In this document: positions 1-64,000 of the stretch, piece after piece
Numbering within the stretch: the first letter of the stretch is position 1
How the letters are laid out: each line of letters starts with the position of its first letter
Made by a program: the position numbers and the translations under genes
Source: Verrucomicrobiota bacterium
GTDB taxonomy: Bacteria > Verrucomicrobiota > Verrucomicrobiia > Limisphaerales > AAA164-E04
Direction: 5' to 3'
NCBI GenBank assembly: GCA_047947115.1
Contig: CP170459.1
Coordinates: 1,056,001 to 1,120,000, forward strand
Length of the DNA stretch: 64,000 nucleotides
The notes under the pieces: generated by a model
What the model was told of the DNA's origin: nothing
Database searches by the model: none
What the model saw: only the letters and a program-made list of their open reading frames with translations

Positions 1-1
1 T

Positions 2-1873
2 GAAGATACCGTGGTGCTGGATGTCATCGCATCCATTCTCACCGAAGAGCCATCCGGACGTCTCTACAAATCCCTGGTCGAAACCGGACACGCCAGCTTC
101 GTGTCACCGCTTTTCTTCCCGACACGCGAACCGGGCGCTTTCATCGTATTGACAGAAGTTCAGCAGGAAAAAGATCCTGAGCAGGTATTGGAGATCATGC
201 ACAATGACATCGAGTCCTTCTTCGAGAGCGACATCACCGAAGCAGAAGTCAACCGCGCCAAAACCAGTCTTCTCAAACAAATTGAACTCGCTTTCAAAAA
301 CAGCAATCAAATCGGCATCAGCCTCACTGAATCCGCCGCCGTGGGTGACTGGCGCCTGTTCTTCCTGTCCCGCGATCAGCTGGAACAAGTGACTGTTGAA
401 GACGTCCAACGCGTGGCAGCCCACTACTTCAAGCGTTCCAACCGCACAACCGGACTTTTCTATCCCACCAAAGAAACGGATCGAGCCATCATACCCGAAA
501 CACCCAAGGTGGCGGAACTGGTCAAAGGTTACAAAGGCCGCGCAGCCATCGCCGAAGGGGAAGACTTCGAGGCCACACCCGACAACATCGAAAACCGCGT
601 CCGTCGTGAAACTTTGACCCAGGGCATCAAACTCGCACTCCTCTCAAAGGAAACCCGGGGCGACAGCGTTACCGGCACGCTTAACTTTTACATGGGTACC
701 CCGGACACATTGAACGACCCGGCATCCCTGATCGTAGCAGACACGGTCCCCGACCTGATCATGCGTGGTTCCCAAAGTTATTCCTTCCAGGACATCAAAG
801 ACAGATTGGACGCGCTCAAGGCCAATGTCTCCATGAGCGCCGGGGAACACGGCAGTTCGTTGTCGGTTCGTTTCCAGACCGATCATGATCACCTGGTGGA
901 ACTGATCCGTTTCATCGGCGAAATTCTCCGCACCCCTCTTTTCCCGGAAGAAGAATTCAACGTGCTCAAGCAACAAGAACTCACCTCCTTGCAAGGCATG
1001 TTGTCGGATCCTCAATCCCTGATCTACCGACGACTCCGTCAGCGACTCAATCCCTATCCGGAAACCTCCATCCACCATGTGCCGGATACGGAAGCACTGA
1101 TAGAGCGTGTCGAAGCCCTGACATTGGAGGATGTGAAAGCGTTTTATAAACGCAACTACGGGACCGGCCACGCCCATTTCAGCATTGTAGGCGACATGGA
1201 TGAAGCAGCCGTGATCAAAGTGCTCAAATCGGCCTTCGCCCATTGGAATCCAAACTCCCCCTTTGAGCGCATCACAAAAGCGCGCCTGCCTTTGACGCTC
1301 ACCGATGAAGTCATTGACACACCGGACAAGAAAATGGCTGTGGTTGCGGCAGGTGCCAGTTTGGCAATGGATGACACCGATGAACGTTATCCGGCCTTGT
1401 TGTTGGCGAATTACGTGCTGGGTGGATTTGCAGAGTCCCGACTGTTCAACCGGCTCCGCCAACAAGAAGGTCTTTCTTACGGTGCCTACTCCGGATTCAG
1501 CGCACGTCCCCTCGACAAAATTGCGGCGCTATCCGTCATGGCCATCTGTGCTCCCGAAAATGCGGAGAAAGCTCAAGCGGTCATGCACGAAGAGATCGAC
1601 CGGTGGCTGACAGAGCCCATCCCCGATGAAGAACTCGCCGCCGCCAAACAAAGTTGGGAAACCTCTCAAAAGAACAGCCTTGCCAGTGACCCGGTCGTCG
1701 CCGGCGAACTCGCCAACGGCCTCTACCTGGGCCGAACCATGCTCTTCGATAAACACATCAACGACCGCATGCAGATCCTCAGCTCCGATGACATTCTGAA
1801 AGCCCTGCAATCGGCCTTCAAAAAAGACGGCTTCGTCCGAATCAAAGCCGGTGACCTGAGTAACAAAGAATAG
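2..1873 (+). CDS. M16 (pitrilysin/PqqL-like) zinc protease, 5'-truncated by window edge
   Basis: Frame is open from the window start. M16 C-terminal repeats: SGRLYKSLVE, SRLFNRLRQQEGLSYGAYS. Confidence 0.9.
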   Translation, partial: EDTVVLDVIASILTEEPSGRLYKSLVETGHASFVSPLFFPTREPGAFIVLTEVQQEKDPEQVLEIMHNDIESFFESDITEAEVNRAKTSLLKQIELAFKNSNQIGISLTESAAVGDWRLFFLSRDQLEQVTVEDVQRVAAHYFKRSNRTTGLFYPTKETDRAIIPETPKVAELVKGYKGRAAIAEGEDFEATPDNIENRVRRETLTQGIKLALLSKETRGDSVTGTLNFYMGTPDTLNDPASLIVADTVPDLIMRGSQSYSFQDIKDRLDALKANVSMSAGEHGSSLSVRFQTDHDHLVELIRFIGEILRTPLFPEEEFNVLKQQELTSLQGMLSDPQSLIYRRLRQRLNPYPETSIHHVPDTEALIERVEALTLEDVKAFYKRNYGTGHAHFSIVGDMDEAAVIKVLKSAFAHWNPNSPFERITKARLPLTLTDEVIDTPDKKMAVVAAGASLAMDDTDERYPALLLANYVLGGFAESRLFNRLRQQEGLSYGAYSGFSARPLDKIAALSVMAICAPENAEKAQAVMHEEIDRWLTEPIPDEELAAAKQSWETSQKNSLASDPVVAGELANGLYLGRTMLFDKHINDRMQILSSDDILKALQSAFKKDGFVRIKAGDLSNKE

Positions 1874-2027
1874 ATTATCGCAGAAGAGGTAGATCGTATC
1901 GTCCCGATGCGCCCCCTTATGGCATCCAAACCCATACACGCCATTCAAAGGGGAGCCATCGGCATACAATAATCCAAAACCCCGCGCCTCAAGTTCCGAT
2001 TCATCGGATCGGTCGTGAAAATGAAAC

Positions 2028-3014
2028 TCACTGTTTGAGCTCGAACATCTCCGTCTCACCAAACCGGTTCCATTCCACATCAATGGCCGGAGGCGACAAC
2101 AATTCGGAGTGTACGTAAAGCCCATACCGTAATCGAAGGCCCTCACCCTCGTTCAAAACACGATCGCCATCAAACGTCAAACAAGCCCCCATCCAGCCGT
2201 CATTGCGCACATGGAACACAGTGGGATGATTCGGGTTGTCGGGATGATCCATCAAGGTGATCCCTTCCACCACACCGTCGGCAATCTGTCCCGAATAGTC
2301 CACCCAACGCGCCGGCTTCCAAAACACTTCTTTTTCATCGATCAATCCATCCGCGTTCATGATCCGACCGCCACCGTCATGCACACCGATGCTTTTCGCC
2401 ATGCGCACACCGATCAGGCCAAACGGCGTTTTGCCCAGGACAACCTTTGACTGTGCTGCCACCAATTGAACATCGATGATCATCATGTATTGGCCAGCTT
2501 CGCGTGGTTCGACAGAAATGCGTCGGGATTCCTTCAACAAGGTCTTACCATCGGAATCCTTCCACAAACTTGAACACACCACCGCCGCATGCGAATCGGC
2601 ATCCTCCAAAATTTCGATACGTTGGTGCTGGATAGTTCCCTTACCGGTCCCATGATCTCCCCAGAAATCAACGCCGTTGACCTGATGATGCGAGATCCAG
2701 ACACTGTTATGATGGCTGTGTGTCACCGGATCATGCGGATGCCCCATGCGTGTGAGTGAACGCCCCGATGGACCATTCACCGGGTAGACAAACGGTCTGC
2801 GTAGATCGCTCCCAAAGTGAAACCGAATACGTTCCTGCCCCTCTTGTTGAATCGACACCTGGTCATGAGGCAAAGGAAGAGCCTGCATGGAAGGAACCGG
2901 GTTTGGGCGAAAGCCCTCTGGCAGTTCCTGAGCAATAGTAACAAAGCCCATCACAAGGCCCAAAAGCAAACAACTGCAATGAACCCCACGAAAATAAGAC
3001 AAATGGATCAACAT
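2028..3014 (-). CDS. Secreted PmoA-like/DUF6807 family protein
   Basis: Signal peptide; RPFVYPVNGPSG..HPHDPVTHSHHNSVW motif; ends LRLRYGLYVH. Confidence 0.7.
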   Translation of the reverse strand: MLIHLSYFRGVHCSCLLLGLVMGFVTIAQELPEGFRPNPVPSMQALPLPHDQVSIQQEGQERIRFHFGSDLRRPFVYPVNGPSGRSLTRMGHPHDPVTHSHHNSVWISHHQVNGVDFWGDHGTGKGTIQHQRIEILEDADSHAAVVCSSLWKDSDGKTLLKESRRISVEPREAGQYMMIIDVQLVAAQSKVVLGKTPFGLIGVRMAKSIGVHDGGGRIMNADGLIDEKEVFWKPARWVDYSGQIADGVVEGITLMDHPDNPNHPTVFHVRNDGWMGACLTFDGDRVLNEGEGLRLRYGLYVHSELLSPPAIDVEWNRFGETEMFELKQ

Positions 3015-3070
3015 AATGGCAATCTAACGACCAACCATCATTCAAACAATACCTTAGAAACAATGACACC

Positions 3071-3245
3071 GGAGGGACGAGTTCCACCTCGATCCCATAC
3101 TTCTTCCTCACCAATGCACCTGACCAATTGACGTGGAATGCGGGTAGTCATTGGTTTCCGTCTGTCTACAGCCTTTCCATTGCAGCCTGATCGCTATTCG
3201 GTCGATTCCAGGTTTGAAGTGGGTCAAGGCGGAGCTTGCCCCTCC
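3071..3245. repeat. MITE/REPIN-like element, copy 1
   Basis: Ends GGAGGGACGAGTTCC and GGAGCTTGCCCCTCC are inverted. The interior aligns with 49996-50181. Confidence 0.8.
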
Positions 3246-3326
3246 CGATAGGGTTTGCTATTTTGCAAATTTAATACTTTACAAGGCCTATAAACCATTT
3301 TATTTAACTTTTTAGTTAATTTATGG

Positions 3327-4628
3327 ATGCTTATGTCTTGTTTTTCAAAAGTTTTTTTGCAAATTGCACCGGAAGTTTCGGGTTCCGACCTGGCTGAGCT
3401 TCTAGGCAAATCGAAACCTTACATCGCACAGATCCGTACCGGAAAACGTATTCCTACCGATGAAGACGTCATTCTGTTGAGCCATCGCTTTGCTCCCAAC
3501 CGGCTTGAGGAATTGCTTCTAAGCGCTTATCTGGACCGTTTGACCGGCAAATCGTTCGATGATGCATCCTTGAAATCCAAGGGAGAGGCCACACTGAAAA
3601 AGCTGCTCACTCAGTTCCGTCCTGATAAGAAATTACCAGGCAAAAGAACACTGCGCGATTTTCCCGAACAATTCTCCCCCCTGGCGATCATCACCGGAGA
3701 CAAACGCGAAGTGCGGGGCCGACACATCGGCGCAGGAGATTTCGGCGTCCACATGACCACCACTGCAGACAGCAGATGGATCATGAGCCTCGGCCTGGAC
3801 AAAGATACGGTTCACTATATCGACAAGGATTTCGTCCTGTTGAGTGAGGAAGAACTTATCCATAGATTCTCGCATAGAAACCTCCTTGTCATCGGCAGCC
3901 CTGCAGTGAACCACCTCGCCAGACGCATAAACCGATCTTCGATTTTTCGATTTAATATCAACAGCGATGTGGATGAAGGTTTGGAGGAAATCATCCAACA
4001 GGCCAAGGAAAAATCGAAATCAAAAGATGAACTGGCCTTGTTTTATCAGGACTCGTCCGAAGACCTCACCAAACTGATGCGCTATCTGTTTGTCGGGGGA
4101 CTTTTTGACCCAACTTACCCTAAAGGCGACTACGTGACATCAACCTATCACAAAATGCCGGGCAACACGGACCTGGACTTCGGCGTTCTCTCATTCGCTT
4201 CCAATCCATTTTATGCCGCGAAATGTGCCGCCGAAGGTCGTCCCAACGATCATCAATTCGTGTCCATTTTTGCAGCAGGCATTCATCACCCGGCGACGGC
4301 TCACGCAATTCGCCAGCTGGGCAGTTATGGCAAAGAGAACGGGGTATTTGATCAGCACCCGTACGGAGGTGTCTTTCGTGTGGAACTGGATCTTGAACAG
4401 ACCTTTTTTTCGGACCGGGTGCGGGACGGGGTGTTCCAATGGGAAGACGACGCAGACGACCAACGCACGCCCATTGAAGACCAGGGGCAATGTTTGCTGT
4501 CCGAACTGGAATACATCGAAAACGAACGTCGATTGGAAAACCTCAACACTCTTCAACTCAAACCAGAGCACGCACTTGAAGCGCGACGGTTGGTGCAGTC
4601 CTTGATCAAAGCAGGAGGGACCCAATGA
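3327..4628 (+). CDS. XRE-type HTH protein with large uncharacterised C-terminal domain
   Basis: N-terminal SDLAELLGKSKPYIAQIRTGKRIP helix-turn-helix; C-domain motifs NLLVIGSPAVN and AGIHHPATA. Start could be 3333. Confidence 0.7.
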   Translation: MLMSCFSKVFLQIAPEVSGSDLAELLGKSKPYIAQIRTGKRIPTDEDVILLSHRFAPNRLEELLLSAYLDRLTGKSFDDASLKSKGEATLKKLLTQFRPDKKLPGKRTLRDFPEQFSPLAIITGDKREVRGRHIGAGDFGVHMTTTADSRWIMSLGLDKDTVHYIDKDFVLLSEEELIHRFSHRNLLVIGSPAVNHLARRINRSSIFRFNINSDVDEGLEEIIQQAKEKSKSKDELALFYQDSSEDLTKLMRYLFVGGLFDPTYPKGDYVTSTYHKMPGNTDLDFGVLSFASNPFYAAKCAAEGRPNDHQFVSIFAAGIHHPATAHAIRQLGSYGKENGVFDQHPYGGVFRVELDLEQTFFSDRVRDGVFQWEDDADDQRTPIEDQGQCLLSELEYIENERRLENLNTLQLKPEHALEARRLVQSLIKAGGTQ

Positions 4629-5656
4629 GAAAACGCCACATCAAGACATTTGCTTACCCCCGTGTGGGATTGGTTGGAAACCCGAGTGACGGATACTTTG
4701 GCCGAACCATTGCGTTCACTTTTAAAAATTTTAAAGCCGAGATCCTTTTGGGTGAGGACTCCACCCGCATCAGTTTCGTCAATCGTGAATCCGAGTTCGA
4801 TTCGGTGGAACACCTTTGCGACAATATCCAAATGCATGGCTATTACGGTGGCATTCGACTGCTCAAAGCGACCATCAAGCGGTTCCGGGATCATTGTTGC
4901 GATGAAGGATTGAAGGTGGATTTGGAGAAAAAGTTCAAGATCACCTACACCTCCAACATTCCCCAACAGGTAGGACTTGCCGGCTCCAGTGCCATCATCA
5001 CGGCCACCTTTCGGGCTCTGATGGAGTTTTATGAGGTGCAGATTGACAACACGATTCTGCCGAACTTAATCCGCGAGGTGGAAACACGTGAGTTGAAAAT
5101 TCCCGCCGGACTGCAGGATCGGGTCGTTCAAGTCTACAACGATCTGGTCTTCATGGATTTCAATCAGGAAAAAATGGACCGGGATGGATATGGTTTTTAT
5201 GAGCCCATTCAGGTCAAGACCATGCCCCGATTTTACATCGCTTACCGAGCTGATTTGTCGGAAGGCACGGAGGTTTCCCACAACAGGCTGCGTTACAAAT
5301 ACGATGAAGGCGACAAAGATGCTCACGACGCCATGAAGTTTTGGGCGGAGTTGACACTGACCGCGAAAAAGGCTTTGGAAGAAGACGATCAGGACACACT
5401 GTTCCAGTGTATCAATGCAAACTTCGACAAACGCAAAGAGCTCTACGAAAAACTCAAAGTCCACATGAAAGCGGAGCATCTTGAGATGGTTCAATGCGCC
5501 CGAGAAATGGGAGCCAGTGCCAAATTCGCAGGATCTGGCGGAGCCATTGTGGGCACCTATCGGAAGGAATCAGACTATCCGAAATTGAAAAAATACCTGG
5601 GCAGCAAAGGCATTCAGGTCATCAAACCCCGGTTCATCGAAGAAGAATTGTTATGA
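4625..5656 (+). CDS. GHMP kinase, glucuronokinase-like
   Basis: RVGLVGNPSDGYFGRTI, GYYGGIRLL, IPQQVGLAGSSA, AGLQDRVVQVY and KFAGSGGA match plant glucuronokinase motifs as recalled. Confidence 0.85.
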   Translation: MRKRHIKTFAYPRVGLVGNPSDGYFGRTIAFTFKNFKAEILLGEDSTRISFVNRESEFDSVEHLCDNIQMHGYYGGIRLLKATIKRFRDHCCDEGLKVDLEKKFKITYTSNIPQQVGLAGSSAIITATFRALMEFYEVQIDNTILPNLIREVETRELKIPAGLQDRVVQVYNDLVFMDFNQEKMDRDGYGFYEPIQVKTMPRFYIAYRADLSEGTEVSHNRLRYKYDEGDKDAHDAMKFWAELTLTAKKALEEDDQDTLFQCINANFDKRKELYEKLKVHMKAEHLEMVQCAREMGASAKFAGSGGAIVGTYRKESDYPKLKKYLGSKGIQVIKPRFIEEELL

Positions 5657-6534
5657 TCAAGAAAGCTGTCATTCCGGCCGCAGGATACGGTACGCGATTT
5701 TTACCCGCTTCCAAGTCGGTTCCCAAAGAAATGATCCCGGTGGTGGACAAGCCTACCATTCAATATGTCGTGGAGGAAGCCGTCGAAGCAGGTATCGAAG
5801 AAATCCTGATCGTTGTCAGCAATGGCAAAGACGCCATCAAACAGCACTTTTCCCCCAATGTTGAATTGGAAGCTCTCTTGGAAAAGAAGGGCAAAACGAA
5901 GGAATTGGAAGCCATGCAATCACTTTCCAAACTGGCAAAAATTCAATACGTCCACCAGTTGGAAATGAGGGGACTGGGCGATGCCGTGCGGTATGCGAAG
6001 GATTTTGCGGGCAAGGATCCGGTTGCTGTTTTGCTGGGTGACACCATTTTACGGTCTCACCGAGAGCAATCGGTCTTGAGATCAATGGTGGACATTTACG
6101 ACCAACATGGAGGATCGGTCATTGCCTTGAGAGAAATGCCAAGGTCCGTGATCAGCCGATATGGCGTCGTGGCATGTGAGCCAACAACGGAGGAAGGAGT
6201 GGTGCGCATCACTGGGTTGGTGGAAAAACCGGCTCCGGAAAAGGTCCCCAGCCTGCTGGCAGTCTCGGCTCGTTACATCATCACTCCCCGCATTTTCAAG
6301 TTCCTGGAGAATACTCAACCGGGATTTGGCGGAGAAATACAAATCACCGATGCTCTCAATGCCGTCGCTCAACTGGAACCCATGTCCGGATTTCAATACG
6401 ATGGCATCCGACTTGATATCGGAAATAAACTGGAGTTTATCAAAAGCAATCTGTTGCTCGGCCTCGAACGCCCCGACATGAAGGATGACCTCATGCAGTT
6501 TATCGTCGGATTAAATAAATCCGGCACTTGCTGA
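5653..6534 (+). CDS. galU: UTP--glucose-1-phosphate uridylyltransferase
   Basis: KAVIPAAGYGTRFLPASKSVPKEM, GLGDAV, VEKP, GGEIQITDA. ATGA overlap with the kinase sets the start at 5653. Confidence 0.9.
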   Translation: MIKKAVIPAAGYGTRFLPASKSVPKEMIPVVDKPTIQYVVEEAVEAGIEEILIVVSNGKDAIKQHFSPNVELEALLEKKGKTKELEAMQSLSKLAKIQYVHQLEMRGLGDAVRYAKDFAGKDPVAVLLGDTILRSHREQSVLRSMVDIYDQHGGSVIALREMPRSVISRYGVVACEPTTEEGVVRITGLVEKPAPEKVPSLLAVSARYIITPRIFKFLENTQPGFGGEIQITDALNAVAQLEPMSGFQYDGIRLDIGNKLEFIKSNLLLGLERPDMKDDLMQFIVGLNKSGTC

Positions 6535-6715
6535 TTTTGTGATAGTTAAAAATATCCATAGTCTATTTATTTGAAATATATACAAATTATAATATTTATA
6601 GAATATATTTTTATGCAAAAAATATCATAATCGTGCTCCAACCAATTGATTTCATTTACCTTCCACATAATGATCACAAGCACTTGAAACGCTGAAAATC
6701 TATCTTAAAATCGAA

Positions 6716-6744
6716 TTGACAACACGCACAAGACATTAAACAAT
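6716..6744 (+). promoter_or_regulatory. Candidate sigma70 promoter
   Basis: TTGACA-N17-AACAAT downstream of a very AT-rich tract and upstream of the small ORF. Confidence 0.4.
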
Positions 6745-6793
6745 GCCTTTATTCGTGCGTGTCACTTTCAGGAAAGTTCGAAGAATACATTTT

Positions 6794-6952
6794 ATGGACA
6801 GCAATCGCCATCAACAGCAAAAGAGACTCGCGAATTACAGTAAACCCTGTCTACAGTGTATTGGTAATTTGGGAGATTTAACGTCCGGAGGCAGCGGTAA
6901 AAAAAGAGAAACCGTCAAAAGCACGTCGAAGAAAAAGAGGCAAAGAACCTGA
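6794..6952 (+). CDS. Lasso-peptide precursor-like small protein (52 aa)
   Basis: Leader YSKPCLQCIGNLGDLT fits YxxPxL..G..T; predicted core GGSGKKRE with Gly1 and Glu8. Confidence 0.65.
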   Translation: MDSNRHQQQKRLANYSKPCLQCIGNLGDLTSGGSGKKRETVKSTSKKKRQRT

Positions 6953-7008
6953 TCACCACTTGTTTGCTGCTCCATCGACCGGCTTCCGATCCCGGATCCC
7001 GATCGGAC

Positions 7009-7257
7009 TTAAGTTTTTCTTGCTCTCCACCCCAACAAAACGACCGGAGTGATCGTCACCCCCGCCAACCACGCCCAAAGCGGCAAAAGACTGGGAGGAT
7101 CAGAGTACATGGCTGCCCATAAAGCCAACCCAACCGCAACGACCGAGGAAATCACCAATAATAATCCCACGAAGCTGGATCGACGCAAAATGGCGATCCA
7201 TCCGCTTAAAACCATCATCCCGCTTAGGATGAACATGATTTTAAATGCGATTTGCAT
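7009..7257 (-). CDS. Small membrane protein
   Basis: 82 aa with three hydrophobic segments. Confidence 0.55.
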   Translation of the reverse strand: MQIAFKIMFILSGMMVLSGWIAILRRSSFVGLLLVISSVVAVGLALWAAMYSDPPSLLPLWAWLAGVTITPVVLLGWRARKT

Positions 7258-7354
7258 CTAGGGGAAACCTATCCTCCTACCGGGATCATTTCATGCTTTC
7301 AAATTCGGATAATGTCCAAAAGGTCCTACCTTGGAATATGCAGATGAAATTTAG

Positions 7355-8599
7355 TTAGTGAACCGGTGTCCATAGGATCTGTTCCAATAATTCTCTGGCT
7401 TTGACTAGGCACAACGGATCTCCGTCCCTTGCCAGTTTTTCGACTACTTTCAATTGAAGAGCCGTTGCCCGTACTTTACACCTCTGTAAATACGACAATG
7501 CAGAGAAGGCCACTTCCTGACTGCAGGATGATATCAATTCAAACAAGGTGTTTTGGATTTCTGAAGAGATTTCCTGATCGTAGGATAAAAACTGAACAGC
7601 CAACATCTGTATGCTTGGTGACGAATCCCCAGCCGCCATAAAAAAATAGGAAGAACCATCCTTCCAATTTTCATTGCCCTTTCTTGAACGCAACAAACCG
7701 AGATAAGCACTCTCACGAGTGATGTCATCCTCAACTTTCAGAAACTTAATGATCGTGGACTGGAATTGTTGAGTATTGATCACGGTCCCACGCATAAAGC
7801 GCAGAGCAATCTCAGAAAGATCGGGATGTTCCTTTTCAAACAACATGAAAAAAAAGGAATCAGAAAGTCCAAACATCAGAAATGAAAGTAATTCAGACTC
7901 CGGACTCACAGCTCCGGCAACCATGGGGGATGAGGAGGACAAAAGTGAATAGACAGGGATGGTCTTTAACGATTTGATCAGATCCAAATCCGATTCTATC
8001 AGCTTTTCCAGAAAAAAGCCGAACCGAGGCTCCTGCCAATGAAGGCCTGCCAAGACGAGAAAAGCTTGCCGGCGAATGCTCATACTGTTCCCATTATCCA
8101 GAATCGTCTGGGAAATGGATTCCCATGTCTGCTGATTGGAGATTTTCAGATGGAACAGAGATCGAAGAGCTGTATGCCGCATCCGTTGATCGGAATCGCC
8201 CAATTTCTCAAGCACCAGCGGAAAAGCTTTCTCCCCATGACCCGCCAATGAAGAACATGCAGCCAATCGAATCTGATCCGCCGGAGGAGAGGGAGCCCAG
8301 TGGGGAACCCTGGACTGAATTCCAACCGGCAATTTTGCCCAAATGCCCCGCCAGGTACTTATCAATATCGCATCACGTTGGTTGATCCGAACCGCAAGCT
8401 CCTCAAATGTGGGTTTTTCCTTGTTTCGGGGAATACTCAACCTCTTAAGATACCCATCCCCCAAGAACAGCAAAGAAACAAGCACAACCACCAAGTAAAT
8501 CCACTTGCGCTTGATCAATCCTTTTTGCCACGCAGGCATATGGTGATTTTGTGGGACCATGTGTTCACTTCTTTTATTGCATGATGTTCTCGAAATCAA
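7355..8599 (-). CDS. HEAT-repeat protein with N-terminal TM anchor
   Basis: TM segment, then HEAT-like units (LGDSDQRMRHTALRSL, GDSSPSIQMLAVQFL). Start uncertain. Confidence 0.65.
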   Translation of the reverse strand: MISRTSCNKRSEHMVPQNHHMPAWQKGLIKRKWIYLVVVLVSLLFLGDGYLKRLSIPRNKEKPTFEELAVRINQRDAILISTWRGIWAKLPVGIQSRVPHWAPSPPADQIRLAACSSLAGHGEKAFPLVLEKLGDSDQRMRHTALRSLFHLKISNQQTWESISQTILDNGNSMSIRRQAFLVLAGLHWQEPRFGFFLEKLIESDLDLIKSLKTIPVYSLLSSSSPMVAGAVSPESELLSFLMFGLSDSFFFMLFEKEHPDLSEIALRFMRGTVINTQQFQSTIIKFLKVEDDITRESAYLGLLRSRKGNENWKDGSSYFFMAAGDSSPSIQMLAVQFLSYDQEISSEIQNTLFELISSCSQEVAFSALSYLQRCKVRATALQLKVVEKLARDGDPLCLVKARELLEQILWTPVH

Positions 8600-8672
8600 T
8601 CAGTTAGAACACGGGACACTATGTCGTGTTCAAATTTCCTGACTCGACACGAGGCGTGCTTCGTGGCAACTA

Positions 8673-9503
8673 GTGGGGATGGACAAGCGACAAAGGCTGG
8701 AATCGATATTAAAGGATCTGGGATCCTGCCTGGTGGCTTATTCAGGCGGGGTGGATTCGGCGTTACTGGCACTGGTTGCCTGTCGGACCTTGGGTGATCG
8801 TGCAGTTGCGGTCATGGCGGATTCCCCCAGCCTTCCGAGAAGCGAGCTGAAAGAAGCGATTGAGTTGTCCGAACAGTTCGATTTCCCACTGGAAATCATC
8901 CGGACAAAGGAATTTGAAAACGAAGATTACCTCACCAATCCCACCAACCGTTGTTATTTCTGCAAACATGCCTTGTTTGAAGAAATGGAAATCTATGCCA
9001 AAGAACGTGGAGTTGCGGCCATCATTTACGGTGAAAATGCCGATGACATTGGAGATTTTCGCCCCGGCGCCAAAGCAGCTCAAGAATTTCAGGTTCGAGC
9101 CCCACTCAAAGAAGCAGGCTTGACCAAATCCGAAATCAGGGCTTTTTCGGAAGAATTGGGTCTCCCCACCGCTTCCAAACCGCAAATGGCCTGCCTGAGT
9201 TCCCGGATTCCCTACGGTGAAAAAGTCTCGGTGAAAAAATTAAGTCAGATCGAACAGGCAGAAGCCATTCTGCGTCGACATGGATTTTTTGACCTCCGCG
9301 TCCGTCACCACGAACTCTCCACAGGCTCATTGGCGCGTATCGAAGTCGGCAAGGAAGAAGTGGAACGCCTGATGGATGCCACACTGCGGGAAACACTCAC
9401 CCAATCCATCAAAGAACTGGGTTACCTATTCGTCACGCTGGACCTGACCGGATATCAAAGAGGCAGTCTGAATGTGATCAAGGAGACAAGCGAAAAACTG
9501 TAG
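8673..9503 (+). CDS. larE: ATP-dependent sulfur transferase, LarE family
   Basis: PP-loop SGGVDS, RCYFCK, DFRPG, ACLSSRIPYG. Confidence 0.88.
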   Translation: MGMDKRQRLESILKDLGSCLVAYSGGVDSALLALVACRTLGDRAVAVMADSPSLPRSELKEAIELSEQFDFPLEIIRTKEFENEDYLTNPTNRCYFCKHALFEEMEIYAKERGVAAIIYGENADDIGDFRPGAKAAQEFQVRAPLKEAGLTKSEIRAFSEELGLPTASKPQMACLSSRIPYGEKVSVKKLSQIEQAEAILRRHGFFDLRVRHHELSTGSLARIEVGKEEVERLMDATLRETLTQSIKELGYLFVTLDLTGYQRGSLNVIKETSEKL

Positions 9504-9514
9504 CAGCAAAAAGC

Positions 9515-10000
9515 ATGGAACTTGACTCAAAAATCATTCCCTTCGACCAACTGACCGAATGGCGAGCGGGCATTCGATCCAGTGGAAAACGCCTGGTGGT
9601 CACCAACGGATGCTTTGATATTTTACACGTCGGACATGTTCGCTATCTCAGTAGTGCGCGTGCCGCCGGAGATCTTTTAATGGTGGGACTCAACGGAGAC
9701 CAAAGCGTGAGGGAACTGAAAGGACCGGAACGACCACTGAACATTGAATCCGATCGAGCCCTGTTGCTGGCAGCGCTGCAGTGTGTCGACGCCGTGTGCA
9801 TCTTTCCCGAAAAGCGGGCAACCCGCTTCCTGAAAACATCCCAACCGGATATCTACATCAAGGGAGGGGATTACACATTGGATACGCTGGATCAGGACGA
9901 ACGTCAGGCAGTCGAAGGGGCGGGCGGGCAGATCCAGTTCATCCCGTTTGTAGCCGGCCGATCCACCACCAACCTGATCCGAAAGATGTCGCTTCAATAA
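9515..10000 (+). CDS. rfaE2: RfaE domain II-like adenylyl/cytidylyltransferase
   Basis: TNGCFDILHVGHVRYL, LKGPERP, KGGDY, GRSTT. Confidence 0.85.
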   Translation: MELDSKIIPFDQLTEWRAGIRSSGKRLVVTNGCFDILHVGHVRYLSSARAAGDLLMVGLNGDQSVRELKGPERPLNIESDRALLLAALQCVDAVCIFPEKRATRFLKTSQPDIYIKGGDYTLDTLDQDERQAVEGAGGQIQFIPFVAGRSTTNLIRKMSLQ

Positions 10001-10067
10001 CATTGCGTATCGATGAGGGTCAGTCCCAACTATTGACACCTTTTCGACTGAATCCTATCCTTCCCCC

Positions 10068-11066
10068 ATGGCTCGGAAACTGCGCGTTGAATATGAAGGC
10101 GCCATTTACCACATCTTAAGCCGGGGCAACGGAAAGCAGGATATCTATCGAGACGCTAAAGACCGGAAGTTATTCTTAAAAGCCCTTGGAGAGACATGTG
10201 AGAAAACAGGGTGGCGCGTACACGCTTATTGTTTGATGAGTAATCATTTCCACCTTTGCCTGGAAACACCCCAGGCTAATCTGGTTGCTGGAATGAAATG
10301 GCTTCTTGGCACTTATTCAAGCCGATTCAACAGACGCCACAAACACTCCGGACATTTGTTTGCCGGTCGATACAAGTCCGTTATCGTGGATGGGAGCAGG
10401 AAGGGTTACCTGCACAAGCTTTGCGATTACATACACCTGAACCCGGTTCGGGCACACCTTGTTGCTGATGACCAGTATCTGAAGGATTTTCCCTGGACCA
10501 GTTATCCCTTGTACCTACTGCCTCCAACGCAACGTCCAAGCTGGTTGGAAACTCGTGTCCTGATGGGTGAAAAGGATATTCAAACCGACGACAACGCAGG
10601 CAGACAACGCCTCGAACTGTTGATGGAAAATCGGCAGTTGTGGGAAGAATCCAGGACAAACGAGGCGTATGATCTGATCCGAAGAAGCTGGCATTTTGGA
10701 ACGGATGAACACCGAAACGATCTCTTGTCAAAAATCGAAACCCTTGAAGGCACCTCCCGTTCTCCGGCTGGAGAAGTTGAAAGGGAAGCCCATCGGGTGC
10801 AGGCCTCTGATTTGCTCGAAGAAATGTTAAGGGCGGAAGGCATCACGGACCAGGACCTCATGACCATGCGCAAGGGAGATCCGGTGAAAATCAGACTTGC
10901 TATGGAAATACGCAAGCGCACCACCATGTCACTGAAGTGGATTGCCGAGCATTTGCATATGGGAACTTGGACTTATGTGTCCAATTTGCTTTCCACACAG
11001 CGGACAAAAAAACTTCAAGTATTGGGACTGCCACCAAGTGAATGGTTGAAGGCGACGGCGGATTGA
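10068..11066 (+). mobile_element. HUH Y1 transposase (IS200/RAYT-like) with C-terminal HTH
   Basis: YHILSRGN, AYCLMSNHFH (HUH), GHLFAGRYKS, DYIHLNPVRA. Confidence 0.88.
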
Positions 11067-11791
11067 TAGGTGACGCCGCTGCCGCCGAAGATGTCCAGAG
11101 CGGACCCGATCGTGAGGTCCACTTTGCCTCCGCTGGCATCGTGAACGAGTTGGAGATCTTCCAGTGAACGGGCGCCGCCTGCATAGGTCACCGGGATCGG
11201 ACTCCAGTCAGCCAGCTTTTTCACCAAGTCAAGATCAACCCCGGCACATAAGCCTTCGACATCCACCCCATGAACCAGGAACTCATCACAATTGGAAGCC
11301 AAATCGTCGAGCACGGATTTGCTGATTACCAGATCGGTGAAGGTTTGCCAACGGTTGGTGACTACGTAGTAGGATCCATCCCGCAAACGGCAGCTCAAAT
11401 CCAACACCAGACGATCGGTGCCCACTGTCTCTGTCAAAGCGTCCAGACGATCCCTCCGCAGAATGGGTCCTTCGAAAATCCACGAGGTGACGATGACATG
11501 CGAGGCACCGGCTTCCAGGAAATCCAGTGCGTTGTCGGCATGAATACCGCCCCCAATCTGTAATCCCTCTGGATAAGCTGCCAAAGCTTCCCGGGCGGCC
11601 TGTTCGTTTCCGCTGCCCAGCTGGATCACGTGACCGCCTTTTAGTCCGTCCTTTCGATAAAGTTCGGCATACCAGGCGCTGGACCGTTCGGATACAAAAT
11701 TGGTTTTCAAACTGCCGCCGTCGTCGGTCAGGGTGCCTCCGACAATTTGTTTGACTTGTCCGTTGTGAAGATCAATGCAGGGTCGAAACAT
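11015..11791 (-). CDS. hisA: ProFAR isomerase, eukaryotic His6-type
   Basis: FRPCIDLHNGQVKQIVGGTL, LVLDLSCR, EFLVHGVDVEGLC, DLTIGSALDIFGG. Confidence 0.9.
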   Translation of the reverse strand: MFRPCIDLHNGQVKQIVGGTLTDDGGSLKTNFVSERSSAWYAELYRKDGLKGGHVIQLGSGNEQAAREALAAYPEGLQIGGGIHADNALDFLEAGASHVIVTSWIFEGPILRRDRLDALTETVGTDRLVLDLSCRLRDGSYYVVTNRWQTFTDLVISKSVLDDLASNCDEFLVHGVDVEGLCAGVDLDLVKKLADWSPIPVTYAGGARSLEDLQLVHDASGGKVDLTIGSALDIFGGSGVTYQSAVAFNHSLGGSPNT

Positions 11792-11809
11792 TTGTTTAAA
11801 ATCGGTTGA

Positions 11810-12256
11810 TTAAAGCTGATTGTCTGAGTTCAGGTTCTGAAGTTTTTCGTAAGCGGATCGGTAACGATTTAAACGTTCCCGATCCGCATCACCTATGCTC
11901 TTCATTCGCCTTATATCCATGTTGTCCTCGAGATCGGCCAGCTTGACCTTTCTGGCCAAAGGATTGTCGGCGGCACGGTCGATCAGGGATGCGTATGATT
12001 CCTCTTCCCGACGAGTCAGGGCATCCACCGTACCAACGATGCGGTCGGAAAAGCCCTCGTTTCTCAGTTGATCCAATGTCCAGTCACTATCCTCCACCAC
12101 ATCGTGCAGGATAGCGATGGTTTGCAATTCCGGATCCCGAAATCGATGCATCAGCCTGAGCGGATGCAACACGTAAGGTTGGCCATACTTGTCGGTTTGC
12201 CCTTTGTGTGCTTCCAGCGCAATCGAAAGCGCTTTTTCAATGAGATGTGCTTCCAT
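11810..12256 (-). CDS. Small HD-domain hydrolase (small alarmone hydrolase-like)
   Basis: AHKGQTDKYGQPYVLHP, LHDVVED, VKLADLEDN. Confidence 0.8.
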   Translation of the reverse strand: MEAHLIEKALSIALEAHKGQTDKYGQPYVLHPLRLMHRFRDPELQTIAILHDVVEDSDWTLDQLRNEGFSDRIVGTVDALTRREEESYASLIDRAADNPLARKVKLADLEDNMDIRRMKSIGDADRERLNRYRSAYEKLQNLNSDNQL

Positions 12257-12275
12257 GGGCTGAAGTGGCGTGAAG

Positions 12276-12767
12276 CTATGCAGATCCAGCTTTCCCGAAT
12301 TTTTGCATGGCGGCCAATACCTCCGGCCATCGATCGCCAAATTCAGATTGAAGCATGGATTGCTGATCCCCTTTAAGCGGGAAAAACTTGGCGGAACCTG
12401 ACGCAACCGCTTCGTCGTTCACAGTCAGTTCAGCACTGGCAAGAAAGAGTTTTCCACGTCGGTTCTGATCCAGTCTACCAATGCAGACAACGGGCGTTCC
12501 GGGCTCGATCACCTTCTGATATCGAATGTTCATGTCAACCGAATACGCAAATTTCCCGCCAAGAATGCCACAGGCCCAGGCCATCATCTCATCAATCACA
12601 GTGGCTATCACACCGCCATGCACCGCATGACTGAATCCTGCGTGCTCTTTCCGGGGAATCCAGTCGGCATACACCGCCTGACCGTCGGTACGCATTTTCA
12701 ACGCGACACCTGCAGGGTTACCCTGTCCGCACCCGAAGCAACAATTGGTTTGTGGCAACGTCTCCAT
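12276..12767 (-). CDS. PaaI-family thioesterase
   Basis: CFGCGQGNPAG, VHGGVIATVIDE. Confidence 0.85.
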   Translation of the reverse strand: METLPQTNCCFGCGQGNPAGVALKMRTDGQAVYADWIPRKEHAGFSHAVHGGVIATVIDEMMAWACGILGGKFAYSVDMNIRYQKVIEPGTPVVCIGRLDQNRRGKLFLASAELTVNDEAVASGSAKFFPLKGDQQSMLQSEFGDRWPEVLAAMQKFGKAGSA

Positions 12768-12822
12768 TCGTTCAGCTTTGCATCATTCGAAATCCTGTTC
12801 AACTCTCGGGATCGACGAAGGC

Positions 12823-13890
12823 TCAGTGGCTGCTTCCGGAGTGAATCCATTCGGCCAGAGCCCCCGCCATCTTTCGAACGGTGTCACCTTTGCCCGTTTC
12901 AGCGGCAACGCAGAGGATGAAGCGTGTATGGGATGATTCATCATCGATACAGGCAACATCCAGCGTGTAATTACTGATCATACCCGCCTTATGGAAAAAG
13001 CGCGCCTTGGGGTAAATCTCTTTCAAACGCCCCTCCCAGGCATATGGTCCCGCTTCCTTGTTCTCCAATCCATAAAGTCCGTCCCCTCCAAAACGGAGCA
13101 GTGACAGTTGTTCCGGCGTAAGCCGATACCTTTCGGAATCAGGGAGAATCTCATGAAACATGATCCGCCGCAGGCATTCGGCCAGTTCTTGGGTGGAGGT
13201 ACAGTTTCCGGTGGTGCTGCTCAACACTGTGGCTCCACGTTGTTCAGCATAGGATATTCCCGACCATGTGTGCTCAATCAAACGGGATGTACCGTCCGGT
13301 TTGACGATGCGCACACGCTGAGGTTCCGTGTTTTCGTAAACGACCGGGCGATGCACGACATAATCCCTCATCAACGCGGAATGCGGAAAGCCACGTTCTG
13401 GAATCAGGAATTCCGTATTGATCCGGTCAATCCCTACGAATCTTAGAAGCAACGTGTAATCTTCATTCGACGACCGGCGAAACACTTCGCTGATCATTTC
13501 GCGCATGGTTCGAGCGGTATCCAGTTGCCAGCCGGATACGGTGCGTCGTTCATACATCAAGGCGCAATCCAGCGGATATTGAAGTTCGTTCAAATATTCC
13601 AACGCCGCCACCGCCGCATAGATTTTGATGGTGCTTGCAGGCCAGAAATCCACTGCGTTATCGCTGTCGCGATAGTGATGCCAGGAGAATTTGGGATGCG
13701 AATCATCCCCCTCCAGGACAACAAGGGAGGCCCATTTGGTAATGTCCGGATCGATCGGGTCGATCAATGCATCCAGCGAACCGGCTTTCATGATGTTTTG
13801 AGAACTACAGATGCCAACCACTAGCCATATGATGGACCGCGCCGGAAATAAACCGGCCTTTCGCATGCACTTTTCAAGTATTTGATTCAT
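12823..13890 (-). CDS. Serine hydrolase, class A beta-lactamase-like fold
   Basis: SxxK (FWPASTIK), SxN (SSNED), KxG (HKAG). Start uncertain. Confidence 0.75.
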   Translation of the reverse strand: MNQILEKCMRKAGLFPARSIIWLVVGICSSQNIMKAGSLDALIDPIDPDITKWASLVVLEGDDSHPKFSWHHYRDSDNAVDFWPASTIKIYAAVAALEYLNELQYPLDCALMYERRTVSGWQLDTARTMREMISEVFRRSSNEDYTLLLRFVGIDRINTEFLIPERGFPHSALMRDYVVHRPVVYENTEPQRVRIVKPDGTSRLIEHTWSGISYAEQRGATVLSSTTGNCTSTQELAECLRRIMFHEILPDSERYRLTPEQLSLLRFGGDGLYGLENKEAGPYAWEGRLKEIYPKARFFHKAGMISNYTLDVACIDDESSHTRFILCVAAETGKGDTVRKMAGALAEWIHSGSSH

Positions 13891-14344
13891 GACCTTCTGA
13901 AGAAGATGATGATGGTTTGGAGGCTGCCGGCGGATATTGTTGTTTGAAAGCCGCGAGGGTCTCAGGGTTTTGCTCAAGGAAATCTGTCAATGCGGTGAGC
14001 ATCTCAAGTGTTTTGGAACTCAGGTGGTGTTCGATACCCTCGATGTCGGACTGTTGGGTGGCTGCATCAATGCCAAACAGTGAGAAAAAGCGACTTAACA
14101 TCTCATGCCGCCGCTGAATCTTGCGGGCGATTTCCCGTCCTTCGTCCGTCAGCACCAATCCACGGTATTTTTCGTAGTTCAAATACCCGAGCTCATCAAG
14201 CTTCTGGACCATACTGGTCACCGAGGCCTGGCGCACATCCAACGAAGAAGCGATATCCACGACCCGGGCATAACCTTTTTCTTCAATCAGTTCGTGGATG
14301 CGCTCCAAATAGTCCTCGGCAGTCTGGCTGGGTTTTGGTGGCAT
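13874..14344 (-). CDS. mntR: DtxR/MntR metal-dependent repressor
   Basis: EDYLERIHEL, SVTSMVQKL, YEKYRGLVLT, EGIEHHLS. Confidence 0.9.
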   Translation of the reverse strand: MPPKPSQTAEDYLERIHELIEEKGYARVVDIASSLDVRQASVTSMVQKLDELGYLNYEKYRGLVLTDEGREIARKIQRRHEMLSRFFSLFGIDAATQQSDIEGIEHHLSSKTLEMLTALTDFLEQNPETLAAFKQQYPPAASKPSSSSSEGHESNT

Positions 14345-14417
14345 AGATTCCGCATTGGGTTTACAATCCACGCGACCTTTTGGCAAGCCATTGCGACAGG
14401 TTTAAGTGGATCCATTC

Positions 14418-14876
14418 TCAGGGATAATATTCCTCTAGAGTTGATTCGGTCGGGCTGAACCGACCGTTTTCATTCTTGAAAACGCCCTTGGCATATAACG
14501 TGGTGTTTAATGAATTCATCGGTTTGGGTGTGGCAAATTCGTACCCAACCTCCTCCAATTCCACAAGGATCTCTTCCTTGGTCAGGGGCCTTCTCCTCGT
14601 AATCATGATTACAGCGGCCTTCAAGGTCATGGTATTGCGCGGAGTTTGAACCTTGTGCTGCGGTCTGAACTTGATGTTCGCCGTTTTTGAATAATAAAAC
14701 TCCTGGGCATTCAATACCGTATTGATTTGCTGGATGCGCTCGACCAATCCGGCACGTTCCTTCATTAATTCTTTCTTAAGCCTCAGGAATTCCTTGAACG
14801 GATTTTCAACTGTATTCTCTGGTTCCGTCATTTCGTTGCTGATTTTGGGGTTGTTGTGACGAATGATTGAATTCAT
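14418..14876 (-). CDS. Hypothetical protein, coiled coil plus probable winged helix
   Basis: Heptad N-terminus; C-terminal TLKAAVIMIT..PLTKEEIL..NSLNTTLY..NGRFS. Confidence 0.6.
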   Translation of the reverse strand: MNSIIRHNNPKISNEMTEPENTVENPFKEFLRLKKELMKERAGLVERIQQINTVLNAQEFYYSKTANIKFRPQHKVQTPRNTMTLKAAVIMITRRRPLTKEEILVELEEVGYEFATPKPMNSLNTTLYAKGVFKNENGRFSPTESTLEEYYP

Positions 14877-15340
14877 TCGAATGTATATAATACAATTTGA
14901 TTGATAAGGACATTACACTTCACCTGAAGGAAGGTCGGTTAACTGCTTTTCAGCAGTGATAGAAAACCACTAGTGTGATAAATAAAAGATTATATCAAGC
15001 CAAAAATACTCTTTTTGTAAAATCAATTGCTCAATACATCCCCTCATCAACCAAGCATCCAAATCATATAATTAATTTTTACTAAAAAGCGACATTTTGT
15101 CGGCAATCCGCCAAAAGAATCGAAAACCCGACACCCCCTTATGGCTGGTTTCTCGCATGGATCCAAAGTTCGCAGGGGGGTTTTGATGTTCATGATTGGA
15201 TATGTCTATTGGAGAGTGGACTGAATAGCCTGCACCACCCTTGCGTCTATCCCCCTGAAAACAGCATTCACCTGCAGTGAGCCATGTCGATGGGTATCCC
15301 TCTTGTCAGAATGCTTGAATACGTGCTAGAAGAGAATCAT

Positions 15341-15976
15341 ATGAAGATACGCTTTGTGAATACCGCCATACAAACGACCCTCAGCCTGGTTGTAGTGGCT
15401 TTTGTTTCCGGCTGCGCCAGTGGTGTGCGCAATCCCTCCGGTGTACCGGTCACCGAAATGCAGGCGGATGAACGTGGCTTTGTCGCCGGTCTTGGCATCG
15501 AGTCACAGGACATGGTGGCGGTCACGGACAAAATGGCTCGCAGCTTGTCCAACACACATGAAATCAACAATTTTAATGGTACGCCGCGCATTGTGCTGGA
15601 TCCTATCATCAACAACACCCGGTTCCCCATCCAACAGGATATGTTCCTGACCCGCATGCGGGCCCTTCTGAACTCACGCACCGAAGGCAAAATGAGATTC
15701 CTGGCCCGTGAACGTATGGATGCCCTTCATCAGGAAAGAGATATGAAACGCAGCAGGGAGTACACCAGCACCACCGATCCAAATGTCCAGGAATTCAAAG
15801 GCGCTGACTTCTTCTTGACCGGTAAACTGGACGGACAAACTACCCGCACCTCCGCAGGAACCAGTGATTATATTCTTTATTCCTTCCAATTGATCGATGC
15901 CCGAACCTCTGAAATCCTTTGGGAAGACTTCGCGGAAATGAAGAAACAAGGCCAGGAAGACGCATCCTATCGTTGA
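15341..15976 (+). CDS. LpoB-family lipoprotein
   Basis: Lipobox VSGC; ESQDMVAVTDKMARSL; KGADFFLTG; FQLIDARTSEILWE. Confidence 0.75.
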   Translation: MKIRFVNTAIQTTLSLVVVAFVSGCASGVRNPSGVPVTEMQADERGFVAGLGIESQDMVAVTDKMARSLSNTHEINNFNGTPRIVLDPIINNTRFPIQQDMFLTRMRALLNSRTEGKMRFLARERMDALHQERDMKRSREYTSTTDPNVQEFKGADFFLTGKLDGQTTRTSAGTSDYILYSFQLIDARTSEILWEDFAEMKKQGQEDASYR

Positions 15977-16015
15977 CCCTCCTGATTCGTCAGGCATTGA
16001 AACATCTCAAGACCA

Positions 16016-17185
16016 ATGACTGCGCGTCGCTCCATTCTGTCCGGAGTGCTCCTCATCCTGCTTGCATGGGGACAGTGGGGTTGCGCCTCCTCGGGCAAAT
16101 CCTATCGTCCTCGCTGGACCGGAGATGCGGTCGCCGATGGGTTGCATGCGATCACCAACGCACCCCCCAAAGACCGTGTGCTTTGGCAGATGAAAACTGC
16201 CCGGGCGGCGATGTTCAAGGGAAAGAACGCATTGGCAGCTGAACTCCTGGATGATGCATTGGTGTCCATTGAAGGACGTTTTGGGACCGACAAAGAAGCC
16301 CGCAAATCCCGTCGACTCTTTCAGGATGAATCCGAAAAGTTTTTCATCGGCGAACCCTACGAACGGGTCATGGCTTATTACTACCGAGGCATCCTGTATT
16401 GGAAGGAAGGGGATCTGGGCAACGCGCGTGCCTGCTTCCGCAGCGCCCAAGTACATGACAGTGATTCGGAGCAAAACGAGTATCGGAATGATTATGTTTT
16501 GATGGATTATCTCGACGGTCTGATCTCCCTCAAGTTAAACGCATCCGGCGACTCCAATTACAAACGGGCCCAAGCATCAGCCCGCCTGGCTATTCCGCCT
16601 CCTTACAACCGGGACGACAACGTAATCATTTTTGCCGACTACGGAAAAGGCCCAACCAAATTCGCGGCTGGCGAGTATGGAGAACGGTTGCACATCCGCG
16701 CAGGTCATTCCAATGCGCGTGAAATCAGGATCACCACAGCCGAAGGTGGTATCCATCTGGGCCCCTATGATGACCTGAGCTACCAGGCGAGCACACGAGG
16801 CGGACGTGTGATGGACCATATCCTGGCCAACCAGGCCGTGTTCAAATCCACTACCGACACGGCAGGAGACGCCGCCCTGCTCAGCGGCATCATTTTGACG
16901 CAGGGGAGGAACACACAGGATGTGGGGTTAGGGCTCGTCGCAGCCGGATTGGTCAGCAAGATATTTTCCGCCGCCGCATCACCACAGGCGGACACCCGCG
17001 ACTGGGATAATCTGCCAGATTATCTCACCTTCGGCACCATGAGCCTGCCTCCGGGAAATCACGCCCTAAGTATTGAATACCTCGATGGCTCCGGAAATGT
17101 CATACCGAGCATGACACGCACCGAACATGTGGTGGTGAATCCTTTGCCATCGGATACCGTCCTATATTTCAGCGATACCAAATAA
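16016..17185 (+). CDS. TPR lipoprotein, COG3014-like
   Basis: Lipobox-like WGC; FIGEPYERVM; ADTRDWDNLP; sits between LpoB and YcfL genes. Confidence 0.65.
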   Translation: MTARRSILSGVLLILLAWGQWGCASSGKSYRPRWTGDAVADGLHAITNAPPKDRVLWQMKTARAAMFKGKNALAAELLDDALVSIEGRFGTDKEARKSRRLFQDESEKFFIGEPYERVMAYYYRGILYWKEGDLGNARACFRSAQVHDSDSEQNEYRNDYVLMDYLDGLISLKLNASGDSNYKRAQASARLAIPPPYNRDDNVIIFADYGKGPTKFAAGEYGERLHIRAGHSNAREIRITTAEGGIHLGPYDDLSYQASTRGGRVMDHILANQAVFKSTTDTAGDAALLSGIILTQGRNTQDVGLGLVAAGLVSKIFSAAASPQADTRDWDNLPDYLTFGTMSLPPGNHALSIEYLDGSGNVIPSMTRTEHVVVNPLPSDTVLYFSDTK

Positions 17186-17202
17186 CAACGAAAGATTACC
17201 CT

Positions 17203-17622
17203 ATGAACAATACCTTCTTGATTCTGTCACTTATCGTGACCTGTGTATGCTTCACGGTCAGTGGATGCAAAACCAAGGCCTCCTACGCGCCCGAAGTGGT
17301 CGACGGTTATGATATGGAAAACCAAACCCCGTTTGTCCTCATGAACAAACGTGTGGCCAAATCGGTCACTGTGGCCGGCATCCAGGAACGCATCCTCGAG
17401 GACGGACGCTTGGAGGTCACCGCCAATGTACTCAGCAAGGATGATCGCCGCATCCAGGTGCAGATCAGCTGTGTGTTCAAAAATGAAAACGGTTTTCCAA
17501 CAGGTGACGAAACACCCTGGACCACGCTCATCCTGACCGAAAACGCCCAGGAAGGCGCCATCTTCAAATCCATGAACACCCGCGCCCGCAGGTACACCAT
17601 CCGCGTGCGAGAGGCCCGGTAG
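17203..17622 (+). CDS. YcfL/DUF1425-family lipoprotein
   Basis: Lipobox VSGC; FKNENGFP..ETPW; ends RYTIRVRE. Confidence 0.7.
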   Translation: MNNTFLILSLIVTCVCFTVSGCKTKASYAPEVVDGYDMENQTPFVLMNKRVAKSVTVAGIQERILEDGRLEVTANVLSKDDRRIQVQISCVFKNENGFPTGDETPWTTLILTENAQEGAIFKSMNTRARRYTIRVREAR

Positions 17623-17671
17623 TGGTGCAAATCATCGAAACCATTTAAAACTCAGCGACTCCCACCCCGGA

Positions 17672-17821
17672 ATGAGCAGAGGATTTGCCACAGTTCTGGG
17701 ACTTTGCTTTGTGGCTTTGGGCGTTGCAAAATGGTTGTTTTCACTGGAGCGATTCAGTGCATTTGATATTGGCACGGGTTTATTGTTCTTCGTGGCAGGT
17801 GCGGCATGTTTGAAACGTTAA
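17672..17821 (+). CDS. Small two-TM protein (49 aa, below the ORF-track cutoff)
   Basis: MSRGFATVLGLCFVALGVAKWLFSLERFSAFDIGTGLLFFVAGAACLKR; co-oriented with the lipoprotein genes. Confidence 0.4.
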   Translation: MSRGFATVLGLCFVALGVAKWLFSLERFSAFDIGTGLLFFVAGAACLKR

Positions 17822-18011
17822 AAGCCATTTTTAAGCATGTAACGTTTGCCAAAAGTAATTTCAAAAAAGCTCTGCGTCCCTAGCGCAGCGGGCGTGGGGA
17901 TAAGAAGCATCAGCGAGCCCCTTATGCGCAAATACTTTTGGCAATCAGTATAAAATCGCCAGTTCGGACTCGCTTGCTAAAGGATAAGGTTTCGGGAATA
18001 CTCGGTCTGCC

Positions 18012-18767
18012 ATGCCCGACACCAACCTCACATCCGAAACAACGCCATCCAACCCGCAGCAGTTTCGGACCACCCGCTGGTCGGTGGTGTGTTCGGCATT
18101 GGATTCGGAGACGTCCGGGAGTCGATTGGCCATGGAACATCTGTGCCGGATGTATTGGTATCCGGTTTTTCATTTCATCCGGAGAAACGGGCACAACCAA
18201 CACGATGCGCAGGATCTGACGCAGGCATTCTTTGCCAGGTTTGTTGAAAAACAATGGCTCGAAAAAGCCGACCGATCGCGCGGACGATTCAGGTCCTTTC
18301 TGCTGATGATTCTCAAACGATTTCTGGCAAGTGAATGGAAACGCGAGCACGCCTTGAAGCGGGAAGGCAACCTTCACTGGCTGAGCCTGAACATGGACAC
18401 AGCTGAAACCCGCTATGCTCAGGAACCCGCCGACACCACCACCCCGGAACAATCCTTCGAGAAACAATGGGCCCTGACGCTGCTGGAGACCGTCATGCAG
18501 ACCCTCAAGGCACGATATATCGAAGACAACAAAACAGATCTGTTCGAACATTTGAAACCCTGCCTCATGGGCAGCCGCGAATCACAACCCTACGCCACCC
18601 TGGCCGCCCAACTCGGAATGTCCGAAGGCGCGGTAAAAGTGTCCGTTCATCGCCTCCGTAATCAATACCGCGAATGTCTTCGGGGCGAAATCGCTCAAAC
18701 AGTCTCATCCCCTTCCGAAGTGGATGAGGAAATGAAACACTTGATTCGAGTGCTGGCGAGGGGCTGA
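18012..18767 (+). CDS. ECF sigma factor, kinase-associated type
   Basis: FRTTRWSVV N-extension, DAQDLTQAFF, RGRFRSFL, LGMSEGAVKVSVHRLR. Confidence 0.9.
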   Translation: MPDTNLTSETTPSNPQQFRTTRWSVVCSALDSETSGSRLAMEHLCRMYWYPVFHFIRRNGHNQHDAQDLTQAFFARFVEKQWLEKADRSRGRFRSFLLMILKRFLASEWKREHALKREGNLHWLSLNMDTAETRYAQEPADTTTPEQSFEKQWALTLLETVMQTLKARYIEDNKTDLFEHLKPCLMGSRESQPYATLAAQLGMSEGAVKVSVHRLRNQYRECLRGEIAQTVSSPSEVDEEMKHLIRVLARG

Positions 18768-18797
18768 ACCTTTCTGGTTTCACGTCAGCTTTTTCAC

Positions 18798-19193
18798 TCA
18801 CTCGGTCTCTATTTCAAGAGGATAGTGGTCTGCTATGTATGAAAAATCCCGATCTCGATGGAGCACAGTTGCACCGAATTCCATCGCTATGGCGGCGATT
18901 AAACAATCGGTGATACTTCGGATCTGGATTCCATTCCTTTGGAGACCTTTATAGATGTCTGCAGCAAACATGATTGAAGATCGATTCTGTGGCAGAATAA
19001 TGAGTTTGCCAAAGTCCGCTTCTATTTTGCTTCGGTCAAAGGAATTTCGCAATCCTTGAACAATTTCCAACAGGATCAGATCGATATACGCAACCGCTTC
19101 CCGGCTTGCTAATTTTTGTTTTAAGCAATTACTTGCCCAATTATTTCGACCAGAGAGAAAGTCTATCCAAACACTGGTGTCGACGAGGACCAT
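18798..19193 (-). CDS. vapC: VapC PIN-domain toxin
   Basis: VLVDTSVWID, DCLIAA, HRDRDF. Confidence 0.9.
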   Translation of the reverse strand: MVLVDTSVWIDFLSGRNNWASNCLKQKLASREAVAYIDLILLEIVQGLRNSFDRSKIEADFGKLIILPQNRSSIMFAADIYKGLQRNGIQIRSITDCLIAAIAMEFGATVLHRDRDFSYIADHYPLEIETE

Positions 19194-19195
19194 GA

Positions 19196-19396
19196 TCAGA
19201 ACCTGGGCTTGCGAAGCTCATTTAAATCCCCTTGCCATCGGAATTTGCCTTCAAGGGCTAAAAGATCGTTTTGCTGCTCTCGAGCCACCAGTTCTCTGAG
19301 GGCAAGATCTACAAGCTCACGCTTAGTGCGTAAACCCGTAATTCTTAACCCATCCTGGACCAATGTATCTTCAATATATATGTTTGTTCGTCCCAT
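19196..19396 (-). CDS. vapB: VapB antitoxin (RHH type)
   Basis: RTNIYIEDTLV..TKRELVDLALRELV; directly upstream of vapC. Confidence 0.85.
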   Translation of the reverse strand: MGRTNIYIEDTLVQDGLRITGLRTKRELVDLALRELVAREQQNDLLALEGKFRWQGDLNELRKPRF

Positions 19397-19424
19397 ACAC
19401 CAAAAACCGCCATTTTGGTGTATG
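19394..19424. promoter_or_regulatory. Inverted-repeat operator of vapBC
   Basis: CATACACCAAAA-N7-TTTTGGTGTATG overlapping the vapB start codon. Confidence 0.7.
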
Positions 19425-19523
19425 TTGTCAATAAGTCTTAGCATCGAATGACCACGCAAAACTAAGGATTCTTTGTAACCTTTGCTCGGGGATTCCTAGT
19501 GTATAGGATGAAAGGAATCAAAC

Positions 19524-21638
19524 ATGGCATCCGAAACAAAATGTTCCAACTGTGGCAAAGTGATTGGCGAAAGCGCTCCGGCAGGCTTGTGCCCCGAATG
19601 TCTGCTCAAGGGTGGTCTGGAAACTGGCATGGATTTGGGAGACGAAACGCAAGCCATCACCGGTGATAAAAAGGAGCGATTTGTCCCTCCAACGGCATCC
19701 GAACTGGAACCTTTGTTCCCACAACTGGAAATTCTGGAACTGATCGGCCAAGGTGGAATGGGAGCCGTCTACAAAGCACGCCAAAAAGAACTCGACCGCA
19801 TCGTCGCGCTGAAAATTCTGCCACCCGATATCGGACAAGATGAAGCCTTCGCAGAACGCTTTTCCCGTGAAGCCAAAGCCCTCGCAAAACTGAACCACCC
19901 GGGCATCGTCACCATCCACGATTTTGGAAAAGTAAATCTAAAGACACCTCCAGACGGTAGGGCCCCGCTGCTGCAGGGCCGCGACGCGACCAAGGATGAA
20001 CAAACAGACCAAACCACATCCACCGTCCCAACCACTCCCCTCTACTTTTTCCTCATGGAATTCGTGGACGGCGTCAACATCCGCCAACTCCTCGACGGCG
20101 GCCGGGTTTCCCCCCGAGAAGCGTTGGCCATCGTTCCACAAATATGCGACGCGCTTCAATTCGCGCACGATCACGGCATCGTCCACCGTGATATCAAACC
20201 CGAAAACATCCTCATGGACCGCCGCGGCAACGTCAAAGTCGCCGATTTCGGTCTCGCCAAAATCGTTGCAAACTGGGATTCCAGATCGGATTCCCAATCC
20301 ATGGAAAATGAAACATCCTCAGAGCCCTCATCCTCCCTCACCGTTTCCGGAAGAATCATGGGCACCCCCAAATACATGTCGCCGGAACAAATCAAAGCAC
20401 CGGGAGAAGTGGATCACCGGGCCGACATCTACGCGCTGGGTGTGGTGCTCTACCAAATGCTGACGGGCAAACTTCCGGACAAACAATGGCAGCCTCCCTC
20501 GAAAAAAGTGAGCGTGGATGTCCGGCTCGACGAAATCGTCCTTCGCGCCCTGGATCAGGATCCCAACCTGCGCTATCAAAGCGTCAGCGAATTCAAAACC
20601 CAGATCGATACCCTCTCTGAATCGACTGACGAAGTTGTCAAAGCAAAACCAGACACTCATGCAGAACACGAGACTGCACCCTATCCCCTCGAACCCTGGA
20701 TGCAGCAATGGATCGCCAAGCCGACGGCCCGCCGACTCCAAATGTTCAAACTCATGCTTCTGGCGGGATTTGGGATGTCCTTGGTGTTTTGCTTTCCAAC
20801 AAGGGATATCAGCAGAGATGTTGTCGAAACCTGGAGTTTCGGTCTGGGCGATCCCTGGTTCGAATCCATCCGCAACTATGCCAAAGGTCACAACATTGGC
20901 AAACTCCACTTTGGAACAAAGAGTTTTCTGGTGGGATGTATGGCCTGTTTGCATTGGATCTGGTTCACCATGCTGGTTCGAACCGAATGGCTGGCAGGAA
21001 ATCGACTACCCAAGGAGGACGTTGTCTTCACTTGGGAACTGATTCGAGTCGAAAACGGCACTCCAAACATTGACTGGCGCCGCATCATTCTGAGCGGAGC
21101 CATCGCATGCACCATTGCTTGCGTGGCATCCTGCATGTTCGTTGTGCTGATGCAGGTGGCTCTCGGAGGCGCACCTTCTCCCGGCACGGTCATGATCTGG
21201 AATTCCATCATGGCCTGTGGATTCATCGGATTCATGGTAAAGAGGTCTTTGAACCAAAGCACACCTCCCAAATTCCCGGGAAGCAGCGCAAGAGCGGTAC
21301 AGGCATTTTGGGATTTGATGGAAAGGGGAGCATATGAAAAGTGCTGGTTCGTATCAGCGCCTGCTTTCAAAGAAACGCAACAACAGGAAAGATGGATTCA
21401 AAAAATGGAAACCGAAAGGAAGCCATTTGGCAAAGCAACCACACGCAAGACACTTTCGCTGGAATTCATTGAACCAAACATTCGATTTGAGCAGCACATT
21501 TTGACTGAATTTGAAAACGGGAAGTCGGCTCAAGAATCCATCCTCTGCGGTCGACAACCGGATGGGGATGTGGTGGGAAGGCATTCGTATCCATTTCAGT
21601 CAATCAAGAAAGCTTGGCCGAAAGACACTTCGATGTGA
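19524..21638 (+). CDS. Membrane Ser/Thr kinase with C-terminal DUF4019-like domain (3' end possibly disrupted)
   Basis: Zn-ribbon CSNC..CPEC, GQGGMG, HRDIKPEN, DFG, GTPKYMSPE; TM helices. Confidence 0.9.
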   Translation: MASETKCSNCGKVIGESAPAGLCPECLLKGGLETGMDLGDETQAITGDKKERFVPPTASELEPLFPQLEILELIGQGGMGAVYKARQKELDRIVALKILPPDIGQDEAFAERFSREAKALAKLNHPGIVTIHDFGKVNLKTPPDGRAPLLQGRDATKDEQTDQTTSTVPTTPLYFFLMEFVDGVNIRQLLDGGRVSPREALAIVPQICDALQFAHDHGIVHRDIKPENILMDRRGNVKVADFGLAKIVANWDSRSDSQSMENETSSEPSSSLTVSGRIMGTPKYMSPEQIKAPGEVDHRADIYALGVVLYQMLTGKLPDKQWQPPSKKVSVDVRLDEIVLRALDQDPNLRYQSVSEFKTQIDTLSESTDEVVKAKPDTHAEHETAPYPLEPWMQQWIAKPTARRLQMFKLMLLAGFGMSLVFCFPTRDISRDVVETWSFGLGDPWFESIRNYAKGHNIGKLHFGTKSFLVGCMACLHWIWFTMLVRTEWLAGNRLPKEDVVFTWELIRVENGTPNIDWRRIILSGAIACTIACVASCMFVVLMQVALGGAPSPGTVMIWNSIMACGFIGFMVKRSLNQSTPPKFPGSSARAVQAFWDLMERGAYEKCWFVSAPAFKETQQQERWIQKMETERKPFGKATTRKTLSLEFIEPNIRFEQHILTEFENGKSAQESILCGRQPDGDVVGRHSYPFQSIKKAWPKDTSM

Positions 21639-21885
21639 AAGCCCTTAACAAATTCGGTTTCATTAAAAACAGAATAAGCCTCAGTTCAAACGGTTTTGTT
21701 GGAGCCGAAACCCGCATGGATACTTTCCATTTTGATCAACCACTTTCCGAAATCAAAACATTCCTCATGGGATCACGCCCCTATCGCACCAACATCTGGC
21801 GAAATGTTCCTTTGCCCAAATCAATCCGGCAAATTGAGCAAGGTTCGTTGAAAACGAACCCAACGATTCAATAATTGAGCGCCTA

Positions 21886-22329
21886 TCAAAAACTTGTAGG
21901 ATTGATCACTTTGAAACCCGTCAAAGACGCCAATTGCAATTGCCTTTTGTCAGAAGAAACGAAATTATCTGCCTTCAATAGGACAGCACAAGCAACATGC
22001 AATGTATCCAAGGTACGACACCCTGAGGAAGGTGCATATTCCATGGCAAGCGAACGACACATCCGCCATGCTTCAGGCCAATCCACTCCTTTGAAAGTAA
22101 GCACACCTTTATTTCGATCCTCATCAATGGAGGAAAGCAACCGCTCTACCTGTAATGTGCTACATTCTCCTCGATACTTTTTCAACGTGATGGCAGCGGT
22201 CATCTCACTCAAATGAAAATCGTTGATTAAAATAGGCTCACCATCGTCCAAAACAAAAGAACGAACGACTTCCGACTCGGGTTCTTCAGTATACAGTTTG
22301 ATGATTATCCCCGTGTCATAATAACGCAT
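21886..22329 (-). CDS. vapC: VapC PIN-domain toxin
   Basis: YYDTGIIIKLY, RTLDTLHVA, SSDKRQ. Confidence 0.88.
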   Translation of the reverse strand: MRYYDTGIIIKLYTEEPESEVVRSFVLDDGEPILINDFHLSEMTAAITLKKYRGECSTLQVERLLSSIDEDRNKGVLTFKGVDWPEAWRMCRSLAMEYAPSSGCRTLDTLHVACAVLLKADNFVSSDKRQLQLASLTGFKVINPTSF

Positions 22330-22571
22330 TACCAATCTCCTCGCGTTTCATTGAGGAGATCATCAGAGGACGTGCCTTGTGTTGCTCCCCCCCAAATACT
22401 TCTTGCTCGTTCTCCAAAATCCGGAAATTGGACCTTTTCAGGCTGTTCAGGTGGAAGGAGCCGAGCAACAAGTTTTTTGCGTCGAGTAATGCCTACTTCA
22501 TAACCGGCTTCTACTTCTCGCAAAACACTCGCGAGATTATGTTGAGCCTGCATGATTGAGTATTTCTTCAT
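22329..22571 (-). CDS. Phd/YefM antitoxin
   Basis: SIMQAQHNLASVLREVEAG..ITRRKKLVARLLP. Confidence 0.85.
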   Translation of the reverse strand: MKKYSIMQAQHNLASVLREVEAGYEVGITRRKKLVARLLPPEQPEKVQFPDFGERARSIWGGATQGTSSDDLLNETRGDW

Positions 22572-22676
22572 AACGCATAAAAATAACGCATGCAACGACT
22601 GTGTCAATTTGTAATGCACGACAATGCCTTTTGCAAATAACTTGAACCTTCCCACCCAACCATCAACCATACCCAC

Positions 22677-23342
22677 ATGAACCTTGAAACCTGGACCAAC
22701 ATAGATGCCTACTTCACCGACCTATTGCACGACAGTGACCCTATCCTGGATACCGTCCTGGCTGATAGCGCAAAAGCGGGACTCCCGGAAATTCAAGTCT
22801 CCGTTCCCCAGGGAAAATGGCTCCACTTGATGGTTCAACTCTCCGGTGCCAAACGCGTCCTCGAACTGGGAACCCTCGGCGCCTACAGCACCATCTGGAT
22901 GGCCAGAGCCCTTCCAAGCGACGGACGCCTGATCGCCCTCGAAGTCGAACCCCTACACGTCCAAGTCTCCCGACAAAACCTCGCCCACGCAGGTCTCTCG
23001 GAAAAAGTCGACGTGATGGAAGGGGCCGCACTCGATACTTTGCAACAACTCATCGAACAAAACGTGGAACCCTTCGATTTCGTCTTCCTCGACGCCGACA
23101 AAGAAAACTACCCGAACTATCTCCCGGGCATCCTTCAACTCATGCATACGGGCTCCGTCCTTATCGCAGACAATGTTGTCCGAGACGGAGCCGTCATCGA
23201 ACCAGACCATACCGATTCCAGAGTCCAAGGCGTCCGGCAATTCAACCAACTGGTGGCGGACAATCCCACCATCAACGCCACCGGCATCCAAACCGTGGGA
23301 ACCAAAGGCTACGACGGCTACCTGATTGGCAGAATATCTTAA
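22677..23342 (+). CDS. SAM-dependent O-methyltransferase
   Basis: VLELGTLGAYS, FLDADK, ADNV. Confidence 0.9.
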   Translation: MNLETWTNIDAYFTDLLHDSDPILDTVLADSAKAGLPEIQVSVPQGKWLHLMVQLSGAKRVLELGTLGAYSTIWMARALPSDGRLIALEVEPLHVQVSRQNLAHAGLSEKVDVMEGAALDTLQQLIEQNVEPFDFVFLDADKENYPNYLPGILQLMHTGSVLIADNVVRDGAVIEPDHTDSRVQGVRQFNQLVADNPTINATGIQTVGTKGYDGYLIGRIS

Positions 23343-23348
23343 GAGTTG

Positions 23349-23396
23349 ATTTGCATTGTTTTTTGTTTCACAATGAATGCAGCAAACAATGCAAAT
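23349..23396. promoter_or_regulatory. Inverted-repeat operator upstream of AbrB-VapC
   Basis: Perfect 13-bp arms ATTTGCATTGTTT / AAACAATGCAAAT. Confidence 0.7.
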
Positions 23397-23407
23397 GCAC
23401 TAAAGTC

Positions 23408-23650
23408 ATGATTCAATCCACACTAACCGACCGTTGGCAGACCACCATTCCCTCTGTAGTAAGGAATGCCCTTCAGCTGAAACCCAGGCAACGACTCATT
23501 TACGAATTGGTGGATGGTGCAGTTCTAATCAAGCCCCAACCGGAAACTCTTAATGACCTTTACGGATGTCTAGCTGACGACCAACCAACTCTCTCCAAAT
23601 CAGAAGAACGAGAAAAAGCCCGCCAAGCCAGGGCCGGAAAATATAAATGA
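23408..23650 (+). CDS. AbrB/MazE-type antitoxin
   Basis: STLTDRWQTTIPSVVRNALQLKP; overlaps the PIN gene start. Confidence 0.85.
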   Translation: MIQSTLTDRWQTTIPSVVRNALQLKPRQRLIYELVDGAVLIKPQPETLNDLYGCLADDQPTLSKSEEREKARQARAGKYK

Positions 23651-24057
23651 CAAAATATCTCCTGGACGCAAATGTCCTCATCCGTTTTTTAAGAGGAGAT
23701 CATTCAAAACACGCTGCAGCAGCTCAAAGCCTGTTCTCCGAAGCGTGTGCAGGAAACTGTTCCCTGATCTTAACGGAAGTAGTCGTCGCAGAAACAGTAT
23801 GGGTACTGAACTCGGTATATAGCGTCGATCGAAGAAGAATAGCGCTGGGCATCCAAAAAGTCATTCTAAGTGCCGGAGTGCGCTGCATCAATCGAAACGA
23901 AATGATCGACGCTCTGGACCGCTTTGCATCCACTAAGTGTGATTTTATCGATTGCTACCTGGCGGCACTGGCCGCTCAATCTGGGGATCATGTCGCGTCC
24001 TTTGACAAGGACTTCAAACGTTTTCCTGACGTACAGCGATGGAATCATCAAACATGA
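23647..24057 (+). CDS. vapC: VapC PIN-domain toxin
   Basis: LLDANVLIRFL, DFIDCYL, SFDKDF. Confidence 0.9.
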   Translation: MTKYLLDANVLIRFLRGDHSKHAAAAQSLFSEACAGNCSLILTEVVVAETVWVLNSVYSVDRRRIALGIQKVILSAGVRCINRNEMIDALDRFASTKCDFIDCYLAALAAQSGDHVASFDKDFKRFPDVQRWNHQT

Positions 24058-24170
24058 AGTAACAGAACGAAGTTCGATGACAGGCCAATTTGTGTCAACA
24101 GGTTGGCCTGCCCCCAGGAAGGAGGCTTGCATGAGAGGTGGGTTTTGGATCAGAGTATATAGCGATACGG

Positions 24171-24599
24171 ATGCATGTCTCCAAAACCATTACCAACTCA
24201 TTCCATGATTTTCATTTGTTCGAAATCAGCAAAACCACGCATCACCCCGAGAAACGTGGCCCTTTCATGGTCTCCCAAAGCGGCAGCGCTCCCGGTGATC
24301 CCGAACTGCGGGAGTGCACCTTTGTGCTGACCAAGCGCGGCACCTGGATGCATCTTTATATCTTTTTCCTCATGTCTCACGAATTGCGTCACCGTGTGGC
24401 CGTCTTTGATTCGGTCGCCAAAGTCATGGAACTGGCCGAAACACTGGTCGGAAAACCCGTGGTGGAAACCATGGAATCCCTTCCCGAATTGCTGAACGAT
24501 TCCGGGTTCAATCCAGCACACGAAGATCCGGTCAGTTCCGCGCTGATAGAAAAAGTCCGTAAGAAACATCCCAAAGGATTGCCTCCTTCTTTCGGGTGA
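24171..24599 (+). CDS. Hypothetical protein
   Basis: Only plausible co-oriented ORF in the gap; no recognisable motif. Confidence 0.55.
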   Translation: MHVSKTITNSFHDFHLFEISKTTHHPEKRGPFMVSQSGSAPGDPELRECTFVLTKRGTWMHLYIFFLMSHELRHRVAVFDSVAKVMELAETLVGKPVVETMESLPELLNDSGFNPAHEDPVSSALIEKVRKKHPKGLPPSFG

Positions 24600-24643
24600 A
24601 TCCGGATTGATTATTGCAGGGTCTATGATTCAATGAACGCATC

Positions 24644-24949
24644 ATGTTAGTCGTTCACGTATTTGTTCACGTCAAAGAAGACCAGGTGGAAGCGTTTAAA
24701 GCAGCCACACTGGAAAATGCGCGCAACAGTGTTCAAGAAACCGGCATAGCTCGATTCGACGTCGTCCAGCAGCAGGACGACCCAACCCGATTCGTGCTGG
24801 TGGAAGCCTATCGGGATGCGGAAGCGCCGGCTCGGCACAAGGAAACCCAGCATTATCTCACCTGACGTGAAACGGTGGAAACCATGATGGCCGAACCGCG
24901 TCACAGCATCAAATTTGAAAACTGTTTCCCCGGCGACGATGCCTGGTAG
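24644..24949 (+). pseudogene. ABM/LsrG-like monooxygenase interrupted by in-frame TGA
   Basis: HYLT*RETVETMMAEPRHSIKFENCFPGDDAW*. The stop lies at 24863-24865. Confidence 0.8.
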
Positions 24950-26105
24950 GCCACCATTTGATTTTACCACGGCAGGACGCATTGTCTTTGGATGGGACCG
25001 CCTGCAGGAACTGCCAAAACTGGCAGCCGGGTTTGGGTCGCGCGTGCTGTTGGTTTGCGGCAGCAAGCCGAAACGCATTCAACCTTGCCTGCAAATTCTC
25101 GAACAGAATCATTGCAGGGTCGAGTGCTTCCAGGTTTTGAACGAACCCTCCATAGACACCATTGAAGCTGGCAGCCGGAAAGCCCGCGAAGGATTTGACT
25201 GGGTATTGGGGATGGGTGGAGGCAGCGTGCTCGACGCCGCAAAAGCCATCGCCATCATGACCCGACAATCCGGCGAGGTCATGGATTACCTGAAAGTCAT
25301 TGGCCACGGCAAACCTTTCCAATCACCAGGCCTCCCCATGGTCGCTGTGCCCACCACAGCGGGCACCGGATCCGAAGTCACGCGCAACGCCGTCCTTTCT
25401 TCCAACGAACACAAAGTCAAAGTCAGCATGCGGCATCCCTCCATGCTGCCCGATATGGCGCTGGTGGATCCGGCCCTGACCGTTTCATGCCCACCGACTA
25501 TCACAGCTGCGACAGGGCTGGACGCATTGACTCAGCTGATCGAACCATTCCTATCGTGCAAATCCAATCCGATGACGGACGCCTTTTGCCGACAGGGCAT
25601 TCCACTCGCCGCACAATCCATCCGAACCGTCGTGGAAAAACCCGAAGACAAACAGGCCAGAACCGACATGGCGCTTGCCAGTTTGCTTGGAGGTTTGGCC
25701 CTGGCCAATGCTGGGCTGGGTGCGGTGCACGGCATCGCCGGGCCATTTGGCGGCATGTTCCCGGGTGCGCCCCATGGGGCCATTTGTGCGGCGCTTCTTC
25801 CAGGTTCATTGGAAGTAAACCACCGGGTCATCAAAGACCGTCACCCGGATCACGCATGCCTTCAGCGCTTCGATGAATTGGCCAGAATGATAAACGGCGA
25901 AGCTCACGCGTCTTTTGAGAGCATGTTGAACTGGGTGGTCGAAACGATAGTCAAGTTAAACATCCCAGGCTTGGGAACATACGGGTTCAGCAACGAGCAC
26001 CTGCCGGACCTGATCCAAAAATCAAAAAATGCCAGCAGCATGAAAGGCAATCCCATCGAACTGACCCACAACGAAATCCAAACAATCCTCCAAAAAGCCG
26101 TCTAA
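24939..26105 (+). CDS. Iron-containing alcohol dehydrogenase
   Basis: GGGSVLDAAK, PTTAGTGSEVT, GAVHG, APHG. Confidence 0.92.
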   Translation: MPGRPPFDFTTAGRIVFGWDRLQELPKLAAGFGSRVLLVCGSKPKRIQPCLQILEQNHCRVECFQVLNEPSIDTIEAGSRKAREGFDWVLGMGGGSVLDAAKAIAIMTRQSGEVMDYLKVIGHGKPFQSPGLPMVAVPTTAGTGSEVTRNAVLSSNEHKVKVSMRHPSMLPDMALVDPALTVSCPPTITAATGLDALTQLIEPFLSCKSNPMTDAFCRQGIPLAAQSIRTVVEKPEDKQARTDMALASLLGGLALANAGLGAVHGIAGPFGGMFPGAPHGAICAALLPGSLEVNHRVIKDRHPDHACLQRFDELARMINGEAHASFESMLNWVVETIVKLNIPGLGTYGFSNEHLPDLIQKSKNASSMKGNPIELTHNEIQTILQKAV

Positions 26106-26592
26106 CAATTCCCCAAGGTAGAAATTGGTCGTCCCTGACTCGTTCCTCAGAGCTCACCAACAGACAAATGCCTCCCAAAGGGAAACCCAAAAATCTTCAC
26201 GCATCCGATGACATGAGGTCAATGAAGTCTTGGGAGGTTATTGAGGGTATCCCGACTCATCCCATGAGCGTCAGGAAAAAAACGTTTTTGACATCCTTGG
26301 CGTCGTTGCGCCTGCGCGCCTTTGCGATAAAAACCAGCAGCCATTGACAACTTTTTGAACTTTCAAAGGTTCGATTCAAGAATCTCTCACGCTGATAAGT
26401 GCAAAACTGGAATGGATAACCAAAGGAGAATTTGACCCCTTCCATCAGTTTTCTCGCAAAGGCGCCAAGACTGCGAAGGGCGCAAAGTTTTTTAGAGCAC
26501 ACCCAACTGGAATGAGTCGTTGAAACCGTGTTTGCAAAGGATTTGGTATTCGAAACCCAACATACATCCGTTCATCGTTTGATTCTTTTCGA

Positions 26593-28402
26593 ATGACAAG
26601 GCAAAGTGCAGTCATGCAAAACGCGATTCACCACAGATGTCTTAAATGGATTCCGATAGGGTTGATCTTTTTGAGTTCATCCATCCAGATAAACGCCCTA
26701 TCCGTCATTGATTTGTTGATCGTTTATTCCCCGGAAGCAGGCCTGGCCGGCAACGGTTCCGAAGCCATGCAACAACTCGCCATGGCAGCCGTACGGGAAA
26801 TGAATGCAGCACATGAACGCAGTGTGAGCGATGTTCGGTTTCATCTGGTAGGGTGGTTCAATCAGAGGAAAACCAAGCCGGCACTTCCACATCCTCCAAC
26901 CTGCGGGCCATTCGCGAAGCACAGGATGGAACTCTGGACGAAATCCAGGGACTACGGGATCTTTACGGCGCGGACATCGTCACCTATATCTTCGACAACG
27001 ACAGCGGTTCCAATGTTGGCTTGGCGAACAGCTTGACCTCTCTGGATCCATCCTTCAGTGAAAAAGCTTTCAATGTCATTGTGCGACGCAAGGCATATGG
27101 CGATTGGGTGTTGGCCCACGAAATCGCCCACAACCTCGGCGCCGAACACGACCGGGGAAACGTCAACGGTCTGCCCGGACTGACCGATTGCGCGTACGGT
27201 GACTTTTACAACATTGATGGAGAAGGCGTACACACCATCATGGCCCAAAGTCGATTCAGCGAACGCATCGGCTATTTGTCAAATCCAAAAGTCCAATTGG
27301 CCGGGGAGACGCTGGGAACCGATTCGCCACCGGAAGCGTGTGCGGACAACGTTTCCGCCATCAACATGGCCGGACCTTTCGTCGCTGGATTTCGTTCCAG
27401 AACATTTCTCAACGATGCCTTTGTGGACCGAACCTTGCTGAAAGGATACGGATTCAGTCTGACCGGTGACCTGACAAATTCAACCCGCGAAGACACCGAA
27501 CCACTCCACAACCCCAATCGAGACACCGGATCGTTGTGGTGGTCCTGGACCGCGCCCTCAACGGATGAATACGAAATATCCTTTGCCGGATCTTCCGGGA
27601 CGCTGTCAGTCGTTTTTTACGAAGGCGACACCCTGCCATCACTGGAACCATTAACAGCATTCAGCAATCAATCCCCTAATCATTCTGACACTTTGCACGC
27701 GGAAGAAGGGATCACCTATCAAATTGCCGCAACAAGTTTGTTAAGTAATAACGCGTTCGTGGCCTTTTCAATCACCCGACCCAATGATGCTTTTGAAAAT
27801 CCCGCCATATTGTCCGGCACACAGTTGATCGCCACTACAGACAGTTCGAATGCCACCAATGAACCCAGAGAGCCCAACCATGGAGCCATTGATGTTTTTT
27901 TGGTTCCACCAGCAACTCCGTTTGGTGGCAATGGTTGGCTCCCGCCAGCGGACCATTCCAGCTCTCCACACAAGGGAGTTTGTTCGGCACCAATCTAGGG
28001 GTTTACACAGGAGCAGCACTGCCCGATCTGGAACTCATAGCAGAAGACGCATACGAGCGAGATCAACCTGTGGCAGAACTCACCTTCCCCGCGCAAGCGG
28101 GTGAGATCTATCGCATCGCTGTGGCAGGTCCCGGAGGATTGGACATTCCTGGTGGTTTTACCGTCTTGAGCCTGGCACAAACACCTCAACCCAACCTTCG
28201 CATGTCCCTGGAAAGAACCACACCATCCAGTCTGATCATTCAAGTGGAAGGATTCACTGATTCCGACTGGATCATTGAAACCACAGAAGATTTTGAAACC
28301 TGGACCGAGTCCGCCCGGTTCACCCCGTCAGACCTCCCAGCGCAACTGCAAGGAACACCCGATCAAACCCAGCGCTTTTTCCGTGCAAGAAGTATCCCAT
28401 AG
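26593..28402 (+). pseudogene. Secreted reprolysin (M12B)-like metalloprotease split by two frameshifts
   Basis: IDLLIVYS; HEIAHNLGAEH; two NDAF..SLWWSWTAP-type repeats; C-terminal RFFRA. Frameshifts near 26851 and 27900. Confidence 0.8.
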
Positions 28403-28412
28403 CGTGTGGTAT

Positions 28413-28476
28413 GGTAGGGACACGCTGCCGCGTGTCCGGTGGCGCGTTCGCGGCCGCGCAGCATTGCGGCTCTGCC
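28413..28476. repeat. Inverted REP-like doublet
   Basis: GGTAGGGACACGCTGCCGCGTGTCC plus the opposite-strand GGCAGAGCCGCAATGCTGCGCGGCCG, between convergent genes. Confidence 0.65.
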
Positions 28477-28535
28477 TCCCCGTGTCTCTGCGCCTCAAAT
28501 CCCGTTTACAGGAACGGACGTGAGTAAAAAACCAA

Positions 28536-29312
28536 TCATCGAGCCGCAGCCGGCATCTGCACATCCGTGCGAGGTTGGTACCCACGATGCCAATTCTGCA
28601 CCCATAGTTCCTGCAACTTGATGTAGTCAATATGGCCATCCGTGTAGGCGAGATTAATCCCCTTGTCATGGCGATCCACGAAATACCGACGCATGCCCTG
28701 AGTGTTATCGCCTCCGTCGTAATTCTGCGGAGGGGTATTTTCAGCACGCGGCCAGGCATCGACCCAATTACCGTCACCATACAAAGGCACATTGGCGCTG
28801 CTATTCATATACATGCCCCAATACCGATTCCGTTCATCGTCCGTTGAAGGCTCGTAGTAACTACCCATCGGCCACTGCATCCAGGAATTGATCGTATAAC
28901 TCCCCTCGGCCTTGCTCTTCGCAAAATTTCCCCACCAGAAACTCCAATTCGTTTTGCTGTCACCGGGCCCGTCCTGTTTGGAGCGACTCTTGATCGATGG
29001 ACAAATAATCGTCTGCATGGAGCCCTCATAGCTTTGCTGGGGATCATCCACATAAGAACTGTCCCCCATATAAGGCGCGATGGCGTGAAACCAATAAGGC
29101 TTGCCAGGGCCCAGCACCTGCAGAACCTTATCCTCGTTATCGTCGGCATACATGATGGTCGCCAAAGCAACCTGCTTGAGATTATTGGTGCATTTGATGG
29201 TTTTGGCCTTGGATTTGGCCCGCCCCAGAGCTGGCAGAAGCATGCCAGCCAGAATGGCGATAATAGCGATCACGACCAACAATTCGATCAGAGTGAAACC
29301 TTTGTTTTTCAT
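28536..29312 (-). CDS. Prepilin-type N-methylation / H-X9-DG domain protein
   Basis: [38 protein letters not shown]. Confidence 0.9.
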
Positions 29313-29465
29313 GGAATTCAACACACTATGCCCCCTGAGAGTCGAAAGGCCAAGATAGAAAATCCCTCAAAACACCTGCCAGAAGCACCATACAGACAAA
29401 GAAACGACAAACTTGAGCTTGCCAAAAGAGGCCCGGCCCATTAATTTCCACCTCCTGCAACGCAT

Positions 29466-29552
29466 GCCGGCGTGGCGGAATTGGCAGACGCGCTAGACTC
29501 AAAATCTGGTTCTCGCAAGGGAGTGGGGGTTCGAGCCCCTCCGCCGGTACCA
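29466..29552 (+). tRNA. tRNA-Leu(CAA)
   Basis: GCCGGCG acceptor stem, anticodon arm CTAGA-CTCAAAA-TCTGG, long variable arm, GGTTCGA, encoded CCA. Confidence 0.95.
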
Positions 29553-29730
29553 TGACAAATTCAATTTGTTATGGATTTCAATACCCAATCTTTAGGCAAG
29601 AGCCGAGATCGGGAACCTAGCAATGCGGCCTGATCCTTTGTACCCTCTCAAACTCAGTCTCACACCTTTGACCAATAGCCTAAGTTCTGAACCTGAAATT
29701 CAACCCCCAACTTCCCTTGAAGCGCAACTT

Positions 29731-29796
29731 ATGCGATCGAATAGATATTCGTTTTACATGCGATCGAATTAAAAACTATCTTGCATGCGTTCGCAT
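29731..29796. promoter_or_regulatory. Three quasi-palindromic operators upstream of hipB
   Basis: ATGCGATCGAAT at 29731 and 29758; ATGCGTTCGCAT at 29785. Confidence 0.75.
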
Positions 29797-29807
29797 TGTT
29801 TTTTACG

Positions 29808-30086
29808 ATGAAGATTATGTTTATCACCTCAGTTATCGAACTTGGTGCGTTGGTCCGTTCTGAAAGGAGGAAACGGAATTGGACTCAGCAGGAACTCGCT
29901 GAAAGGGTAGGAGTCAAATCACTATGGGTTTCACAATTCGAGCGGGGAAAGGCGACGGCGCAGGTTGGGCTTGTTTTGCGTACGTTAAAAACGCTGGATA
30001 TCGTGCTGCAGGTTGGAAATGTTTGTTCCGACAAGGAGCAGGTTGATTCGATGGACATTGATCTGGACTCCATCGTAGGCCTCTGA
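29808..30086 (+). CDS. hipB: HipB-like XRE antitoxin
   Basis: WTQQELAERVGV..FERGK HTH upstream of hipA. Confidence 0.85.
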   Translation: MKIMFITSVIELGALVRSERRKRNWTQQELAERVGVKSLWVSQFERGKATAQVGLVLRTLKTLDIVLQVGNVCSDKEQVDSMDIDLDSIVGL

Positions 30087-30117
30087 AGTCCGGGAAACCT
30101 TGAATCATTGAACTGAA

Positions 30118-31449
30118 ATGTCAGTTGCATTCGAAAACCAGAAGGAAGTATTGGAAGCTCTTTACAACGGGAAAAGGGTTGGACAACTGCATTACGCGAA
30201 GAACCTGGCCAGATTTTCTTATACCGAGGAGTGGACGAGAGATCCAGCCGCCTTCCCTATTTCGTTATCAATGCCCTTGGCACAGAAAGATCACACTGAT
30301 CAGGTCGTGCGTCCTTTTGTCGCAGGTCTATTGCCAGACAGTGATGCTGTGTTGAATCAATGGAGCAGAAGATTTCAAGTCTCCCGCCACAATCCATTCA
30401 AACTGCTGGAACACATTGGCGAGGAATGTGCCGGCGGCATCCAATTCGTTCCGCCGGACCGTTTGCCCAAATGGCTGAGTCATTCACCTCCGTCCGGAGT
30501 TGACTGGCTGACCGAGGAAGATTTCGTCGAACGAATCGAAAGACTCGGGAAGGATGGCAGCGCGTCTCGAAAGTATGGGGATGAAGGACATTTCAGTCTC
30601 GCAGGTGCGCAAGTAAAGACCGCACTTTATCGTGACCCGATTGAAAATCGGTGGGGAGTTCCGAAGGGAATCACACCGACGACGCATATTATCAAACCAA
30701 ACACGGGGAACTTTGATTCGTTTGAACTGAATGAACACTACTGTTTGAAACTGGCCCATTCAATGGGTCTGAAAGCAGCCGCATCCTGGACTGAGATAAT
30801 TGGAACTACCCCCGTCATCATCGTTGAGCGCTATGATCGCATCAAGCTCACGGACAAAATGATCCGCATCCATCAGGAAGATTGTTGCCAAGCGCTGTCA
30901 AGGCCACCCGAGAAAAAATATCAAAACGAAGGTGGACCATCTGCCACCGAACTTTTCCAATTAATCCGAAACCATTCCAGTAAACCGCATGAAGATGTCA
31001 TTCGGTTGCTGGACGCTTTGATTTTCAATTATCTTGTTTGCGGCACAGATGCGCATGCCAAGAATTTCAGTTTATTGATCGCCGGCAAGGGGCAGGTGCG
31101 ACTGGCACCACTCTATGACCTGATATCCATCCTGCCATATGAACAATATGAACCGAGAAAAACAAAACTGGCCATGAAGATAGGCGGACATTACCGCCTT
31201 TGGGAAATCGGTAAAAAGCAATGGCAAAAGGCAGCAAAAGAATGGCAGTTCGATCAAGATTTTGTGATCGATCGCCTCTACACCGCATCAGAAAAACTGA
31301 AAAAAGCCGCACATGCAACCAGATCTGAAATGCCCGGACAAGCACATGAACAAAATCGCTTTTTGGATGAAATCGCAAAGTTGATTTCAGACCGTGCAGA
31401 TTCATGCTCAAAAAAAATCGCTGATCAAAATTCAAGACATGGGGCTTAA
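30118..31449 (+). CDS. hipA: HipA kinase toxin
   Basis: ISLSMP, SLAGAQVK, THIIKP, HQEDCCQ, DAHAKNFS, LAPLYD. Confidence 0.92.
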   Translation: MSVAFENQKEVLEALYNGKRVGQLHYAKNLARFSYTEEWTRDPAAFPISLSMPLAQKDHTDQVVRPFVAGLLPDSDAVLNQWSRRFQVSRHNPFKLLEHIGEECAGGIQFVPPDRLPKWLSHSPPSGVDWLTEEDFVERIERLGKDGSASRKYGDEGHFSLAGAQVKTALYRDPIENRWGVPKGITPTTHIIKPNTGNFDSFELNEHYCLKLAHSMGLKAAASWTEIIGTTPVIIVERYDRIKLTDKMIRIHQEDCCQALSRPPEKKYQNEGGPSATELFQLIRNHSSKPHEDVIRLLDALIFNYLVCGTDAHAKNFSLLIAGKGQVRLAPLYDLISILPYEQYEPRKTKLAMKIGGHYRLWEIGKKQWQKAAKEWQFDQDFVIDRLYTASEKLKKAAHATRSEMPGQAHEQNRFLDEIAKLISDRADSCSKKIADQNSRHGA

Positions 31450-31630
31450 AGGTATATTCCATCATCCGCTCTACTCCTTCTCAACATCTGCGTCAATCTG
31501 CGAGCATCTGTGGTTCAAACTTAGCAACCCGTAAAAAGTAACAAAAGTTAAGACTGACCCTCCCTCGTGTGTGTTTTGTCTTTTATTGTGGCGGATCGTG
31601 ATTACTCTTTGGGCGCTACGTAGTATTGGC

Positions 31631-33421
31631 ATGGAAACCAAATTTATCAGGAACTTTAGCATTATTGCTCATATCGACCACGGCAAGACGACCTTGTCGG
31701 ACCGCTTGCTGCATTTGACCGGAACCATTTCGGACCGTGACATGCAGGCTCAGTTGTTGGATTCAATGGATCTGGAAAAGGAGCGCGGCATCACCATTAA
31801 AGCGCATCCGGTCACGATGTATTATACCGCCAAGGACGGAAACCGGTATGAGTTGAATCTGATCGACACTCCCGGGCATGTTGATTTTTCTTATGAAGTC
31901 TCACGCAGTTTGAGTGCTTGTGAAGGGGCTTTGTTGATCATTGACGCCGCACAGGGGGTAGAAGCGCAAACAGTTGCAAACCTCCACCTGGCCATGAAGC
32001 AGGAACTGACCATCATTCCTGTGCTCAATAAAATCGATCTTCCACATGCCAATGTCGAGGAAGTGCTCACTCAGTTGGAGGACATTCTGGCGATTCCCCG
32101 TGAAGAGGCCATTCCGGCCAGTGCCAAAAACGGCATCGGCATTGAAGAGATTCTGGAGGCAATCGTTCAGCGGGTGCCTCCCCCCAAACCGACGGGCGCT
32201 GCATCGACACAAGCCCTGCTGTTTGATTCTTATTACGATACCTACCGGGGTGTTGTGACGCATGTGCGCGTTTTTAATGGTGCGTTGAAGGCGGGAAATC
32301 AGGTCAAATTGCTGCATTCCAGCAAAAATGTGGAAATCAAGGAGGTCGGCAGTTTCAATCCCAAACCATACAAACGGGATGAACTAACCGCTGGTGAAAC
32401 GGGCTATTTCACCGCGAACATCAAGTCTCCGCTGGATATCAAGATCGGCGACACCATGACCGATTCCAAGAATCCGTCGCCTCCACTTCCCGGTTTTCAG
32501 GAAATTCATCCGATGGTGTACAGTGGAATATATCCCATCAACACCGCCGACTACGAACACCTGAAAGCCAATCTGGCCAAACTGCAACTTAATGACTCTG
32601 CGTTTGCCTATCAGCAGGAGACATCCGTGGCGCTCGGCTTTGGTTTTCGCTGTGGTTTCCTTGGCTTGTTGCATCTGGAAATCATCCAGGAACGATTGCG
32701 CCGTGAGTTCGAGATGGACATCATCGCGACTTATCCCAGTGTGGTTTACAAGGTCACACTGACTGATGGATCTGTCAAAGAAGTGGATAATCCGGCTCAC
32801 CTGCCACCGGTCAATCATATCGAAGTCATTGAGGAACCCATGGTCAAATCATTCATCATCTGCCCCAACGGTTACATCGGGGACATGATGGCTCTGGTAT
32901 CAGAAAAGCGCGGACTTCTGGTTCATACCGAGACCCTGGACGGAGCGCGAGTGATGCTGACCTGTCGCATTCCTTTGGGTGAAATCCTCATTGATTTCCA
33001 CGATCGCATCAAAAGTTTGACCCGGGGTTACGGCTCCATGGATTACGAACACGATGGGTATGAACCAGCCGACATGGTGAAACTGGACATGCTCGTCAAC
33101 GCCGAATCGGTCGATGCCTTTTCCTGCATTGTCCACCGCACCAAAGCGGAATACAGGGGACGCGCTCTGGCGGCGAAACTGAGCGAGGTCATCCCGCGCC
33201 AACAATTCCAAGTGGCGATTCAAGCTGCAATCGGAGGCAAGATTGTTGCCCGTGAAACCGTTCGCGCCCTACGCAAGGATGTGACCGCAAAGTGCTACGG
33301 CGGTGATATTACGCGAAAACGCAAATTGTTGGAGAAACAAAAGGAAGGTAAAAAGCGTATGAAATCAGTGGGATCGGTGAACATCCCGCAAGAAGCCTTT
33401 GTTCAGGTGTTAAAATCATGA
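31631..33421 (+). CDS. lepA: Elongation factor 4
   Basis: IRNFSIIAHIDHGKTTL, GFRCGFLGLLH, KCYGGDITRKRKLL. Confidence 0.98.
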   Translation: METKFIRNFSIIAHIDHGKTTLSDRLLHLTGTISDRDMQAQLLDSMDLEKERGITIKAHPVTMYYTAKDGNRYELNLIDTPGHVDFSYEVSRSLSACEGALLIIDAAQGVEAQTVANLHLAMKQELTIIPVLNKIDLPHANVEEVLTQLEDILAIPREEAIPASAKNGIGIEEILEAIVQRVPPPKPTGAASTQALLFDSYYDTYRGVVTHVRVFNGALKAGNQVKLLHSSKNVEIKEVGSFNPKPYKRDELTAGETGYFTANIKSPLDIKIGDTMTDSKNPSPPLPGFQEIHPMVYSGIYPINTADYEHLKANLAKLQLNDSAFAYQQETSVALGFGFRCGFLGLLHLEIIQERLRREFEMDIIATYPSVVYKVTLTDGSVKEVDNPAHLPPVNHIEVIEEPMVKSFIICPNGYIGDMMALVSEKRGLLVHTETLDGARVMLTCRIPLGEILIDFHDRIKSLTRGYGSMDYEHDGYEPADMVKLDMLVNAESVDAFSCIVHRTKAEYRGRALAAKLSEVIPRQQFQVAIQAAIGGKIVARETVRALRKDVTAKCYGGDITRKRKLLEKQKEGKKRMKSVGSVNIPQEAFVQVLKS

Positions 33422-34605
33422 TTACTTTTTCAATTCGTTGGTTGACCTCCAAAAAGGTCAGGACAGCCGTCCAGATGCGGCATCATGTATGGAAATATTT
33501 GAACGCCCAGCGCGACCTTTTGAAACCCGATGCCATTGAAGCCCTGGAAGCCTCCATGCAGCAGGTCACCCATGCCATTCTTGCCAAGGATGGCGCTCCC
33601 AGCCTCGACGAGGCGATGGAGAATATCGAGAAGACCGCCAACGATTGGCTGAAACCTTACCCTCACGCGGCGTTACGCGAGAATATAGAAGTGTTTCTGG
33701 TCGCGGCAGCGGTGGTCTTGGCGTTCCGATCCTTTTTCTTCCAACCCATGGCGATTCCGTCCGGTTCGGCTCAACCGACCTTTTGGGGAATTGTGGCGGA
33801 AGATTTGAAATCAAAAAAGGATGCGACCGTTCCAACAGGGTTGAAAAAATACTACCTGTCGTGGGTCAAAGGGGAGAAATATTACCACGTTCAGGCGCGC
33901 AATTCTGGCGTGTTCCGCGCCATCGATGAAAAACCCGTGCGGATCATCCCTTTCATCACCAAACAACGTTTCATGGTTGGAAATGAAAAGTACACGCTTT
34001 GGTGGCCTCCCGAGAACCTTTGGAGCGAATCCAGACTCCAAAACGGTCTGTCCATCAAGGAAGGGGATGACATCATCAAATTGAAGGTGACCAGTGGGGA
34101 TCATTTGTTTGTCGATCGGTTCACCTACAACTTCAGGAGACCCACGCGCGGAGAAACCATTGTATTCAAGTCAACGGGTGTACCCAAATTGACCCAAAAC
34201 ACCCATTACATCAAACGACTGGTCGGACTGGGCGGGGAGAAGATTAGTATTGGAGATGACCGCCATGCCTACATCAACGGCACCCGTCTGGAAGCGAGTG
34301 ATCCCGGTTTCGAATTCGTTTACTCATTTGGTGACAATCCCCCTGAGGACAGCAAATTCTCAGGCCACGTGAACGGTAAAGTGGCTTTGGAAGCTGGCAA
34401 CATGGCAGTCGGTATGAATACCCAGTTCCGGGATGGTGAGACGGAATACCAAATCCGCGACAACCATTACTTCGTCATGGGCGACAACACCATGAACAGT
34501 TATGACAGCCGTGCCTGGTTGGATTTCCCACGTGAGAAGGTCATTGGAAAACAGTTTTTTGTCTTCTGGCCCATCACCGATCGATTCGGATGGCACAATA
34601 AGTAG
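33418..34605 (+). CDS. lepB: Signal peptidase I
   Basis: IPSGSAQPT, YIKRLVG, MGDNTMNSYDSR; follows lepA. Confidence 0.92.
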   Translation: MITFSIRWLTSKKVRTAVQMRHHVWKYLNAQRDLLKPDAIEALEASMQQVTHAILAKDGAPSLDEAMENIEKTANDWLKPYPHAALRENIEVFLVAAAVVLAFRSFFFQPMAIPSGSAQPTFWGIVAEDLKSKKDATVPTGLKKYYLSWVKGEKYYHVQARNSGVFRAIDEKPVRIIPFITKQRFMVGNEKYTLWWPPENLWSESRLQNGLSIKEGDDIIKLKVTSGDHLFVDRFTYNFRRPTRGETIVFKSTGVPKLTQNTHYIKRLVGLGGEKISIGDDRHAYINGTRLEASDPGFEFVYSFGDNPPEDSKFSGHVNGKVALEAGNMAVGMNTQFRDGETEYQIRDNHYFVMGDNTMNSYDSRAWLDFPREKVIGKQFFVFWPITDRFGWHNK

Positions 34606-34854
34606 TCCTTACCACAAGGCGGATGCTGATACATTTCGCAAGATTTTAATGCTTCCGGAGTGATGGGTTCGGTCATTTCAGGAATAATAAACCCCGGTTT
34701 TCAGCTCAAGATTTAATCCTATCTAGCTGACGCTCATAATCTTTTGTTAATCGAACTAAAGTTGAACGCAATGTGCCGTTAAAAGCACAGTTGTTTCAAG
34801 GAGCATTTTGCTCTTAATTACCGTCGGTCCCAAAAGAGATTCAACAGAACGTAT

Positions 34855-35745
34855 ATGATCATGAACATTCAACCAAAAAGCAAAGGTGTGTCCCGATCAA
34901 AACACCAGGGTTTCACACTCATTGAACTGCTCGTTGTGATCGCCATCATCGCGATCCTCGCCGGCATGTTGCTGCCGGCCCTCAGCAAGGCAAAGGATAA
35001 GGCCAAAGGCATCCTTTGCATGAACAATACCAAACAACTCATGCTGGCTTGCCACATGTATTTGGGAGACAATGAAGACAAATTCCCGGCTTCCTGCCAC
35101 GGAAGCGGCGTCGCACAAGGCTCATGGGTGACCGGATGGCTGGATTGGGGTAATCGCCAAGACAACACGAACGTCCAATACCTGCTGGACCCTCAATACT
35201 CTGTTTTGGCTTCCTATTTTTCAAATGCCAAAAACATCTTCAAATGCCCATCGGACAATAAACTCAGTGCCGCACAAAGACGTCTCGGTTGGTCCGAACG
35301 CGTGCGGAGTATTTCAGGAAACATCCGCGTAGGCGTTTGCAGAAACAACGCAGGCGGTGCGGCAGCCTGGGCTTCCCGCGATTACGCAACAGAAGTCGAA
35401 AAAATGTCAGGATTAAATAACCCGGGCCCATCCGAGACCTGGGTCTATGCGGACGAGCATCCGGACAGCATCAACGATGCCGGGTGTTTCACCCCAGAGC
35501 TGGAGCGCGGCAATCCCTGGGTGGATACCCCTGCGAATTACCATAACGGCGCGGGAGGCCTCGCCTTTGCGGACGGTCACTCTGAAGTGCATAAATGGAC
35601 CTCCTCCAACTCCCAGCAAAACAACCCCATTCGCGTTGCTGCCTTCTCCGCACCTGCCGCTACAGCAAACGATCCGGACGCTGTGTGGCTGGCATTGCGC
35701 ACGCAACGAAAAGCAGGGCATCAGCTCCCGGTTGGAGCACGATAA
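34855..35745 (+). CDS. Prepilin-type N-methylation / H-X9-DG domain protein
   Basis: [32 protein letters not shown]. Confidence 0.9.
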
Positions 35746-35774
35746 AGTTTCGATACCAATATTCACAACAACTC

Positions 35775-35808
35775 AAAAGCCCGTCGGATTCATCCGACGG
35801 GCTTTTTT
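35775..35808 (+). terminator. Intrinsic terminator
   Basis: AAAAGCCCGTCGGAT-TC-ATCCGACGGGCTTTTTT. Confidence 0.9.
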
Positions 35809-35851
35809 ATTTGAACCGACCCCAAGATTGGACTACATAAAAGGAAGTCTT

Positions 35852-36304
35852 ATGCATACCAAATTTTCCAAAACCCTTTGCTCACTCATCGGAACCATGG
35901 CCGTTATCGCAGCACTCCTCACAGGATGCGGCGGCGACTCTGCTCCCAAGGCTGTTGCCAAGGACATTGATGCAGTCGCCATGATGGAAAAACTCATGAG
36001 CGACAACTCCAAGGAACGGTTTGACGCCCTGATTGAACTCAGTGAGGGCCGGGAGAATGCAGCTCCGGCTTTGGATATGATTGAGGAAGTTTTGAAAACC
36101 GACAAGGATGCCAAGAACAGGGAAATGGCAGCCTACGTGTTGATGCAAATGGGCCCCAAAGCCGCCAAACCAGCTTTGCCAACCCTCAAGGAAGCCTTGG
36201 AAAAAGAAAAGAACGGAAACGTTCAAATCAACATCATCAACGCATGGAACGCCATCGACCCCGACACCGCACCAAACGGCGGCGGACGGGGCAACCAGCC
36301 TTGA
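35852..36304 (+). CDS. HEAT-repeat lipoprotein
   Basis: Lipobox LTGC; HEAT-like helices; AAGGAAG RBS. Confidence 0.75.
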   Translation: MHTKFSKTLCSLIGTMAVIAALLTGCGGDSAPKAVAKDIDAVAMMEKLMSDNSKERFDALIELSEGRENAAPALDMIEEVLKTDKDAKNREMAAYVLMQMGPKAAKPALPTLKEALEKEKNGNVQINIINAWNAIDPDTAPNGGGRGNQP

Positions 36305-36644
36305 TAAAAAGCTTTCCTGGGTAGCGGGTGCCTGCCTATACCGCGACTGCGTGGATCCCCGGCGTGCCACCTTATGGCTTGCGAATGTCATATCACCCCA
36401 CGAAGGGAACCCCGACAATGACCTCTCTGTCCGACAGCGGCTCTTGGGCGCAGTCTGAAAAAATAGAAGGCAAGCGCCGCCTTGCAACCACTTCAAACCT
36501 TCAGAACATCCAAGATGTAATCAGTATGCTATGGAAACGCTGCAGCATCTCGAAAACCGTTGGCTGTCCGCATCGCATGTTTATTGGTTAGGAATAGCCC
36601 TAAGGAAGAATTATGGGAAGAGGTAGCACTCATCCCTCCATGCT

Positions 36645-37145
36645 TTAAAAAGGAAACCCAATCACTCCCTCAGGGAGTTGCACATGGAACAACATTCCAA
36701 AAAGCAATTTAATCCCGATCATCAAAGCCAAGATCATGGAGCCGGACACATACCATCGGCTCCCCTGCATCCATACCAAAGCAAATCCGAATCCAAGGGA
36801 AGATAAGGTAAAACCCAACCAGGGAATCAAAAAAATATAAGCGCCAAAACCCAATAAGAACCCCAAAAGCGCTTTGGTCCTTGTCGTTTCCGTCTTGTTT
36901 AATGCACCAGATGGGTGCGTTGCTGATTTCCATTTCGCGAACAAGCCGCTCCCGCACAAAGCAACACCACCTGTCGTCATCAAGACGCCAAGCAAAATGG
37001 GAAAAAACTGGGGCCCGGGGTCCTGATTGTTGGCAAATCCAGGCTTTTTAATGTCCATGGAAAGGACCAATGCAAGCAAGCCCAGGATCAGCCAGACAGC
37101 TCCTGACAGAGTCTGCCGTGATGACTCGTCGAATGTCGTGTTCAT
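36645..37145 (-). CDS. tctB: Tripartite tricarboxylate transporter small subunit
   Basis: DPGPQFFP, LGFTLSS, LFHVQLPEG. Confidence 0.85.
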   Translation of the reverse strand: MNTTFDESSRQTLSGAVWLILGLLALVLSMDIKKPGFANNQDPGPQFFPILLGVLMTTGGVALCGSGLFAKWKSATHPSGALNKTETTRTKALLGFLLGFGAYIFLIPWLGFTLSSLGFGFALVWMQGSRWYVSGSMILALMIGIKLLFGMLFHVQLPEGVIGFPF

Positions 37146-38167
37146 TGCTGGCTGGCATATCCAGTCGCATCTATCACCTTCTCCCACTTGGCATCCTCAG
37201 ACCGCAGGAATTCCTTGAAAGCGTTACCTTGTTTTAATTCGATGCCGAATCCGTTCTTCTTCATAAAGGATTGGTAAGCTTCAGAGTGAGTAATTTCAGA
37301 AAAGGCTTCGGTTAATTTGATCACCACAGATTCGGGAGTCTCAAGAGGCAACATCAAACCGCGCCACCCTACCATCTCCCAATCAATCCCGGCCTCCTTG
37401 CAAGTAGGATAATCAGGATAATCCGCCAGCCTTTCGCCAGACATGACGGATAACACACGCAATTCCCCGGCTTCAATTTGGGCTGCAGCTTCAGGAACAC
37501 TGCAACATACAGCATCAATGTGTCCCCCCATCAATTCGACCAAAGAAGGTGCCGAACCCTGCGTTGGAATCCACAGAATGGAATCCACGGGCAAACCGGC
37601 AGCAATCTGAAATCCGGCCCGCGCCAAATCCCACGCGCCCCCGGTGGCGGTTCCCGACATCTGCACCTTGCCGGGATTGGCTTTGACGTGATCGAGAAAT
37701 TCCTGAAGCGAATTCCACGGTGCATCCTTGCGCACGATCAAAGCAGCGGCGTCCGCATTGACCTGCATCAAAGGTGTGTAACGCTCGTATGTAAGATCGG
37801 AAATACCCATCCAATGCATGGTGCTCAATTCAAAGGTCCCCATTGTGATGGTATATCCGTCAGGTTTGGCATTGGCGCCAAATGAATGCCCCACCGCCCC
37901 ACTGCCACCAGTTTTATTCTGCACCACACAAGGTACGTCCAGAGAAGTTTTGAGGGCATCGGCCAAAAACCTGGACACACGATCAGTCCCTCCACCGGCA
38001 TTCCAGGGACAAATGATGGTGATGGTCTTGGTGGGATAATCTGCGCTGGAATCGACGGAATGTTGTCCGGATTGGGGACCACAGCCAGACAACAAACCCG
38101 CGATCATCAAACAGACACTTTCCCGCCTGACAAGAGCGGACAACCATTTTGGGTATAAAAGCTTCAT
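37142..38167 (-). CDS. tctC: Tripartite tricarboxylate transporter substrate-binding protein
   Basis: YPTKTITIICPWNAGGGTD, AKPDGYT, WRGLMLP. Confidence 0.9.
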   Translation of the reverse strand: MKLLYPKWLSALVRRESVCLMIAGLLSGCGPQSGQHSVDSSADYPTKTITIICPWNAGGGTDRVSRFLADALKTSLDVPCVVQNKTGGSGAVGHSFGANAKPDGYTITMGTFELSTMHWMGISDLTYERYTPLMQVNADAAALIVRKDAPWNSLQEFLDHVKANPGKVQMSGTATGGAWDLARAGFQIAAGLPVDSILWIPTQGSAPSLVELMGGHIDAVCCSVPEAAAQIEAGELRVLSVMSGERLADYPDYPTCKEAGIDWEMVGWRGLMLPLETPESVVIKLTEAFSEITHSEAYQSFMKKNGFGIELKQGNAFKEFLRSEDAKWEKVIDATGYASQQ

Positions 38168-38248
38168 GAGGTGCACCGAGCATGCTCCAAAACCCATGCA
38201 GTGACAAGACTCCATTCCCAAGTCACCAAACGAAACTTATGATTGAAC

Positions 38249-38515
38249 CTACTTAACGGAATCAGGCGCAAGCGGCTTCAAATCCACTTGTTCGCTATGA
38301 TTCGTCGGCTCAGAGACATGTGGGGAAAACATTCCACGGGATAGTTTAAAAAGATGAACGGCCACCAGAATGGCGCCGACCACAATAAGCACATCAACTA
38401 GAATGAGACCCTTGGAAATGGCCATGGAACGATAAACCTTTGTAAATTGAAATGTCACCATCCTCACCTGAAAAGCTGGTGAATTGGATTCAGGTTGATC
38501 CATAAAAAAAGACAA
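38249..38515 (-). CDS. Possible small single-TM protein
   Basis: One hydrophobic helix; start uncertain. Confidence 0.3.
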   Translation of the reverse strand: MSFFMDQPESNSPAFQVRMVTFQFTKVYRSMAISKGLILVDVLIVVGAILVAVHLFKLSRGMFSPHVSEPTNHSEQVDLKPLAPDSVK

Positions 38516-38639
38516 TCACGGTATTCAGTTATTACTAATTCGAAATTATACAGTTCGACTGGAATAACCACCATAATCAGTACCAAATTTCCGCCATTAA
38601 GTCCTAAAATACGACATTTTGAGGGATTTTATGTCTGAG

Positions 38640-39058
38640 TGATGGTGTCCATGCACGCTTACTGAAGACGATTCCTCTTGATCAATACGCTGAAGGGTCC
38701 AAGCCGGGAAATTTTCAATGATAAACTCGGAGGCATGCATCCCCGGTGACACCTCTGTTTCAATGGCGTCGCGTACGTCAGAAAATTTGGAGATCAGGCA
38801 GTGGTCATTGTGTTGGATGCCGCATCCACCGGAACCTTTGCGTATGAGTGTGCGGTGGATGTACTTGTAGTGACATACGAAGATATTTTGAAAGACGGTT
38901 TACTGATCGATGAATCCACACAAAACAAATGGGATCCCTGGTCGGGTGAGGCAGTGGAGGGTTCGTTGAAAGAAAAGCGTCTTCGTCCGGTGTACGACCT
39001 GATCACCTACATGAATGCCTAGGAAAATTTCTATCCTGATGGTCAGTTGATCCGATAG
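38640..39058 (+). pseudogene. Decayed DUF3179-like C-terminal fragment
   Basis: LIDESTQNKWDPWSGEAVEGSLKEKRL..YMNA*ENFYPD; in-frame stops at 38663, 38747 and 39020. Confidence 0.55.
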
Positions 39059-39264
39059 TGTTGCCGTTTCCCGAATCTGTTTATAGTATATTGAACCGCA
39101 GATTTGCGCAGATGTTGGGTCAATAAAATTTGGCAGTAGAAACAACTCGAATCGGTCAAAAAACAAGGCCATTCCAAAAGTACCGATCACAACTTCCTTA
39201 CCACTATCTGCGTCCATCTGTAAAATCTGCGGTTCCAACAACAACTCGTGAAGGATGGACAAGG

Positions 39265-40389
39265 CTACTTGGTCGAGTTGTCGGCATCGGTAACTTCTTT
39301 GAGCCGGATTTTCTGGCTCATCTGTATGGAGATCTTGGTCTCTCCGGGCAGCATGGCTTTCATGGCCTCAGGGACGCTCATGAGCATGGTCATTTCCTGA
39401 GTGGCGTCCGATTCCACGATGTGGCCTGATATCTGATCGAGCTTGATGAGTCCGGTATTTTTGCCGCCTTCCATCGAAATCTTCATACCCATCATCTCAT
39501 CAATTTGATCCTGTCCAGCAAGCACCTTGCCTTCGTAGGATAAGACATTCAACTGAACTTCGCCCTGAGTGGTCTGGCCCAGATATGTGTAGGCGTTGTC
39601 GATATCCATGGCACCACTGATTCCGAAGACCTGGGTATAAATGCGATTCCACTTATCGCCGCCTTTGACTGCCGTTTCGGGTAGAAAAGGATATTGGATC
39701 AACTGTTTGAATTGGTCTTCTTGAACGATACCTTGAGCAACGGATTTTGCGGCAGCGGGAAGAGCGTTGATCACTTTTTCATACATTTCATCCACTCCTT
39801 CAACGGAAGTAATTTCCCCGGCGGGATTCAAGGTCATGGTGAGCTTTTGTCCCATCAATGCGTCCAATCCGGCCAACATGGAATGCATTGGATCGATGGA
39901 TTCGGCGGCCTTTTTGTTGTCGCTGTCGTAGTTGAGCTTGTTGCCCATCATGTCCATGTTCAGCTTGGCGGCCAGGAATTCCATTTCGAGCTGGGTATTT
40001 CCACTGGCAGGGTCCTTCCGGGTGGTGAGCGCATAGGTGAAGTTTTGATCGGCCTTGCTGTTCATAGCGGCGGCCAGGGGAGAATTGCCTGCAGACGTGA
40101 CCTGATCGATGCCAATCTCATATACAAACCTTTTTCCTACAGGCCATTTTAAGGTGAGCTGCTGTGGTTCAAGTATGCTTGTTATACCCTGTTTCAACTC
40201 CGGATGTTCCTCCTGCATGCCGGATAGGGTTGTTTGGTTTATCCCATTGCTGGTTGCGACGCTTTTGGCTTCCTGTTGGGACGTCTGATCGGCTGTGATC
40301 GGATCTTCGGTTTCCATTTTGGAGCAACCGATGAAGAGGATTGCCAGACACCATATAAGAAGAAATGATTTCATCAAATTTGACTGCAT
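39265..40389 (-). CDS. Lipoprotein, DUF6263-like
   Basis: Lipobox FIGC; NYDSD, GEITSVEG, LPETAVKGGDKW. Confidence 0.65.
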   Translation of the reverse strand: MQSNLMKSFLLIWCLAILFIGCSKMETEDPITADQTSQQEAKSVATSNGINQTTLSGMQEEHPELKQGITSILEPQQLTLKWPVGKRFVYEIGIDQVTSAGNSPLAAAMNSKADQNFTYALTTRKDPASGNTQLEMEFLAAKLNMDMMGNKLNYDSDNKKAAESIDPMHSMLAGLDALMGQKLTMTLNPAGEITSVEGVDEMYEKVINALPAAAKSVAQGIVQEDQFKQLIQYPFLPETAVKGGDKWNRIYTQVFGISGAMDIDNAYTYLGQTTQGEVQLNVLSYEGKVLAGQDQIDEMMGMKISMEGGKNTGLIKLDQISGHIVESDATQEMTMLMSVPEAMKAMLPGETKISIQMSQKIRLKEVTDADNSTK

Positions 40390-40485
40390 GATCCCAGACC
40401 ATTTCACAGCATCTTAGGAATGGCAAGGAGAAGTCATCACGGATTTGATTGCCTGATGCTTTGAATTCAGATAGGCATCCTTGTC

Positions 40486-41730
40486 ATGAAAATACGTGTG
40501 CTTTTCATCTTGGGCATTCTCTTGGCGACTTCCATGATCGCCAGTGCTGAGGGATATCTGGCAGGGGTCGCGGTGCGGGATGTCACCCCGTCTCCGTTGC
40601 TTCCGGTGTCGGGCGGCATCGGCCCGTCGAATCCGGTAGAAGAACAACGCGGCAACCTAACTGTGCGAGCATTCGCCGTTCAAAACGGGGAATCGACGGT
40701 CGTGTTTGTTTCATCCGATTTTCTTGGCTTTCCATCCGCTCTGGGAAATCGTGTGCGTGAAAAAGTACACTGGATCCCCGGGGAAAACATCCTTATTGGA
40801 GCTTCCCACACACACAGCGCACCGGATTGCTATGGCTTTCCCGACGGAAAAGGCGGAACCAGCGCAGACCCGAAATACTGGGATCTCGTGTGCAACCAGA
40901 TGGCGGCAGCCATCCACTCGGCATTGGCTTCCTTGCGCCCGGTGCAATTGAAAATCAACACGGGTGAAGCTCGTGGAAAAATCGCCTATAACGCCTACGC
41001 AGAAGCACTCTATGATCCACGTTGCCACGTCATTCAGGCAGTGGGCTCTGATGGAAAACCGGTTGTGACATTGGTGAATTATGCCGTACATCCCGAGGTG
41101 TTGGGATCGAATGCGGGGATTTGCAGTCCGGACCTGATCTGGCCCATGACCGAGCGCATCGAACAGGAACTTGGCGGAGTCGCGATGTTCATGAACAGCG
41201 CCCAGGGCGGCATGGTAACTGCGGACAACCGCAAAGAGGACGGCAGTGACTCCCGCACCTGGGACGAATGCCTGAGAATAGGTCATCTATTGGCGGATGA
41301 AGCCATGCGCATCATAGGTGAAGCAGACTTTCAGACCGAATCCCACCTGGTGGTTCACGCCAGTAAAGTCTCCTTCCCCGTGGAATCCAGGGAAATGCTG
41401 GCCGTGTTGGAGGCATCGCCTTTGAAGTTTGAGTTGGAAGATCAGTCACGCATTACCACGACGATGAACCTGGTCGAACTGGGCAATGCGCAAATTTTGA
41501 CCATTCCGGGGGAGGCACTGCCCAATATCGGTTATTATCTGAAACGTCAGATGCAAGGCGAGCACAACCTGTTATTCGGTCTGACCAATGACGCATTTGG
41601 CTACATCATGACCCGTGTGGACTGGGGAAGTTTTAAGCGCTACCAATATATCACACGGGTTTCTCTGGGTGAAGGCACTGGAGAGGCTTTGATCACCGAA
41701 TCGATCAAACTGATTGATCGGACACGCTGA
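40486..41730 (+). CDS. Neutral/alkaline ceramidase-like protein
   Basis: ASHTHSAP, NYAVHP, IPGE, GLTND; signal peptide. Confidence 0.75.
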   Translation: MKIRVLFILGILLATSMIASAEGYLAGVAVRDVTPSPLLPVSGGIGPSNPVEEQRGNLTVRAFAVQNGESTVVFVSSDFLGFPSALGNRVREKVHWIPGENILIGASHTHSAPDCYGFPDGKGGTSADPKYWDLVCNQMAAAIHSALASLRPVQLKINTGEARGKIAYNAYAEALYDPRCHVIQAVGSDGKPVVTLVNYAVHPEVLGSNAGICSPDLIWPMTERIEQELGGVAMFMNSAQGGMVTADNRKEDGSDSRTWDECLRIGHLLADEAMRIIGEADFQTESHLVVHASKVSFPVESREMLAVLEASPLKFELEDQSRITTTMNLVELGNAQILTIPGEALPNIGYYLKRQMQGEHNLLFGLTNDAFGYIMTRVDWGSFKRYQYITRVSLGEGTGEALITESIKLIDRTR

Positions 41731-41751
41731 GTTTCTTTGGAGACATTGTTC

Positions 41752-42192
41752 ATGAGGGAAAAGCCATTGGAAAATCTGGAACCGGGTCGAACGGTGTTTG
41801 AGACCACATCCAGCGTTCGGCCGGATGATATCGACATGTTTCGGCATGTGCACGCCAGCAAATATCAGGATTACCTGCTGGCGGCTCGATTCGACCAGAT
41901 GAACCGCTGCTACGGCATTTCGATGGAACAATTCATCGAAGCTGGCTTTGGTTGGTATGTGCGAGAGTTTCAGATTGAATACAAACGATCGCTCGGACTC
42001 GGGGACACATTCAAGGTGCGCACCTGGATTCAGGATTTTTATCGTACCGGAGTTCAGGTGGAATACGAGATCGTTCGCTTGCCGGATGAGAAACTCAGCT
42101 GCCGTGGATCCTCCCATTACACGCTCATTTCCTTGAAAACACAGCGACCGGAACCTATTCCAAACTGGGTTCTGGAAAAGTACACAGTTTGA
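41752..42192 (+). CDS. Acyl-CoA thioesterase (4HBT/YbgC-like)
   Basis: VRPDDIDMFRHVH..Y. Confidence 0.85.
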   Translation: MREKPLENLEPGRTVFETTSSVRPDDIDMFRHVHASKYQDYLLAARFDQMNRCYGISMEQFIEAGFGWYVREFQIEYKRSLGLGDTFKVRTWIQDFYRTGVQVEYEIVRLPDEKLSCRGSSHYTLISLKTQRPEPIPNWVLEKYTV

Positions 42193-42339
42193 GACTATAT
42201 TATTTCTTCCTTCCACAGGGCCTCGGAAATAGGATACTAAGGGGGAGGGAGGTTGAAGGTGTTTTTGTAGACTTATCTGGAAATCGCTTTCGAATCATGA
42301 CATCCCAAAGTTGTCAAATAGTTGTAACACTATCGAAAA

Positions 42340-42888
42340 ATGCAGAAAGTCTTGTTTATTTGTACGGGGAATTGGTACCGCAGTCGGTTGTCTGAAGTGC
42401 TGTTCAATTACTACGCCATGCTTGGAAAAATTGAATGGCGTGCCGACTCACGCGGGATGACCGAGACTTCCATTCGTGGCATTTCTCCGGACGCAATGGC
42501 TTATCTTGAAAAGAAAGGACTGCACACCTACCTCGACGAACCCCGAGATCCGGAAGCTATCAAAGTGTCCGATCTGGAGGAAAACGATCTGATCATTGCC
42601 TTGTGCCGGGATGAACACGAGGGAATGATGCGTGAACGATTCGGCCAGATTCCCAAGTTCATGGAGAACCAGGGTAAGCTTCGTTTCTGGAATGTATTTG
42701 ACGTCCCGCCTGACATGCCGTCCGGATTCAGAAGCCTGTTTGGCTCCAAAAGCGAGCGACCTTCACAGCCTGCTCACAGCAGTTCCGAGCACATCGACCT
42801 TGCCGTCAAGCTGCTGATTCATGAGTTATCGGAAAATCAGCTGAAAGCGACCATGGATCCCAAATCTACCGGTCAGGAAAGAGAATAA
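42340..42888 (+). CDS. Low-molecular-weight phosphatase family protein
   Basis: VLFICTGNWYRS (CX5R), ADSRG. Confidence 0.8.
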   Translation: MQKVLFICTGNWYRSRLSEVLFNYYAMLGKIEWRADSRGMTETSIRGISPDAMAYLEKKGLHTYLDEPRDPEAIKVSDLEENDLIIALCRDEHEGMMRERFGQIPKFMENQGKLRFWNVFDVPPDMPSGFRSLFGSKSERPSQPAHSSSEHIDLAVKLLIHELSENQLKATMDPKSTGQERE

Positions 42889-42890
42889 AA

Positions 42891-43934
42891 TCAGGGAACC
42901 TCGACATCGGAATGATCAGGTGCGATTACTTGAGCGTCCGGCAGAGGGGTTCTGCGGCGACGCCACCATTGTTTGAGCAAACCCTGAGATGGACTGAATG
43001 CCCAGGCCAATCCGAATAACCCCGAACCAGCCACCACCATGCAGCCAGCAGTGGAACTGTTCAACCAGATGGCCAGGTGCACGCCCACAACGGTACTCAA
43101 CGCGGCATGCAGGATGGATAACATCATGACTTTGGGAAACCGGGTGGTCAGCAACGAAGCCGTTGCTCCGGGCAAGATCAACATGGCAATCACCAGAATC
43201 GCGCCCACCGCTTCAAACGCGCTGATAACTATCACCGACAACCAGCACATCAACGCATAATGCACACAGGTGGCGTTGATGCCCATCGATGATGCCAATC
43301 CGGGGTCAAAGGAACTCACAAGTAATTCCTTGTAAAACAACAGGACCAAACCAAGCGTTAATAATGCAACCATCCCCATCCGGACCACAGGATCCGGTGC
43401 GATTTCATGTCCGGCCAATGAGGTGAACGGTTGAATGGACACGAAAGCGATTTCGCCATGCAAAACGCAATCGGCATCCAAATCCACCTTATCGGCATAG
43501 ACACTGATCAAGACCACCCCCAGGGCAAACAATGTAGAGAAAGTGATGCCGATGGCGGCATCCTGTTTGATTCGGGTGCGTTTGTGGATGATTTCAATCA
43601 GCATGGTCGTGACGATGCCGGCGACCAGAGAACCGATAAAAACGGCAAGCCCGTAAGAAAACCCATGTGAAGAAGCACTGGCATCATCAGCGCCCCCACC
43701 GACCGACCAGGCGTTCGCAACCAGAAACCCGATCGCCAATCCCGGCAGCACACTGTGGCTGATGGCGTCCCCCACCAGAGCCATTCGGCGCAGAATCAGG
43801 TAATTCCCCGCCAAACCGCACGCGGCACAGACGAAAAAGCCCATGAGGACAATCCACCCGTAAATGGGGAGGTCGGTCGTCCAAGGAGCCACCACCACCG
43901 TTTGCCAATCCCAGGCTGGAATCAATTCATTCAT
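42891..43934 (-). CDS. Mn/Zn/Fe ABC permease (TroD-like)
   Basis: LVGDAISHSVLPG, YKELLVSSFD. Confidence 0.9.
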   Translation of the reverse strand: MNELIPAWDWQTVVVAPWTTDLPIYGWIVLMGFFVCAACGLAGNYLILRRMALVGDAISHSVLPGLAIGFLVANAWSVGGGADDASASSHGFSYGLAVFIGSLVAGIVTTMLIEIIHKRTRIKQDAAIGITFSTLFALGVVLISVYADKVDLDADCVLHGEIAFVSIQPFTSLAGHEIAPDPVVRMGMVALLTLGLVLLFYKELLVSSFDPGLASSMGINATCVHYALMCWLSVIVISAFEAVGAILVIAMLILPGATASLLTTRFPKVMMLSILHAALSTVVGVHLAIWLNSSTAGCMVVAGSGLFGLAWAFSPSQGLLKQWWRRRRTPLPDAQVIAPDHSDVEVP

Positions 43935-45409
43935 GACTGTTTCCCATAACCGGTGCTGCCACCCGACAATCCACCCGACCCCGCCCCGTGCACCGATACA
44001 ATGTCTTCAGGAGACGGGATGGGTTTACCGTGTGGATCTCGGCTGGCGAAGTTCAATTGCCGTTCGAGCTGACGCACGATGTCCTCACCCAGAATATGTT
44101 CTATTTCTTCCGCATCATCGTGAACATGATCGGGTGGATAATTGGCGGCATCGGTCAGATACAACTCCCACAAACGATGGTTTCGAACAATGGTTTGAGC
44201 GCGGCGCATTCCCTCCGGAGTGAGGTAGAGTGCCTTTTCGCCCGGAGGCAGCGTAGCGAACCCCATGTGTTGGAGCTCCCGGCATGACTCTTCCGATGTT
44301 TCCAGCGTCTGCCTGCGCGATTCCGCCAGTTCCATGAACGTAACACCTTCTCGTTTGAAACCTTCCCGTTCCATGACATGAAATACCGCCTTGAGTGTGT
44401 TCTCACGCCGTACGCGTCCGGACCGGGCACGTTGTGTCCACCATCGATGAAGGATGCCGTGCCTTGGTGCGAAGAGAAACGCCAGTAAAAACAACCCCGC
44501 AGCGGAAAGTACCATGAACGGTCCGGTAGGTAGCTGATGCCCCAGAAACGAAAAAAAAGCGCCCAGAGCACCTGAAACCATTCCCAGCACACACGCAATG
44601 ATTACCATGCGATGCAGACGGTCACTCAACAAATAGCTCGTGGCGGCAGGAGTGATCAGCATGGCGGAAACCAGCACCACACCGACGGCCTGCAAGGCAA
44701 TCACCACGGAAAATGCCAACAACAACATGAACCCATGGTGCACCCAAGGCACCGGCATATCGATACAATGGGCAAATCCGGCGTCAAAACTCACCGTGAG
44801 CAATTCCTTGTAAAACAACCAAACCAAACCCACGGTCAACACGGTTACCACAGCCATGAGCTGGATATCGGACGCTCCAAGCGATGCGGCCTGACCGAAC
44901 AGGAATTTGTCGATACCGCTTTTATTGCCTGATGGAAGACGCTGGATCATGGTGACCAGGCAAATCCCGACACCGAAAAAACCTGCAAGCACCATGCCCA
45001 GTGCGGTGTCCTCTTTCAATTTGGTGGTGGCGGTCAATCGCGTCACCATGAAACTGCCAAGCAAGCCTGCCATCGTGGCCCCCACAAAAATGGCGATGGG
45101 ATCCTTCTCCATATTCCAAAGAAAACCGGCCGCCACTCCGGGCAGAACGGCATGTGAAATGGTATCCCCCACCAAGGCCAGTTTCCTGACCAACAAAAAG
45201 CTACCCAACATGCCGCACGTGAAACCCAGAAGAATGGCTCCTGTCAGAGCATACCGAAGAGATGGATCCCGAAAGCTGAAAAAGCGAAGTGCCTGATCCA
45301 GGACAGATATTTCGGTGATCTCTCCAATACGCGCGGCATGCATCTGTGATAAGGAAGCAAACAGGAACAAACACAGCAATCCGCTCAAATGAACACGCAC
45401 TGTTTTCAT
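43931..45409 (-). CDS. Mn/Zn/Fe ABC permease fused to a DtxR-type domain (YtgCR-like)
   Basis: GDTISHAVLPG; C-terminal ENTLKAVF..RNHRLWELYL..HDDAEEIEH..DPHGKPIP. Confidence 0.9.
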   Translation of the reverse strand: MKTVRVHLSGLLCLFLFASLSQMHAARIGEITEISVLDQALRFFSFRDPSLRYALTGAILLGFTCGMLGSFLLVRKLALVGDTISHAVLPGVAAGFLWNMEKDPIAIFVGATMAGLLGSFMVTRLTATTKLKEDTALGMVLAGFFGVGICLVTMIQRLPSGNKSGIDKFLFGQAASLGASDIQLMAVVTVLTVGLVWLFYKELLTVSFDAGFAHCIDMPVPWVHHGFMLLLAFSVVIALQAVGVVLVSAMLITPAATSYLLSDRLHRMVIIACVLGMVSGALGAFFSFLGHQLPTGPFMVLSAAGLFLLAFLFAPRHGILHRWWTQRARSGRVRRENTLKAVFHVMEREGFKREGVTFMELAESRRQTLETSEESCRELQHMGFATLPPGEKALYLTPEGMRRAQTIVRNHRLWELYLTDAANYPPDHVHDDAEEIEHILGEDIVRQLERQLNFASRDPHGKPIPSPEDIVSVHGAGSGGLSGGSTGYGKQS

Positions 45410-45425
45410 GATGACAAGCATAGGC

Positions 45426-46253
45426 TCAGGACTTGGTCTGACGGACGGCATCGGCGACTTCAGAAAGAATGGTCAATCGGCCTCCATAGGTCTTCTGAAG
45501 TTTGTCATAGGTAAAAACCTCCTCAGTCGGACCAAAATCCACCAAACGCATATTGAGCAACACCAGCATGTTGAAGTAATTACGGGCGGTCGGAAGATCA
45601 TGATGCACTACGAGGATGGTTTTCCCCTGCTTTCTGAGTTCATGAAGCAACGAGATAATTGAGGATTCCGTTGCCGCATCGACACCTGCAAAAGGCTCGT
45701 CCATCAGATACAGATCACTCTCCTGTGCCAAAGCGCGCGCCAAAAAAACGCGCTGCTGCTGCCCACCACTCAAGTTGGCAATCTGGCGATCGGCATAAGG
45801 CATCATTTTGACTTTTTCCAGACAGGCACAGGCTATATCACGATCCTGCTTTTTGGGTCGCTTGAACAAGCCCAACTTCCCGTATCGCCCCATCAGGACA
45901 ACATCCATTACATTCACTGGAAAATCCCAGTCCACCGACTCACGTTGAGGCACATAACCCACCCTTCGCAGGTTCTTCTTGTTCGATTCCCCAAACAGAC
46001 GCACCCAACCGCTATCGGTCGGGATGAGTCCCATAATGGCTTTGATCAAAGTAGACTTGCCAGCTCCGTTCGGACCAATAATACCAATCAGTTTTCCGGG
46101 CGGTATACGTAAATCGATCCCATAGAGAACCGGTTTGTGGTGATAGGCCACCGTCAGATCATGAACCTCCAACGGAACTTCCGCATCCGACAAGCCCTTG
46201 GTCCATTTGTCCGTCTGGACATGATCAGGCAATGGAATGTTTGGTTGATTCAT
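45426..46253 (-). CDS. Metal ABC transporter ATPase (TroB-like)
   Basis: GPNGAGKST, LSGGQQQR, DEPF. Confidence 0.93.
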   Translation of the reverse strand: MNQPNIPLPDHVQTDKWTKGLSDAEVPLEVHDLTVAYHHKPVLYGIDLRIPPGKLIGIIGPNGAGKSTLIKAIMGLIPTDSGWVRLFGESNKKNLRRVGYVPQRESVDWDFPVNVMDVVLMGRYGKLGLFKRPKKQDRDIACACLEKVKMMPYADRQIANLSGGQQQRVFLARALAQESDLYLMDEPFAGVDAATESSIISLLHELRKQGKTILVVHHDLPTARNYFNMLVLLNMRLVDFGPTEEVFTYDKLQKTYGGRLTILSEVADAVRQTKS

Positions 46254-46339
46254 ATGGATGATGATCTTGTTCCAGCTCCCCACGATCGGGCAGCTTCTCA
46301 AGACCTTATACTAACTCAGGCGCTGAGTGCATCAAGCAA

Positions 46340-46361
46340 AAAGTTAGATAAATCTAACTTT
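46340..46361. promoter_or_regulatory. DtxR/MntR-type operator palindrome
   Basis: AAAGTTAGAT-AA-ATCTAACTTT upstream of the metal ABC operon. Confidence 0.75.
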
Positions 46362-46572
46362 GATTTGACACTCAATAATTATTTTTTTAATTTTTTTTGA
46401 GTCTTTTCGTGAACGTGCGTGTCAAAGGAAACTGAAGGCCAAATTCTGATCTATTTTAGTTCTCAATATGCTCAGTTCCCAGAAGGTCCTCTACCGTGTT
46501 GTGCGGCATGGTGGAGGGCCTTCATGTTTTCAGGGGCATATCTTATAAATAGTTCAGCCCAATCTGCTTATT

Positions 46573-46607
46573 AAAAAACGGCCATGCCCCGGAGGCATGA
46601 CCGTTTG
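46573..46607 (-). terminator. Intrinsic terminator of the FKBP gene
   Basis: AAAAAACGGCCATGCCCCGGAGGCATGACCGTTT hairpin with a T tract on the minus strand. Confidence 0.75.
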
Positions 46608-46633
46608 AAAAAGGGACTGGGGTCTATCAGACC

Positions 46634-47473
46634 TTATTTCTTTTCGGCTGCTTTTTCTTTCTTCAGGTATTCGTCCACCTCATCCTGTTTGATGACTTCG
46701 ATCTGAGCGCCTTTTTTGAGCTCTTCAGCGGATGGTACCTTGATAATGTCGCTGGTGATGGGAGCAGAAGCTTTCTTAGGCTTTGGAGGCTCTTCGATTC
46801 CAATCAGTTCCACTTCGAAAAGGAGAGTTGAATTGGGCGGGATATTTCGGTTCCCGTTTGGTCCATAGGCCAAATCTCCAGGGATGAAGAGTTGCCACTT
46901 GGAGCCGACTTTCATCAACTGCAAGGCTTCCGTCCAACCACGAATCACGCCCGTGACACTGAATTTGGCAGGAGTGCCACGTGAATAGGAGCTATCGAAT
47001 TCCTTCCCATCGATGAATGTGCCACGGTAGTGCACGCTGACACGATCGGAGGCTGTGGGGATGGCCCCGGTGCCTTCGGTCAGGACTTTGTATTGAAGAC
47101 CGCTACCCAGAGTTTTGACACCCTCCTTGGTTTTATTCTCCTCGAGAAAGGCCTTTCCTATTTCCAGGTTCTCAGCAGCCTGTTTATCGCGTTGAGCCTT
47201 TTGATTTTCACGCGCCAGATTGGTGACTTCCTGATAAACGGAGTTGATCTCACTATCATCCATCAAGCATTGGTCGTGGATGAAGTCCTTCATGCCATCC
47301 AGGAAGGTCTGCAGGTCCACATCAATGTTGTTCTGCTTCAGGATTCTTCCATAGTTGGCGCCGAGGCCGTAGCCGAGGCGTTTTTTCTGGTCTGCCAAGT
47401 CTTCCTTGGTCGCGGCTTGGGCAACCACCGTCGCAAGCCCCAAGATCATACATGCACGGATGATAAACTTCAT
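46634..47473 (-). CDS. FKBP-type PPIase (FkpA/Mip-like)
   Basis: SGLQYKVL, VHYRG, FDSS, VIRGWTEAL, IPPNSTLLFEVEL. Confidence 0.95.
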   Translation of the reverse strand: MKFIIRACMILGLATVVAQAATKEDLADQKKRLGYGLGANYGRILKQNNIDVDLQTFLDGMKDFIHDQCLMDDSEINSVYQEVTNLARENQKAQRDKQAAENLEIGKAFLEENKTKEGVKTLGSGLQYKVLTEGTGAIPTASDRVSVHYRGTFIDGKEFDSSYSRGTPAKFSVTGVIRGWTEALQLMKVGSKWQLFIPGDLAYGPNGNRNIPPNSTLLFEVELIGIEEPPKPKKASAPITSDIIKVPSAEELKKGAQIEVIKQDEVDEYLKKEKAAEKK

Positions 47474-47691
47474 GGATATCACTTCTTATTGTTTAGGTTA
47501 ATACACTCAATCAAAATTTTCTGAGCGGTCATCTGTAGCATTTCAATGCCGGTGCGTCTAGGGTTTTTGCTGGGTGTGAAGCGATCGGTGCATGGCTTGG
47601 CCTGCCAATGGTGAGGCCTTTTGAATTCGAATGTCCAGAGGATACGCGTCGGGGATTCACGCTGTCGCGGGATTCTACCTTGGGGGTCGGG

Positions 47692-49935
47692 CTAATGCAT
47701 ATTGACCGGATCAATGTCCACGGCGGTCAATACTCCTTCGGGCAACCGTGTTTCGGCAATGAGTTGGGCAAGCTTGGCGCTCAGTCGGGACATGCGGGCA
47801 CATTTCATCATGATTTGGTAGCGAAAGAAGGTTTCCGCTCTTTCAAGCGGTGCGGGTGAAGGTCCGGCAACCGTAAGATCGGGCATGCTCTCTTTAAACT
47901 GCCCTATTAGCTGGGCAAGGTGCTGACCGCTTAGCTTAAGTTTTTCCTCGTTCTTGCCCCGCAGTGTGATCACCGCCAGTCGCATGGCAGGTGGATACAA
48001 TGTCTCTTTCCGAAACTCGATTTCCTGCTCGTAAAATCCGAGATAATCATGACGTCGCGCATATTGAATGGCCGCATGGAAAGGGGTAAAGGACTGAACA
48101 TAAACATCCCCTTCCACATCCCCTCTCCCTGCCCTGCCCGCCACCTGTGTCAGGAGTTGGAAGGTGCGTTCGCCCGCCCGGAAATCCGGCATGTGCAAAC
48201 TTAGATCGGCATAGATGATCCCGACCAGGGTGACATTGGGGAAATGCAGCCCCTTGGCGATCATTTGTGTGCCGATGAGGATATCAACCTTGCCCAATCT
48301 GAAATCGGTGAGGATGCGTTTGTAATCTTCTTTTCGTTTGAGCGTATCCGAATCCATGCGCTCGATGCCTGCCTTGGGAAACAACACTTTCAACGTGTCT
48401 TCCACCTTCTCGGTGCCAATCCCGGCAAATCGAATCTCGTAACTTTTGCACGTATCGATCGGACAACAAACGGGAGCCTTTTCATCATGACCACAAATGT
48501 GGCAGCGCAATTGTTGTTTTCGGCGGTGGTAAGTCAGGGAAATGCTGCAATTGGGGCACCCCGCCACAAAACCGCATTTGGGACACTGCATGGAGGAGGC
48601 ATAGCCACGGCGATTTAGAAACAGCATCGTCTGCTCACGGTTATCCAGTCGCTGTTGAATCGATTCCTTGAGTTGTTGAGAAAGGATCGGAATGCCCTTG
48701 TTCTTTCTTCCTTCGCTTCTCATATCCACCACCCGCACCCAGGGCATGGTCTTGTTATCGGCGCGGGATGGCATTTCCAACAAATGATATTTTCCCTTTT
48801 GCGTATTATAATAGGTCTCCAGAGAAGGGGTGGCCGAACCCAGAACCACCACTGCCTGTTCCCTCTGCGCGCGCACCACGGCCACATCGCGGGCATGATA
48901 ACGCGGGGCTTCTTCCTGTTTGTAGGAGTGCTCGTGTTCTTCGTCGACAATGATCAATCCCAAGGGCTCTACCGGCGCAAAGACCGCGCTGCGGGCACCG
49001 ATTACGATGCGCGCCCGGCCTTCACGGATCTTGTGCCATTCATCATGTCGTTCGCCATCGGACAAATGACTGTGCAACACAGCCACCAGAGTTTTGTTTT
49101 TACCCGAAGAAAACCGGGCTTTGAATCGTTCAACCGTCTGAGGGGTCAGAGAGATTTCGGGAACGAGCACGATAGCTCCCTTCCCCTGGTCCATGGCATG
49201 ATCAATGGCCTGGAGATAAACTTCGGTTTTGCCGCTTCCCGTTACACCATGCAGTAGAAAGACCGATGATGTCCTTTGATCCGGATCCGCATCCAGGGCC
49301 TGCTCGATGGCGTCCAATGAACGGCGTTGTTCCTGATTCAATTCGAGGGATTCAGTAGGTACGATGTGCTCGTCCGCGTAGGGATCGCGTTCAATCACTT
49401 CGTGCGTTATTCTGGCCACGCCGGCGTCTTCCAGTTTCTTGACGGTTGCCTTGGTCGACTGCGTCATTTTCAAGAACTCTTGAAGGGGCATTTCCTTCCA
49501 CTCCTGAAGAATGGCTCGCAGTTCCTGCTGGCGCTTGGTCAACTTGATCTCGGAACCCACCGGTTCCATGGAACGGATGTGCAGCTGCTTTTTCCATCCC
49601 TCTTTCTCTTTGCGCACTGCCACTGGAAGGACGCTCTTCAACGCGGTCTCAATTGGACAGCAATAGTAAGCTGCCATCCAACGCGCCAGAGCCAGCACTT
49701 TGGGGGTCACCAGACTTCCTTTGCCGATGACATTCAGGATGGGTTTGAGTTTGTGGTGATCGGATTGATCGGGGAGTCCGGTGACCACGCCCATCAGTTT
49801 GCGTCCACCAAAAGGAACTTTCACCCGCGCACCAATGTCCACCCGATCTTGAAACTCGGGAGGAACCAGGTAATCGAACTCCTTGCGGAGCGCGATTTCC
49901 AATGTGACGCGTGCGATCATGGGCCTATTACTCAC
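47692..49935 (-). CDS. priA: Primosomal protein N'
   Basis: GVTGSGKTEVY, DEEH, LNRRGY, CxxC clusters, QVAGRAGR. Confidence 0.97.
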   Translation of the reverse strand: MSNRPMIARVTLEIALRKEFDYLVPPEFQDRVDIGARVKVPFGGRKLMGVVTGLPDQSDHHKLKPILNVIGKGSLVTPKVLALARWMAAYYCCPIETALKSVLPVAVRKEKEGWKKQLHIRSMEPVGSEIKLTKRQQELRAILQEWKEMPLQEFLKMTQSTKATVKKLEDAGVARITHEVIERDPYADEHIVPTESLELNQEQRRSLDAIEQALDADPDQRTSSVFLLHGVTGSGKTEVYLQAIDHAMDQGKGAIVLVPEISLTPQTVERFKARFSSGKNKTLVAVLHSHLSDGERHDEWHKIREGRARIVIGARSAVFAPVEPLGLIIVDEEHEHSYKQEEAPRYHARDVAVVRAQREQAVVVLGSATPSLETYYNTQKGKYHLLEMPSRADNKTMPWVRVVDMRSEGRKNKGIPILSQQLKESIQQRLDNREQTMLFLNRRGYASSMQCPKCGFVAGCPNCSISLTYHRRKQQLRCHICGHDEKAPVCCPIDTCKSYEIRFAGIGTEKVEDTLKVLFPKAGIERMDSDTLKRKEDYKRILTDFRLGKVDILIGTQMIAKGLHFPNVTLVGIIYADLSLHMPDFRAGERTFQLLTQVAGRAGRGDVEGDVYVQSFTPFHAAIQYARRHDYLGFYEQEIEFRKETLYPPAMRLAVITLRGKNEEKLKLSGQHLAQLIGQFKESMPDLTVAGPSPAPLERAETFFRYQIMMKCARMSRLSAKLAQLIAETRLPEGVLTAVDIDPVNMH

Positions 49936-49995
49936 GGAGAGGCACAGAGACGCAAAGGAAAAAGTGTTTGAGATATTTGCATTTTTACAGTCCTC

Positions 49996-50181
49996 GGAGG
50001 GTCGAGTTCCACCTCGATCCCATACTTCCTCCTTATCAATCTACATGACCAAATGACGTGGAATGTGGGTAGCCATCGGTTCGCGTGCGACCACAGCCTT
50101 TCCATTGCAACTTGATGGCAGTTCAATCAACTCAAGGTTTGAAGTGGGTTTCCCGATAAAATCGGGAGAGCTTGACCCTCC
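49996..50181. repeat. MITE/REPIN-like element, copy 2
   Basis: GGAGGGTCGAGTTCC ... GAGCTTGACCCTCC; homologous to 3071-3245. Confidence 0.8.
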
Positions 50182-50259
50182 GGATCTACCAACACGGGCA
50201 TTTCAGGAATGAGCGTTGCTTTTTGGTGATGATCTGGAATATTTAGCCCATCCAAGATC

Positions 50260-51333
50260 ATGAAAAGTTTGAAAGTATTATCTCGCATATCGGCGCTTGT
50301 CGCATTGTGCACTCTACAAATGAACGTGTGGGGTCAGAACAATCCCTGGCTGCACTTCGAAGGACAGGGTGGTCCGGGCAAGGGAAAACACATCGTTTTG
50401 ATATCCGGAGACGAAGAATATCGCTCCGAAGAAACAAACCCCATGCTCGCGAAAATACTGAGCCAGCGCCACGGTTTCGACTGCACCGTTCTTTTCTCAC
50501 AGGATCCTGAAAACAATTACATCGATCCGAACAACCAACAAAGCATGCCCGGCCTGGAAGCCTTGAAGGAAGCGGACCTGGTGATCATCGGGACGCGCTT
50601 CCGCCGATTAAACGATGAGCAATATCAGATCATCGCCGACTACCTCAACTCCGGCAAACCTATCATGGGATTTCGCACGGCCACCCATGCTTTTACCGGT
50701 CCGGGACAAACAGGCGATTTCCGTTGGGGACAATTCGGGCTCAAGATACTGGGCGAAACATGGATCAGCCATCACGGTCATCACAAAGGACAGGGAACCC
50801 TTGCCATCGTCGAAGAGAAAAATGCCAAACACCCCGTGCTGAAAGGCGTTGGCAAAATCTTCGGACCCACGGACGTTTATGGCATTCGAAACCTGGATCC
50901 CGCGCAGTCTACTATTCTTCTCCGCGGCGCGGTCACGGCCTCCTTGGATGAGGATTCAGCTCCGATTGATGGTGAAAAAAATGATCCCATGATGCCCCTG
51001 GCATGGCTGCGCACCTACACCGCCCCGAATGGGACCAGTCAGGGCCATGCTTTCTGCACCACCCTGGGCGCTTCGGTGGATATGCTGGATAAAGATCTGC
51101 GACGCTTGTTCGTAAACGTCGCGTATCACCTCACAGGATTGAAAGTACGCAAAGCGGCGGATGTCACCTTTGTGGACGATTTCGCTCCGACCTTCTACGG
51201 ATTTAACAACGAAGAAGGCTATTATAAAAAGCGCAACCTGAAGATCAGCGATTTCGAACTGGGCAGCAACGCCTCCACCGGGCTGGCCAATCCAAAATCA
51301 GCTCCCGCATGGCGCCCCGTGCTGCCCTATTGA
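50260..51333 (+). CDS. Secreted ThuA-like domain protein
   Basis: GDEEYRSEE, RTATHAF, HHGHHK, DVYG, CTTLG. Confidence 0.8.
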   Translation: MKSLKVLSRISALVALCTLQMNVWGQNNPWLHFEGQGGPGKGKHIVLISGDEEYRSEETNPMLAKILSQRHGFDCTVLFSQDPENNYIDPNNQQSMPGLEALKEADLVIIGTRFRRLNDEQYQIIADYLNSGKPIMGFRTATHAFTGPGQTGDFRWGQFGLKILGETWISHHGHHKGQGTLAIVEEKNAKHPVLKGVGKIFGPTDVYGIRNLDPAQSTILLRGAVTASLDEDSAPIDGEKNDPMMPLAWLRTYTAPNGTSQGHAFCTTLGASVDMLDKDLRRLFVNVAYHLTGLKVRKAADVTFVDDFAPTFYGFNNEEGYYKKRNLKISDFELGSNASTGLANPKSAPAWRPVLPY

Positions 51334-51360
51334 AAATTTCGATCACCCACTCTTCCAGCT

Positions 51361-51414
51361 CGGGAGAATCTTTGGCTGTCAATCGATGCCATAAGATTCT
51401 CCCGCTTGTTTTTT
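51361..51414 (+). terminator. Intrinsic terminator
   Basis: CGGGAGAATCTT..AAGATTCTCCCG stem followed by TTGTTTTTT. Confidence 0.75.
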
Positions 51415-51424
51415 CCGAGCCCTA

Positions 51425-51486
51425 TTGAGACCGAATCTCAAAAAAGAATTGACGTTGTCTGTGTTTTGATTGAGACTCAGTCTCAT
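51425..51486. promoter_or_regulatory. Two Fur-family-like boxes
   Basis: TTGAGACCGAATCTCAA and the perfect 7-1-7 TGAGACT-C-AGTCTCA, with a TTGACG between them. Confidence 0.7.
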
Positions 51487-51546
51487 TAGCGGGAAGGTTG
51501 ACAGAATCTCCTTTCAAAAAGAATCATCAAAAACAGCTGAAAATTC

Positions 51547-52998
51547 ATGTCGTATCATCGTATCGTATCGATTCGTCTTGTTGCCGTGCTGCTTGCTATC
51601 GGCTCATTAACTCAACTAGCGATCGCTCAGGATTCCGCCAAAAAAAGTTCGGTGGATGACCGGATTGAAAAACTGGAGCAGACCTTGGAAGCTGTCCTGA
51701 CCGAACTTCAGGAGCTGAAATCAGAGCGAAACAAACTGGCTGAAGAAGCAAAGCAACAACGAGAACAGACCGAGGCGCTGGAAGAACAACAACAAGCCAT
51801 GCTGGAAGAAATGGCCGCCCAGGAAGAAGCCCTCGCATCGGCTCCGTCTTCAGGACCGGCCATCACCTTGACGGGAAACAACATTGCCAATCCCATCGCC
51901 CCACCCCAACGTCCCGGCCTCACTCGAAACACTTTACCAGCCGGATTGATGCTGGGCGCATATGGGGAACATCATTTCAATTTCACCGAAGGAGCGGGAG
52001 GGGATCAATCCGATATTCACCGGTTCGTGGGTTTCATGGGGTATCAGTTTGCCGACTGGGTTTTCCTGAACACGGAAACGGAAATTGAACACGCCTTTGT
52101 CAATGATGGTGACGGTGAGATTTCGCTGGAACAATTCTTCTTTGATTTCAGCATTGCCAATCCTGTCAATATCCGTGTCGGACGCACCTTGCATCCAGCT
52201 GGCATCGTCAACCGCTATCATGAACCCACCACCTTCAACGGGACCGAACGCCCAACCTATTCGCAGCGTATCTTGCCTAGCACCTGGTCCATTGACGGTA
52301 TCGGTGTATGGGGACGTGTCACCGACTGGTTGAGCTACGAAAGTTATGTGCATGCGGGACTGGATGGATCAGGGTTCAGTGGTGCTTCCGGTCTTCGTGG
52401 CGGTCGCATGAAAGAACGTCCCAGTTTGAATGACGTCGGCATCAGTTCTCGTATTGATTTTTATCCGCTCATCGCGGCGGAGTCGGATACGGAATGGAAA
52501 TGGCGCAGTGGTTTTTCCTATTCCAACATCGGTGTTGAAAACGGCGATCAGGGTCGAAACGCAGGACGTCCCACTGAAAACGTTGGAATTTGGGCCGCCG
52601 ATACTCAGTTTAGCTGGCGTAAATGGGATTTCAGGACAGAAGCAGCTTATGTGGATAATCCGGCTGCAATGAATCCTATGGTGGGTGCTGGCACTTCGGA
52701 TGAGTTATTCGGTGCTTATGTGGAATTGGGTTACCACTTCTGGCCGGATTCCTGGAAAACCGGCAAACTTGAGAACTCCGATGCCGTGGCGTTTGTTCGC
52801 TATGAATACATCGATCCACAGTCCGGGAAAACATTGGCGGGTCCCGCCAACCGCAATCTGTCCCTGCGTGAAACGACTTTGGGTATCGGATTCTACCCCA
52901 TGCCGCGCGTGGTCCTAAAAGCAGATTATACCTTTGTGGAATCACTGGCGGCCGACCTCGCGGACCGTGTTGCTTTGGGGGTTGGTTACGCCTTTTAG
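51547..52998 (+). CDS. Outer-membrane porin with N-terminal coiled coil
   Basis: Signal peptide, coiled coil, ETEIEHA..GEISLEQ, HEPTTF, C-terminal LGVGYAF. Confidence 0.8.
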   Translation: MSYHRIVSIRLVAVLLAIGSLTQLAIAQDSAKKSSVDDRIEKLEQTLEAVLTELQELKSERNKLAEEAKQQREQTEALEEQQQAMLEEMAAQEEALASAPSSGPAITLTGNNIANPIAPPQRPGLTRNTLPAGLMLGAYGEHHFNFTEGAGGDQSDIHRFVGFMGYQFADWVFLNTETEIEHAFVNDGDGEISLEQFFFDFSIANPVNIRVGRTLHPAGIVNRYHEPTTFNGTERPTYSQRILPSTWSIDGIGVWGRVTDWLSYESYVHAGLDGSGFSGASGLRGGRMKERPSLNDVGISSRIDFYPLIAAESDTEWKWRSGFSYSNIGVENGDQGRNAGRPTENVGIWAADTQFSWRKWDFRTEAAYVDNPAAMNPMVGAGTSDELFGAYVELGYHFWPDSWKTGKLENSDAVAFVRYEYIDPQSGKTLAGPANRNLSLRETTLGIGFYPMPRVVLKADYTFVESLAADLADRVALGVGYAF

Positions 52999-53057
52999 AA
53001 GATCAAGAAACCGCTGGCCAAAGGATGGCTCCTCAACATATCACAACCCATCACGCT

Positions 53058-54581
53058 ATGAATCTCGTCCGTATCATTTCAAAGTCCATCTGGGCACTTG
53101 CGATAGGCAGTCTGTGGCTGAGTCCTCTGGTTGCCGAGGAATACATGACGGAGAATCAGGCGCTGAAACTGGCGTTCCCGAAAGCCGATGAGTTTGATCT
53201 TCACCGCATGATAGCCACCAAGACGCAGCGCGACGATCTCGCGGAGCGTCTTGGAGTTCGTTTACCCAGTCGTTTCTTCAAATACTACCGATGCAAGCAG
53301 GGTGGCAAACTCATCGGACGAGCTATCGTCGATGAAGCCCCCGGCAAATACCATCCCTTCGGATATCTCCTCGCAGTCGATCCCGCCCACAAGGTGCGCT
53401 CCGTGGAAATATTGAACTACCACGAAAAATACGGGTTCGAAGTCAAACAAGATTCCTTCAAGGATCAATTCAAAGGGCACTCCCCCACAGACAGCAAACA
53501 CCTGGAGCGCGACATTCGGATCATCGCCGGCGCAACAATCTCCTGCCAATCATTGATTGAATCCATCAAGCGTCAGTTGATTTATCTCGAAGTCATGACC
53601 GAAGCGAAGGATACAAAGCAATCCGGTTTGATGCCTACACCTTCCGGCAATCTTCCTGGACCAATTCGCGAGACAACATCCGAGGAAAAGATGGTCCACC
53701 GCAACCGGGGCCGTTTGCTGATGGGAACGTTTCTCGAAATCCAAGCCTTTGGTCCATCCGAAGCCAGCATGGACCATGCGATGAACCTGGCGTTCGAGGA
53801 AGTGGCCCGGATCGAACAACTACTCAGCACCTACAGGCCCGACTCGATCATTTCAAAACTCAACCAGCATGGGGCCGAAAAACCGGTTTCATTGAATCGA
53901 GAAGTATTCGACCTTCTGGAACGCAGCAAAGAAATCACATCCCAAACCAAAGGAGCTTTCGATATCACCGTCGGCCCCATTGTCCAATTGTGGCGCCATG
54001 CCAAGGAAGGTATCCCGGATGTAACTGCCATTGAACAATCCACCAAGAATGTCGGCATGCATCACGTACAACTGGACGAGAAAAGCCTGACAGCCTGGTT
54101 CGACACAAAAGGTGTCCAAGTGGATCTGGGTGGCATTGGAAAAGGCTACGCCATGGACCGTGCGGCTGAAATTCTGAAACAGCAAGGCATCCAACGTGCC
54201 ATGCTTTCATTTGGCGGGCACATTCTGGCACTCGATCCACCACCTGGAAAAAGCGGGTGGAACATTTGGATCCGTGACCCGGACCAGGAAGACGCATTCA
54301 TCCATGAAATGGATATCCAGAATGCTTCCGTGGCCACCACGGCAAACGACCAGCGGGGATATTGGATCAACGGCAAACGCTATTCACACATCATCCACCC
54401 CGCTACAGGACTCCCGGTTGAAGGCAAAGCTTCTGTCACCGTCATCACGAAAAAAGCGGAAGAAGGCGACGCCCTATCAACGGCCTTGTTTGCATCGAAA
54501 GAAGGGCACATGGAAAACTTGCATTTCCCAACAGCGCTCTCACTGGGGTCAGGGAGCATCCTCTACAGTCAATTCCATTGA
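53058..54581 (+). CDS. apbE: FMN-binding domain fused to ApbE flavin transferase
   Basis: IAGATIS flavinylation-like motif; MGT, GAFDITVGP, DLGGIGKGYA, YSHIIHPATG, DALSTA. Confidence 0.88.
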   Translation: MNLVRIISKSIWALAIGSLWLSPLVAEEYMTENQALKLAFPKADEFDLHRMIATKTQRDDLAERLGVRLPSRFFKYYRCKQGGKLIGRAIVDEAPGKYHPFGYLLAVDPAHKVRSVEILNYHEKYGFEVKQDSFKDQFKGHSPTDSKHLERDIRIIAGATISCQSLIESIKRQLIYLEVMTEAKDTKQSGLMPTPSGNLPGPIRETTSEEKMVHRNRGRLLMGTFLEIQAFGPSEASMDHAMNLAFEEVARIEQLLSTYRPDSIISKLNQHGAEKPVSLNREVFDLLERSKEITSQTKGAFDITVGPIVQLWRHAKEGIPDVTAIEQSTKNVGMHHVQLDEKSLTAWFDTKGVQVDLGGIGKGYAMDRAAEILKQQGIQRAMLSFGGHILALDPPPGKSGWNIWIRDPDQEDAFIHEMDIQNASVATTANDQRGYWINGKRYSHIIHPATGLPVEGKASVTVITKKAEEGDALSTALFASKEGHMENLHFPTALSLGSGSILYSQFH

Positions 54582-54747
54582 TCACATCCGATCGTAACAA
54601 CCGCCCTCTGGAGTACTCCAGGTATCAAGCGTTGATTGGATCGTTTCTTTGGGATGTTCCCTTGCGTCGTGAGCAGCAGAGGATGAATGCATCAAGGATC
54701 CGCATCGAGATCCACGCAGTTGCGGGACAAGCTGACACATTTTAACT

Positions 54748-55158
54748 CTACTCGGGGCGTACTTCGTCTTCAACGAGAGCTTCGCCGGCGACAATATCTG
54801 CCGCGATGGTCCTTCCGTGGGCGGGACCGGTGACTTTGACTTCTCCGACTTTCTGGTTTTTACGGTAGATGAAGAGTCGCTGGTCAACCTGAGGCATGGG
54901 GTGCAGGGGAAAATCGAGGATGACAAATCGCAACGCCGTGTGAACCGATGCCACCTGGCCGATAGGGGCGTTGACCACCGGGATGATGGTGGTTTTGGAT
55001 TGGTAGGTTTTTCCGGATGCGGATTTGGTGTTGCCCAATGCGCCGTCGTTGCCTGTCCAAACCGGGTCATGTTCCATTCCGGGAGGAGTGGACAAAGCCT
55101 GTTTCTTACAAGCACTCAAACCCATGATGAGTAGGGTAAAAAGGACGAAATAACGCAT
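54748..55158 (-). CDS. Hypothetical lipoprotein
   Basis: Lipobox LSAC; small beta-rich domain. Confidence 0.6.
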   Translation of the reverse strand: MRYFVLFTLLIMGLSACKKQALSTPPGMEHDPVWTGNDGALGNTKSASGKTYQSKTTIIPVVNAPIGQVASVHTALRFVILDFPLHPMPQVDQRLFIYRKNQKVGEVKVTGPAHGRTIAADIVAGEALVEDEVRPE

Positions 55159-55288
55159 GGGAGCAATAAACGCGCGCAACCATCAAAAGTCAAGTCGTGG
55201 TCGAGGTCGTTCATTGCATCGTGCTGGTGTTGTGGTTTAGGATCCCGATGGTTCGTCGGCAGTTGCCATTCGAACTTTCTGATAGAAT

Positions 55289-56104
55289 ATGAAACAAGCC
55301 ATTCCATCCAGAACCATCCCCTGCGCCTTGACCGTGGCAGGTTCCGACAGTGGCGGGGGAGCAGGGATTCAAACGGATCTCAAGACCTTTGCCGTTTTGA
55401 AGGTTCATGGCACGAGTGTGCTGACATGTATTACAGCACAAAACCCGAAGGAGGTGAAAGCGATTCAACCTGTCTCATCCCGTGTGGTTTTTTCGCAGTT
55501 TCAGGCTTTGAACAATGGATTAAAGCCAGTAGCGGTGAAATCGGGCATGTTGTTCTCAAAATCCATCGTGCAATCCGTCCTTCGTGGCCTTGAGCTGTTG
55601 AAGCCACGTTGGTATGTCTTGGATCCGGTGATGATTGCCACCAGTGGTGCTCAGTTGCTCCAGGGCAGCTGCATTGAGGTCATCCAAAATCGATTGATCC
55701 CCATGGCAAGTCTTGTCACGCCCAATATCGCGGAAGCAGAGGTGTTACTGGGACGGACCATTCGGGGTTCCGCTCAAGCTAAAGCATCCGTTCGCCAACT
55801 GGTGGATCGATATGAAGTCCCATTTTTGCTCAAGGGCGGTCATCTCCCCTCGCGCGGGAAGGTGATCGACTATTTTTGTGATGGTCATACATTAAATGCC
55901 ATGGAATCGGCCTACATCAAGGGCAAAGACACGCACGGCACCGGATGCACCTATTCGGCGGCCATCACTGCTCATCTTGCAATGGGTGCTTCACTGGAGT
56001 CGGCGGTTGTTAAAGGAAAGTCCTTCATTGCCGAAGCCATTGAACAATCCTACCGAACTGGTGCTCATCAAGCTCTGAATGTTTGGAAAGGAGCAACTAC
56101 ATGA
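55289..56104 (+). CDS. thiD: Hydroxymethylpyrimidine/phosphomethylpyrimidine kinase
   Basis: AGSDSGGGAGIQTDLKT, KGGH, THGTGCT. Confidence 0.95.
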   Translation: MKQAIPSRTIPCALTVAGSDSGGGAGIQTDLKTFAVLKVHGTSVLTCITAQNPKEVKAIQPVSSRVVFSQFQALNNGLKPVAVKSGMLFSKSIVQSVLRGLELLKPRWYVLDPVMIATSGAQLLQGSCIEVIQNRLIPMASLVTPNIAEAEVLLGRTIRGSAQAKASVRQLVDRYEVPFLLKGGHLPSRGKVIDYFCDGHTLNAMESAYIKGKDTHGTGCTYSAAITAHLAMGASLESAVVKGKSFIAEAIEQSYRTGAHQALNVWKGATT

Positions 56105-57249
56105 GAACCGTTTATCTCGATTATAACGCCACCACACCTCTCGACGAGGGGGTTTGGGAAACCATGGTTCCCCATATGCGGAATCATTATGGCAACCCAT
56201 CCAGCATCCATCGGGTGGGTCGGGATGCCAAAGCGCATCTGGATGATGCGAGGTATGATCTTTCCGAGTTGTGGCAATGCAAACCCAGCGAAATCGTGTT
56301 CACCAGCGGGGGTACGGAAAGCAACAATCTGGCCATCTTTGGAACGGCGCGACTGCTCAAATCGAAGGGTCGACATCTCGTTTGCAGCGCCGTCGAACAT
56401 CATGCCGTGTTGCATTGCTTTGAGTACCTGTCCGAAAAGGAGGGGTTTGATCTTACCATCCTGCCCGTTGACGGCGAAGGTCGAGTCGACCCAAATTCCG
56501 TCAAGGAAGCCATTCAAGAGGATACACAATTGGTTTCGGTGATGGCTGCCAACAATGAAATCGGGACAATTCAGCCCATCGCGGAAATCGGCGCCATCTG
56601 TCGTGAACGCGGCGTGCTTTTTCACACGGATGCCGTGCAATGGTTTGGCAAAGAACCGGTAGAATCCATCCATCAGTTCAATGCGGACCTGGTTTCGGTA
56701 TGTGCCCATAAATTGCACGGTCCCAAAGGTTCGGGTGCGTTGTTCATTCGTTCTCCCCTGTTGCCGGATAAAATCCTTTTTGGAGGTGCTCATGAGAACG
56801 AACGCCGTGCTGGAACGGAAAATCTTGCGGCCATTGTAGGACTGGTCGAAGCCTTGAAACGGTTTTCCAATCCACCGGTTTTTAGTCAGCAAACCATCCG
56901 CGAAGCAAATCAATGCCTGCGGGAATGCCTGCTTACGGTTCCGGAAGTAGACATCCTGACCCCCCAAACGGGCAGTCTTCAAAATACGCTTTCATTTACG
57001 GTTAACGGTTGCGACAGCATCGGTTTGCTGGCAGGATTGGATTTGGAAGGCATTTGTGCTTCGAGTGGTTCGGCCTGCTCAGTGGGGTCTTTGGAACCCT
57101 CCCACGTCGTTCTGGCAATGGGAATTAGCCGCGACAAAGCCAACGCTTTGGTGCGCTTATCGTTAGGTAAAGAGAACACTCAGGAAGATATGATTTACGC
57201 AAATGAGATGATTCCACGTGTGCTCAAGCGGTGCCTGATTGTGAAATGA
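56101..57249 (+). CDS. Cysteine desulfurase (IscS/NifS family)
   Basis: YLDYNATTP, FTSGGTESNN, HKLHGPKG, SSGSAC. Confidence 0.93.
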   Translation: MRTVYLDYNATTPLDEGVWETMVPHMRNHYGNPSSIHRVGRDAKAHLDDARYDLSELWQCKPSEIVFTSGGTESNNLAIFGTARLLKSKGRHLVCSAVEHHAVLHCFEYLSEKEGFDLTILPVDGEGRVDPNSVKEAIQEDTQLVSVMAANNEIGTIQPIAEIGAICRERGVLFHTDAVQWFGKEPVESIHQFNADLVSVCAHKLHGPKGSGALFIRSPLLPDKILFGGAHENERRAGTENLAAIVGLVEALKRFSNPPVFSQQTIREANQCLRECLLTVPEVDILTPQTGSLQNTLSFTVNGCDSIGLLAGLDLEGICASSGSACSVGSLEPSHVVLAMGISRDKANALVRLSLGKENTQEDMIYANEMIPRVLKRCLIVK

Positions 57250-57459
57250 TGGCCCAACAAGCTGTGAATAACTTTGTGAATAGTGTGCGTAGCCTCAACA
57301 AGTGGGGCTAACCCGCTGGATATCAATTTGTTGTTCACATGGCAGATTCGTTGTAAGTCCTTGAGCCAGCCTTGACACCGCCACTTGTTTGGCTTATTCA
57401 CAGGGCTTAATTTTAATACATTTTGTCTCTCTTTGAGAAATAATAGACATCCATAGCGC
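57250..57459. other. Candidate replication origin (oriC)
   Basis: DnaA-box-like 9-mers at 57263, 57275, 57331 and 57394, then GGGC and an AT-rich run; directly upstream of dnaN. Confidence 0.7.
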
Positions 57460-58578
57460 ATGAATATCACCATCGCCAAAGAAGAATTGGTTCGCGGACT
57501 GCAATCTGTGCAGAACGTGGTCAATCCGCGCACCACGCTCCCCGTCCTCTCCAACGTCCTGCTGGTCGCTGAAGAGGGCAAATTGATCCTTACAGCGACC
57601 GATCTGGATGTCACGGTCTCCTGCACCGTCACAGCCGACGTTCAAGAGGAAGGCAAGGTAACTCTTCCCGCCAAAAAAATGGTGGGAATCGTCCGTGAAC
57701 TTTCCACGCCTGAAATTGAACTTCAGGTCGACGAGAAGAATGTGTGCAGCATCCACGCCGGAGCTTCTTTCTTCAAAATCGTTGGTCTGGGAGCCAATGA
57801 GTTCCCTCCCCTGGCCAAGTTTGAGGAGAAAAACAAGGTGTCCATTTCCCAGGAACGGCTCAGAGGCATGCTTAGGAAGACTTCTTATGCAGTTTCCACC
57901 GAGGAATCTCGTTATGTTCTCAACGGTATCTTTTTAAGCATCAAAGAATTCAAGCTGACCATGGTTGCCACGGACGGACGGCGTCTGGCATTGGTGGAAG
58001 AAGAGCTCGAGGAAACACCCGATGTGCAGGTACAGTTCATTGTTCCAACCAAGGCCATCAACGAACTCAATCGCTTGCTGGGGGATGAGGGAACTGTGGA
58101 GGTGCAGTTTCAGGACAATCAGGCATCGTTTTTTCTTTCGGGCGAAGGTGAGAATTCAGCACTGATGATCACAAAGCTCATTGAAGGCAATTATCCGAAC
58201 TACTCGCAGGTCATTCCCAAGAAGTGCAGTGAACGGGTTCCTTTGGTCCGCGAAGAGCTCCTGCAGGCCCTCAGGCGCGCGGAAATCATGACCAGTGACA
58301 AAGCGCACTCCGTCAAATTCGCTTTTACCCAAAACAACCTCCAAATTACTGCGAACACCCCTGATGTGGGCGAGGCCAGGGAAAATATTGCCATCAACTA
58401 TTCCGGCGAGGATATCACCGTGTCCTTCAACCCGCTTTACATGATGGATCCCCTGAAAGTGCTCGAAGACGATGAGGTCTTTCTGGAAATGTCCGACGAG
58501 CTGAGTCCCGGCGTGATCAAGGTCCAGACGCCTTTCATCTACGTCATCATGCCCATGCGGACCAATACCGTTTCTTAA
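57460..58578 (+). CDS. dnaN: DNA polymerase III beta clamp
   Basis: TLPVLSNVLL, ATDLD, SRYVLNGI, ATDGRRL, EGNYPNY, VIMPMR. Confidence 0.97.
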   Translation: MNITIAKEELVRGLQSVQNVVNPRTTLPVLSNVLLVAEEGKLILTATDLDVTVSCTVTADVQEEGKVTLPAKKMVGIVRELSTPEIELQVDEKNVCSIHAGASFFKIVGLGANEFPPLAKFEEKNKVSISQERLRGMLRKTSYAVSTEESRYVLNGIFLSIKEFKLTMVATDGRRLALVEEELEETPDVQVQFIVPTKAINELNRLLGDEGTVEVQFQDNQASFFLSGEGENSALMITKLIEGNYPNYSQVIPKKCSERVPLVREELLQALRRAEIMTSDKAHSVKFAFTQNNLQITANTPDVGEARENIAINYSGEDITVSFNPLYMMDPLKVLEDDEVFLEMSDELSPGVIKVQTPFIYVIMPMRTNTVS

Positions 58579-58656
58579 GGTTCACGATCAAAGTAACTTA
58601 ACCTGACTCATAGCCACCCGGATCTTCGATCCAGTTGGTATCAAAAAGCCATTGCC

Positions 58657-59421
58657 ATGATTGAAACCGTCAAAACCATCGCATCAGAAGCCGGAGAAAA
58701 GATCTTATCCTTTTACGGACAACCGATTCCGGTTGAGAAAAAGTCGGATGACAGCCCTTTGACCAAGGCTGATCTGGCGGCTCATCACGCCATTGTCGCG
58801 GGATTAAAAGACCTCGACAACACCATTCCGGTTTTGTCAGAGGAAGCTAAAGAGATTCCTTTTGAGGAAAGGCGAAGTTGGGATCGGTTTTGGGTGGTGG
58901 ATCCGATGGACGGCACCAAGGAATTCATCAAGCAGACCGGCGAGTTTACCGTCAATATAGCCTTGGTCCAAGGCGGTATATCTTCGCTGGGTGTGGTTTA
59001 CGTTCCGGCAAAGAACCTGTTTTATTGGGCTGAGAAAGGAAAAGGAGCATTCAAACAAGTCAAGGAGGAAGCTTCTCTTGCCATCAAAGTGAGGAAAGCA
59101 GACCCTGAAGCTCTCTCCATTGTGGCCAGTCGGGATCATGCTGGTCCCATGGTTCAGGAACTTCTGGAGCGATACCCCACGGCACAGACCCAGAGCATGG
59201 GCAGTTCCTTGAAATTTTGTTTAGTGGCCGAGGGTAAAGCCGATGTCTATTTGCGAGACGTGCCGACCATGGAATGGGACACAGCAGCGGCTCAATGTAT
59301 TGTGGAAGAATCCGGTGGTGTCGTGAAGGATATCGATGGCAGTGTGCTTCTCTACAACAAAGAGGTGTTGAGAAATCCCTCCATTATCACCTTGGGAGAT
59401 CCGTTGTTTGCGTGGAAATAA
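58657..59421 (+). CDS. cysQ: 3'(2'),5'-bisphosphate nucleotidase
   Basis: SPLTKAD, DPMDGTKEFI, GSSLKFC, EWDTAAAQ. Confidence 0.93.
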   Translation: MIETVKTIASEAGEKILSFYGQPIPVEKKSDDSPLTKADLAAHHAIVAGLKDLDNTIPVLSEEAKEIPFEERRSWDRFWVVDPMDGTKEFIKQTGEFTVNIALVQGGISSLGVVYVPAKNLFYWAEKGKGAFKQVKEEASLAIKVRKADPEALSIVASRDHAGPMVQELLERYPTAQTQSMGSSLKFCLVAEGKADVYLRDVPTMEWDTAAAQCIVEESGGVVKDIDGSVLLYNKEVLRNPSIITLGDPLFAWK

Positions 59422-59674
59422 GGACCGCGGCAAGCGGAAACATCCTTCAACCAGACAAACTTGAACGCACATACGAAAGCCCGTAGTTGATTAACGTCAC
59501 ATTGCGGTGACGGAGCAACCCACCGTTAGCTCGATGGTCGGTCTTTCAATGTCGTGCAGATATGTCCAGATCTTGGGATTCTTCACTCACCGCGGTCAAA
59601 CAGAGGGTATGATGCTCAAAACCTCCCGCTTATTGCACGTATTTTATGGCATAATTCATGCCAAAGCGAAGTAG

Positions 59675-60316
59675 TTGAAAAGGGTATTCTGGAAAACCAA
59701 GGAAAAATCGAGAAACAACCAACGACACATTGCCTGCTTTATGTTCCTACGCATCGTTTTCTTTGAATCATCCCTCTTGTTGGTCGCATGGGTATTGGGT
59801 TGGTTGCTGGGCGTTCCTTTGTTCGACGCTCATACTTGGAATTGGAAAGGGCTTGCTATCGGACTCTCCTCAACCTTACCACTCATCTCCATGTTTTTCT
59901 GGTTGCTCCAATCCCAATGGGAACCTTGCCAAAACATTCGGCGGATCATGGATGTGGTCATACGACCCATGTTTCAGGAGTTTACCATCCTGCAGTTGCT
60001 CATCATCTCTCTTGTTGCAGGCATCAGCGAAGAAATCCTGTTTCGAGGTGTCATTCAAGGTGGAGCTCAAACCTCCATGGGCGCACCGGCCGCCATCGTT
60101 TTATCGGCCGTCCTCTTTGGAGCATGCCATGCCCTTACTCCATTCTACTTTGTTCTGGCAACCTTCATGGGTGTCTACATGAGCGTGGTCTGGATGGCGA
60201 CCGGACAATTATTGGCACCGATCATCACCCATGCTGTTTACGATTTTCTCGTTTTGGTCTGGTATCTCCATTATTCAAATCAAAGAAAGGTGTCTGCTCT
60301 TCGCAAAGATGGGTAA
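59675..60316 (+). CDS. CPBP (CAAX/Abi) intramembrane protease
   Basis: EEILFRG, FGACH, HAVYD. Start uncertain (59675 or 59741). Confidence 0.85.
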   Translation: MKRVFWKTKEKSRNNQRHIACFMFLRIVFFESSLLLVAWVLGWLLGVPLFDAHTWNWKGLAIGLSSTLPLISMFFWLLQSQWEPCQNIRRIMDVVIRPMFQEFTILQLLIISLVAGISEEILFRGVIQGGAQTSMGAPAAIVLSAVLFGACHALTPFYFVLATFMGVYMSVVWMATGQLLAPIITHAVYDFLVLVWYLHYSNQRKVSALRKDG

Positions 60317-60335
60317 ACTCATCCAGACCAAGGGG

Positions 60336-61787
60336 TCATGTTTCGCGAGATACCGATTCCAATTCCGATCTACCGAGCCAGTAACACGCCAATGGCGCAG
60401 GGATTTTCAGGAACCGAGCCTTGGCTGTTTTGTGTTGGACGTCCATCACTTGAAAATCAGGCAGCTCTCGGGTGATCACATAGCCTTTCTCTGTGTTTTG
60501 TTGGGCGCAAAATTCAATCAATCCCTTCAATTCCTGGATACCGGTATGTTTGGGTGTCCGATATTTTACTTCAAAGGGAACCAATCTATCCCCTAGATCA
60601 GCAATGATATCCACCTCCTTGTCCCTTTTACCTCGCCAATAAGAAAACCCGATGCTTCGAGCGTAGTAACGAGTGAAGAGGTGCTTGAAAAACGCTGTCT
60701 CGACCGCTCGACCAAGGGCATTCGAATCTTCCAACATTTCTTTTCCCTTCAACAACACGCCCGGCGCAATGGCAGCATCCGCCAGATAAACTTTTGGAGA
60801 CGCTTTCAACACCTGCTTGCCATATCCAAGTGGTAGTAATCGATGAATCAGATGTGTGTTTTCCAGTAGTTCGATGAAGTTTCCTACTGTAGGTCGTTTT
60901 AGCTGAAGGCTGGAACACAAATCCTGTAAATTGAGCAATCCACCATCATGCAGACAAAGATAGAGGAACACCTGTTCCAACTCCACGACACGACGAACGC
61001 CGAATAACGCCGTCATATCCCGCTTGAGTACTTTATCCACGATGTCCTCACGCAGAAGTTTTTGTGCGAGAGAAATGCTTTCCATCTGAGCCGTCTGCGG
61101 AAAACCGCCTCGCAACAAATATTCGTGGAATAAGCCGACGAGTGGACGGCCCACTTCGCCCCATTTTACAAACTCATTTGCATCCCACGAAAACAGTTCC
61201 AAAAACGAATGGATGGCGGGTAAGGGAGGAATCGGCGTTTTGCGAATTTGCAGGTATTCAAAAAACGACAAAGTTGCCAGTCGAATGGTCTGCCATCGAC
61301 CCACTCCTGATTCCTGTCCCTCTGTGACCAACGGTGTGGCGGATCCGGTTACGGCAATGCGACGACGCTTTACAAAATCAACTTGATGCTTCAACCAAGT
61401 CTGCCAGCCTTTCACCAACTGAATTTCATCGAGAAAAAGATACTCTGGTCCTTCGCGAGCGGGTTCAAACTCCCGCCATAGATCCAACAGGTCATCCAGC
61501 CCGATCTGTTTCAAAAGAGGGTGGTCAAAGGTCACATAAAGGATGTTTGTCGGAGCAACCCCTTGATCTAACAAGACGTCTATTGCCTGGAGGTAAAGTG
61601 TCGTCTTGCCCACCTGCCGTGCTCCGCTCAGAAGGAGAGCACGACCAGCGGGAGGATTCTGCGCCCAAGCCGAAATCTCCCTGAACGCGGCCCTTTTCCA
61701 TGTCGGCATGTCCGGAAAACGACCGCCTCTCCACCAAGGATTAAACTGACGAAGCACCGCAAAAAGCTCTGTTTTTGGAACAACCAC
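60336..61787 (-). CDS. AAA_14 ATPase with DUF4143 domain
   Basis: GARQVGKTT, FLDEIQ, TGS, RGGFP, KVYLAD, EVDII..FEVK. Confidence 0.88.
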   Translation of the reverse strand: MVVPKTELFAVLRQFNPWWRGGRFPDMPTWKRAAFREISAWAQNPPAGRALLLSGARQVGKTTLYLQAIDVLLDQGVAPTNILYVTFDHPLLKQIGLDDLLDLWREFEPAREGPEYLFLDEIQLVKGWQTWLKHQVDFVKRRRIAVTGSATPLVTEGQESGVGRWQTIRLATLSFFEYLQIRKTPIPPLPAIHSFLELFSWDANEFVKWGEVGRPLVGLFHEYLLRGGFPQTAQMESISLAQKLLREDIVDKVLKRDMTALFGVRRVVELEQVFLYLCLHDGGLLNLQDLCSSLQLKRPTVGNFIELLENTHLIHRLLPLGYGKQVLKASPKVYLADAAIAPGVLLKGKEMLEDSNALGRAVETAFFKHLFTRYYARSIGFSYWRGKRDKEVDIIADLGDRLVPFEVKYRTPKHTGIQELKGLIEFCAQQNTEKGYVITRELPDFQVMDVQHKTAKARFLKIPAPLACYWLGRSELESVSRET

Positions 61788-61954
61788 TTAGAAAAACATA
61801 AATAAAATACCATTTAATGCAAGTATACATTACATAAAAGACATCATTTGTGATTTTCTCTTTTCTTTGTTCCAGTTCCGGTTTTGGATGTCAGTCCTGA
61901 CTATTGACGCAATTCAATCTCGCAATTCAGGTGACAGATGGCTAAATAGGTCCC

Positions 61955-63094
61955 TTGCATTATTTCGATCACAACGCCACCGCCCCCATGAATGTGGTTG
62001 CCCGGGACGCTTGGCTGGAGGCTGTTGAGCAGTTTCCAGGTAATCCTTCCAGTTTGCACCGTATCGGTGCACGTGCAGACAAGGCATTGGAGGATGCCCG
62101 TCAGGTGATGGGCGATCTGCTTGGTTGTTCACCTCTGGATGTGGTGTGGACCAGTGGTGCCACCGAGTCCAACAACACCATCTGGTATCACCTGTCTCAA
62201 ACTCTGCCGGAGGATGCCACGGTTTGGGTGGCCTCCATCGAACATCCCTGTTGCCTGGAGAGTGCGAGATACTGGATGGGAAACCGTATTGTCTGGATTC
62301 CTGTGAGCGAACAAGGTGTGGTTGAATCAAGTTGGCTCGATTCGCAAATTCAAAACGGCAGACCTCATTTGGTTTGTGTCATGGCGGCCAACAATGAAAC
62401 CGGATGCCTTCAACCCTGGGAATCCGTTCGTCAATGGTGTGCCGGGCAAAAAGTTGCTTTTTTCTGCGACGCGGCACAGTGGGTCGGTCGTTTGCCGATG
62501 CGTGGCCTTGGAAAATGTGATTGGGTGTCTGGTTGCGCCCATAAATTTGGAGGACCCAAAGGAATTGGATTTCTCAAATGCCCTTCCGCCGGAAAACTGC
62601 AATCCTTGTTACGGGGAGGTCCCCAGGAGATGCAGCGGCGTGCCGGAACGGAAAACGTGGCAGGAGCGATCGCCATGGTGACGGCTTTGAAAGCTCGTGA
62701 AGAGGAACTGACCATCGAAAAGCTATCAGAGCTGAAGAATGTTCAAGTAACCTTCGAATCCTGGTTGCGAACCGAAATGCCTGATGTCCGGGTGTTGGGT
62801 GATGAAGTTCCCAGGCTCTGGAATACGACAACGGTGGTCATGCCTGATACGGATTGTCGCATGCGTTGGGTGGTCAAGCTGGACAAAATGGGTTTTGCCG
62901 TTTCCTCGGGTTCGGCATGTGCCAGCGGAAAGGAGCAGACTTCTCACGTAATGGAGGCCATGGGCGTAACGGGTGCAGCTGCTTCAAGAGTGTTGCGGTT
63001 CAGTTCCGGTATGAAGACGTCCCTCGAAGACTGGCGAGCTTTGCTCGATGCGGTCAAACAGATCCAATCCATATCGGATGAAGCTAAAGTCTGA
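61955..63094 (+). CDS. Second cysteine desulfurase (NifS family)
   Basis: YFDHNATAP, TSGATESNN, HKFGGPKG, SSGSAC; TTG start. Confidence 0.9.
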   Translation: MHYFDHNATAPMNVVARDAWLEAVEQFPGNPSSLHRIGARADKALEDARQVMGDLLGCSPLDVVWTSGATESNNTIWYHLSQTLPEDATVWVASIEHPCCLESARYWMGNRIVWIPVSEQGVVESSWLDSQIQNGRPHLVCVMAANNETGCLQPWESVRQWCAGQKVAFFCDAAQWVGRLPMRGLGKCDWVSGCAHKFGGPKGIGFLKCPSAGKLQSLLRGGPQEMQRRAGTENVAGAIAMVTALKAREEELTIEKLSELKNVQVTFESWLRTEMPDVRVLGDEVPRLWNTTTVVMPDTDCRMRWVVKLDKMGFAVSSGSACASGKEQTSHVMEAMGVTGAAASRVLRFSSGMKTSLEDWRALLDAVKQIQSISDEAKV

Positions 63095-63126
63095 AGATGT
63101 GTGGATCCAGAAAGGTAGATCGAAGC

Positions 63127-64000
63127 ATGAAGTGGTTATGGACCATTTTGGTTTTGCTGGCAATGCAGGTTGGAGCAGAGGAGATCACTGATTCCGCTTC
63201 AGCGTTGCATCGTGCTCTGGGTGATGAACCCTTGCGGGATCATGTGCGGAAGCTGGACCATTTACAGTCACGCACCCGGTTCCTGGAGCAGTGGAATGTA
63301 TGGATGGTGGAGTTCTTCGTGGAAGATGAACGGATCGCCATGTTGACGCTGAATCGTGAAGGAGAAGTTTTGGAACGCGCCTTGAATCGGTCGGATGAAG
63401 AAGAGGTTGTGCATCGCGTCGATGAACTCCGGCAGGAATTTGCCCATGCAAAACGTATCGGAAATGAGGCCGAGGTTCGGGAGATTCAGGAACTGCTCAA
63501 ACGTCTGGAGCGATCCCATCCTTTCGCCGGGCAGGAGGTGGATTTGGAACAGGTGCTTGCGACGGTTCACGGATTGGGTGGTTATGGCATGGGGTTGATT
63601 CGTTGGGCACCGGTTGAGGGAGTTTCTGGTACCCAGGTGATGGTGGAACGTGAGGAGGATGGACGGTGGGTTCGGATCGAGTCGCTTCCTCTGCGTCAAG
63701 GACGATGGATCGACCACGATGTTCGGGTGGGTGAAACCGTTCGTTACCGCATTGGATTGATGGCGCCCGAGCGAGCATTCAGCACAAAACGCATCATTGA
63801 GATCGTTCCCAGGCAGTTGGATGATTCGAAGATGCCAGTCTATACCGTTCAAATCCCGAAAGAAGGATTGGAGCGCATGCTGGCGGATGTCACGGAGGAC
63901 ATTGAGATGGATGGCACGTTCATGCTGAACAAACAGCGATGGCCCATGGAGGTACGACTACGCGGAGCCAGCACCCGGCATGCGGTTAAAAAGAGTTATC
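63127..64000 (+). CDS. Secreted CotH-kinase-family protein, 3'-truncated by window edge
   Basis: Own translation: signal peptide MKWLWTILVLLAMQVGA; frame open to the window end with VRLRGASTRHAVKKSY. Confidence 0.75.
   Translation, partial: MKWLWTILVLLAMQVGAEEITDSASALHRALGDEPLRDHVRKLDHLQSRTRFLEQWNVWMVEFFVEDERIAMLTLNREGEVLERALNRSDEEEVVHRVDELRQEFAHAKRIGNEAEVREIQELLKRLERSHPFAGQEVDLEQVLATVHGLGGYGMGLIRWAPVEGVSGTQVMVEREEDGRWVRIESLPLRQGRWIDHDVRVGETVRYRIGLMAPERAFSTKRIIEIVPRQLDDSKMPVYTVQIPKEGLERMLADVTEDIEMDGTFMLNKQRWPMEVRLRGASTRHAVKKSY

Follow-up and report, generated by a model that had tools for sequence, protein, structure and literature searches.

This locus raises the question of how a bacterium that encodes a kinase of the plant glucuronokinase family might make UDP-glucuronate, a compound whose bacterial synthesis is usually credited to UDP-glucose dehydrogenase (Ugd). 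The window, a stretch of 64,000 nucleotides from an aquatic Verrucomicrobiota bacterium, carries three consecutive open reading frames on the plus strand. They encode an XRE-type helix-turn-helix (HTH) protein (3327-4628, 433 aa; the ATG at 3333 may be the true start), a glucuronokinase-family GHMP kinase (4625-5656, 343 aa), and a uridylyltransferase that belongs to a kinase-associated subgroup of the GalU family (5653-6534; 293 aa if translation begins with the ATG at 5653). As the first-pass annotation had described, the genes are joined by ATGA overlaps (4625-4628 and 5653-5656) and bordered by AT-rich DNA (25.9% GC at 3250-3330 on the 5' side and 28.5% at 6535-6780 on the 3' side, versus 51% for the 6.08-Mb genome), and the palindrome TTAACT-TTTT-AGTTAA precedes the first gene at 3304-3319. 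Promoter and terminator scans returned nothing above chance, with no promoter near the palindromic boxes discussed below and no terminator-like site at 6535-6780. Parts of the stretch were found in 20 metatranscriptome runs from 16 studies, and contigs from 4 runs span all three genes. These contigs were kept out of the evidence because the runs were chosen with the stretch, the libraries may contain DNA, and a contig does not equal a single transcript.

We favor, with a probability of roughly 60% for the model as a whole, a reading in which the kinase would phosphorylate free D-glucuronate, and its coupled GalU-type partner would turn the resulting glucuronate-1-phosphate into UDP-glucuronate. 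The HTH protein is predicted to bind both palindromic boxes and to control its own three-gene transcript. In the clade that carries the trio, glucuronate would be supplied by myo-inositol oxygenase (MIOX), encoded elsewhere in the genome, or released from polysaccharides, and the route would take the place of Ugd. This model builds on direct observation of gene anatomy, family assignment, co-occurrence, box conservation and gene inventory.

The conserved unit of the operon is the kinase-GalU pair. Among 151 genomes sampled from the order, the kinase and GalU occur in the same 13 and are adjacent in 11 of these. In the phylum sample of 251 genomes, with GalU counted at E<1e-50, 51 have both genes, 4 only the kinase, 1 only GalU and 195 neither. 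These counts include related genomes that are not independent, and most of the genomes are incomplete MAGs. Of 29 loci retrieved from the phylum, 22 have the two genes side by side, as do 7 of 20 loci in the phylum to which genome G407 belongs and a Rufibacter plasmid.

The HTH gene behaves differently from the pair, and its upstream region was analyzed for operator-like sites. Box 2 is the palindrome noted above (TTAACT-N4-AGTTAA); box 1 (3254-3269, TTTGCT-ATTT-TGCAAA) had been overlooked previously. Between them lies TTTACA (3278-3283, plus strand), which may be a -35-like element or a half-site; 6 of the 8 aligned upstream regions carry TTTAC here, and box 1 aligned in all 8. Both boxes, at a spacing of about 50 bp (48-51 bp), were present in 18 of 18 close upstream regions (17 loci and the window), 10 of which were found only after the motif had been defined. 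The two-box consensus is TTWRCW-N4-WGYWAA, and the arms of box 2 covary among relatives (for example TTTACA-N4-TGTAAA in loci L007 and L009). When each box is allowed up to one mismatch, a pair at a distance of 49-52 bp occurs once in the host genome, and pairs at four control distances do not occur there. The exact box 2 palindrome has 3 copies in the genome with a spacer of 4 and none with other spacers from 0 to 8; the two further perfect copies are at 424972 (before a PEP-CTERM-like gene, overlapping a stop codon) and 5512639 (before a four-gene cluster). In contrast to the close regions, none of 10 regions before HTH genes of 44-49% identity has the box pair, and the recognition helix of these proteins differs; the helix KS[KR]PY[IV]AQ is restricted to the close clade among 47 aligned rows. 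The operator-like role first suggested for box 2 therefore gains support at the sequence level, in that the palindrome is conserved and tracks the HTH clade, and the HTH protein probably binds the two boxes. A wide regulon, to which the two further perfect copies had pointed, was considered and rejected. The motif TTWACW-N4-WGTWAA was found 8 times in five trio genomes (4 of them at the operon), and the versions with spacers of 5 and 3 were found 6 and 8 times, respectively. Control looks local.

The HTH protein has 57 homologs. Its Pfam HTH_3 domain (aa 20-55) scored 26.4 bits against a cut-off of 23, and the HTH fold in structure models (pLDDT 92.8 and 91.2) matches HigA and C-proteins with Z about 8. 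The N-terminal HTH_3 domain and the palindrome pair upstream of its own gene are shared with XRE/Cro-C1 repressors; the difference is a C-terminal domain of 326 aa (about aa 103-428, nt 3633-4610) for which no Pfam or NCBIfam family was found. We know of no regulator carrying such a C-domain. Its structural matches were BcsB (Z 8.7, rmsd 3.4, 169 aligned), an S-layer domain (Z 7.5, rmsd 3.1, 120 aligned) and a GH115 N-domain (Z 6.5, rmsd 3.6, 127 aligned), with 9-16% identity across the best matches. Foldseek gave no match at E<=0.001 for either C-domain model, and the Atlas matches were only unnamed clusters (0.89-0.90) and an S-layer cluster (0.87). Sub-cut-off Pfam rows for an 'RxLR effector' were taken as chance. 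The modeled C-domain resembles a BcsB flavodoxin-like, S-layer, GH67-N or GH115-N-like fold. This shared fold alone shows no function, and the match to glucuronidase N-domains was discarded as a sign of glucuronate binding because the fold is also common to GH84 and GH20 enzymes. The earlier proposal that the domain senses a sugar phosphate or nucleotide received no support from the fold search or from 94 neighbors of distant homologs. The C-domain probably serves for dimerization or ligand input; a ligand drawn from the metabolites of the pathway is rather unlikely.

These observations bear on an alternative for the regulator, to which we give slightly less than even odds: the HTH protein may be a regulator with no functional tie to the pair, which would have ended up behind its gene a single time in this clade. 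The boxes would then act in autoregulation of the HTH gene or for another factor, and the C-domain would read a stress or conflict signal instead of a sugar. Only relatives with 68% identity or more have the HTH gene next to the kinase-GalU pair. No glucuronokinase-family gene was found beside 87 distant HTH homologs (32 GTDB and 55 metagenome loci, some with little flanking DNA); the metagenome set comprised 76 loci, and nine short 37-residue matches (L319-L327) were excluded from the neighborhood and box comparisons. Four of five genomes with a distant HTH homolog had no kinase match, the 94 neighbors mentioned above showed no recurring sugar-nucleotide theme, and in other loci the C-domain is fused to caspase (L015, L021) or nucleoside deoxyribosyltransferase (L025, L035, L039) domains. 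Against an unrelated regulator, all 7 close GTDB loci that include downstream DNA and all 11 close metagenome loci have the tightly coupled trio despite varying flanking genes, and L020, a distant homolog, likewise lies ahead of a nucleotidyltransferase gene and of a GHMP-like kinase of another type. The HTH gene is a clade-restricted addition to the kinase-GalU pair. An unrelated regulator would be compatible with the enzyme model.

The assignment of the kinase to the family of plant glucuronokinase, made in the first-pass annotation, was upheld by sequence and model similarity. The protein contains GHMP_kinases_N (PF00288, 45.9 bits) and is 39-45% identical to the kinase domains of animal GKUP proteins over 88-97% of its length (40% over 94% for Xenopus tropicalis GKUP), and its predicted model matches that of a GKUP cluster with a TM-score of 0.88. 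Other GHMP families scored far lower (best NCBIfam 50.5 bits, best PDB 36.9 bits). In an alignment of 14 eukaryotic and 58 bacterial sequences, 64 positions are at least 90% identical in both groups, including G18-N19-P20-S21-D22-G23 of the kinase, and 11 of 14 residues of a lily peptide with the GNPSD motif, given in the accessible text of PMC2823444, are identical in the kinase N-terminus. Glucuronokinase was at first described as known mainly from eukaryotes; at least 7998 bacterial hits to the kinase were found, and the accessible text of the 2009 cloning paper already notes bacterial homologs (PMC2823444). A quick tree of 77 rows, in which plants are absent and the root and long distant rows are unsure, placed the eukaryotes as one group (support 91) amid bacteria. 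As far as the accessible text of the two reports goes, Xenopus GKUP has kinase activity and the zebrafish enzyme is strictly specific for glucuronate (PMC3938481), as is the Arabidopsis glucuronokinase for the same substrate (PMC2823444). On this family evidence, there is a good chance that glucuronate is the substrate of the kinase in the window.

The gene inventory of the trio genomes was examined for a source and a use of UDP-glucuronate. MIOX, kinase and uridylyltransferase occur together in all 7 trio genomes tested (380.7 bits for MIOX of the host), and a recognizable Ugd was found in none of them; the operon therefore likely supplies UDP-glucuronate by a plant-type route. The MIOX gene of the host lies at 4319601-4320524 of its contig C1. 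The sole NDP-sugar dehydrogenase of the host genome, encoded at 1344578-1345894 of contig C1, scored best against WecC/TviB and worst against TuaD, and TIGR03026 had no match at E<=1e-15 in the 6 other trio genomes. The WecC/TviB-like gene of the host sits between an epimerase-like gene and a UDP-glucuronate decarboxylase (Uxs) gene, whose product scored 433 bits to human UXS1, and such a gene adjoins the kinase-GalU pair in genomes G006 and G382; with these neighbors, the dehydrogenase could itself produce UDP-glucuronate. Inositol-1-phosphate synthase was not found in the host genome, so inositol would be imported.

Beyond the trio clade, recognizable Ugd was missing from 4 of 13 kinase-positive and at most 5 of 138 kinase-negative genomes of the order, and from 18 of 55 and at most 14 of 196, respectively, in the phylum, where the tally was made by hand from a list of positives; the kinase-negative figures are upper bounds, as only kinase-positive cases were re-examined. 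That re-examination lowered the Ugd-less phylum genomes from 27 to 18 of 55: two of the nine reassigned genomes have an E. coli-type Ugd beside the kinase, five have short partial matches of another type, and two are ambiguous. One genome of the order sample (G053) has a fragmented TuaD-type gene. Replacement is not general, since a Ugd of the TuaD type persists in many kinase-positive genomes (8 of 13 order genomes and 28 of 55 phylum genomes). A general link to MIOX was likewise rejected: of the kinase-positive genomes, only 2 of 13 in the order and 1 of 55 in the phylum have MIOX, and most of the 49 MIOX genomes among the 151 of the order lack the kinase.

Alternatively, the pair might produce UDP-sugars from another or a wider range of acidic sugars, such as galacturonate, 4-O-methyl-glucuronate or mannuronate. 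The kinase is only about 40-44% identical to tested glucuronokinases, the trio kinases form a long branch (0.6) among the bacterial members of the quick tree, and a search of five other trio genomes found neither a Uxs orthologue (35-41% identity at best) nor the epimerase (0 of 5), and hence no consumer of UDP-glucuronate. The plant and fish enzymes, however, reject galacturonate and the neutral sugars tested in the accessible parts of PMC2823444 and PMC3938481, and the 64 shared kinase positions and the enrichment of Ugd absence with the kinase also speak for glucuronate. We consider this alternative unlikely.

The GalU-type enzyme contains the Pfam NTP_transferase domain and scored 320.9 bits against TIGR01099 (galU), just under the cut-off of 326.8. 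It has the fold of bacterial GalU, with a score of 262.7 bits for B. subtilis YngB. Its catalytic residues are intact (G11, R15, K25, E26, Q102, G107, D130, G171, E191, K192, E228 and D255), and each of the 46 kinase-associated GalUs keeps every residue that PMC11796359 lists as strictly conserved. Changes were found in the sugar pocket, at T131 and S205-A206. The position of the glucose-binding Asp known in the Pseudomonas UGP (PMC11796359) is Thr or Ser in 45 of 46 kinase-associated sequences and Asp in 7 of only 10 canonical sequences compared; Thr also occurs here in a Halolamina GalU adjoining a UDP-glucose dehydrogenase, and E. coli has Val. Position 215 is Ala or Ser in all 46 kinase-associated copies, and the position of G216 is Ala or Ser in 36 of 46 versus Gly in all 10 canonical proteins. 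A Lys found in 37 of 46 kinase-associated GalUs corresponds to F225 in the window protein. In a quick tree from which 14 near-duplicate rows were omitted, the kinase-associated copies formed two clades and one single row rather than one clade. Contrary to the paralog first proposed, the window copy is the only GalU-type gene of its genome; it does not look like a housekeeping gene, given a distribution tied to the kinase. That distribution also argues against glucose-1-phosphate as the physiological substrate, for which the Leishmania-type UGP (416.8 bits), encoded elsewhere in the genome at 1488278-1489822 of contig C1, is the likelier enzyme. Co-occurrence, adjacency and pocket changes agree with the original view of GalU as the functional companion of the kinase, and GalU very probably acts on the product of the kinase. 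That it is instead an ordinary or dual-specific UDP-glucose pyrophosphorylase accompanying the kinase, with glucuronate-1-phosphate a side substrate or used by another enzyme, is quite improbable. In favor of such a reading, it is the sole GalU of its genome, scores within 6 bits of the TIGR01099 cut-off and retains the full set of catalytic and glucose-binding residues described for Klebsiella UGP, and a full-length eukaryote-type UGP is absent from 7 of the 13 kinase-positive genomes of the order. Against it, GalU is missing from 138 of 151 order and 199 of 251 phylum genomes and occurs without the kinase in only 1, the host has the Leishmania-type UGP, and two plant UGPases use glucuronate-1-phosphate at under 10% according to the accessible text of PMC12203929.

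The proposed two-gene activation of glucuronate would be a variant of a known pathway. The plant MIOX/salvage route, as described in the accessible text of PMC2823444, shares the kinase family (Arabidopsis At3g01640) and the predicted product, and MIOX accompanies the trio; it differs in using a broad-specificity UDP-sugar pyrophosphorylase, whereas here a 293-aa GalU-family protein is assigned to this step in an operon with a regulator. Zebrafish and Xenopus GKUP resemble the pair in combining the related kinase domain with a PF00483 nucleotidyltransferase; GKUP is a fusion of the kinase to a putative uridyl pyrophosphorylase, and the window has two genes. The GKUP N-domain is at most remotely related to the window GalU (best blastp E 2e-4 among 14 proteins), and in the accessible text of PMC3938481 its pyrophosphorylase activity is not demonstrated. 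Our literature search, in a library with few subscription papers, returned no assay of a bacterial glucuronokinase or of a GalU dedicated to glucuronate-1-phosphate.

The most far-reaching combination of these ideas is unlikely: that the clade dropped Ugd and makes UDP-glucuronate solely by a complete plant-type route from myo-inositol with a dedicated GalU, under a new XRE repressor whose BcsB/GH67-N-like domain is a sensor of uronate metabolites. With MIOX present and no Ugd found, the trio clade offers the cleanest test, and the regulator combines an uncharacterized domain with a defined candidate operator, so that a ligand screen is possible. The small bacterial GalU is a candidate for an enzyme dedicated to uridylyl transfer onto glucuronate-1-phosphate, a step left unproven for the fish fusion enzyme. 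If the favored model is true, bacteria would have a second route to UDP-glucuronate, a two-gene bypass present in 51 of 251 (about a fifth) of the sampled Verrucomicrobiota and in other phyla, and the bypass enzyme would be mis-annotated as a plain GalU.

The three overlapping genes described by the first-pass annotation, encoding an HTH regulator (gene 1, 3327-4628), a glucuronokinase-family GHMP kinase (gene 2, 4625-5656) and a GalU-family protein (gene 3, 5653-6534), were borne out on the window sequence, as were the two ATGA overlaps, the AT-rich tracts on either side and a palindrome at 3304-3319. The window lies within a single 6.08-Mb contig of a genome (G000) that is 95.8% complete and whose closest named relatives are Verrucomicrobiota MAGs. 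Third-codon-position GC of the trio (0.55-0.59) matches the genome median (0.57), and there is therefore no sign of recent foreign origin. A dispersed repeat of ~180 bp is present just upstream of the operator at 3071-3245, with dozens of genome copies at 68-83% identity; some copies form tandem arrays with a period of ~187 bp (e.g. G000:C1:3837348-3839579), and in RNA-library contigs the repeat is duplicated and has other flanks. Genes for a HEAT-repeat protein (7355-8599 (-)), a PP-loop protein (8673-9503) and a cytidylyltransferase-like protein (9515-10000) lie 3' of the operon, an order (7355-10000) common only to the window and its nearest relative, L004.

Gene 2 is single-copy in G000 and contains the GHMP N-domain (Pfam); none of the curated GHMP equivalogs fits it (best score 50.5 bits). 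Among 120 matches listed, it shares 39-45% identity with the kinase domains of animal GKUP proteins (glucuronokinase fused to a putative pyrophosphorylase) over 88-97% of the kinase length. The proposed match of its motifs to plant glucuronokinase was supported by a lily peptide, identical at 11 of 14 residues, and by an alignment in which 64 positions are common to gene 2, 14 eukaryotic and 58 bacterial family members. By these sequence tests, gene 2 is a member of the glucuronokinase family. The first-pass annotation called the enzyme one known mainly from eukaryotes, but bacterial members of the family are not rare: at least 7998 scored candidates passed, many of them labelled glucuronokinase by JGI, and a 2009 paper already names 'a few bacteria' as having members (PMC2823444). 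Glucuronate was the sole sugar accepted among those tested, both by the plant enzyme (PMC2823444) and by the zebrafish enzyme (PMC3938481).

G000 has no GalU-type gene other than gene 3. A sole copy might suggest a housekeeping role, which the first-pass annotation had named as a refuting condition; the distribution of GalU across the order and the phylum speaks against such a role, as it follows that of the kinase. The kinase was found in 13 of 151 order genomes and GalU (E<=1e-30) in the same 13, with the two genes adjacent in 11. In the phylum sample (251 genomes), 55 had the kinase, 52 had GalU (E<1e-50; seven more, whose matches were all weak and fell in longer proteins of ~650 aa, are excluded from the count) and 51 had both; the pair was adjacent in 22 of the 29 loci fetched. 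The phylum of comparison genome G407 has the kinase in 20/151 genomes, beside GalU at 7 of 20 loci, and an adjacent pair is also carried on a Rufibacter plasmid. In 11 phylum-sample genomes, ORFs of ~650 aa include a GalU-like part (32-40% identity) and are probably fusions (e.g. G298:C64:11186-12010 and G226:C3:92613-93443). In one genus the kinase is directly beside a UDP-glucose dehydrogenase gene, not GalU (G363:C21:37591-39786; G369:C48:9740-11932; G393:C8:5166-7555). A separate eukaryote-type UGP is encoded in G000 (417 bits to trypanosomatid enzymes) and is found at full length in 36/151 order genomes, including 6 of the 13 with the kinase. Most order genomes have neither GalU nor this full-length UGP, and many have an ORF of ~1100-1450 aa that matches PF01704 weakly and only in part (e.g. 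G023:C55:3856-4212), which may encode the UDP-glucose enzyme where the other two are missing.

The catalytic residues of gene 3 are all intact, and it scores narrowly under the GalU equivalog cut-off. In Pseudomonas UGP an Asp is reported to bind glucose (PMC11796359); its position is Thr or Ser in 45 of 46 kinase-associated GalUs, and the residues preceding the RY motif are reduced to Ala or Ser. Loss of the acidic Asp is compatible with an anionic substrate but is not diagnostic, because E. coli has Val there, a Halolamina GalU has Thr and the control set is small (n=10). In a quick tree the kinase-associated GalUs formed a clade of 32 that includes the window (support 95) and a clade of 7 (support 100); one row fell outside both.

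UDP-glucuronate as the product was weighed against the distribution of related enzymes. No recognisable UDP-glucose dehydrogenase (Ugd) was found in 4/13 kinase-positive versus at most 5/138 kinase-negative order genomes, and in 18/55 versus at most 14/196 phylum genomes (positives re-examined; related genomes are not independent in these counts). A TuaD-type match at E<=1e-60 is present in 141/151 order genomes, whereas the sole NDP-sugar dehydrogenase of G000, which has a GGHC motif, scores 258 bits to WecC, 226 to TviB and 125 to TuaD. The six other genomes carrying the trio gave no NDP-sugar dehydrogenase match (TIGR03026, E<=1e-15), with completeness figures for only G000 and G033 among the seven, and myo-inositol oxygenase (MIOX) is present in all seven. 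G000 also encodes a UDP-glucuronate decarboxylase (Uxs), an epimerase-like protein and uronate isomerase, with no match to inositol-1-phosphate synthase. Against this reading, TuaD-type Ugd is retained in 8/13 order and 28/55 phylum kinase-positive genomes, MIOX accompanies the kinase in only 2/13 and 1/55, respectively, and neither a Uxs nor an epimerase orthologue was found in the five other trio genomes searched. The gene for the G000 dehydrogenase sits between the epimerase-like and Uxs genes, and the enzyme might act on UDP-glucose, a further point against. The MIOX gene of G000 (G000:C1:4319601-4320524) has counterparts in 49/151 order genomes but 0/250 other phylum-sample genomes; a bacterial MIOX has been reported functional in yeast (PMC12076931).

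Gene 1 combines an XRE HTH (Pfam) with a C-domain that has no family. Its suggested conservation beside the kinase holds in close relatives and fails at a distance. In the set of 40 GTDB loci, the gene 1 homolog is followed by kinase and GalU in L001-L007, the sequence of L009 stops within the gene, and both are absent from the other 32 (<=49% identity); among 67 metagenome loci the kinase follows in 11 (>=68% identity), one close locus is truncated and the remaining 55 have no kinase there. Since only close loci have the kinase next to it, gene 1 joined the pair in one clade. Two boxes, TTWRCW-N4-WGYWAA, 48-51 bp apart, are present in the window and in 17/17 close loci with upstream DNA, some of which are near-copies of each other, and are kept though surrounding DNA and flanking genes differ. 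The box pair is unique in G000 at <=1 mismatch and absent upstream of 10/10 mid-distance homologs, whose recognition helix differs from that of the close clade; one of the ten has a single perfect box. This pattern is most simply read as autoregulation through a tandem operator. Single perfect copies of the palindrome also precede a PEP-CTERM-like gene (G000:C1:424972) and a four-gene cluster (5512639) encoding small proteins, predicted to be secreted or membrane-bound, whose C-termini are similar; in the relatives tested these sites do not form a conserved regulon. The C-domain fold is predicted with confidence (pLDDT 91.2); similar folds (Z 8.7 to 5.2) are those of BcsB, of an archaeal S-layer domain and of the N-terminal, non-catalytic domains of GH115, GH67 and GH84 enzymes. 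In several unrelated bacteria this domain follows a caspase domain or precedes a nucleoside 2-deoxyribosyltransferase domain (L015:5086-6876; L021:5239-6903; L025:5974-7815; L035:5950-7791; L039:5998-7788). Modules for sensing or oligomerisation typically occur in fusions like these, and the C-domain is possibly an undescribed domain of this kind. The neighbours of distant homologs have no sugar-nucleotide theme except at L020 (7769-9480), where a Phycisphaerales MAG encodes, after a distant HTH homolog, a nucleotidyltransferase and a divergent GHMP-like kinase, possibly an independent link of the regulator family to a sugar-1-phosphate pair.

From these data we infer the specificities of genes 2 and 3, DNA binding by gene 1 and co-transcription of the trio. 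Glucuronate from MIOX or from polysaccharide would likely be phosphorylated by gene 2, the product of which gene 3 would likely uridylylate, and gene 1 would likely act as repressor of the promoter they share, via two boxes spaced by about five helical turns. In the literature covered, with supplementary files that could list bacterial accessions or assays lying outside it, no test of such a bacterial kinase-GalU pair was found; a UDP-xylose salvage route of another kind has been reported in bacteria (PMC11267548). New here are the kinase-GalU co-occurrence counts, the state of the trio clade in which MIOX is present and Ugd was not found, and the two-box operator. The trio would work in the manner of the plant MIOX/salvage route and of the fish GKUP enzyme and, judged by sequence, would be a variant of this known pathway that differs in having a GalU-family protein at the second step.

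Follow-up and report, generated by a model that had tools for sequence, protein, structure and literature searches.

A freestanding lasso-type precursor gene in a Verrucomicrobiota genome, probably matured in trans by a single distant cassette

A short open reading frame in the Verrucomicrobiota genome studied here (G000) encodes a conserved lasso-type peptide precursor, and we put at roughly 0.7 the probability that it is matured in trans, by a single distant cassette, to a peptide with a Gly1-Glu8 ring that is probably phosphorylated at Ser3. The gene lies in a 64,000-nucleotide stretch of DNA, referred to here as the window, and maturation in trans is proposed because one complete cassette with an empty precursor slot is found elsewhere in the genome. 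The relevant features of the window are as follows.

6794..6952, plus strand: freestanding lasso-type precursor gene, 52 aa, recognised by homology and selection
6794..6886, plus strand: leader, residues 1-31, with the YxxPxL RRE-binding motif, Gly(-8) and Thr(-2)
6887..6949, plus strand: predicted core, 21 aa, with Gly1, Ser3, Glu8 and a Lys/Arg-rich tail
6716..6744, plus strand: candidate sigma-70 promoter, TTGACA-17-AACAAT, 10/12 matches, weakly indicated
6985..7007, plus strand: short inverted repeat 3' of the stop, terminator role unsupported

The reading frame with lasso leader and core described in the initial annotation is present at 6794-6952 on the plus strand and encodes 52 aa. Its leader contains Y15-x-x-P18-x-L20, G24 and T30 at position -2, and thus the YxxPxL motif and Thr(-2) of class II lasso leaders, while the core has the corresponding small first residue, an Asp or Glu at positions 7-9 and no disulfide. 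The tail is as strongly cationic as had been claimed, with a net side-chain charge of +8 for the core of both the window precursor and its orthologue in G001; the window core has no Cys and ends in Thr. Ser3 is the predicted phosphorylation site and Glu8 the predicted ring acceptor, and the cyclised core has a computed mass of 2328.35 Da, rising to 2408.31 Da when one phosphate is added (2512.32 and 2592.29 Da for the paralog). No NCBIfam family matched the precursor at E 0.1. A strict leader/core pattern found two matches in the 6.08 Mb genome and 0, 0, 4, 1 and 0 in five shuffles; since the motif alone does not occur above chance, the reality of the gene rests on homology and selection.

Homologues sit inside the lasso clusters of three congeners and of many metagenome loci, in agreement with a lasso-type precursor. 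The leader residues Y15, P18, L20, G24 and T30 are unchanged in 10/10 aligned homologues, and G32, G33, S34 and E39, which include the core start, Ser3 and Glu8, are likewise unchanged in the aligned homologues. A search of the genomes of species with the single window peptide found only G001, whose orthologue is 87% identical and occupies the same site after galU. The two genes differ by 15 synonymous and eight non-synonymous changes, giving a dN/dS of 0.095 overall and 0.059 in the core alone, with 0.075 for galU and 0.044 for the GHMP kinase gene in the same comparison. In a close strain, seen in run X1, the 259-bp upstream spacer carries 15 substitutions and one insertion, and the reading frame a single silent change (Fisher p 0.007 versus the spacer). 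By these comparisons of sequence the window precursor is a real, maintained gene under purifying selection, its dN/dS being near that of galU.

Constraint of this order argues against one half of the original suggestion, that the gene is either matured in trans or a relic. A relic would be a spare copy that is no longer matured, with the other paralog of the genome, or neither, feeding the cassette; this would suit a gene lying megabases from the cassette and a family in which some database relatives look degenerate (P0003 and P0012, with Asp at core position 2, and P0013, with a read-through tail), but all leader and ring residues are kept here, and the reading frame is covered at least in part by RNA-library contigs in 4/4 runs, which were picked with this region and may include DNA (20/21 listed runs carry part of it, and four were examined). 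The G001 orthologue also speaks for a relic, in that no cassette gene was found in the G001 assembly; that assembly is 88% complete in 220 contigs and lacks the matching wzc as well, so that either the assembly has a gap here or the precursor is conserved in G001 although its enzymes are absent. We consider a relic very unlikely, and maturation in trans, with one complete cassette and an empty slot to account for it, is the half of the suggestion that stands.

A second in-frame ATG upstream at 6743 would give a 69-aa product, and was rejected; this codon is lost in the close strain (A6743T) and is not kept in G001, which makes 6794 the likely start. Of the two flanking signals initially proposed, the upstream promoter stands as a sequence match (10/12 at 6716-6744) and not as an excess over chance, with two promoter-like sites found and 2.5 expected in shuffles; its -35 box is kept in G001 and its -10 box is not. 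RNA-library contigs from 3/4 runs start at 6758, 6765 and 6771, just past the predicted -10 box, a weak hint in favour of the promoter from contigs that show neither strand, start nor level. The downstream hairpin at 6985-7007 exists as an inverted repeat, and its role as a terminator was rejected, since it shows no folding advantage over shuffled sequences (z -0.44), was not called in a terminator scan and is not conserved in G001, the nearest relative.

In both G000 and G001 the precursor lies downstream of galU in the same orientation, across the spacer already mentioned, which is AT-rich. The initial annotation had raised, as speculation, a link to the adjacent kinase and nucleotidyltransferase; by family these are a GHMP kinase and GalU, sugar-nucleotide enzymes, and in the two other congeners checked (G006 and G007) galU is followed by unrelated genes and no precursor. 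We rejected the link on these grounds of family and synteny: the two neighbours are likely bystanders, and the kinase partnered with this family is the HprK-like kinase of the distant cassette. The same observations bear on the possibility that the peptide acts without the cassette, either as a linear cationic peptide (nucleic-acid binding or antibacterial) or after modification by GHMP kinase or GalU. The core charge and the shared position after galU would accord with such a role, whereas the leader motif and Glu8 are under selection along with the tail, the 259-bp spacer separates galU from the precursor, and the neighbours lack a precursor after them in G006 and G007; we hold this possibility to be highly improbable.

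Several other features of the surroundings were recorded. An operon at 3327-6534 (+) comprises an HTH_3 regulator-like protein of 433 aa, with no family over most of its length, the GHMP kinase and GalU, and might conceivably serve a glucuronokinase-type salvage route. A HEAT-repeat protein of 414 aa is encoded at 7355-8599 (-) and is possibly truncated in G000, its G001 counterpart being one reading frame of 624 aa; in run X1 the gene has lost 14 bases at 8032. A transposase-like reading frame at 10068-11066 (+), resembling the REP-associated tyrosine transposases, occupies the same site in G001.

Beyond the window, two further loci of the same genome enter the argument.

G000:C1:4578876-4585454, outside the window: likely maturase cassette, with kinase, ABC exporter, nucleotidyltransferase, RRE, B2 and cyclase
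G000:C1:988651-988818 (L010:1480-1647): freestanding paralog precursor, 74 kb upstream of the window gene

In genome-wide searches every RRE, B2 and cyclase match fell outside the window, as the initial annotation had stated of the window itself, and the genome search that it recommended led to one B2, one discrete RRE and a cyclase-like gene, adjacent to one another at C1:4,582,854-4,585,454. This is the one set in the genome of the cognate RRE, B2 and cyclase that a class II lasso precursor calls for, and 3.52 Mb separate it from the window gene (2.56 Mb by the opposite route, should the contig be circular). Ahead of the three genes are a P-loop kinase, an ABC exporter and an opposite-strand PF14907 nucleotidyltransferase. 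Local profiles turned up just one kinase, nucleotidyltransferase, RRE and B2 of this type in the whole genome, apart from a further, marginal kinase match (E 6e-4); the second match of the cyclase profile is an ordinary AsnB. The B2 protein exceeds the curated cut-off of NF033537 (48.3 versus 33 bits) and retains its Cys, His and Glu. The cyclase retains SGGxDS and DGxDGD, and is without the Cys after Met that the ordinary AsnB of the genome has; it scores 128 bits on NF033535, under both the cut-off of 525 and the 177 of that AsnB, so it has been assigned by its context and motifs. The kinase carries a His / GxxGxGKS / DD motif and has no match to HprK models, which kinases from other loci match weakly in 8/9 cases, all below the cut-off. 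Other candidates were discarded: PqqD and asparagine-synthase matches at C1:407 kb, 1.835 Mb and 4.914 Mb have no adjoining B2 or RRE, and the asparagine-synthase gene at 1.835 Mb is an ordinary AsnB. The cassette sits in an exopolysaccharide locus, with wecA-like, wza and wzc genes upstream and wzm, wzt, methyltransferase and pyruvyl transferase genes downstream.

A profile search found only two family members in G000, the window gene and its paralog (48% identical, E 2.9e-5), both of them freestanding. A precursor is present in 4/7 other genomes of the genus. G003, G006 and G007 carry it within the cluster, where wza and wzc are followed by the precursor(s) and then by the kinase. The G006 contig stops within the kinase, and G003 and G007 continue with ABC exporter, nucleotidyltransferase, RRE, B2 and cyclase, as in G000. 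The wzc-kinase gap of G000 holds no precursor and no visible precursor remnant, and RNA-library contigs of runs X1 and X7 span the gap without an insert, so the empty slot is not an assembly slip. Judging from synteny, precursor copies likely left the cluster and the in-cluster copy was lost; a tree of 32 precursors, built on 34 columns, left 25/29 forks open, and the order of events is accordingly drawn from synteny only. Precursors also occur in G018 and G021 of the sister genus; the 13-15 kb surrounding them contain no cassette gene, and the B2 genes of these genomes lie at other places.

Three side observations concern these loci. Neither of the two alleles of the wzc-kinase junction in run X1 (L007:6752-6954; 1 and 18 differences) contains a precursor insert. 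The stretch around the paralog is AT-richer, with no long reading frame for 1.4 kb upstream; paralog orthologues in L058 and L135 have their downstream gene in common, and the upstream genes of L058 differ. A sister clade of freestanding precursors has Met/Gly-rich tails and a Trp after Glu8 (L043:7510-7707, L044:6763-7301, L137, L134, L102), and the genus of that clade encodes RRE, B2 and cyclase at another locus (L040-L042), without kinase or precursor.

By its sequence the window precursor belongs to a large unnamed family of GGSGxxxE peptides. A profile of nine precursors, searched against 1.84 billion proteins, gave 342 matching clusters at E 0.001, and the 10 homologues that we looked up are unnamed or "hypothetical"; the generic lasso-leader model NF033521 is passed by 7/55 homologues, and none of the 55 passes a named lasso family model. 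The best 150 of the 342 were inspected and two long repetitive proteins set aside. Among the remaining 148, Glu8 is found in 144 and Ser or Thr at position 3 in 137, the latter a partly circular count in that the profile and the DNA pattern favour a GGSG start; 86 of these cores end in Pro and 16 in Ser. Their median core charge is +2, with 12 reaching +6, against a median of +7.5 in the 40 nearest matches of a second search, which makes the very basic tail a trait of close relatives. Of at least 119 matches to a DNA pattern in metagenomes, 80 loci, often short ones, were retrieved, and in these local profiles found the kinase in 46, the cyclase in 40, the RRE and B2 in 20 each, the nucleotidyltransferase in 8 and wzc in 10. 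The kinase is the next gene downstream in 39/58 of the loci with room for it, and among the 25 loci of at least 7 kb, 18 have lasso genes, seven have polysaccharide genes and five have no cassette gene.

Two unusual precursor forms were also seen. A long subtype (L035:5656-5907; P0008, P0009, P0011, P0017, P0028) ends in a C-terminal block resembling GLF.P..(H)AKS..KRP after a variable linker, and in G007 is the first of two tandem in-cluster precursors. P0015 and P0043 (199 and 268 aa) have 4-5 tandem lasso-like leader repeats and acidic cores, and are unrelated to the GGSG family beyond the leader.

Under the preferred reading, the RRE would bind the YxxPxL leader, the HprK-like kinase would, by analogy with a characterized kinase discussed below, probably phosphorylate Ser3 of the core, and B2 would cut after the Thr-Ser leader end; somewhat more likely than not, the cyclase would join Gly1 to Glu8 and the basic tail would be threaded. 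The nucleotidyltransferase may then add a nucleotide or sugar to the phosphate, and the ABC pump would export the product. Structure prediction of the RRE with the precursor scored 0.54 versus 0.02 for the best control, with runs agreeing in at least 91% of contacts and a partner pLDDT of at least 51. The mark applied was reached by 51/78 solved and 2/108 mismatched pairs, and it was reached with a score of 0.60 or under by 5/78 solved pairs and by all four passing mismatches (of 180); the model lends the pairing weak support and, because similar complexes have been solved (TbiB1), indicates likeness only.

The product might be processed in trans and yet remain unthreaded, as a branched-cyclic or linear phosphopeptide, tag-like and nearer to the linear polyphosphorylated peptides; tails of low complexity and wide variety, cores of 21 to 59 residues among the nearest relatives, including one of 55 inside the G007 cluster, the lack of a conserved bulky plug residue in the aligned homologues and the poor score of the cyclase on the lasso cyclase model would all be in keeping with this. 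Glu8 is nevertheless present in 144/148 and, together with Ser3, in 40/40 of the nearest cores, a cyclase accompanies the precursor in half of the metagenome loci despite the shortness of many, and the cyclase motifs are intact in G000. Conservation of Glu8 and the presence and motifs of the cyclase favour the ring, and say nothing for threading; overall we regard an unthreaded product as unlikely.

The position of the cassette in a polysaccharide locus and the basic tail together suggest a capsule-associated peptide. A pyruvylated-polysaccharide locus houses the head of the cassette in 4/4 congeners where it was seen, and we tentatively propose, as the likeliest single role yet one less likely than not, that the product of the preferred pathway resides at the cell surface or in the matrix, where its Lys/Arg tail would bind the anionic exopolysaccharide that the surrounding genes produce. 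This is the weakest step of the account, as the long loci described above suggest: outside the genus most show no polysaccharide genes (7/25 have them).

Close homologues with a very short leader (proteins P0152-P0154) occur at loci including L123:9953-10081 (-) and L084:1196-1327 (+), directly upstream of a nucleotide-sugar epimerase, on contigs of 32% G+C. Neighbouring genes there match PHROG families for dUTPase, dNMP kinase, sigma factor, Hsp20, glycosyltransferase, sulfotransferase and HNH endonuclease, and from this gene content the two contigs are likely of phage origin. The part of these contigs that was covered has no capsid, terminase or cassette gene; the short-leader peptides comprise three variants on 12 contigs, the family patterns had no match in IMG/VR, and GenBank phages searched by tblastn with the phage-like peptide gave none. 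Phage-borne precursors, if truly such, fit a supply in trans. A bolder proposal, to which we give little credence, is that in these marine Verrucomicrobiota the Ser3-phosphorylated GGSGxxxE...RP family has become part of the capsule, its ring phosphate coupled via the nucleotidyltransferase to a sugar and its polycationic tail bound to anionic polysaccharide, and that the precursor is a free mobile gene that can be supplied in trans from any locus. Phages would exploit this with a short-leader copy of their own beside sugar-modifying genes, either supplying or blocking the host pathway and so altering the cell surface.

A literature search, from which most subscription papers fell outside, yielded no account of the GGSGxxxE family, of lasso precursors that stand alone and are matured in trans, or of lasso clusters within the capsule loci of Verrucomicrobiota; the RODEO lasso survey, also outside the search, may list the family or freestanding precursors. 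Four papers retrieved by matching terms (PMC13352647, PMC10664482, PMC11118758, PMC12710340) have nothing on freestanding or phage-borne lasso precursors in the matching passages, and the search covered main texts, so that the supplements of PMC10368454 and PMC13381572 may list such clusters. Lasso mining tools seek a precursor beside the enzymes, and would therefore score the cassette as precursor-less and the window gene as an orphan. In the congeners the pathway is seen cleanly as it stood before the split. An abundant lasso family without a name thus comes into view, in which the predicted phosphorylation of ring Ser3 lends itself to testing and which comes with a nucleotidyltransferase. 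The association of phosphorylated peptides with capsule loci, for which there is as yet no explanation, is also carried beyond Bacillota into Verrucomicrobiota. The surprise is moderate, all parts being of known types.

Supply in trans has a parallel in the prochlorosins, where one maturase, ProcM, serves precursor genes elsewhere in the genome, with lanthipeptide chemistry and many diverse cores, unlike the two similar lasso-type cores of G000. The general lasso route, in which an RRE binds the leader, B2 cuts, the cyclase forms the isopeptide and an ABC pump exports, is that outlined in the main text of PMC10368454. The paeninodin/pseudomycoidin type shares with the G000 cassette split B1/B2 proteins, a cyclase, an HprK-like kinase and a nucleotidyltransferase, PsmN being proposed to add a sugar or nucleotide to the phosphate; its kinases (PadeK, ThcoK, SyanK and PsmK) need a C-terminal Ser (PMC9266682), which the window core lacks and 3/93 family cores have. 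Clusters of this type are often found in capsular polysaccharide loci (PMC13381572). The LPPs resemble the G000 system in their YxxP leader, RRE, HprK-like kinase acting on core Ser3 (LppK), NTP transferase, MsbA-like pump, capsule loci and highly variable C-termini, and for both LPP and paeninodin loci the main text reports the capsule location with its role unknown (PMC13381572). They differ in using a signal-peptidase-like protease and no cyclase, and in belonging to Bacillota; the G000 cassette has B2 and a cyclase, its cores keep Glu8, and the window leader is without the HQxIxFET extension.

The closest system is Bsf of Bradymonas sediminis FA350, whose cluster comprises bsfA, B1, B2, C, D, K and N and whose kinase, BsfK, is described in the main text as phosphorylating ring Ser3, tolerating Thr there, aided by the RRE and acting on a precursor without a C-terminal Ser (PMC10368454). 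The same seven gene types occur in G000, including the motif-bearing kinase, PF14907 nucleotidyltransferase and ABC exporter of the cassette; the kinases share the His / Walker A / Asp-Asp motif, a match by published motif only, and the window core likewise has Ser3 and ends in Thr, with no C-terminal Ser. Since this family mostly lacks the C-terminal Ser that the paeninodin-type kinases need, BsfK and LppK act on Ser3 and the G000 kinase has the BsfK motif, we infer phosphorylation at Ser3. Differences from Bsf are the leader residue at -2, which is Ile in BsfA and Thr in G000, placing the window precursor outside the Ile(-2) group, the strongly basic tail, the setting of the cassette in an exopolysaccharide locus, and the location of the precursor, which is within the cluster in Bsf and megabases away for both G000 copies. 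What is new is the arrangement, an intact cassette without a precursor and two freestanding precursors, with congeners that show the joined state.
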